A DNA stretch of 35,014 nucleotides from an uncultured Chitinophaga sp. (GTDB lineage Bacteria > Bacteroidota > Bacteroidia > Chitinophagales > Chitinophagaceae): contig CAZZLP010000001.1 of assembly GCA_964654705.1 (NCBI GenBank), positions 1 through 35,014 on the forward strand. Reading direction: 5' to 3'. Below the pieces are notes generated by a model. The model made no database searches. It was not told where the DNA came from and was given only the letters and a program-made list of their open reading frames with translations. A program made the position numbers and the translations under genes. Positions 1 to 35,014 of this stretch are shown piece after piece. Numbering within the stretch: the first letter of the stretch is position 1; each line of letters begins with the position of its first letter.

Positions 1-1
1 T

Positions 2-340
2 AATTATTCGCTTACGCTTTCTTATCCCGAACACAAAGAAGGAACCTTAAAGATTGACTTGCTCGAACTAAAAAAAGCCGCCATCATCTTACGGGCACTT
101 AACCATAAGTTAAGACAGCAAATCTTGCGACTAATCGACGAGAATAGCAAAATAACCGTTACCGATATTTACATCAAGCTGCGCTTAGAGCAATCCGTTG
201 CCTCGCAGCACCTGGCCATTCTTAGAAAAGCTGGATTTGTAAAAACATCGCGTGAGGGCAAATACATTTACTACTCCGTTAACCCTGAAAGGCTCAACGA
301 AGTAATGCGCTACACCTCTCAGTTGCTTACGCACCAGTAA
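2..340 (+). CDS. ArsR/SmtB-family transcriptional regulator (5' end truncated by window edge)
   Basis: The frame is open from base 2 (NYSLTLSYPEHKEGTLKIDLLELKK...), so the true start lies upstream of the TTG at 59. ArsR wHTH motifs: LRALNHKLRQQIL, EQSVASQHLAILRKAGFV, REGKYIYYS. Confidence 0.9.
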   Translation, partial: NYSLTLSYPEHKEGTLKIDLLELKKAAIILRALNHKLRQQILRLIDENSKITVTDIYIKLRLEQSVASQHLAILRKAGFVKTSREGKYIYYSVNPERLNEVMRYTSQLLTHQ

Positions 341-1208
341 ACAATCCGTACGAATCTTTCCAGGTATGTCGCCAGCGGCGATGGCTCCACAAATAATTGG
401 CCGGGTCGGCCTTAACTACTCTTTCAACTTCGCATTTATAAAGAAACGTCAACTGCTCGGGCGTATGCGATTGGGGATGCTCACTAATTAACCGGGTACT
501 GAACTTATAATGCCCCCTTCGAGTACGCTCCATCTGAAACATGACCATGGCGGCATCATACTGAATAGCCCCTTTGGCGGGACCGGTAAAAAAAGGAGCC
601 GGTTTATTAAAAAAGGGCATCCAGAGTGCCTTGTCGGGCTTGCCGGGGTTTTGATCGGCACCGAGGGCCAGCACCGATGGGCCAGAAAAGATAAGATCGC
701 GCTTTTCGGTAAACTGATCGGCCGATACGGCGTTCCCGCCCAAGCGGGTACGTTGCCACAGATAAAGCCGATCGATGACCTTATTGCCAATGGGGCGGTA
801 GACAAAATAAAAAGGATGATGGAGCGCCACCGGTACCGTCAGATTAATGAACTCCCAGTTGAATTGGTGGGCCACCATCAGTTGAACGGATCTTCCCCGA
901 GCCAGCAACTCCTCTACCACGCCCAGATCGAGGGTAACGCGACCAAGGGCTTGCTTGTTAGTAAGAGAAAGCATTTTTATCGACTCCAAAAAAGTATCGG
1001 TAAACCGCAGGTAAAAATCGAGGGCGATCTTTTCTTTTTCCGACTCACTTTTTTCAGGAAAAGCAATGGAGAGATTTTGCAATACGACCGCTTTGCGATA
1101 GCCGATCACATAAAACAAAAGGCGGGCCACTCCCCAGCTCAGGGCATGAAAGAATGCAAAGGGCAAAAAAGAAAGCAACCACAGCGTAAAACGGACCAGC
1201 GGGTACAT
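327..1208 (-). CDS. Lipid A biosynthesis acyltransferase (LpxL/HtrB family)
   Basis: Motifs YRKAVVLQNLSIAFPEKS, AHQFNWE, GADQNP and PANYLWSHRRW. Start moved to the ATG at 1208, 4 nt after a TATCTTTG promoter element. Confidence 0.88.
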   Translation of the reverse strand: MYPLVRFTLWLLSFLPFAFFHALSWGVARLLFYVIGYRKAVVLQNLSIAFPEKSESEKEKIALDFYLRFTDTFLESIKMLSLTNKQALGRVTLDLGVVEELLARGRSVQLMVAHQFNWEFINLTVPVALHHPFYFVYRPIGNKVIDRLYLWQRTRLGGNAVSADQFTEKRDLIFSGPSVLALGADQNPGKPDKALWMPFFNKPAPFFTGPAKGAIQYDAAMVMFQMERTRRGHYKFSTRLISEHPQSHTPEQLTFLYKCEVERVVKADPANYLWSHRRWRHTWKDSYGLFTGA

Positions 1209-1212
1209 GTGG

Positions 1213-1220
1213 CAAAGATA
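1213..1220 (-). promoter_or_regulatory. Bacteroidota sigma70 -7 element TATCTTTG for the acyltransferase gene
   Basis: Exact TAnnTTTG match, 4 nt upstream of the ATG at 1208. Confidence 0.7.
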
Positions 1221-1319
1221 GCTCCGAAATGACCACCCTGCTCTTTCATTAACGAACGCCAGCATCATCAAGGGGTGTGGCAAAGCAGAGAAGGCGATGG
1301 CTGGCTTATCGTGTCAGCA

Positions 1320-2921
1320 CTAGAGTACAATATTTTGAACGAGTTCGCTTTTTGCAGGGTAATCAGTATTATAGTGAAGCCCCCGGCTCTCTTTTCTAAA
1401 ATGCGCGCCTTTCACAATCAGGTAACCCACGGTGATCATGTTGCGTAGCTCAAGTAGTTGCGGAGAGAGCGTACTGGTCTGGTACAATTGCTCGGTCTCT
1501 TCCCACAGCAGATCGAGTCTTCTGAGGGCACGCTGTAATCGTACATCGTTTCTGACGATACCGACATAATCGCTCATCAGTAGTTGTAGCTCCTTTAAGC
1601 TTTGTGTAATCAGGATCATTTCTTGAGGATCGGTAGTGCCACGGGCATTCCAATCGGGAATAGCGTCGGGTGTCGTTACGGTCTCTATTTGGGTAGCTGC
1701 TTTTTCGAAACAGCGATGGGCAAAGACCATGGCCTCGAGCAGCGAATTACTGGCCAACCGGTTGGCGCCGTGCAATCCGGTACTGGCGCATTCACCACAT
1801 ACAAACAACCGATGAATAGAACTCTCCCCCCACTCGTTCGACTTAACTCCGCCACAGCTATAGTGCGCAGCGGGAGCCACCGGTATCAGCTGCTTTGCAA
1901 CATCTATACCAAGTGAAAGACACTTTTCGTAAATATTCGGAAAATGCGAACGAAAACCGCCCATATCAATCGGCCGACAATCAAGCCATACGTGTTCAGT
2001 TCCGGCCTTTTTCATTTCGGCATCAATGGCACGGGCCACGATATCGCGAGGGGCCAGATCTTTTCTGGGGTCATAACGCTCCATGAATGCCTCTTGCCGG
2101 TGGTTACGCAAAATGGCCCCTTCTCCGCGAACGGCTTCGGTAATTAAAAAAGCCTGACCGCGAAGCCCCGGCTCAAACAACGCCGTGGGATGAAACTGAA
2201 TAAACTCCATGTTCTCGATACGACCTTTGGCGCGATACACCATGGCCACTCCGTCACCAGTGGCTATGGCAGGATTGGTAGTGGTACGATAGACCTGGCC
2301 GTTGCCTCCGCTGGCCAGCACAGTAATGCCTGCCAGTATCTTTTCTATCTTTTTAGTCTCGAGGTTTAGCGCATAAACACCATAGCAAGCAATATTGGGC
2401 GTAGACTTAGTAATTAAATATCCCAAATGATGCTGGGTAATGAGATCGATCACGAAACAATGCTTGATTACCTCGATATTAGTATACAAGTCGAGCGACT
2501 TCAACAAGGCACGCTCCATTTCTAACCCGGTAACATCTTTATAGTGTAAGATACGATGCGCCGAATGGCCGCCTTCTTTTCCTTTCTTGTATTCGCCTAT
2601 GGCGTTGCGGTCAAAACGGGCGCCCCAAGAAATGATCTCCTCTACCCGATCCGGGCCCTCTTCTACTACCATGCGCACGATGTCTTTATTACAAAGCCCG
2701 TCTCCGGCTACCAGCGTATCCTCTATATGCTTTTCGAAACTATCCCCTTCTCCTTCGCTTACTACGGCAATGCCTCCTTGCGCATATTTAGTGTTGGTCT
2801 CGTCGGCCGTGGCCTTGGTAATGACCTTGATCTTTTTATCGGGAAAACGTTGCGCCGTCTTTATGGCAAAGCTGAGCCCGGCAATTCCGGATCCGATCAC
2901 TAAAAAATCTGTTTGTGACAT
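1320..2921 (-). CDS. nadB: L-aspartate oxidase
   Basis: FAD-binding GSGIAG, TKYAQGGIA, EGGHSAHRILH, EFIQFHPT, LITEAVRGEG, GLHGANRLASNSLLE and ESRGLHY. Start taken at MSQTDFLV. Confidence 0.96.
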   Translation of the reverse strand: MSQTDFLVIGSGIAGLSFAIKTAQRFPDKKIKVITKATADETNTKYAQGGIAVVSEGEGDSFEKHIEDTLVAGDGLCNKDIVRMVVEEGPDRVEEIISWGARFDRNAIGEYKKGKEGGHSAHRILHYKDVTGLEMERALLKSLDLYTNIEVIKHCFVIDLITQHHLGYLITKSTPNIACYGVYALNLETKKIEKILAGITVLASGGNGQVYRTTTNPAIATGDGVAMVYRAKGRIENMEFIQFHPTALFEPGLRGQAFLITEAVRGEGAILRNHRQEAFMERYDPRKDLAPRDIVARAIDAEMKKAGTEHVWLDCRPIDMGGFRSHFPNIYEKCLSLGIDVAKQLIPVAPAAHYSCGGVKSNEWGESSIHRLFVCGECASTGLHGANRLASNSLLEAMVFAHRCFEKAATQIETVTTPDAIPDWNARGTTDPQEMILITQSLKELQLLMSDYVGIVRNDVRLQRALRRLDLLWEETEQLYQTSTLSPQLLELRNMITVGYLIVKGAHFRKESRGLHYNTDYPAKSELVQNIVL

Positions 2922-2991
2922 GCGCTTCTTATTAAAAATACTAGCGTGAAAAAGAAGACAAACCAACTGTCCGTATAGCGAATGAAGCGGC

Positions 2992-4983
2992 TTACATTGC
3001 CGGCTCTACCCACGCATCGTTCTCACGCAACAAGTTGATAAGCTCATCGACAGCCACCTCACTGTCGACATTTCGCTTAACGACCTCTTTTCCTTTGTAC
3101 AAAGTAATCTTACCCGGACCACTGCCCACATAACCAAAATCAGCATCGGCCATCTCGCCCGGTCCGTTAACGATACAACCCATAATGGCGATCTTGACCC
3201 CTTTTAGATGATGCGTAACGGCCCTGATCTTGGCCGTGGTCTCTTGCAGATCGAACAGGGTTCTGCCGCAACTCGGACAACTGATGTACTCTGTCTTTGA
3301 GATACGAGTTCGCGTAGCCTGCAAGATGCTAAAGGCCGTGTTATTGGTAAACTGATGAATATCCTGTACCGGCAAATAGGTTCTGCCTTTTACCTGAATG
3401 TTTTGCATGGATGCCTCGGAGCGATACCCCAATGCAATGCCATCGCCCATACCATCGAGGAGTAGCGCTCCTGTTTCGATGGCAAAATGAATAAGGTGCT
3501 CATCGGGGGTGGCTCCTTTGCTATCGCACATAAGTACCACCGGATTTTGTATAGCTCGTTGCTGCAACTCCATGAGCATGCGACGAACGGACTGCATGGC
3601 GTTTTGATTAGTACTGCCAAGACAAAGAACAACGCTTTTGTCATTAGCCATGCTCTCTAAAAAAGTATAATCATTGATAGTGGTCTCGTCACTATAGCAA
3701 TCGAGCATCACAAAATTCAACTTGTCGCTCTTTGCGGCAGCGGCCGCATAACCACTGGCAGCGAACAGTGGGTAGTAGGTATCCGAAGCGGCTTGTTGCC
3801 ATGCATCCGGAAAAACGATCACCTTTAGCGTTCCGGGCAATGCAAAATTAAGTAGTTGATGACCAGTAAAAATAAAATCGGCTGCTGCATCTCCAATAGA
3901 CCACTTATCCGTTTGCGAATCGTAACTATAACCAACACTGCGCAAATGGTCGGGTGTAATATTTTCTATCTTGCTCAGGTCGCTGATGACCACGGGTACC
4001 TGCTGCCCTCCTATGCAATCTACTGCAAAACTGCTGCGACGTTTGTACTCAAAAGGAGAATAAGGTATCGAATGGGCAGGAGGCACTGCTGCACTGCCTG
4101 GGCGTTGATAGCGTTTGACGATATCGCGGCACACGGGTATCTCGAGTTCCGGATCTTCTGTCAGCGAAACACGAATGGTATCGCCCAACCCGTCCTCTAA
4201 TAAAGTGCCTATACCGGCCGCACTTTTGATACGACCATCTTCACCATCCCCGGCCTCGGTAACCCCCAGGTGCAACGGATAGGCCTCACCGAACTCATTG
4301 AACATGGTCTGCACCAGCAAGCGATAGGCTTGTACCATCACTTGCGGGTTGCTGCTCTTCATGCTTAGCACAATGTTGTGAAAGGATTCACCACGGGCAA
4401 TTCGCAAAAACTCCATGGCACTCTCTACCATACCAATTGCCGTATCGCCGTAGCGACTCATAATACGGTCGCTCAGTGAGCCATGATTGGTACCGATACG
4501 CATGGCCGTACCTTCTTGACGACAAATCTGTACCAGGGGGGTAAAACGCTCCCGGATCCGCTCGATCTCTTCTTGGTACTCCGCATCGGTATAGTCGATC
4601 TGTTCAAACTTTTTCTTATCCACGTAATTGCCGGGATTGATCCTTACTTTTTCTACGATGCGGGCCGCGATCTCTGCAGCATTGGGCGTAAAGTGAATAT
4701 CGGCGACCAGCGGTACTTTATAACCGCGCTTCTGCAGCTCGTCTCTGATTACTTTTAAATTCTCTGCTTCTTTTTTGGAAGGTGCCGTAATACGTACCAA
4801 CTCGGCACCCGCCTCTATACATCGAATGGCCTGTTCTACCGTGGCCAGCGTATTCATCGTATCGGTCGTAGTCATAGTCTGTACCCGAATAGGATGGCCG
4901 TTACCCAACAGCAGATCGCCGATCTTTACCTCGCGGGTTACCAATCGTTGGTATTGGGTAAGAGAGGGTGCGTACAGTTGCAT
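2992..4983 (-). CDS. ispG: (E)-4-hydroxy-3-methylbut-2-enyl-diphosphate synthase, long form
   Basis: VQTMTTTDT, PLVADIHF, RINPGN, RIGTNHGSLS, YPLHLGVTEAG, GDTIRVSLT, and 4Fe-4S ligands SCPSCGR...GCIVNGPGE. Confidence 0.97.
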   Translation of the reverse strand: MQLYAPSLTQYQRLVTREVKIGDLLLGNGHPIRVQTMTTTDTMNTLATVEQAIRCIEAGAELVRITAPSKKEAENLKVIRDELQKRGYKVPLVADIHFTPNAAEIAARIVEKVRINPGNYVDKKKFEQIDYTDAEYQEEIERIRERFTPLVQICRQEGTAMRIGTNHGSLSDRIMSRYGDTAIGMVESAMEFLRIARGESFHNIVLSMKSSNPQVMVQAYRLLVQTMFNEFGEAYPLHLGVTEAGDGEDGRIKSAAGIGTLLEDGLGDTIRVSLTEDPELEIPVCRDIVKRYQRPGSAAVPPAHSIPYSPFEYKRRSSFAVDCIGGQQVPVVISDLSKIENITPDHLRSVGYSYDSQTDKWSIGDAAADFIFTGHQLLNFALPGTLKVIVFPDAWQQAASDTYYPLFAASGYAAAAAKSDKLNFVMLDCYSDETTINDYTFLESMANDKSVVLCLGSTNQNAMQSVRRMLMELQQRAIQNPVVLMCDSKGATPDEHLIHFAIETGALLLDGMGDGIALGYRSEASMQNIQVKGRTYLPVQDIHQFTNNTAFSILQATRTRISKTEYISCPSCGRTLFDLQETTAKIRAVTHHLKGVKIAIMGCIVNGPGEMADADFGYVGSGPGKITLYKGKEVVKRNVDSEVAVDELINLLRENDAWVEPAM

Positions 4984-4986
4984 TCG

Positions 4987-5808
4987 TTACATATTACCGT
5001 TAAAGAATCCAAGTAAGCGCAGCATATCTTTTACCATGGTGACCGTGGTACCCTTTGCCGGGGCCTGCTGCGTCTCCCCATTTAAAACAAAGAAATAAGG
5101 GTGATTGTTTTCTTCTACCCAGCCCACGACCCAACTGATGGCTTTTCCATTAGGGGCTATACCCGTACCGGTCTTATAAGCCAATCGGTACAGGGAGGTA
5201 CTTTCCATTAGCATGGCACGCTTGACCATCTCTTGATAGGTCTTAAAAAAAGGAAGCTGATCGAAATAAAGTCGTTTGACCAATCCCAATTGTGCATCGG
5301 GTGTAAGTCGAATGGAATTGTCGAGCCAAAAGGTATCGACCGCAGTTCTGATGGTGACCGTATCGGTGTCAGTCATAGCACCATAACCGAGTGAGTCCAG
5401 CCAAAACTGCATAGTGTCTTTGCCAATACGGCGAGCCACTTCTTGAAAGTAAGGAACAGAAGATACCCGAAACGCACTGTACATACTCAGATCTTGGTTC
5501 CACTCCAGATAAGAACGCACCACGCCATCCCAAGGAATGACCATAGAGTCACTACTAATCTTTCCGGTTTGCAGCCCGATTAGTGAGTTGACGATCTTAA
5601 AGGTACTGGCTGGTAAGTAGGCGCTATCGCGGTAGCGGGTCAGATTATATACGGTAAAACCGGTGGTACCGTTATCCATCAAGGCAAAACAACCCTGCAT
5701 ACTGTTTTTTGAGAAGTATGTTTCGAGTCGATCGTCTTGGTTGACATTATTAAACGAGCAAGAGTAAAACAGAACAGACAAGGTGAGTACGCCAAATAGC
5801 CTCTTCAT
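4987..5808 (-). CDS. Class D beta-lactamase-family protein (OXA-like), predicted lipoprotein
   Basis: PASTFKI (SxxK), SSV (SxV), YGA (YGN variant), FWLD omega loop, KTG and WVVGWVE. N-terminus MKRLFGVLTLSVLFYSC has a lipobox-like Cys. Confidence 0.88.
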   Translation of the reverse strand: MKRLFGVLTLSVLFYSCSFNNVNQDDRLETYFSKNSMQGCFALMDNGTTGFTVYNLTRYRDSAYLPASTFKIVNSLIGLQTGKISSDSMVIPWDGVVRSYLEWNQDLSMYSAFRVSSVPYFQEVARRIGKDTMQFWLDSLGYGAMTDTDTVTIRTAVDTFWLDNSIRLTPDAQLGLVKRLYFDQLPFFKTYQEMVKRAMLMESTSLYRLAYKTGTGIAPNGKAISWVVGWVEENNHPYFFVLNGETQQAPAKGTTVTMVKDMLRLLGFFNGNM

Positions 5809-5826
5809 GCTAAAAAATGATTTCGG

Positions 5827-5834
5827 CAAAGTTA
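5827..5834 (-). promoter_or_regulatory. -7 promoter element TAACTTTG for the beta-lactamase/ispG unit
   Basis: TAnnTTTG match 18 nt upstream of the ATG at 5808. Confidence 0.6.
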
Positions 5835-5924
5835 ATCCTTTGCAGTTATGCAAAGAATCCGTAACACCAGAGCCATTTTGATGGCATTGCTTCTCTTACC
5901 ACTGCGCACTTTTTACAAAAGCAC

Positions 5925-7112
5925 TCAGGATAGTACCCCAAGTTCCTTGCCGACCTTTATAAAGGCAGCAATGGCCTTATCGAGATGTTCCTGCCGGTGA
6001 GCGGCACTAAGCTGTACTCGAATACGGGCCTGCCCCTTGGCGACCACCGGAAAAAAGAAGCCGATCACATAGATGCCTTCTTCGAGTAGGCGGGCTGCCA
6101 TTTTCTGGGCCAGTACCGCATCGTAGAGCATGATGGGAACAATAGGATGATCACCTGGCTTGATATCAAATCCGGCTTCGGTCATTTCGGAACGAAAATA
6201 CTTGGTATTATACTCGAGCCGGTCTCGCAACTCGGTAGTCTCTGTGAGCATATCGAGTACGGCAATAGAAGCCCCCACAATAGAAGGCGCCAACGTATTA
6301 CTAAAAAGATATGGACGTGACTTTTGGCGTAGCATATCGATGATCTCTTTGCGGCCGCTGGTAAATCCTCCCGAAGCGCCGCCCAGCGCCTTACCCAGCG
6401 TGCCGGTGATGATATCGATCTTACCCATCACTCCGCGATATTCGTGCGTGCCGCGACCGGTGCGCCCTAAAAAGCCCGACGAGTGACATTCATCGATCAT
6501 AACGGCTGCATCGTATTGCTCGGCCAAGGCGACGATCTTATCTAACTGAGCAATGGTGCCATCCATACTGAACGATCCGTCGGTCACAATGACCCTGCTG
6601 CGGCAAGAGGCGGCTTCTTTTAATTTCGCCTCCAGGTCTTGCATATTGTTATGCTCGTACCGTAAACGCTGGGCCTTGCACAAACGAATACCATCGATAA
6701 TGGAAGCATGATTGAGCGCATCGGAGATGATCGCATCTTGCTCGCCAAAAAGCGGTTCGAAAAGACCTCCGTTGGCATCGAAGGCCGCTGCATATAAGAT
6801 CGTGTCTTCGGTACCCAGAAATGCGGATAACTTCTTTTCAAGTTCTTTATGGATATCTTGCGTACCACAGATGAACCGCACACTGCTCATACCATAGCCA
6901 CGCTGGTCAATGGCATGATGGGCCGCTTCGATCACTTTTGGATGAGAGGATAGCCCCAAATAATTATTGGCACAGAAATTAAGCACCGTCTTGCCCCCCA
7001 CTACGATCTCGGCCTCTTGCGAGCTTTCGATGATACGTTCAGACTTGTAGAGTCCGGCACTCTTGATCTCTTCGATCTCTTGGGCTATGCGTTGTACCAA
7101 CTTTTCGTTCAT
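5925..7112 (-). CDS. kbl: Glycine C-acetyltransferase (2-amino-3-ketobutyrate CoA ligase)
   Basis: NFCANNYLGLS, GMSSVRFICGTQDIH, ISDALNHASIIDG, PLP lysine in TGTLGKALGG, RPYLFSN and ARIRVQLSAAH. Confidence 0.95.
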   Translation of the reverse strand: MNEKLVQRIAQEIEEIKSAGLYKSERIIESSQEAEIVVGGKTVLNFCANNYLGLSSHPKVIEAAHHAIDQRGYGMSSVRFICGTQDIHKELEKKLSAFLGTEDTILYAAAFDANGGLFEPLFGEQDAIISDALNHASIIDGIRLCKAQRLRYEHNNMQDLEAKLKEAASCRSRVIVTDGSFSMDGTIAQLDKIVALAEQYDAAVMIDECHSSGFLGRTGRGTHEYRGVMGKIDIITGTLGKALGGASGGFTSGRKEIIDMLRQKSRPYLFSNTLAPSIVGASIAVLDMLTETTELRDRLEYNTKYFRSEMTEAGFDIKPGDHPIVPIMLYDAVLAQKMAARLLEEGIYVIGFFFPVVAKGQARIRVQLSAAHRQEHLDKAIAAFIKVGKELGVLS

Positions 7113-7127
7113 GGCAAGAATTTGCCG

Positions 7128-7135
7128 CAAAGATA
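7128..7135 (-). promoter_or_regulatory. -7 promoter element TATCTTTG for kbl
   Basis: TAnnTTTG match 15 nt upstream of the ATG at 7112. Confidence 0.65.
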
Positions 7136-7206
7136 AGGGCTGTTACCGCTCCTGTAAAAGTCCTGGAACAGAACGCTTGTTAACATTTTTTTTAACCCTT
7201 TGGCAA

Positions 7207-7214
7207 TAGCTTTG
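7207..7214 (+). promoter_or_regulatory. -7 promoter element TAGCTTTG for the outer-membrane protein gene
   Basis: TAnnTTTG match 18 nt upstream of the ATG at 7233, divergent from kbl. Confidence 0.6.
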
Positions 7215-7232
7215 CAAGCAAACCGAACAATA

Positions 7233-8354
7233 ATGAATAAACTGCTCCTTACCTCTTTGTTAAGTCTTTGCCTTTTTTTTGCGGCGATGGGCCAAGAAAA
7301 AAGAGACTCCGTTATTATCATTAAAAAATACAGTAAAGACACCCTGATCAGATACGGCAAGGACACTCTGATCGTAAAATCCGATACGCTGGTGCTAGGC
7401 GCTACAGGTCGCATGCAGGTGACCATCGATACCGTTAAAAAAGGAACGATGACCATTATTACCCGCGTAGACAAAGGAGACGGGCGAGAGAAGAAACAAG
7501 TAGAAGTCACCATCAACAATGATAATTCGCTGGGCGAGATGATCGAAAAGGGACTAGAGAAACTAAGTGACAGAAATGGCGGTTTTCTTGAACTAGACAA
7601 AGACTTCAAATGGCCTTTAAAGGATCGTACAGAAACCAAGAAACCCAAAAACATCGAAAATGACTGGATGATAATCGATCTGGGCTTCTCACAGTACACT
7701 GATGCCAGTAACTATGCACAAGCGCAACAATTAGGATTTGTGGGAGCAGGCATAGGGCAAGATCAATTAAAAGTAAAGACCCGATTTGCGAGTAATGTCA
7801 ACATCTGGCTGGTAATGCAACGCCTCAATCTGGTCAATCATAAACTCAATTTAAAATACGGTATTGGTTTTGAATTGAACAATTATCACTTTGACCAGGG
7901 CAATGTATTGCTTCAAAAAAATCCTACCCGGATTTCACTCCTCGTTAACAACGTTCCCAAAAAAGTAAAACTGGCGGCCGATTACCTGACTATCCCGATG
8001 ATGTTGCATTTTAACACCAACCCTGCCAACAATAAAGGACTACGCCTGTCGGCAGGGGCCAGTGCCGGTTTTTTATATTCTGCCCGGTATAAGACAAAAT
8101 TGAATGGCGACATAACGAAGGTTCGCAGTGACTTTGACTTGGAGCACTTTAAATTTTCATGGGTAGGAGAGATGGGCGTGCGCGGCATTACCCTCTATGG
8201 CAGCTTTGTCATGAATAACATGTGGAACAAGGCCCTTGATATGAAACCCTACTCCATTGGATTCAGACTAGGCGGCACGGATAATAGCGATCGTAAAAAG
8301 AAAAAGAAGAGCCCTGCTAAATCAACTCGCATGAGTTGGGGAGAGCGGTTATAA
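7233..8354 (+). CDS. Outer-membrane beta-barrel protein (PorT-like/OMP beta-barrel) with long N-terminal extension
   Basis: Signal peptide MNKLLLTSLLSLCLFFAAMG. Amphipathic strands LKYGIGFELNNY, YLTIPMMLHF, LRLSAGASAGFL and YSIGFRL. Confidence 0.7.
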   Translation: MNKLLLTSLLSLCLFFAAMGQEKRDSVIIIKKYSKDTLIRYGKDTLIVKSDTLVLGATGRMQVTIDTVKKGTMTIITRVDKGDGREKKQVEVTINNDNSLGEMIEKGLEKLSDRNGGFLELDKDFKWPLKDRTETKKPKNIENDWMIIDLGFSQYTDASNYAQAQQLGFVGAGIGQDQLKVKTRFASNVNIWLVMQRLNLVNHKLNLKYGIGFELNNYHFDQGNVLLQKNPTRISLLVNNVPKKVKLAADYLTIPMMLHFNTNPANNKGLRLSAGASAGFLYSARYKTKLNGDITKVRSDFDLEHFKFSWVGEMGVRGITLYGSFVMNNMWNKALDMKPYSIGFRLGGTDNSDRKKKKKSPAKSTRMSWGERL

Positions 8355-8369
8355 CACGAATTATTCCAA

Positions 8370-10310
8370 CTAATTTACTCTCCCCTTCGCGATCTCTTCG
8401 ACCACGGCGGGATCCAGCAAGGTAGAAGTGTCACCGAGTTGAGCAAGTTCTCCTTCAGCGATCTTACGTAAGATGCGGCGCATGATCTTACCGCTGCGGG
8501 TCTTGGGCAGTCCACTTACGAATTGAATCTTATCGGGTTTGGCAATAGGACCAATTTGCTGCGAAACAGTTTGTAAAATATCACGACGCATCTGCGTCTC
8601 ATCGCCATGCAATTGTTCGACGATCACATAGGCATAAACGCCTTGTCCTTTGATCTCGTGCGGATAACCGACCACGGCACTTTCCACTACACCCGCATGC
8701 CTATTGATGGCATTCTCCACTTCGGCGGTGCCCAGTCGATGACCGCTAACATTCAATACATCGTCCACGCGACCGGTTATGCGATAGTTGCCGTTAGTAT
8801 CACGCAACGCGCCATCCCCTGTAAAATAAAGACCGGGATAAGTGGCAAAATAATTGGTGCGACACCGTTCGTGATCGCCATAGGTGGTGCGCAAAATACC
8901 CGGCCACGGAAAGCGCATGCAAAGATTTCCTTTTACGATGCCTTTTTCGTCGGGCTCCACACATTCTTTTCCGTTCTCATCGACCAAGATGGGTTGCACA
9001 CCGGGTAGCGGTAACGAAGCCCAAGCGGGAATACCAGGCGTTACACCTGCGAGATTGGAAATAAGACAACCGCCGGTCTCGGTTTGCCACCAGGTATCTA
9101 CTACGGGGCAACGGCCCTTACCTACTTGCTGGTGATACCAATGCCACGCCTCTTCATTGATGGGTTCCCCGACCGTACCGAGTACCTGCAATGAAGAAAG
9201 GTCTTTGCCTTTGAGCGGATCAAGACCGAAACTCATTAGACTGCGAATGGCAGTAGGGGCCGTATATAAAATATTCACCTTGTACTTGTCGACTATATTC
9301 CAAAACCGACCAGCATCGGGCCAAGTGGGAATGCCCTCGAACATCAGTGTGGTAGCACCGGCACTCAGCGGGCCATATAAAATATAACTGTGCCCGGTGA
9401 TCCATCCAATATCGGCGGTACAAAAATGGATCTGCCCCGGCTGGTATTGAAACACGTTCACAAACGTATAATGCGCCCAGATCATATACCCTGCTTGCGT
9501 ATGCACCACTCCCTTGGGTTTTCCGGTACTGCCCGATGTGTACAAAATAAATAACGGATCTTCTGCCTCCATCACGGCAGCAGGCAATAGTTGTTGCGGA
9601 TAGGAGGCACACTGAGCAGCGGCTGCCTGCACTTCTTCGTCCCACCAATAGTCACGTTCTTTTAACATGGATACGGGGGTATGCGTGCGGGCATACACTA
9701 AAACAGTAGTTACCTGATGAGGAGCATGGAGCGCCTCATCGATGACCGCTTTGAGCGGAATATCCTTTGCACCGCGAAAAGCGCCGTCGCAGGTGATGAT
9801 ACAAGTAGCACCCGCATCTTGCAAACGGTCGCTGATACTTTGCGCCGAGAACCCTCCGAAGATCACACTGTGAATGGCGCCGATGCGCGCACAGGCGAGT
9901 ACGGCAATAGCGAGTTCGGGTATCATTCCCATATAAATACATACACGATCTCCCTTGCGTACCCCGCGATTGAGCAACACTTGAGCCACTAACGAAACCT
10001 CTTGGGCCAATTGACGATAAGTGAGCGTGCGCGAAGGTTGCTGTGGATCGTTAGGCTCCCAAATTATAGCGGGCTGATCGGACTTGTCTGGTAAATGCCG
10101 ATCTAAACAATTTTCGGTGATGTTGAGTTGCGCTCCGCTAAACCAGTTGACGCGTGGCTCGGTAAAATTCCAGTCGAGCACACGATCCCACTTTTTTTTC
10201 CAAACAAAATGATCGGCGATCTCGCTCCAAAAACCTTCGGGATCTTGTACGCTGCGAGCATAATTCTGGTGATACTGCGCTGGAGTGTTGATCTGATACG
10301 GATACGACAT
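8370..10310 (-). CDS. acs: Acetate--CoA ligase (AMP-forming acetyl-CoA synthetase)
   Basis: YTSGSTGKPKG, TADIGWITGHSY, DTWWQTETG, GRVDDVLNVSGHR and PKTRSGKIMRR. Start taken at MSYPYQ. Confidence 0.96.
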   Translation of the reverse strand: MSYPYQINTPAQYHQNYARSVQDPEGFWSEIADHFVWKKKWDRVLDWNFTEPRVNWFSGAQLNITENCLDRHLPDKSDQPAIIWEPNDPQQPSRTLTYRQLAQEVSLVAQVLLNRGVRKGDRVCIYMGMIPELAIAVLACARIGAIHSVIFGGFSAQSISDRLQDAGATCIITCDGAFRGAKDIPLKAVIDEALHAPHQVTTVLVYARTHTPVSMLKERDYWWDEEVQAAAAQCASYPQQLLPAAVMEAEDPLFILYTSGSTGKPKGVVHTQAGYMIWAHYTFVNVFQYQPGQIHFCTADIGWITGHSYILYGPLSAGATTLMFEGIPTWPDAGRFWNIVDKYKVNILYTAPTAIRSLMSFGLDPLKGKDLSSLQVLGTVGEPINEEAWHWYHQQVGKGRCPVVDTWWQTETGGCLISNLAGVTPGIPAWASLPLPGVQPILVDENGKECVEPDEKGIVKGNLCMRFPWPGILRTTYGDHERCRTNYFATYPGLYFTGDGALRDTNGNYRITGRVDDVLNVSGHRLGTAEVENAINRHAGVVESAVVGYPHEIKGQGVYAYVIVEQLHGDETQMRRDILQTVSQQIGPIAKPDKIQFVSGLPKTRSGKIMRRILRKIAEGELAQLGDTSTLLDPAVVEEIAKGRVN

Positions 10311-10395
10311 GGCGGGGATATGGATGTACAATAAAAATAACGACAAAATGTAAACGGTCAGTCAGATCGGGTATTGGGGCAGTGCAGGCTATCGA

Positions 10396-11580
10396 TTATC
10401 CCTCAAAAGATGTTTTACCAGCACCAATTAGCTTAAAGGCCAGCAATCCCAGTAGCGCGGCGCAAGTAGAGGCAATCAATATGGCCAGCTTGGTACTGAC
10501 CACGGTTGGCGTATCCGTAAAAGCCAGCAGCGTAATAAAGATCGACATGGTAAATCCGATCCCGGCCAGCAGACCCACCGCAGCAATATGCTTCCACGAA
10601 ACATCCGTAGGCAACTGCGACCACCCGGCACTAATGGCTAATCGACAAAAAAGTAAAATGCCCAATGGTTTGCCAATGACCAATCCACTCATAATGCCAA
10701 GGCTATTGATCGACAGCAGGGTAACGGGCAAATCGGCGCTGAGTATTATACCCGTATTGGCGAGTGCAAATAACGGAACAATAAAAAATGCGGTCAGCGG
10801 ATGAAGCGCCTGTTGCAAGCGGGCCGAGATCGAGCGATCACCACCGGTACCAAAAGGGATGGCAAAGGCAAGTAACACGCCGCTGATCGTGGCATGCACC
10901 CCCGAGCGAAACATACAATACCACATTAGCCCGCCTCCCAACAGGTATATGGGCAATACCGAAAATCCTTTTTTCCCTGCCATAAAAAGTACGGCAAAGA
11001 TGCCGAGGGCAGCCAGCAGGTAGGCGATCGAAAGTTGATCGGTATAAAAAAGCGCGATCACCAAAATGGCCCCCAGATCATCTATAATGGCCAGCGCTGC
11101 TAAAAATACCTTGAGAGCCGGAGGCACGGCCTTTCCCGCCAACGATAAAATACCGAGTGCAAAGGCGATGTCGGTGGCCATGGGTATGCCGAAACCATCG
11201 GCATAGGGGGTGCCCCTGTTAAAGAGGAAGTGGATCAGGGCGGGCAGTAACATGCCTCCCACTGCCGCCATGATGGGTAAAAAAGCCTGCCGGAATTTGG
11301 AGAGCTCCCCGATGTAGATCTCCCTTTCGATCTCGAGCCCGACCAGCAAAAAGAAGACGGCCATGAGTCCGTCGTTGATCCATTGCTCGAGGGTCAGGGG
11401 GCCAAGATGCGTATGCCATAGGTGGGCATAGGCCGAACCCCCTGCACTATTGGCAATGATCAGCGACAACAGGGTACACCCGATCAATATAAACCCGGAG
11501 GCTTTTTCGCTACGGAAAAAGTCTAAAAAGACCCGGGAAAGAACCGGCTGCCTACTGGTGCGCATGGAGGAGGCCGACAT
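10396..11580 (-). CDS. nhaA: Na+/H+ antiporter NhaA
   Basis: WINDGLMAVFFLLVGLEIERE, GIPMATDIAFALG, LAIIDDLGA, SGVHAT and AGIGFTMSIFI. Confidence 0.96.
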   Translation of the reverse strand: MSASSMRTSRQPVLSRVFLDFFRSEKASGFILIGCTLLSLIIANSAGGSAYAHLWHTHLGPLTLEQWINDGLMAVFFLLVGLEIEREIYIGELSKFRQAFLPIMAAVGGMLLPALIHFLFNRGTPYADGFGIPMATDIAFALGILSLAGKAVPPALKVFLAALAIIDDLGAILVIALFYTDQLSIAYLLAALGIFAVLFMAGKKGFSVLPIYLLGGGLMWYCMFRSGVHATISGVLLAFAIPFGTGGDRSISARLQQALHPLTAFFIVPLFALANTGIILSADLPVTLLSINSLGIMSGLVIGKPLGILLFCRLAISAGWSQLPTDVSWKHIAAVGLLAGIGFTMSIFITLLAFTDTPTVVSTKLAILIASTCAALLGLLAFKLIGAGKTSFEG

Positions 11581-11687
11581 AGAATACTCCTTTATTAACT
11601 ACTTGTAAAACAATAAAATAACAATTAAATTTAGTGAAATATCTTCAAAAAAACAGGTTTATATGACAATAAAGTGACTAGGGTTTT

Positions 11688-11717
11688 TTTGTGTACTTGG
11701 CGACAGAGTTATCTTTG
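11688..11717 (+). promoter_or_regulatory. Bacteroidota promoter (-33 TTTG at 11688-11691, -7 TATCTTTG at 11710-11717) for the small ORF/exporter operon
   Basis: Both consensus elements present with an 18-nt spacer. The ATG at 11726 follows 8 nt after the -7 element. Confidence 0.72.
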
Positions 11718-11725
11718 CAATCGAT

Positions 11726-12025
11726 ATGAAAATCGTGGCCCTTTTTTTACTGTTGACCTTTTCCGGAACTATCCTGCTTCCGGTGGCCATGTCGTTGACG
11801 AAGCAAAATCAAGTAAGTCTCTTTATTGTTGATGAAGAAAAAAGCAACAATACAGGGCAGTTCAACGAGATCAAAGTACAAAAACAAGATTACAGCGGCC
11901 TTTATTTGACCTCAATGATGGCGATCGCCGACAACACGTCGCAGCTGCCTGGCGATGGTCGACGCTGTTCGCTTCCGCCCTCCCCTTATCTGGAATATGT
12001 AGCCCCTCCTCCCAACGTTTGCTGA
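11726..12025 (+). CDS. Small hypothetical protein with N-terminal hydrophobic helix and C-terminal Pro-rich motif (candidate leader/monitor peptide)
   Basis: 99-aa ORF directly after a consensus promoter. MKIVALFLLLTFSGTILLPVAM, then acidic DEEK, ending LPPSPYLEYVAPPPNVC. Confidence 0.72.
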   Translation: MKIVALFLLLTFSGTILLPVAMSLTKQNQVSLFIVDEEKSNNTGQFNEIKVQKQDYSGLYLTSMMAIADNTSQLPGDGRRCSLPPSPYLEYVAPPPNVC

Positions 12026-12101
12026 TGTTCGTTTGTTAAAGTCCGTGGTGTGCCATGAACACCGGGCTTGATCGTTTCAACTTATCATCAACCAAAGCAA
12101 A

Positions 12102-13763
12102 ATGGGAAAAGTAAAAAGTCCGATTACAAGAATTTTAGACCTGGTCAAATTAGAAAAGGGAGAGATCTCTGCGATCTACTTCTACGCCATCCTCAATGGA
12201 TTGATCTTACTGACGGTACCCCTGGGGGTACAATCTATTGTGGGTTTCGTACTGGGTGCCTCGTTTAGAGCATCGATCTATGTGCTGATCTTTTTAGTGG
12301 TGCTGGCGGTGTTAATCTCGGGCCTGATGCAAGTGAATCAAATGAAGATCATCGAAAAGATCCAGCAACGCATTTTCGTACGCTATGCCTTTGCTTACAC
12401 CGATACCATCCCTCGACTCGATCTTAAAAAGAACGACGGGGTTTATTTACCTGAGCTAATCAACCGTTTCTTTGATACGGCCACCTTGCAAAAAAGCTTG
12501 TCCAAGATACTACTGGAAATTCCGACCGCAACGATTCAGATCTTTTTTGGACTGCTGCTCCTTTCATTTTATCACCCCACCTTTATCGTATTCTCGATCG
12601 TGGTCTTATCGCTGCTCTGGGCCATTCTATATTTTACCGGAAGCAAAGGACTCGAAAGCAGTCTTCGCGAGAGCACCAACAAATACAAAGTAGCAGCCTG
12701 GCTCGAAGAGATGGCCAGGGTAATAAAGACGATCAAGATTGCTACACTCAATGGGCTGCACCTTAAAAAAACCGATGAGGCCACGGTAGAGTACCTGGAT
12801 GCCCGTAACGAACACTTTAAGATATTATTATTGCAATACCGTACGCTGGTGGCTTTTAAAACCACCATTACAGCGGCTATGTTGATCTTTGGATCGATAT
12901 TACTCGTCAACCAGCAACTGAATATCGGTCAGTTCATTGCTGCCGAAATTGTTATTCTGACCATTTTGAATTCGGTAGAAAAACTCATCATCAATCTCGA
13001 TAGCGTCTATGATACGCTGACCGCCGTCGATAAACTGGGTAAGTTAACCGACAAACCGGTAGAGCAGTTTGGGCAAATTCCGCTAACGAGTACTTCGCAA
13101 GGTGTCAAGATCGAAGCTCGCGAGCTGACCTTTAGTTACCCCGATCGTCCCCCTATTTTTGACAAGATCGAATTTACCGTAATGCCCGGTCAGCATGTTT
13201 GCGTTATGGGTAAGGGCGGAACGGGTAAATCAACCTTGTTACGTTTGCTCGATGGAGCTTTTTCTGATTTTGAGGGAATCTTGAAGATAGATGATATTCC
13301 CCTTCGCAACTATGAGCTGACCTCGCTTCGTTCGAACATTGGGATAGTACTACATCAAGACGACATATTCGCAGGTACACTTTGGGAAAACATAACGATG
13401 GGCAGAGAAGGAATCGACATCAAGCGCGTGGTAGAACTACTCGATAAACTGGGATTGAGCTCCTACTTTGCCAGCTTACCGCTTGGATTTGATACGGTAC
13501 TGGACCCGATGGGGCAGCGTTTACCCGAGCAGATTATCCATAACATTATGCTGGTGAGAGCGGTGGCGGGATCGCCCCGATTACTGTTGCTCGAAGAACC
13601 CTGGAGTGGAATGGAAGACAGCAACAGAGCACAAATTATACAGCTGTTAGCAACACTCAAGAACGTTACGACCATCGTTGTAAGTAACGATGATGAATTT
13701 GCTGCCACCTGCGACCAGACCTTTTATATGGCTGGAGATGGAAGTCTTACCAAAACTAAATAA
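12102..13763 (+). CDS. ABC exporter, fused TMD-NBD (T1SS/HlyB-like, no C39 domain, degenerate NBD)
   Basis: Multi-pass N-terminal membrane domain and Walker A GKGGTGKST. Signature region reads GQRLPEQI, Walker B LLLLEEP, switch region VSND. Confidence 0.88.
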   Translation: MGKVKSPITRILDLVKLEKGEISAIYFYAILNGLILLTVPLGVQSIVGFVLGASFRASIYVLIFLVVLAVLISGLMQVNQMKIIEKIQQRIFVRYAFAYTDTIPRLDLKKNDGVYLPELINRFFDTATLQKSLSKILLEIPTATIQIFFGLLLLSFYHPTFIVFSIVVLSLLWAILYFTGSKGLESSLRESTNKYKVAAWLEEMARVIKTIKIATLNGLHLKKTDEATVEYLDARNEHFKILLLQYRTLVAFKTTITAAMLIFGSILLVNQQLNIGQFIAAEIVILTILNSVEKLIINLDSVYDTLTAVDKLGKLTDKPVEQFGQIPLTSTSQGVKIEARELTFSYPDRPPIFDKIEFTVMPGQHVCVMGKGGTGKSTLLRLLDGAFSDFEGILKIDDIPLRNYELTSLRSNIGIVLHQDDIFAGTLWENITMGREGIDIKRVVELLDKLGLSSYFASLPLGFDTVLDPMGQRLPEQIIHNIMLVRAVAGSPRLLLLEEPWSGMEDSNRAQIIQLLATLKNVTTIVVSNDDEFAATCDQTFYMAGDGSLTKTK

Positions 13764-13774
13764 GAAGCTACTCC

Positions 13775-15103
13775 ATGAACAACGAAAACTATACAGCACA
13801 CAAAAAGATCTACCGCTACGACCGCGAGAGCCGCGTGCGCTATTGGTTCTACGGTATTTTGTTGGGTCTAATCATTATCCTTTTCTTGCCCTGGACGCAG
13901 AACATTCGCAGCCGGGGGTTGGTCACTACTTTGTATCAAGATCAGCGCCCGCAACAAGTTAATACGATCATCGGAGGACAGGTCATCAAATGGCATGTTA
14001 AAGAAGGCGATGTAGTAAAAGCAGGTGATACGTTGGTTCAACTTTCAGAGGTAAAAGTGGACTACCTCGATCCGCAACTACTTAACAGAACCATGGAGCA
14101 GGTCAAAGGGAAGGAACAGTCCATCGATTTTTATCAGAACAAAGCCCAAGCCGCCGAAAAACAGATCGCTGCCCTCAATAGCGGACTGACCTTAAAATTG
14201 GAGCAGCTTCGTAACAAGATCGTACAGTTGCAATTAAAGGTGCAGGCCGACAGCGCGGAGACCATTGCGGCCCAAAACGACCTCAACATCGGTAAGCTGC
14301 AATTCGATCGTCAGCGCGCCCTCTTTGACAGCGGACTGGTATCCCTCACACAAGTAGAACAACGCAACCAGACCTATCAATCGGCCCTGGCCAAAAAGAT
14401 CGCTGCCGATAATCGGCTGGCCAACACCCGGCAAGAGTTGACCATTACCACCATCGAAATGAATGCGCAGCTGCAAGAGAACAGAGAAAAAGTGGCCAAG
14501 GCAGAAGGTGACCGCTTTCAATCATTGACCGAAGTAGCCGGCGGACAAGTTGATGTAGCCAAATTGCGTAACCTATACGCCAGCTACAGCATCCGGAATG
14601 GCATGTATTATATACTGGCCCCTCAAAGCGGACAAGTGATCAGTGCACGCAAAGCAGGTATTGGCGAATACGTTAAAGAGGGAGAAATGATCGTAGAGAT
14701 CGTTCCGGAAAAATTCGTATACGCCGTAGAGATGTTCGTGCGCCCCCTTGATATTCCGCTAATTTCGCCCGGACAAAAAGTACGTTTTCTCTTTGATGGC
14801 TTTCCGGCGATCGTATTTAGCGGATGGCCCAATGCCTCTTATGGTACTTTCGGAGGAATCGTTGTTGCCGTAGAAAGAAATACCAGCCAGACCGGAAAGT
14901 TCAGAGTGCTGATCAAAGAAGATCCCAACGACAAACCCTGGCCCGACCAGTTGCAAGTGGGTGCCGGTGCACAAGGCATCGCCCTACTCAAAGATGTACC
15001 CATCTGGTATGAACTCTGGCGAAACATCAACGGTTTTCCGGCCGATTACTATAAGCCACAGCAACAGAGCAACGAAAAAGCCACCAAACCGACCACCCCA
15101 TGA
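13775..15103 (+). CDS. HlyD-family membrane fusion protein
   Basis: Single N-terminal TM (ILFLPWTQ), lipoyl half-motif VKEGDVVKAGDTL, long coiled coil, and APQSGQV...GEYVKEG. Confidence 0.92.
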   Translation: MNNENYTAHKKIYRYDRESRVRYWFYGILLGLIIILFLPWTQNIRSRGLVTTLYQDQRPQQVNTIIGGQVIKWHVKEGDVVKAGDTLVQLSEVKVDYLDPQLLNRTMEQVKGKEQSIDFYQNKAQAAEKQIAALNSGLTLKLEQLRNKIVQLQLKVQADSAETIAAQNDLNIGKLQFDRQRALFDSGLVSLTQVEQRNQTYQSALAKKIAADNRLANTRQELTITTIEMNAQLQENREKVAKAEGDRFQSLTEVAGGQVDVAKLRNLYASYSIRNGMYYILAPQSGQVISARKAGIGEYVKEGEMIVEIVPEKFVYAVEMFVRPLDIPLISPGQKVRFLFDGFPAIVFSGWPNASYGTFGGIVVAVERNTSQTGKFRVLIKEDPNDKPWPDQLQVGAGAQGIALLKDVPIWYELWRNINGFPADYYKPQQQSNEKATKPTTP

Positions 15104-16575
15104 CGCTTTCGCCGCATCGATCTATACGCTTACTTATTGTTTACTGGGGACTGCTTTGCACGGCACTGCCTTTGTTCGCTCAGCAATCTAGAGCCCCGAA
15201 AGGAGACTTGTCTTCGCAGGTGGTTAAGGGTCGTTCTGAAAAGACCTTATCGGCCGATGAAGTGATGCAACTGGTAAGACAGTTTCACCCAGTAGCGAAA
15301 CAGGCAGGTATACAAGTGCAGCAGGCAGCCGCAAAGTTATTGGCGGCCAGAGGGGGTTTTGATCCAGTTATCTCACAACGATTAGCACAAAAGACCTTTG
15401 ATGGTACGGCTTACTATGACTACAACAATCCGGAGCTTACCATTCCTACCTGGTTCGGTGTTGAAGTAAAGGCCGGTGTTGAGACGCTCAATGGAAATCG
15501 CGTCAATACCAGCGAAACGGCAGGAACGAGTAACTATGTAGGCATCAGTGTTCCGTTGGGGCGAGACTTGTTGATGGATAAACGCAGGGCCGTATTGCAA
15601 ATGGCCAAAGTAATGCGTGAGGCCTCTTATGCAGAACAAAGACGCATGCTGAATGACCTATTGCTGGACGCCCAAAAAGCCTATTGGAGCTGGTACAAGA
15701 GCTACCAGATCTTATTGGTGTTTAACGAGGCCGTCGGCGTCAACGAAATTCGATTGGCCTTTGTGCGGTCCGCTTTTCGCCTGGGCGATCGTCCGGCCCT
15801 CGATACGACCGAGGCACTGGCTCAATTGCAACAACTGCAGGTACAACAACAAGCGGCAAAACTGGAACTGCGTAACAGCCAACTGGAACTTTCCGTTTTT
15901 CTGTGGACTCCCGAAGAAAATCCGTATTTGCTTCCCGACGAGATCGCCCCACTGATTCCGGGTGGCGAGCAAACCCTCGAAAATCAGCCTATACCCGTAC
16001 TGGATAGTCTGCTGGTAATGGCCAGAAAAAATCACCCTGAACTCTTACTCTATAACTTCAAGTTGCAAACGTTGTCGATCGAAAAGCGTTATCGCCTTCA
16101 GCAACTATTGCCACAAGCCGATCTGCAATACAATTTCTTACAAGAGGGCAATCGTTTTGCCAATATCATCAAGGCTCCCCTTTTTGATAATAACTTTCAA
16201 TACGGTCTAAAGATGAGTATACCGATCCGTCTTTCGGCCGAACGTGGTAACTACCGAAACACCAAACTCACCATCAACTCGGTACGGTTAGAACAAGACC
16301 TCAAGACCATAGAAATCGAGAATAAGGTCAAGGCCTCCTTTAACGAACTGGTCAATCTTCGCACACAGGTGGCCCTGCAGACCAAGGCTTATGCGAACTA
16401 CTTTTTACTGCAACGTGGAGAAGAAACGCGTTTCAGTATCGGAGAGAGTTCGCTGTTTTTGGTCAATGCCCGCGAGAATAAACGACTGGAAGCCTTACAA
16501 AAGTTACAGGAGTTAAAGGCCAAGCTGGCACTCGCCGGGTATCAGCTTAGCTGGGCCGCTGGCCGCATTGAATAA
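15100..16575 (+). CDS. TolC-family outer-membrane efflux protein
   Basis: Signal-like N-terminus, ARGGFDP, LLPQADLQY and RFSIGESSLFLVNARE. ATGA overlap with the HlyD gene. Confidence 0.9.
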   Translation: MTLSPHRSIRLLIVYWGLLCTALPLFAQQSRAPKGDLSSQVVKGRSEKTLSADEVMQLVRQFHPVAKQAGIQVQQAAAKLLAARGGFDPVISQRLAQKTFDGTAYYDYNNPELTIPTWFGVEVKAGVETLNGNRVNTSETAGTSNYVGISVPLGRDLLMDKRRAVLQMAKVMREASYAEQRRMLNDLLLDAQKAYWSWYKSYQILLVFNEAVGVNEIRLAFVRSAFRLGDRPALDTTEALAQLQQLQVQQQAAKLELRNSQLELSVFLWTPEENPYLLPDEIAPLIPGGEQTLENQPIPVLDSLLVMARKNHPELLLYNFKLQTLSIEKRYRLQQLLPQADLQYNFLQEGNRFANIIKAPLFDNNFQYGLKMSIPIRLSAERGNYRNTKLTINSVRLEQDLKTIEIENKVKASFNELVNLRTQVALQTKAYANYFLLQRGEETRFSIGESSLFLVNARENKRLEALQKLQELKAKLALAGYQLSWAAGRIE

Positions 16576-16595
16576 TAGAATGCGTTTCTGTTCGT

Positions 16596-16603
16596 TACCT
16601 TAG
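16596..16603 (+). promoter_or_regulatory. Variant -7 element TACCTTAG for gldA
   Basis: TAnnTTnG variant 4 nt upstream of the ATG at 16608. Confidence 0.5.
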
Positions 16604-16607
16604 CGGT

Positions 16608-17330
16608 ATGTCTATTGAGGTTCACCAACTGGTCAAGCAATACGGAACGCAGCGGGCCGTAGATTCGATATCATTCACCATTCAGCGGGGAGAGATCGTA
16701 GGATTTCTGGGACCCAACGGGGCCGGAAAATCCACGACCATGAAGATGCTGGCGGGCTATCTTTCTCCCGACAGCGGTTCGGCCTACATCGGTGGCATAG
16801 CCGTAGCGCAACATCCGATCGAAGCACGCAAGAAGATCGGCTACCTGACCGAACTCAATGCGCTTTATTATGACATGTTCGTGCGCGAATACCTGCTGTT
16901 TATTGCTGCACTGCAAGCAGTATCCGATGCCAAAGCCGCGGTCGAAAAAGTAATTTCACAAACCGGGCTTCGACCTGAATCACATAAACGTATCGCTGAA
17001 CTTTCTAAGGGATACAAACAACGAGTGGGGCTGGCCGCTGCCCTATTACATGACCCCGAAGTGCTGATGCTGGATGAGCCTACCTCGGGCCTTGACCCTA
17101 ATCAACTGGTAGAGATTCGCGAATTGATCAGATCGAGCGGAGCCAACAAAACCGTGCTTTTTTCGACCCATATTTTGCAAGAGGCCGAGGCTATTTGCGA
17201 TCGGGTCATCATTATTCATAAGGGCAAGATAGTAGCCGACAGTTTGCTGAGCGAACTACACAAAAAAGTATCTTTGCCGAGCGAGGGCATGAGTCTGGAA
17301 GAAATTTTTCGCTACCTGACCTCCCTCTGA
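16608..17330 (+). CDS. gldA: ABC transporter ATP-binding protein, GldA-like (short form)
   Basis: MSIEV..K.YG.Q.A N-terminus, GFLGPNGAGKSTTMK, LSKGYKQRVGLA, DEPTSGLDPNQL, STHILQE and C-terminal SLEEIFRYLT. Confidence 0.75.
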   Translation: MSIEVHQLVKQYGTQRAVDSISFTIQRGEIVGFLGPNGAGKSTTMKMLAGYLSPDSGSAYIGGIAVAQHPIEARKKIGYLTELNALYYDMFVREYLLFIAALQAVSDAKAAVEKVISQTGLRPESHKRIAELSKGYKQRVGLAAALLHDPEVLMLDEPTSGLDPNQLVEIRELIRSSGANKTVLFSTHILQEAEAICDRVIIIHKGKIVADSLLSELHKKVSLPSEGMSLEEIFRYLTSL

Positions 17331-17343
17331 TCTCTTACACTAA

Positions 17344-18651
<1,308 letters not shown>

Positions 18652-18690
18652 TTCGGGGCAATTGAGCCGCTCATTACCTTTACGTACAGC

Positions 18691-19008
18691 ATGCAACAGG
18701 TTTTAAATACCATCCCCGCCTGGGTCAAAAGCAAGTATGTGATAAGTACGGTCGCCTTTTTGGCAGTGATCGTTTTTCTGGACAAGAACGACCTGTTTAC
18801 CCAGCTCGATCGTAAACGCGAACTACGTGAATTGCAGCAAACTAAGGCGCATTATTCGACCCAGATCGAAGCCGAGAAAAAGGAGCTTGAACAGTTAAAG
18901 AACGACCCTGCCACCATCGAAAAATATGCCCGCGAAAAGTATCTGATGAAAAGGGATAACGAGGACCTTTTTCTTATCGCTCCCAAACCCGCCGCAGGCA
19001 GTCGCTGA
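18691..19008 (+). CDS. ftsB: Septum formation initiator (FtsB/DivIC family)
   Basis: One TM helix, a coiled coil and IEKYAREKYLMKRDNE. Located downstream of eno. Confidence 0.82.
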   Translation: MQQVLNTIPAWVKSKYVISTVAFLAVIVFLDKNDLFTQLDRKRELRELQQTKAHYSTQIEAEKKELEQLKNDPATIEKYAREKYLMKRDNEDLFLIAPKPAAGSR

Positions 19009-19095
19009 TTTTTTTTACCCGGTACAATAACGAAGCCCCTTTTGCGTTTTAGAAAGTAGCTGCCCCCCCCAAAAGCTGCTTTTAAATTCGCTTCC

Positions 19096-19332
19096 ATGAG
19101 CAATTTTACCCCCGAAGACCTCTTACTTTACCTCTACAACGACATGGATGCGGCCACCCGGCTGCAGGTAGAGGGCCAGCTCGAAAAAGACTGGACCCTG
19201 CGTGAAAAATTGGCCGTCCTCAAAACCGCCAAAGACCGCCTGAACCGTCTTACAGAGACTCCCCGCACCGAAGCGATCTTGAACATCATGCATAAGGCCG
19301 CCGAAAAGCTGACCGAGTCGGTTCGTTCCTGA
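19096..19332 (+). CDS. Small hypothetical protein, anti-sigma-domain-like
   Basis: 78-aa ORF filling the gap, with TAAATTCG 5 nt upstream. EDLLLYLYNDM...RLQVEGQL resembles anti-sigma N-terminal helices. Confidence 0.7.
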   Translation: MSNFTPEDLLLYLYNDMDAATRLQVEGQLEKDWTLREKLAVLKTAKDRLNRLTETPRTEAILNIMHKAAEKLTESVRS

Positions 19333-19431
19333 TCTTGCGCTATGCAGTACTTCTCTCGACGCTGCTGCAAAAAGAGAATTTCAACCTTAGTAGAGATTTT
19401 TGGTCTTGCCCCTGCATAGTATCTTGCACCC

Positions 19432-20094
19432 ATGACCCGTGCCGAAAAATACCGGGAGGTAACCGATTACTTTCTGGCCCATGCCCCCGCTGCCGAAACG
19501 GAATTACTCTACGAGAATCCCTACCAGCTACTGGTCGCAGTGATCTTATCGGCCCAGTGTACCGATAAACGGGTCAACCAAACGACACCGGCTCTTTTTG
19601 CCGCCTACCCTACTCTTACATCGCTGGCAAAGGCCACTGCCGAAGAAGTTTTTACGCTAATAAAAAGTATCTCTTATCCCAACAATAAGGCCAAGCACCT
19701 GGTATCGATGGCCAATAAGGTGATCGATGATTTTAAGGGGGTCATTCCGATGAGCGTGGAGCAATTGGTACAATTGCCCGGTGTGGGAAGAAAGACCGCC
19801 AACGTTATTACTTCGGTCATCGATCAACAACCCAATATGGCGGTAGATACGCACGTCTTTAGGGTCAGCCATCGGTTGGGACTAGTACCTGCTACCGCCA
19901 CCACGCCATTAGCAGTAGAAAAATGGCTGATACGTTATTTTCCTGCAGCCCTGGTTCACAAGGCGCATCATTGGCTAATCTTACATGGTCGCTATACCTG
20001 TATGGCCCGAAGCCCCCACTGTGAAGGTTGTGGATTAAAATCTATTTGTCGCTATTACGTAAAACAGCAGCGGGCAGCCGCAAAAAAAAATTAG
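19432..20094 (+). CDS. nth: Endonuclease III
   Basis: LLVAVILSAQCTD, HhH LPGVGRKTANV, AVDTHVFRV and 4Fe-4S motif CMARSPHCEGCGLKSIC. Confidence 0.96.
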   Translation: MTRAEKYREVTDYFLAHAPAAETELLYENPYQLLVAVILSAQCTDKRVNQTTPALFAAYPTLTSLAKATAEEVFTLIKSISYPNNKAKHLVSMANKVIDDFKGVIPMSVEQLVQLPGVGRKTANVITSVIDQQPNMAVDTHVFRVSHRLGLVPATATTPLAVEKWLIRYFPAALVHKAHHWLILHGRYTCMARSPHCEGCGLKSICRYYVKQQRAAAKKN

Positions 20095-20134
20095 CAGGGC
20101 AGAAACGCAGCTAACCGAGATCGATGAGAAGTCT

Positions 20135-20155
20135 AGCGGTGTGCGCAACGCCGCT
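20135..20155. terminator. Possible hairpin between convergent nth and oxidoreductase genes
   Basis: AGCGGTGT-GCGCA-ACGCCGCT forms an 8-bp stem with one G-U pair on the + strand. There is no clear U-tract. Confidence 0.3.
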
Positions 20156-21999
20156 TAGAGCATGCCTTGCAAATGCGCCACGAGTTCGGTCTTGGTAATG
20201 GGTACTCCCATCACTTTATTGTATCCCTTTGCATCGACCAGGTAAACGTCACGGATGATCTTGATAAGTTGTCCGCTGTTGATCTCAGGGATCAGCACTT
20301 GCTCAAAGTTGCTTAAGATAGCTCCTAGGTTCTTAGGAAAAGGCCGAACGTAACGAAGGTGCGCATGACTAACGGCATGTCCTTGCTGCTGCAAGACCGA
20401 TACGGCCGATTTGATGGCCCCATAGGTAGAACCCCACCCGAGTACCAAGATCTTACCCGATGCGGGACCGCTATCGAGTTGTTGCTCGGGTATATGATCG
20501 GCAATACGATCTACTTTCTCTTGCCGAATGTTAACCATGAGCTGGTGGTTCTCGGGTTCGTAGTTTACGTTACCAGTTATGTTTTGCTTTTCGAGTCCGC
20601 CAATGCGATGCTCGAGACCAGCCGTTCCGGGCAAGGCCCAGGGTCTTGCTAACTTTTCGTCGCGTTGATAAGGTAAATACTTCTCTTCTCCTTCGGCCAG
20701 TTGCGTTTTGAATTGCACCTTGATGGCGGGCAGGTCCTTGGTTTGCGGATAACGCCAGGGTTCGGCCCCATTGGCAATATAGCCATCACTCAAGAACATA
20801 ACCGGGGTCATGTGTTGTACGGCTATGCGCACGGCTTCGTAGACCGCACTAAAACAATCGGCCGGAGTAGAAGCGGCGATGACCGGCATAGGACATTCAC
20901 CGTTACGACCATAATAGGCCTGCAAAAGATCGCTTTGCTCGGTCTTGGTAGGCAAGCCCGTCGAAGGGCCCCCTCTTTGAATATTGATAACGAGTAAGGG
21001 AATCTCGAGCATGACGGCCAATCCCATCGCTTCGCCTTTTAAGGCAATACCTGGACCACTCGAAGTAGTCACGCCCAGCGATCCGCCATAAGAGGCCCCA
21101 ATAGCAGAGGTGATCGCTGCGATCTCATCTTCGGCCTGAAAGGTTCTAACACCAAAGTTTTTGTATTTGGAAAGGTCATGTAAGATGTCAGAGGCGGGTG
21201 TGATTGGATAAGAACCCAAAAATAGCGGAAGACCGCTTTGCTGCGAAGCAGCGATAAGCCCCAACGACAACGATTGATTACCCATAATGGAACGATATGA
21301 TCCGGGTTCCATGCGGGCACGCTCGACCGTATAGGTGGTGTGAAAGGTCTCGGTGGTATCTCCATAATTATAACCGGCCTGTAATACCTTGATGTTACTG
21401 TCGAGGATATCGGGTTTTTTAGAAAATTTATCTTTTAAGAACTGGATGGTATTGGTCATATCGCGCCCGTACATCCAATACAAAAAGCCCAATACGAACA
21501 TATTCTTAGCCCGGTCTTTTTCTTTCATACCAAGGGCTGCATCCTTTAATGACTCTCGGGTCATCTTGGTCACATCCATGCGAATCAACTCGTAATTGGT
21601 AAGAGAACCGTCTTCGAGCGGATTAACACCATCGGGATAGTTGGCCAGTCGCAGGTTCTTGGCATCGAAGCCATCGGTATTGGCAATAATCTTGCCACCT
21701 TTCTTGAGCGCTTTGAGATTTACTTTTAGCGCCGCAGCATTCATGGCCACGAGCACATCACAGACATCGCCGGGGGTAAAGACGCGGTCGGAAGAGAACC
21801 GCAGCTGAAATCCGCTTACTCCCGGCAAGGTTCCCTGTGGCGCTCTGATCTCGGCCGGAAAATCAGGAAAAGTAGCCAGGTCTATTCCAAGCAGTGCGGT
21901 ATTGGTGGTAAACTGACTGCCGGTCAGCTGCATGCCATCGCCGCTGTCTCCGGCGAATTTGATCACCACATCCTGTAAGGTCTCTTGCTTTCGGGTCAT
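20155..21999 (-). CDS. korA: 2-oxoacid:ferredoxin oxidoreductase subunit alpha (gamma-alpha fusion, KorA-like)
   Basis: FAGDSGDGMQLTG, PAEIRAP, YPITPAS, QAEDEIAA, QRGGPSTGLPTK and LGWGSTYG. Confidence 0.9.
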   Translation of the reverse strand: MTRKQETLQDVVIKFAGDSGDGMQLTGSQFTTNTALLGIDLATFPDFPAEIRAPQGTLPGVSGFQLRFSSDRVFTPGDVCDVLVAMNAAALKVNLKALKKGGKIIANTDGFDAKNLRLANYPDGVNPLEDGSLTNYELIRMDVTKMTRESLKDAALGMKEKDRAKNMFVLGFLYWMYGRDMTNTIQFLKDKFSKKPDILDSNIKVLQAGYNYGDTTETFHTTYTVERARMEPGSYRSIMGNQSLSLGLIAASQQSGLPLFLGSYPITPASDILHDLSKYKNFGVRTFQAEDEIAAITSAIGASYGGSLGVTTSSGPGIALKGEAMGLAVMLEIPLLVINIQRGGPSTGLPTKTEQSDLLQAYYGRNGECPMPVIAASTPADCFSAVYEAVRIAVQHMTPVMFLSDGYIANGAEPWRYPQTKDLPAIKVQFKTQLAEGEEKYLPYQRDEKLARPWALPGTAGLEHRIGGLEKQNITGNVNYEPENHQLMVNIRQEKVDRIADHIPEQQLDSGPASGKILVLGWGSTYGAIKSAVSVLQQQGHAVSHAHLRYVRPFPKNLGAILSNFEQVLIPEINSGQLIKIIRDVYLVDAKGYNKVMGVPITKTELVAHLQGML

Positions 22000-22029
22000 T
22001 TATTGATTAGCGGTAGATTCAAAACGAAT

Positions 22030-25000
22030 TTAAGCATTCTTTTGCTTCAACTGTCCCATCCACACCGAACGCCCCTGCCATTTTCGGACCAAAAGCATCA
22101 ACCCCACAAAAATAAAAAAGAACGGGCCGGTAAAACCCAGCAAGGCAATATAGCGGGTACCATAGAATTTTTCCATCGGACGACGCAGCCGTTCGGCGAT
22201 CAGGTACATGCCGGGCACCAGCAACAGCGTCAAAAAGAACGAGAAAATGAGTCCGAAGATAATGGTCCAGCTGAGCGGACCCCAGAAGACCACGCTGTCG
22301 CCGCCAAAGAAGATATTAGGGCGCCCCTGTTGGAACAAGCCGGCAAAATCAATATTGAAGCCCACGGCCAACGGTAACAATCCTAAGATAGTGGCCACAG
22401 CGGTCAGTAGCACGGGAATGATCCTGATCTTTCCGGCCTGTATGGCTGCTTCGCGGGTACGATACCCCCGGGTACGCAGCTCGTCGGTAAATTCGATCAG
22501 CAAAATTCCGTTCTTGATAACGATACCGGCCAGCCCCACGATGCCCACGCCCACCATAATAGAGGCCAACGTGATACCGCTGAGTGCATAGCCTAAAAAG
22601 ACCCCGATTACCGAGAAGAAGATTTCGGTAATAACAATAAAAGGCTTGCTCATGCTGTTGAACTGCAACACCAGTATTAAAAAGATGATGCCAATGGCCA
22701 TCAGCAAGGCCGTTCCCAAGAAAGCCTGTGTTTCTTTTTCTTGTTCACTTTGCCCGCTTTGACGAATAACGACATTTTCCGGAAGGGCATTTTTTTGTCT
22801 GAAGTCGACGATCTTATCGGCGAGCTCCGCATTGATGCGCGTTACTTGTGTAGGGTCGGTAACACTGCTTTGCAACTGAATGGTACGACGTACATTTTTG
22901 CGCTTGATCCCTCCGGCAGTATTCGTATACGAGAGAGTGGCTACAGCACCGAGCGGTACCGATTTGATCTGCATCGTGTTCATATCCATAAACACCACCC
23001 GCATATTAAGCAGGTCCTCTACATTACCACGATATTGGGGCCCGTAGCGCAATTGAATCTTATATTCATCTTCGCCATCTTTGACCTTGCTGATCTCTTT
23101 TCCGAATTGCGCAGTGCGCAGCGCCATACCGATCTGTGCGGTGCTGATCCCCTCCATGGTACTTCTGGCGCGATCGACCGCAATGGTGATCTCTGGATTG
23201 TTGAGGTCCACATCGGCCTTAAGACTGGAGATGCCCTCTACTTTATGTTGGTCGAGGTACTGAAGCAACCGAGTCGATACCTGTGACAGCTCATCGAAAT
23301 CATCGCCTACAATCTCTATGTTGACCGGAGGATCAGTGGGCGGACCATTGGTCTCTTGATCGACCTCTACGCTGACTCCGGGTATACCTTGAACCACTTG
23401 GCGAATAGCGGTCAGGTAGGGCGCCGATGATTGTCCATGGCGCTTTTCGAATTCCACGAAAGAAACCTGTATACGACCCAGGTGTGGTTGTACGCTGCGG
23501 TTATTGTCGCGTGGATTATTGGCACTGACCGCCACATTACTGATCACACTTTCTACGATTGAGCCCTCTTGACCGGGTGGTTGATCGCGCAGCACCGTCA
23601 TTACCCTTTTTTCGAGTACCCTGGTAACGCTGTCCGTATACTCTACATCGGTTCCGACGGGAAGCTTGGCATAGACATAGACAAAATTAGGATCGCCAGC
23701 AGGAAAGAAGGTCATCTTATTGCCGCGAAGTACCAGCAAAAACAGAGAGATCGCGAACAGCCCGAACAAAGAAGCGAACATCTTAGCCGGGCGTTTACCG
23801 ACCAGCAACCATCGAAGCAGCCGCTCGTAGCGAGCCATCAGACTTGGCAAGGTACGGTGCTGAAAATGATGGATCCATTGCTTGAGAGCATAGGAATAAA
23901 AAAGCATCAACGCCGCCATCAGGAGCAAGAAGTTGGCTACTCCATGAAATCCCACCAGGTGCAACAAGGCTCCGCCGATCAAAGAGACCCACCACCATCT
24001 GTTGCGAAAGACCGCTTTGGAGCGATGCGCTTCGATGGGCTCCTCGGGTTTCATAAAACTGACGGCAAAGACCGGATTAAATATAAAGGCCACCACCAGC
24101 GAAGCTGCCAGGGTAAGGATCAGCATAGTGGGCAGATAGATCATAAACTTACCAATGATACCCTTCCAGAACAATAGCGGGAAGAAAGGAGCCAGCGTAG
24201 TGGCCGTACCTGCCAGCACCGGAATAAATACTTCGCCAGCGGCCTCTTTGGCACTGCGTATGATGGGCACTTTACCATTTTGAAAAATACGGTGCGTATT
24301 TTCTATGACCACAATGGCATCGTCTACGATGATACCTAAACCGAACAGCAAGGCAAAGAGTACGATAAAGTTGAGCGTTACCGTACCTCCCACGATGGCA
24401 TTGGCGAGTGGCAAAAATAAAAAGGCCACAAAGACACTCAATGGAACACTGAGCGCCACAAAGAAGGCATTGGTAACCCCCATAAAGAACATCAGGATCA
24501 GCAATACCAAGACGAATCCGATAATGATCGTATTGATCAGTTCGTTGAAAGAAGTACGGGTACCCTTGCTCTGGTCGCCGGTAAAGACCACCTTGAGATC
24601 TTGCGGTAATTCATTTTTTTCTTGCAGCGAAGCGATTACTTCTTTAACCCCATCAGCAGTGCTGATCAGATTCTCTCCGGCACGCTTGACGATATTGAGC
24701 GTTACCACATTTTTTCCATTGAGCCTTGCATAGCTCTCTTTCTCTTTGATGGTATCGATGACCTGTGCTACGTCGCGTAAATAGACCGACGCCCCCCGGG
24801 CACTGCTGCGCACTACGATATTTTGCATATCGGCCGCTTGCTTGAACTGTCCTTTTACCCGAAGGGTACGCTTCATATTGCCCACTTCGACCTGCCCACC
24901 GGTAATGTCCATGTTCTCACGCACAATAGCGTTTTCGATATCCATAAAACTTATCTTGGCCGCCGTCATCCGATACGGATCGACATTGACCTGTATCTCT

Positions 25001-25587
25001 CGCTCAGGAGCACCCACGATCTCTACCCTGGTCACGCTCGGCAACTCCTCTACGCGATCTTGGATCTTATCGGCATACTTCTTTAATTTCATGCCATCGA
25101 AATCGCCACTTATATTGACGAACATGATGGGGATCTCGCTGAGCGAAAATTCTTGAACATCAGGGGCGCTGGTCAGATCGCTCGGTAAATTGGGCTTGGC
25201 CTTATCGACCGCATCCTTGACCTTTTGCTTGGCGATATCGGTCTTTACATCGGTATCGAACTCGACCACGATCAGGGCGTAATCAGTCTGCGACGTACTG
25301 GTGATCTTATTGACCTTGGCCCCGCTGATCCCTTTTAATTGTTTTTCGATAGGACGAGTGACCAAGTTCTCGATGTCTTTTGGCGAATTACCCACGTATA
25401 CGGTAGTAATGGAGATCGTGGGTACCACCACATCCGGAAACTGTTCCTTGGGCAAGTTGATAAAACGAAAATACCCGAACAGCGAAATAAGCATGGCAAT
25501 AATGTAGACCGCCGTGCGGTTATCGATCGACCAACTGGTGGGGCCGAATTCCTTAAATTTCTTTGCAATACCTTCTGTCAGTTTCAT
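22030..25587 (-). CDS. RND efflux transporter permease (AcrB/AcrD/AcrF family)
   Basis: LPKEQFP, proton-relay motifs GIIVDDAIVVIEN and GIVIKNGILLIEF, and RIIPVLLTA. 1185 aa. Confidence 0.95.
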   Translation of the reverse strand: MKLTEGIAKKFKEFGPTSWSIDNRTAVYIIAMLISLFGYFRFINLPKEQFPDVVVPTISITTVYVGNSPKDIENLVTRPIEKQLKGISGAKVNKITSTSQTDYALIVVEFDTDVKTDIAKQKVKDAVDKAKPNLPSDLTSAPDVQEFSLSEIPIMFVNISGDFDGMKLKKYADKIQDRVEELPSVTRVEIVGAPEREIQVNVDPYRMTAAKISFMDIENAIVRENMDITGGQVEVGNMKRTLRVKGQFKQAADMQNIVVRSSARGASVYLRDVAQVIDTIKEKESYARLNGKNVVTLNIVKRAGENLISTADGVKEVIASLQEKNELPQDLKVVFTGDQSKGTRTSFNELINTIIIGFVLVLLILMFFMGVTNAFFVALSVPLSVFVAFLFLPLANAIVGGTVTLNFIVLFALLFGLGIIVDDAIVVIENTHRIFQNGKVPIIRSAKEAAGEVFIPVLAGTATTLAPFFPLLFWKGIIGKFMIYLPTMLILTLAASLVVAFIFNPVFAVSFMKPEEPIEAHRSKAVFRNRWWWVSLIGGALLHLVGFHGVANFLLLMAALMLFYSYALKQWIHHFQHRTLPSLMARYERLLRWLLVGKRPAKMFASLFGLFAISLFLLVLRGNKMTFFPAGDPNFVYVYAKLPVGTDVEYTDSVTRVLEKRVMTVLRDQPPGQEGSIVESVISNVAVSANNPRDNNRSVQPHLGRIQVSFVEFEKRHGQSSAPYLTAIRQVVQGIPGVSVEVDQETNGPPTDPPVNIEIVGDDFDELSQVSTRLLQYLDQHKVEGISSLKADVDLNNPEITIAVDRARSTMEGISTAQIGMALRTAQFGKEISKVKDGEDEYKIQLRYGPQYRGNVEDLLNMRVVFMDMNTMQIKSVPLGAVATLSYTNTAGGIKRKNVRRTIQLQSSVTDPTQVTRINAELADKIVDFRQKNALPENVVIRQSGQSEQEKETQAFLGTALLMAIGIIFLILVLQFNSMSKPFIVITEIFFSVIGVFLGYALSGITLASIMVGVGIVGLAGIVIKNGILLIEFTDELRTRGYRTREAAIQAGKIRIIPVLLTAVATILGLLPLAVGFNIDFAGLFQQGRPNIFFGGDSVVFWGPLSWTIIFGLIFSFFLTLLLVPGMYLIAERLRRPMEKFYGTRYIALLGFTGPFFFIFVGLMLLVRKWQGRSVWMGQLKQKNA

Positions 25588-25650
25588 GGCTGAGATTTTA
25601 TCGTAGCGGTGCGTAGTCGATGTTTTTTTCAGGAGTGCTGGCTTTTCTTT

Positions 25651-26862
25651 TTATTGAACCGGCTTAACGGGTTGGCCCTGATAAGCATCCTGAAACCCGC
25701 GGGTAATGAGCAGATCGCCCGACTTAAGTCCGGACTTTATTTCAATGACACCGGCGTAAGCCGCTCCGGTTACCACCGGTTGCTTTTGAGCCAAGAGCTG
25801 TTTGTCTTGAGCGACCGCCAAGTATACATAGCTGCCATTTTCGTCTTGCTGTACGGCATTGAGGGGAACAGTCAAGGCATTGTTATTTTGATAATCGATA
25901 ATGCGGACCTTGGCATTCTGGTTGGGTTTATACATAGGATGAGATGGTAGCGATGCTTCGGTGTTGAACGATCGGGTATTGGCATTGATGGCGACGCCAA
26001 CCACCGAGAGAGTCGTCATAAAAGAAGGCTGACCCGATTCGGCAATCTGGATCTCGGCCCGGCTGCCTTGCTTGACGAGCGAGACATAATTTTCCGGAAC
26101 AGCCGTGATGACTTTTAGCTGACTACTGTTAACGATGCGAATTCCCATACCGGGAGTAGCAGCTGCCTGCGGGGTAAACATCTCTCCTACTTTAACATTA
26201 AGCTCATCAATAACGCCACTGATCTCGGCTTTTACACGGGTCATATTTACTTGCTCTTGTGCCATGCCTACTTGCGCCTGTGCCGCTTTTAGTTGTGCCG
26301 AAAGGGCATCCACATCGGCCTTGGCATTGATAACACTGATCTCGGCTCCGATATTTTGTTTCCAGAGATTTTGATAACGTTCATAAATGGTAGTAGCCTG
26401 CGCCAGACGGGCCGACAAAATATTTACTTGCTGCTGTGCGGCTGTTAGTGATTGACGGGCTATAGCATCGTCGAGTACCAGTAAGGTTTGCCCCTTGGCT
26501 ACCCGCTGACCAGTTTTGATCAACACGGACTTGACCACACCGCCCATTCCCGATGGAGACACATAAGCCATCCCTTCTGCATCGACATGACCTTGCAGAT
26601 CGATATAGTGGGTAAAGGACTTGGTACGGACCGTATCGAGCGATACCAGTAGTGCCGTCTGGGTACCCAAAGGATCGGCCTTGGCCAGACGTACTTCGAG
26701 ATCGCGCAAAGTACTTTCAAGGGCGGCTTTCTCTTTTTTTACTTTTTCGATCTCGGACCGAAGCTGCTGCACATCGTTGGTCTTCTCTTTACTGCCGCCA
26801 CAAGCGATAAGGATGACGGCAGACGTTACCATGAGGATCAAATAAAAAGAATACTTTTTCAT
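25651..26862 (-). CDS. RND periplasmic adaptor subunit (MFP), lipoprotein
   Basis: Lipobox VILIAC, GQRVAKGQTL, KAEISGVI and IKSGLKSGD. Start taken at MKKYSF. Confidence 0.92.
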   Translation of the reverse strand: MKKYSFYLILMVTSAVILIACGGSKEKTNDVQQLRSEIEKVKKEKAALESTLRDLEVRLAKADPLGTQTALLVSLDTVRTKSFTHYIDLQGHVDAEGMAYVSPSGMGGVVKSVLIKTGQRVAKGQTLLVLDDAIARQSLTAAQQQVNILSARLAQATTIYERYQNLWKQNIGAEISVINAKADVDALSAQLKAAQAQVGMAQEQVNMTRVKAEISGVIDELNVKVGEMFTPQAAATPGMGIRIVNSSQLKVITAVPENYVSLVKQGSRAEIQIAESGQPSFMTTLSVVGVAINANTRSFNTEASLPSHPMYKPNQNAKVRIIDYQNNNALTVPLNAVQQDENGSYVYLAVAQDKQLLAQKQPVVTGAAYAGVIEIKSGLKSGDLLITRGFQDAYQGQPVKPVQ

Positions 26863-26938
26863 AGACGGTATTTTGATACGAGTGTTTTGATTTAATTTTT
26901 TTATTGGATGCATATGATCGATGGTATTAAAAGGGCTA

Positions 26939-28357
26939 TTACAATTTTCCGGTCGCCTTGAGCCAGTCGATACGCGCCATCATGGCATCGGAAAGCGCCG
27001 TTACATAATTGGTTTGTGCCGCCTTCCAATCGTTTTGCGCGATGTTGATCTCGGTCTGTGAGCCCATCCCCAGTTCGTACTTCTTTTTGACCTGTCCGTA
27101 CACCTTCTCTGCCAGCTCCAGATTTTGCTGCTGCACATCGAGCCGGGCAATGGCCGATTGAAAATTGTTACGGGCACTGGCCGCTTCGTTATCGATGGTA
27201 CGCTTGAGTCCTTCAATCTCATTGAGGGCTCGCTGCAATTCGATTCGGGTCTGACTAATACGTGATTTGGTTACAAACCCGTTAAAGAGCGGAACGGTCA
27301 TATTGATATTGATATTCGATATGGTAAACCAAGGGCGATTGGCTGTTAGAAAGTTCCAAGTGTTGCGCTGTGCGTTCTTAGCATAGACACCATTGAGCGC
27401 AATGGTAGGAATCTGACTTAGCTGGTAACGTTTAATATTGTACTCACTGAGTTGCTTACCGATCTGCGCGTACTGAAACTCCTTTCGGTCTTCGTATTTG
27501 TAATCGGCAGTAGCCAGCATACCCTCTTTTACCTGTGCAGGCGTTAGCGTATCGGTCAGCACGAGTTGCTCCTCTACCGGCATCCCCATCAATACTTTTA
27601 ATCCGTAGTACCCGTTCGACAAAAGATTCATCACTTTATTTCGCTCGGTCTGTAAATTGGCCAGCTGCACGCTTACCCGATCGATATCCAGTTTCTCTCT
27701 AAAACCGTTTTCGTAGAGCACCCGGGTATCAGCGAGGTTCTTGCTTACAAAAGCGATCGTAGAGTCGAGCAGTTCCAGTTGAGTGCTTCCTGCCAGCAAT
27801 TGATAATAGATCTTAAGCACATTGGCCTTGATGATCTCGCTGGTCAGCTCGGCTCCTTTTGTTGCAAAGGCGATCGAAGCGTCGCGGGCCTGCAACCCCA
27901 CAAATACCTGACCGTCAAAAAGCAGCTGCGACAGTGATACTGCCGCATTGGCACTATAACGAGTACCGAACTGCGCCGCTACGAACCCAAAGTCGTTCGG
28001 CATGGTAATAGCATTGCCATTGCCGTCTCTTACTCCCTTGTCGATGAGCACCTGATAGGTGGCAGGTGAAATAAAATTCGGTATCACCTGGGTAGCCACA
28101 TTGGGGTTGATCGTATTGCTGATACTTGCATTGAGATGCGGATAGGCACTGGCCGTGATCTGCCGATTGGTCTCTTGCTGCAGTTGAATGGCCAGCAGTG
28201 AATTCTTTACCTGCACGTTATTGGCCATGGCATAGTTGACCGCATCTTGTGCCGAAAAGGAATGAGTGCTGAGACGCGTGGTATCGGTACGATCGGCCGC
28301 CCTTGTGGCTGCTACAAAAAAGAATAAAACCGTTATCGATAGCAATGAATACTTCAT
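26939..28357 (-). CDS. TolC-family outer-membrane protein
   Basis: Signal peptide, AVNYAMANN, SQLLFDG, VPLFNGF and KKYELGMGS. Confidence 0.92.
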   Translation of the reverse strand: MKYSLLSITVLFFFVAATRAADRTDTTRLSTHSFSAQDAVNYAMANNVQVKNSLLAIQLQQETNRQITASAYPHLNASISNTINPNVATQVIPNFISPATYQVLIDKGVRDGNGNAITMPNDFGFVAAQFGTRYSANAAVSLSQLLFDGQVFVGLQARDASIAFATKGAELTSEIIKANVLKIYYQLLAGSTQLELLDSTIAFVSKNLADTRVLYENGFREKLDIDRVSVQLANLQTERNKVMNLLSNGYYGLKVLMGMPVEEQLVLTDTLTPAQVKEGMLATADYKYEDRKEFQYAQIGKQLSEYNIKRYQLSQIPTIALNGVYAKNAQRNTWNFLTANRPWFTISNININMTVPLFNGFVTKSRISQTRIELQRALNEIEGLKRTIDNEAASARNNFQSAIARLDVQQQNLELAEKVYGQVKKKYELGMGSQTEINIAQNDWKAAQTNYVTALSDAMMARIDWLKATGKL

Positions 28358-28363
28358 GTGCTT

Positions 28364-28975
28364 TTATTTTCTGCGTTCATTAATATATTGTTCGACCAGC
28401 GCACGCCCCCGAGGGGTCACCAGTCCATAGATAAAATTCTCAGAGATCAGCTTTGCCGTTGAGACCAGCGTGTAATGCTCCGGAGGAAATACCGACATGT
28501 TAAAGGGGATCATGATCGATTCGAGCCGGTACTTACTGATAATATCGGCATCGAGATCGGTGCGGTAATGTCCCTCTTGCTTACCTCTTTCGATATTCTT
28601 ACGCACACAGGCGAGCACAAATTCCTCTTTGTAACGGGTAAAAGCAGTATAGGCCAACGGATGAAATTTTTGCATATCCTGGATCACGATCGGATGCATA
28701 CTGGTAAAATCGATGATGATACGGTCCAGGATCAAAAAGAATTCATGGACCGCATTTTTCGCTTGGTTAGAGCAGGCCTCGAGTTCCAAACATTTTTGCT
28801 TAAAATGACGAGAGACCACCGTGGTCACCAATTGATCTTTGTCTTCGAAATATTGGTAGAGTGTCTTTTTGCTCATCCCCAGTTGGGCCGCGATATCGTC
28901 CATCGACACCGAGCGAATTCCCATCCGCATAAAGATGGACTCGGCACTTTGTAATATCCTTTCAGGGGTTTCCAT
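28364..28975 (-). CDS. TetR/AcrR-family transcriptional regulator
   Basis: HTH GIRSVSMDDIAAQLGMSKKTLYQYFEDKDQL. First gene of the efflux operon. Confidence 0.95.
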   Translation of the reverse strand: METPERILQSAESIFMRMGIRSVSMDDIAAQLGMSKKTLYQYFEDKDQLVTTVVSRHFKQKCLELEACSNQAKNAVHEFFLILDRIIIDFTSMHPIVIQDMQKFHPLAYTAFTRYKEEFVLACVRKNIERGKQEGHYRTDLDADIISKYRLESIMIPFNMSVFPPEHYTLVSTAKLISENFIYGLVTPRGRALVEQYINERRK

Positions 28976-29009
28976 GCAGCAATGAATTCAGTTTTCGGTT
29001 TTTGGCCCA

Positions 29010-29017
29010 CAAAACTA
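29010..29017 (-). promoter_or_regulatory. -7 element TAGTTTTG for the tetR-tolC-MFP-RND operon
   Basis: TAnnTTTG match 34 nt upstream of the TetR ATG. Confidence 0.68.
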
Positions 29018-29018
29018 T

Positions 29019-29046
29019 GGAAACTTTTAAAGTATAAAAAGTTTCC
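29019..29046. promoter_or_regulatory. Palindromic operator, probable TetR binding site
   Basis: Perfect 10-bp inverted repeat GGAAACTTTT-N8-AAAAGTTTCC immediately upstream of the -7 element. Confidence 0.75.
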
Positions 29047-29118
29047 TTTCTTTTTTATGCTTCTTTTAGGGTTCAACAGTCTGCATGGACCAAAATGGTG
29101 CATCCCCAAAAAAGGCTA

Positions 29119-29192
29119 TTTTTTGTTATTTTTTGATGATTTTTGGTCATTTTAGGGTGTTTTTTGACAAATTTTGGTGTTTTTTGACTTTT
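29119..29192. repeat. Helically phased T-tracts with a 13-bp direct repeat
   Basis: T4-T6 runs start at 29119, 29129, 29140, 29150, 29160, 29172, 29180 and 29189. GGTGTTTTTTGAC occurs at 29156 and 29176. Confidence 0.75.
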
Positions 29193-29281
29193 ACTCAATT
29201 CGAGATTTTTCTTTTCTGAAAGCTGTTGAAAAGCCTGGAAACCGCCCTTGGTTTGTAGTAACTTAGCCAAAAATCAACGCC

Positions 29282-29878
29282 ATGAGTCAGGTGAGCCGCC
29301 CCTTTCGCAACCCGTTAAAAAGGATCGCCGGCTATTTTTTGCAGGGGTTTGTGATTCTGGCCCCGATCGCCATTACCGCTTATGCCCTCTACTGGCTCTT
29401 TGAACGGGTCGACAGTATTTTAAGACCTTATGTGAATGTGCCCGGGCTGGGGTTTTTGCTGATCATCGTTTCGGTAGTGGTGGTCGGATGGATCAGCTCG
29501 AACTTTCTAATGGGGGGACTTCTTAATCTGTTTGACCAATGGATGGAACGAACGCCGGGCATCAAACTCATTTATACTTCTACCCGCGATTTTTTTGAGG
29601 CCTTTGCCGGCAATAAAAGAAAATTCAACAAGGCCGTTTTGGCCAATGCGCTGGGGGCCGATGTGTGGGTGATCGGATTTGTGACAGACGAAGAGCTTGC
29701 TAAATTCGAAATGGGTGCCGAGCATGTTTCGGTATATGTGCCGCAGGGATACAATTTTGCCGGACAACTTTATATACTGCCGCGAGATAAAGTAAAAAAA
29801 ATCAATAAGGTCAGTTCGGGTGACGCCATGAAGTATGCCGTTTCAGGTGGGGTGGTCGACCCGGAAGGAACTGAATAA
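29282..29878 (+). CDS. DUF502-family membrane protein
   Basis: YFLQGFVILAPIAIT, RTPGIKLIYTS, IGFVT, VYVPQGYNFAG and AMKYAVSGG. Confidence 0.88.
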   Translation: MSQVSRPFRNPLKRIAGYFLQGFVILAPIAITAYALYWLFERVDSILRPYVNVPGLGFLLIIVSVVVVGWISSNFLMGGLLNLFDQWMERTPGIKLIYTSTRDFFEAFAGNKRKFNKAVLANALGADVWVIGFVTDEELAKFEMGAEHVSVYVPQGYNFAGQLYILPRDKVKKINKVSSGDAMKYAVSGGVVDPEGTE

Positions 29879-29888
29879 TCCGACAGCT

Positions 29889-30854
29889 ATGGACCGGTTG
29901 ATTATAATGGCATCGTTGCTATGTCTACCCCTTTGTGCCCCGGCCTGGGGGTTCTATGGTCATCAAAAGATCAATTTTTATTCGGTTTTTTTATTGCCCC
30001 CCGAACTACTGGTATTCTTTAAACCCAACGCAGATTATCTGGTGGCGCACTCCGTCGATCCCGATAAAAGAAGGTACTTGCTGGAGCAAGAAGGTCCCCG
30101 GCATTACATCGATCTTGACCACTATGGTCCGGCTCCTTATCTCTCGTTGCCAAGAGATTGGAAAACGGCTGTGGCCGCCTGCTCTGCCGATAGCTTACAG
30201 CGCTACGGTATCGGCCCCTGGTGGATACAGGTAATGTTGGAGCGCCTGACCCGGGCATTTATGGCAAATGATGCGGAACAAATCTTAAAAAATGCGGCCG
30301 AGCTGGGTCATTACGTGAGCGATCTGCATGTCCCTCTGCATGCTTGCAGCAATCATAACGGACAAAGGACAGGTCAGCACGGTATTCATGGTTTTTGGGA
30401 GAGCCGGGTGCCGGAACTGCTGGCCGAAAAGGAGTGGGACTTTTTGATCGGACGGGCCTCGTATAACAAAGACCCTCTGTCGATGATCTGGAGACGGGTC
30501 ATGCAAAGCGCAGCCGCGGCCGATACGGTGTTACGGGTAGAAAAAATGCTCAGGGCCCGGTTTAGCAATGACCAGGTCTATGCCTACGAAGAAAGAAATG
30601 GTCAGTTGGTCAGACAATTTTCATCGAGCTACACCCTTGCCTATGACCGACTGCTAAATGGTATGATCGAAAAGCGTATGCGAGCCTCGATAGAAGCGGT
30701 CGCCTCTCTTTGGCTGACGGCCTGGATCAATGCGGGACAACCTCCCTTGACCTCGCTGGTGCGTCTACCCTTGCCGGCCGACGCGATGCTATCCTTACAA
30801 CGATTAGAGGAGGCTTATAAGAACAACCCCATCAAAGGCCGCGAACACGATTAG
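29889..30854 (+). CDS. Secreted S1/P1 nuclease or Zn-dependent phospholipase C-family protein
   Basis: Signal peptide followed by a mature N-terminal WGFYGH. Zn-ligand motifs DPD, HYIDLD, HYVSDLHVPLH and HGFWE. Confidence 0.85.
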   Translation: MDRLIIMASLLCLPLCAPAWGFYGHQKINFYSVFLLPPELLVFFKPNADYLVAHSVDPDKRRYLLEQEGPRHYIDLDHYGPAPYLSLPRDWKTAVAACSADSLQRYGIGPWWIQVMLERLTRAFMANDAEQILKNAAELGHYVSDLHVPLHACSNHNGQRTGQHGIHGFWESRVPELLAEKEWDFLIGRASYNKDPLSMIWRRVMQSAAAADTVLRVEKMLRARFSNDQVYAYEERNGQLVRQFSSSYTLAYDRLLNGMIEKRMRASIEAVASLWLTAWINAGQPPLTSLVRLPLPADAMLSLQRLEEAYKNNPIKGREHD

Positions 30855-30860
30855 GTATGT

Positions 30861-30868
30861 TACATTTG
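30861..30868 (+). promoter_or_regulatory. -7 element TACATTTG for serC
   Basis: Exact TAnnTTTG match 4 nt upstream of the ATG at 30873. Confidence 0.68.
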
Positions 30869-30872
30869 CCTG

Positions 30873-31946
30873 ATGAAGCTGCACAACTTCAATGCTGGCC
30901 CCTCGGCGCTTCCTGCCGAAGTAATCGAACAGGCCGCGCAAGCTATCCATAATTTCAACCATTCGGGGTTATCGTTACTCGAAATCGGTCACCGCACATC
31001 GCTATTCGTACCCGTTATCGAAGAAGCCCGGCAACTAGTACGCGAGCTCATGCAGCTGGATGCTGATCACGAAGTGCTCTTGCTGCACGGCGGCGCCACC
31101 CTTCAGTTCTTACAAGTACCGATGAACCTGCTGGACAGTAACGGGGTGGCCGCTTATACAGAAACCGGTACCTGGTCACAAAAAGCGATCAAAGAAGCGG
31201 CACTGGTCGGCAAAGTTTCCATCGCAGGGTCTAGTGCCTCCGATCAATTTACCACTATTCCTGAACCCCTCGATATCGATTCGCGGGCGGCCTATTTACA
31301 TATTACCACCAATGAGACCATTGCCGGAACGCAGTGGCACCGGATTCCTTACGATTGCAACTGCCCGTTGGTAGCGGACATGAGCAGCGACATCTTAAGT
31401 CGCTCCCTGCCCTTCAATCGCTTTGATCTGATCTATGCCGGGGCCCAAAAAAATATGGGAGCCGCCGGGGTTTGTCTGGTGGTGGTCAATAAAAGTTGTT
31501 TAGGAAAAGTAACGCGCACTATTCCCTCGTTTCTCGATTACCGGTTGCATATCAAAGAAGGTAGTATGCTCAATACCCCGCCCGTCTTCGCCGTGTACGT
31601 GTTACTGCTAACACTGCGCTGGGTAAAAAAGAACGGAGGAGTAGCCGCCATGGAAAAAAACAACCTGCAAAAAGCAACGCTTCTCTATAACACACTTGAA
31701 CAGATCCCTTTGTTCCGTTTACCGGTAAAGAAAGAGGATCGCAGTTTGATGAACGCGGTGTTTCTGATTGACGATGCCACGGTAGAAAAAGAATTTGCCC
31801 TTGCTGCAAAAGCCGAAGGAATGGTGGGGATAGAAGGGCATCGCAGTGTAGGAGGATTCAGGATCTCGCTGTACAATGCCATCCCGCTGGCTTCGGTAGA
31901 AGCGTTGGTGGACTTCATTACCCATTTTGCCCGCAAAAAAAGTTGA
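30873..31946 (+). CDS. serC: Phosphoserine aminotransferase
   Basis: NFNAGPSALP, TNETIAG, DMSS, YAGAQKNMG, NTPP and GHRSVGGFRISLYNA. Confidence 0.96.
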   Translation: MKLHNFNAGPSALPAEVIEQAAQAIHNFNHSGLSLLEIGHRTSLFVPVIEEARQLVRELMQLDADHEVLLLHGGATLQFLQVPMNLLDSNGVAAYTETGTWSQKAIKEAALVGKVSIAGSSASDQFTTIPEPLDIDSRAAYLHITTNETIAGTQWHRIPYDCNCPLVADMSSDILSRSLPFNRFDLIYAGAQKNMGAAGVCLVVVNKSCLGKVTRTIPSFLDYRLHIKEGSMLNTPPVFAVYVLLLTLRWVKKNGGVAAMEKNNLQKATLLYNTLEQIPLFRLPVKKEDRSLMNAVFLIDDATVEKEFALAAKAEGMVGIEGHRSVGGFRISLYNAIPLASVEALVDFITHFARKKS

Positions 31947-31948
31947 CC

Positions 31949-33166
31949 ATGACCTCGATCTTACCTTTTAGGGCGCTTCGCCCCATTCCTGCACTGGCCT
32001 TCCAGGTCGCCTCGCGTCCGTACGATGTACTGAATAGCAACGAGGCTCGCGAAGCCGCAAAAGATAATCCCTGTTCTTTTTTGCATGTGACCAAATCGGA
32101 GATAGACCTTCCTGCATCAATCGATATCCATAGCCAGGCCGTCTACGAAAAAGCAAAAGAGAACTTGTATCTTTTTATACAAGAAGGTACGCTGGTGCAA
32201 GAAGAAAAACCCTGCTATTATATATACCGGCTAACTATGAATGGTCGCCATCAAACCGGGCTGGTAGCGGTTTCTTCGGTAGATGACTATTACCGCGATC
32301 TGATTAAAAAACACGAGTTTACCCGGCCCGAGAAAGAAAAGGACCGTATCGATCACATGCACACGATCAAAGCGCAAACCGGCAATGTTTTTTTAGCCAT
32401 GCGCGATGTACCGGCACTGCAAGAACTGATGCAACGCCAACAGCAACAAACACCCCTCTATGATTTTGTCGCAGAAGACGATGTACGCCATTGCATTTGG
32501 GTCGTACAAGAGCAGCCGCAAATCGATGCCATTACGAAGATCTTTCGAGATCAGGTGCCCTGTACCTATATTGCCGACGGACATCACCGTGCTGCCTCGG
32601 CTGCCAAAGTAAGTGCGGCAATGCCCGATAGCGCTGCCGCCCGTTATTTTTTGACTACGATCTTTCCGGCCAGCGAGCTGGCCATTTTGGATTATAACCG
32701 TGTGGTGAGAGACCTTAACGGCCACAGCGCGGCATCTTTTTTAGAGAAGCTGCAAGAAGATTTTGTGGTTCGACTTAGTGAAAAAGCCGTTCGTCCCTTA
32801 CAGTTACATACGTTCGGCATGTACCTGGAGGGCAAATGGTACGAACTGCAGGCCAAAGAAAACACCTACACCCAAGACCCGATAGGCGTATTGGACATTA
32901 CCATTCTAACCAAACGCATTTTAGAAAAATTACTTGGCATTGCTGATCAGCGTACCGATGCCCGGATCGATTTTGTCGGCGGTATTCGCGGGCTGCAAGA
33001 ATTAGAGAAAAGAGTCAATGATCACGAAATGAAAGTGGCCTTTAGTTTATACCCCGTCAGCATCGAGCAATTGTTTGCCATTGCCGATAGTGGGGAGGTC
33101 ATGCCCCCCAAGAGTACTTGGTTTGAACCAAAGCTTCGTGACGGCCTTCTTACGCATTTATTATGA
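31949..33166 (+). CDS. DUF1015-family protein
   Basis: PFRALRP, SRPYDV, IKKHEFTRPEKE, YIADGHHR and MPPKSTWFEPKLRDGL. ATG at 31949. Confidence 0.92.
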   Translation: MTSILPFRALRPIPALAFQVASRPYDVLNSNEAREAAKDNPCSFLHVTKSEIDLPASIDIHSQAVYEKAKENLYLFIQEGTLVQEEKPCYYIYRLTMNGRHQTGLVAVSSVDDYYRDLIKKHEFTRPEKEKDRIDHMHTIKAQTGNVFLAMRDVPALQELMQRQQQQTPLYDFVAEDDVRHCIWVVQEQPQIDAITKIFRDQVPCTYIADGHHRAASAAKVSAAMPDSAAARYFLTTIFPASELAILDYNRVVRDLNGHSAASFLEKLQEDFVVRLSEKAVRPLQLHTFGMYLEGKWYELQAKENTYTQDPIGVLDITILTKRILEKLLGIADQRTDARIDFVGGIRGLQELEKRVNDHEMKVAFSLYPVSIEQLFAIADSGEVMPPKSTWFEPKLRDGLLTHLL

Positions 33167-34164
33167 GAAAGACCCTTACCCTTTTAGTCGCCGTATGGAC
33201 TTGTCTGTCGGTGTTTGCACAAGAGATCTCGCTGCGCGAGTGGCAACAGCGAGCCCTTGACTTTAACAACCGGGCCGACCACAACAACGCGGTGATCGTG
33301 CTGCAACAAGGATTAAAACAATATCCGGGCGCACTACCGCTCGAAAAAGATCTGACTACGAGCTTACTGCTCAAAAGAGATTTTGCCGGCGCCCGTTTGC
33401 TGGCCATGGCACTAGTAGAAAGACCCGATGCAGACGAAGTCTGTTTTCAATTAGGAGGTAACGTGCTTAAGGCGCTCGAAGAGGTCAAGGAATGCGAAAA
33501 GCTGTATACAAAAGGGCTCAAGAAATTTCCACGTAGTGGTCCTCTGCACAGCGAATTGGGCGAACTGCTTTGGTCGGTCAAAGACAAGCGCGCCATTATC
33601 AATTGGGAAAATGGTATTCGGACCGATCCCAATTACGCAGGCAATTATTACAACGCGGCACTTTACTATAGCAAGACCGAATCGCTGTGGCGCACGCTGT
33701 TGTATGGAGAGATCTATGTCAACATGGAAAGTAAAAGCGAAAGGGCTTCGACGATAAAAAAACTATTGTGGGAGACCTATCAAAAGAAAATGATGAGCCC
33801 CGTGGTTGCATCCAACACCCCGTCATCTTCTTTTGAGGCCGCGGTGGCTGCCACCTTCGATAAAGCCTCGTCTGTTTTGATACAGGGACTCAGTGTTGAA
33901 ACATTGACCATGACCCGTACCCGCTTTGTGTTGGAATGGTTTAAGCAAAACGGTGAGCGCTATCCTTTTCGACTCTTTGAACATCAACAACAATTGCTAA
34001 AGGCCGGACTTTTTGAAGCGTACGACCAATGGCTCTTTGGCGAGGCGGCCAATAGGACACGCTACCAGCAATGGCGGTCCGAGCAAGTTGAATTATTTTC
34101 TAAACTAGAGAACTTTTTATTCAACAGGGTTTTCAAGCTGTCGAAGTACCCCAATCTCTTTTGA
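33163..34164 (+). CDS. Exported TPR-like repeat protein
   Basis: Signal peptide ending VFA-Q and helical repeats such as QGLKQYP, KGLKKFP and NGIRTDP. ATGA overlap with DUF1015. Confidence 0.75.
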   Translation: MRKTLTLLVAVWTCLSVFAQEISLREWQQRALDFNNRADHNNAVIVLQQGLKQYPGALPLEKDLTTSLLLKRDFAGARLLAMALVERPDADEVCFQLGGNVLKALEEVKECEKLYTKGLKKFPRSGPLHSELGELLWSVKDKRAIINWENGIRTDPNYAGNYYNAALYYSKTESLWRTLLYGEIYVNMESKSERASTIKKLLWETYQKKMMSPVVASNTPSSSFEAAVAATFDKASSVLIQGLSVETLTMTRTRFVLEWFKQNGERYPFRLFEHQQQLLKAGLFEAYDQWLFGEAANRTRYQQWRSEQVELFSKLENFLFNRVFKLSKYPNLF

Positions 34165-34236
34165 CTTTACGCCGAATGTATTAACTTGTAGGTCCCGCAG
34201 CGGGTTTCTATACGTAAACCACCAATGCTTGCCGCC

Positions 34237-35014
34237 ATGAATCAACCTACGCGTTTATTTGACTGCCTTGCTTTAAAACTCGAGCAACATCCTTTAGAAG
34301 ATATGCTGGCCGGCAAAGAAGGTGGCCAGTGGAAGAAGTATAGTACCGCCACCGTAAAGGAAATGGTCGATCGGCTGAGTGCCGGTTTACTCTCCATCGG
34401 CATTGGCGCGGGCGATATGACCCCCGAAGGAAGAGACAAGGTGGCCATTTTATCAAAGAACCGCCCCGAGTGGATCATGGTCGATCTGGCCGTTCAACAA
34501 GTGGGAGCTATCTTAACGCCGCTCTATCCTACCATCAACGTAAATGAATTAGAATTTGTATTGGGCGATGCACAGGCGAAAGTGGTTTTTGTCAATGACC
34601 AAGACCTTTTTTTAAAAGTACTCAGCATCAAAGACCGACTGCCGCACTTACAAAAGATCTACACTTTTGAACATGTGGCCAATGCCCTGCATTGGAAAGA
34701 ATTGATGGCCGCAGCCACGCCTTCCTTGATCGCATCTATCCCTGCCATCAGTAATAAGATCGGCTACGAAGATCTGGCTACCATCATTTACACTTCCGGT
34801 ACTACCGGTACTCCCAAAGGTGTCATGCTTTCGCATCGCAATGTGCTTTCGAACGTAACGGCTTCTTTACCCTGCTTTCCGCCGGGTGAGAATATGCGGG
34901 CGCTGAGTTTTTTGCCGCTCAACCACATCTTGGAGCGAATGGTCACCTATATGTATCTTTTTAAAGGAACGGCGATCTACTATGCGGAGAGTATTGACAC
35001 CATTGGTGATAACT
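34237..35014 (+). CDS. Long-chain fatty acid--CoA ligase (3' end truncated by window edge)
   Basis: Not in the ORF track because it has no stop in the window. Reads MNQPTRLFD...KNRPEW...PLYPT...IIYTSGTTGTPKGVMLSH...SFLPLNHILER. An in-frame ATG also lies at 34225. Confidence 0.92.
   Translation, partial: MNQPTRLFDCLALKLEQHPLEDMLAGKEGGQWKKYSTATVKEMVDRLSAGLLSIGIGAGDMTPEGRDKVAILSKNRPEWIMVDLAVQQVGAILTPLYPTINVNELEFVLGDAQAKVVFVNDQDLFLKVLSIKDRLPHLQKIYTFEHVANALHWKELMAAATPSLIASIPAISNKIGYEDLATIIYTSGTTGTPKGVMLSHRNVLSNVTASLPCFPPGENMRALSFLPLNHILERMVTYMYLFKGTAIYYAESIDTIGDN

Follow-up and report, generated by a model that had tools for sequence, protein, structure and literature searches.

A conserved polyproline-ending leader ORF ahead of exporter and inorganic-carbon genes in Bacteroidota: a candidate ribosome-pausing switch

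The window, that is, the whole 35,014-nt stretch of Chitinophaga DNA analyzed here, contains an ABC/HlyD/TolC exporter operon that is headed by an ORF of 99 codons, and this arrangement raises the question of whether the small product serves the exporter or whether its own translation controls the genes behind it. A preliminary description had favored a ribosome-stalling leader peptide, with an accessory subunit as the alternative. The analysis of sequences described below supports the first reading by the conservation pattern, the 5' position and the complementarity of an RNA helix, and we propose, with a probability of about two in three, that the leader is a cis-acting ribosome-pausing switch of the SecM/CutF kind, in which the paused ribosome would free the start of the ABC gene. 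The features of the locus are collected in Table 1.

Table 1. Features of the leader and its operon (window positions)
Feature	Position	Strand	Basis
Bacteroidota -33 element TTTG	11688..11691	+	Sequence; consensus from PMC6847099
Bacteroidota -7 element TATCTTTG, ending 8 nt before the leader ATG	11710..11717	+	Sequence; consensus from PMC6847099
Leader ORF, 99 aa, unnamed Bacteroidota family	11726..12025	+	ORF call, profile searches, dN/dS 0.13-0.19
N-terminal hydrophobic helix, aa 2-25, candidate signal peptide or signal anchor	11729..11800	+	AlphaFold2, Kyte-Doolittle, conservation
Acidic motif D36-E37-E38-K39, candidate sensor or pulling element	11831..11842	+	Conservation
Variable low-confidence spacer, aa 40-86	11843..11983	+	pN, pLDDT
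P94-P95-P96 followed by N97, candidate ribosome pause site	12005..12013	+	All four Pro codons at each position
5' arm of predicted outer helix (PPP codon end, N-V-C codons, stop)	12010..12027	+	Most pairs with 12086-12107 at probabilities of 0.8-1.0
Inner hairpin	12039..12069, core 12041-12067	+	Folding; hairpin recurs here in homologs, its sequence does not
3' arm, comprising the ABC gene's AUG and its A-rich translation initiation region, both predicted to be sequestered	12086..12107	+	Folding, opening energy
ABC exporter (ABC_membrane and ABC_tran), no peptidase domain, degenerate NBD motifs	12102..13763	+	Pfam/NCBIfam domain matches
HlyD-family periplasmic adaptor	13775..15103	+	Pfam/NCBIfam
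TolC/OEP outer-membrane channel	15100..16575	+	Pfam/NCBIfam
Junction where close relatives hold ~2.3 kb more (SulP and beta-carbonic anhydrase), absent in the window	16558..16587	+	blastn vs L065, L067 and L070; Pfam Sulfate_transp, Pro_CA

The consensus promoter that had been described ahead of the leader ORF is present and is of the Bacteroidota -33/-7 type, while a sigma-70 promoter scan of the plus strand gave no match. The pattern TAnnTTTG occurs six times on the plus strand of the whole window and once between 11601 and 12110, as the -7 element of the leader; there is no second copy ahead of the ABC gene, for which the preliminary description saw no obvious promoter. A detail overlooked in the preliminary description is that the leader ATG stands just 8 nt past the -7 element. 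As transcription starts are placed 4-5 nt after this element (PMC6847099), the leader 5' UTR is predicted to span ~3-4 nt and the mRNA to be near-leaderless. The same prediction follows from the homologs, in 50 of 66 of which TAnnTTTG lies 4-9 nt ahead of the start codon. In F. johnsoniae, by contrast, 87% of the transcripts with a probable promoter have more than 10 nt (PMC6847099).

The leader family is matched by no Pfam or NCBIfam family, 'hypothetical protein' is the sole name given to the sampled members of its clusters, and no description of it was found in the literature searched, in which subscription journals are thinly covered. With a dN/dS of 0.13-0.19 against five close relatives, the leader ORF is, as judged from sequence comparison, a real conserved gene under purifying selection. 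Against the same relatives, pN reaches 0.33-0.37 in aa 41-83 but stays at 0.04-0.08 in aa 1-40 and at 0-0.03 in aa 84-99. In the family alignment, the conserved columns are M-K, the hydrophobic helix up to the near-invariant P19 (94%), D-E-E-K (82, 91, 88 and 82% of 143 aligned rows, respectively), P87 and PPP(N/D), and the acidic motif is separated from the last proline by 52-60 residues in 115 of 124 members. The helix, the acidic patch and the A93-P-P-P-N-V-C-stop end named in the preliminary description are all found in the window, and its expectation that conservation would be confined to the helix, the acidic patch and the PPP motif was borne out, the spacer being free in sequence and fixed in length. 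The P84-P-S-P87 element given there also exists, but it was dropped as a second motif because its conservation is limited to P87 (88% of 143 aligned rows) and does not extend to P84 and P85. The confident part of the AlphaFold2 model is helix 2-25 only, with no folded domain predicted (pLDDT 84-87 over aa 1-20 and 45-64 in the spacer, pTM 0.25), and the Kyte-Doolittle 19-mer maximum of the leader is 2.38.

A profile built from 19 genus-level members matched 268 representatives at E <= 0.001. Among the 136 representatives kept out of 150 (length 85-145 aa), which are selected by the profile and thus biased towards the motif, the C-terminal end carries PPP in 121, PP in 11 and neither in four, the latter being partial matches. 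A length below 150 aa together with PP within the last 15 residues characterizes 132 of these 136 representatives, and also the 62 loci selected by position that are described below. None of the 1,076 ORFs of at least 200 aa in the window's genome (G000) has PPP in its last 10 residues. In 70 non-redundant loci, PPP is followed by N (53 loci) or D (15 loci) and ends 2-4 aa before the stop codon in 64; all four proline codons occur at each PPP position, which argues for selection on the amino acid, i.e., on the peptide. A search of G000 with a wide profile found no second leader copy. Best matches below E 1e-6 occur in about 30 of 401 sampled genomes and come from several Bacteroidota families.

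The position of the leader was followed in 80 loci with orthologs of the ABC gene, from which 11 with less than 450 nt upstream were set aside. In 62 of the remaining 69 loci, a leader lies directly ahead of the first gene, which encodes the ABC protein (53 loci), SulP (8 loci) or carbonic anhydrase (1 locus); the unfiltered listing includes no leader-like ORF without prolines (61 with PPP and one with QPP). The seven loci without a leader have a divergent TetR gene (4), a contig end (1) or neither (2), and a leader and TetR occur together at one locus (L174). Ahead of the 29 best class-wide ABC homologs beyond that of the window, no leader was found within 400 nt and TetR was found within 1.5 kb in 15 cases, about six of the 29 being longer, peptidase-type proteins whose true upstream region is missed by the 400-nt check. 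Judged from gene order, the leader tracks the 5' end of the operon, not the ABC gene, and is exchanged with a TetR regulator in evolution. Other small ORFs were observed around these operons. An unnamed protein of 113-114 aa without a Pfam match recurs in the module (L040, 759-1097, minus strand; L106, 7533-7877, plus strand; L102), being encoded behind a second leader copy in genome G013 and ahead of the ABC gene in L102 and L106; it may have a CutA/PII-like look. In L083, L103, L105, and L113, a second, longer leader with the end H-G-E-x-x-V-P-P-P stands at the head of another operon, for SulP and carbonic anhydrase, which lies close to that of the exporter.

The operon of the closest relatives has the order leader-ABC-HlyD-TolC-SulP-carbonic anhydrase-gldA. 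In the window, domain matches reveal a GldA-like ATPase further downstream of the TolC gene; tblastn found neither SulP nor carbonic anhydrase in G000, which is 83% complete, and by this comparison the two genes have been lost from the window's operon. The related records that carry names are mostly from Chitinophagaceae. On the other side, the gene for an NhaA Na+/H+ antiporter (10396-11580, minus strand) is divergent from the leader, as it is in close relatives; a divergent nhaA fits a pH theme, and most of the farther loci have other neighbors. At the nhaA/gldA site of other members of the genus, the operon erodes and the leader stays: L051 (G310) retains the leader with a truncated ABC stub, L034 (G034) has SulP first, and L035 (G016) has carbonic anhydrase alone. 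The ABC orthologs (L063-L142) end their Walker B motif in EE (60), ED (11) or DE (2) among 73 matched sequences, carry the signature G-K/Q-R-L-P instead of LSGGQ, and show the canonical Walker A pattern in 31 of 74 cases. Going by such motifs, the ABC protein of the exporter operon may be a weak or atypical ATPase.

Beyond the ABC orthologs, SulP-first leaders accounted for 9 of 12 phylum matches of the genus-level profile alone. For 40 wider loci, which were picked from 91 matches of a wider profile that included SulP-first seeds, the first gene encodes SulP in 30, carbonic anhydrase in two, an ABC protein in one, a Peptidase_S74-type protein in six (four checked with Pfam) and an unrelated protein in one. 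One of the loci (L178) has the leader, SulP, carbonic anhydrase, DabA and a proton antiporter subunit in one run, which makes a complete inorganic-carbon uptake cluster. A sister group of leaders (L170, L183-L186, and L200) precedes small proteins with the Peptidase_S74 (endosialidase chaperone) domain, not carbon genes, and the pairing of the two arms described below is weak at the six S74-type loci (-1.8 to -6.9). Three profile matches were rejected: L059 and L060 lie spuriously inside long genes, and the wide-profile match L180 (G352), with its RGPP end and different operon, belongs to another family; the latter leader has His/Cys motifs, stands ahead of a lipoprotein-like gene and a gene of 731 aa, and looks like a CutF/CruR-type uORF. 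Since the leader family mostly heads SulP, carbonic anhydrase and DabA genes, inorganic carbon or periplasmic pH is our best guess for the signal. Given the pausing mechanism, we tentatively put such a signal, acting via D-E-E-K or the translocation force, at somewhat less than an even chance. The S74-linked leaders and the lack of SulP and carbonic anhydrase in G000 weaken this step and speak against a single strict signal.

The hairpin at ~12041-12067 that had been noted in the preliminary description is there, although its role appears secondary to a longer outer helix that was overlooked, in which 12010-12027 pairs with 12086-12107. The inner hairpin has a folding energy of -13.4 kcal/mol, with a z-score of -2.07 for a 40-nt piece chosen around the hairpin and of -0.31 for the whole leader-ABC intergenic region. 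It was rejected as an intrinsic terminator, not being scored as such by a terminator scan, and as a direct target of the paused ribosome, since it starts 26 nt past the last proline codon, beyond the assumed footprint of 15-21 nt. Translation initiation in Bacteroidota depends on upstream adenines and low structure (PMC6847099), and therefore the outer helix is placed to repress.

The specificity of this pairing was assessed by a swap test, in which the 21 nt after PPP were combined with the 30 nt ending at the downstream ATG, taken either from the same locus or from the other loci. The first set went back to 109 motif-selected records, of which 89 loci were unique and 70 remained once redundancy was removed; a record had to have a downstream start to be retained, and the filter failed to pick up a few close relatives. 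Native duplexes in this set have -8.0 kcal/mol vs -4.8 kcal/mol for the swapped ones (n = 70; 0 of 10,000 permutations), with only 51 of the 70 loci beating their own swapped mean, and four control arms gave no gap between native and swapped. The second set comprised 34 of the 40 wider loci (four overlaps, L180 and L198 were dropped, and three starts were set by hand), and gave -5.8 vs -4.0 for these further loci (0 of 10,000), the controls being not significant. Ordinary gene pairs of G000 display no pairing gap (-6.0 vs -6.1, n = 144). The window's own duplex is imperfect, at -7.4 native vs -5.0 swapped. A preference for T-ending codons in the 5' arm was discarded as an additional feature, being significant for Cys only (p 0.0005) and not for Asn, Phe and Asp.

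Covariation was analyzed after 49 of 54 candidate regions had been aligned with MAFFT; in this alignment, the helix of 12 pairs has 76% of its cells paired, compared with 30-49% in slid registers, and 51 double changes vs 22.5 in shuffled data (0 of 500); the register was read from the same sequences, and kinship inflates the test. RNAalifold found no consensus pairs in the same 49-row alignment of intergenic regions. When a ribosome footprint was masked at the second proline, the median opening energy of the start region in the 70 loci fell from 7.4 to 4.4 kcal/mol, vs 7.5 kcal/mol with control masks; it drops by at least 1 in 45 loci and rises in 11. For the ABC start in the window, the opening energy is 9.8 kcal/mol in the free transcript and 4.5 kcal/mol with the footprint masked, after which the AUG re-pairs with 12092-12094 at ~0.6. 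We consider the long-range helix over the start region, and not the inner hairpin, to be the likely switch.

In the proposed mechanism, the N-terminal helix would direct the growing peptide to the membrane, and translation would pause at PPP-N. A ribosome held there would occupy the 5' arm of the predicted outer helix, so that the A-rich sequence around the ABC start would become accessible and downstream translation would be turned on. The sequence basis for this scheme comprises the conservation pattern, the fixed spacer length, the 5' position in the operon, the TetR exchange and the co-varying complementarity, while we infer the export of the chain, the pause itself, its direction (pause = on) and the signal from CutF, SecM, and uA_LPPP. 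As a precedent, stalling of uA_LPPP occurs with the second proline in the P site; against the scheme, EF-P normally resolves PPP, and uA_LPPP is without stalling in vivo in E. coli (PMC10987492).

A pausing leader could instead act mainly on transcription in the style of CruR or MgtL, with a Rho site rich in C shielded by the ribosome and with polymerase pausing at the inner hairpin. CruR is described to work in this way (PMC9426467), a hairpin recurs at the position of the inner one, and in 68 of 70 loci the 70-nt segment that leads up to PPP contains more C than G (mean +0.10, compared with -0.01 in the downstream gene); however, this skew may come from the Pro, Leu, Ser, and Thr codons, and a covarying helix over the start region is unnecessary for Rho control. 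We regard Rho control as the main mode of action as unlikely, and note that it can co-exist with the unmasking of the start region.

The accessory-subunit alternative is weakened by the occurrence of the leader at the operon's 5' end whatever the first gene, and by its lack ahead of the 29 distant ABC homologs. A small trans-acting membrane or periplasmic protein that assists the exporter or the carbon-uptake module, the helix then reflecting ordinary translational coupling, would account for the strong purifying selection on aa 1-40, where D-E-E-K together with the conserved helix could provide a surface for binding, and for a first gene with its own promoter. Yet the neighbor changes between ABC, SulP, carbonic anhydrase, and S74 genes while the first position is kept, no fold is predicted (pTM 0.25), the best-kept residues are the terminal PPP at a fixed distance, and ordinary gene pairs are devoid of the helix signal, which together make such a role quite improbable in our estimation. 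We hold as very improbable a constitutive or housekeeping monitor, in which the pause would report the supply of EF-P or prolyl-tRNA, or else the overall pulling force of Sec, and not a solute connected with the genes downstream. PPP is a classic EF-P substrate (PMC12856214), a conserved Cys/His ligand motif is missing (CxxC/CxxxC in 4 of 136 representatives), and the same leader also precedes unrelated S74-type genes; on the other hand, SulP or carbonic anhydrase, which form one functional module, come first in 32 of the 40 wider loci, and the swap with a TetR regulator suggests a specific signal.

The exported stalling leaders of the cited papers sense translocation activity or copper (PMC9973294; PMC9426467; PMC10987492; PMC12856214). 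In the family described here, a metal motif is lacking, and the genes that follow encode bicarbonate transporters, carbonic anhydrases and exporters. The ribosome-pausing switch may be extended to a widespread Bacteroidota nascent-chain sensor of CO2/bicarbonate or periplasmic pH, in which D-E-E-K emerging from the translocon would set the polyproline pause and thereby unmask a Shine-Dalgarno-free start; in this complete form we rate it as rather doubtful. If true, it would constitute arrest-peptide control of inorganic-carbon uptake in heterotrophs, evolutionarily interchangeable with a TetR repressor, could show how heterotrophic Bacteroidota regulate their CO2/bicarbonate supply, and would tie an ABC/HlyD/TolC system to an inorganic-carbon module. 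In addition, leader control can be put to the test here in a phylum where ribosomes disregard the Shine-Dalgarno sequence, and the compensatory mutations for the predicted helix are already defined.

By language-model features, the named clusters nearest to homolog P0002 are PF20365 (DUF6660, 0.88) and PF28244 (CzcI, 0.89), values below 0.9 being leads only; the 30 best matches have no Pfam family in common, and HMM searches with the leader gave no match to any leader family. DUF6660 and CzcI proteins are small heads of metal-efflux operons. In VemP, a signal and a spacer are followed by a proline motif. The leader, if its N-terminal helix acts as a signal, shares the succession of signal, spacer and proline motif with uA_LPPP, the RQH/RAPP peptides and SecM (PMC10987492; PMC12856214); for instance, uA_LPPP of Planctomycetota has XPPP in the last 15 aa and stalls there (PMC10987492), and SecM stalling exposes the secA start (PMC12856214). 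These peptides are encoded upstream of secA, secDF or yidC, whereas the leader precedes SulP, carbonic anhydrase and ABC/HlyD/TolC genes in Bacteroidota, no sec or yidC gene being the first downstream gene in the leader loci examined. CruR of Bordetella pertussis (DUF2946) is an exported-type uORF that, like the leader, heads an operon and in which the spacing between a conserved motif and the proline motif for arrest is constant (PMC9426467; PMC12992588), but it differs in its RAPP and CXXC motifs and in Rho-dependent termination (PMC9426467); PMC12992588, in the portion used here, covers RAPP/RGPP uORFs only. Membership of the leader in DUF2946 or the RAPP class was rejected. DUF2946 was matched neither by the window protein nor among the families matched by the 19 members (E up to 1), CxxC/CxxxC is absent from the window protein, which reads V-A-P-P-P-N at its end, and RAPP-like ends occur in 2 of 136 representatives. 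The downstream genes encode SulP, carbonic anhydrase, ABC/HlyD/TolC, DabA and S74-type proteins, with no metal-homeostasis genes among them.

CutF, a DUF2946-like leader of cutFOG in Rhodobacter capsulatus, resembles the leader in its length below 150 aa, its C-terminal polyproline, its short intergenic region, and a stem that covers the ribosome-binding region of the following gene and would open on ribosome stalling (PMC9973294; bioRxiv 10.1101/2025.02.05.636593); its N-terminal export signal may have a counterpart in the hydrophobic helix of the leader. Here, computation places an RNA stem on the start of the downstream gene, one which ribosome stalling could open, with RNAalifold giving no consensus. 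The leader differs from CutF by the lack of CxxxC and of a DUF2946 match and by downstream genes that are not copper genes; moreover, what is masked is not a Shine-Dalgarno sequence but the Bacteroidota type of A-rich start region, and the 5' arm overlaps the last codons and the stop of an mRNA that is predicted to be near-leaderless. The terms SulP, carbonic and ABC do not occur in three supplementary files of PMC9973294, and the 5,334 CutF-like proteins of that study, which lie outside these files, may include members of the leader family. By analogy with these systems, the leader likely works like CutF and SecM, while standing outside the DUF2946, RAPP and sec-gene classes.
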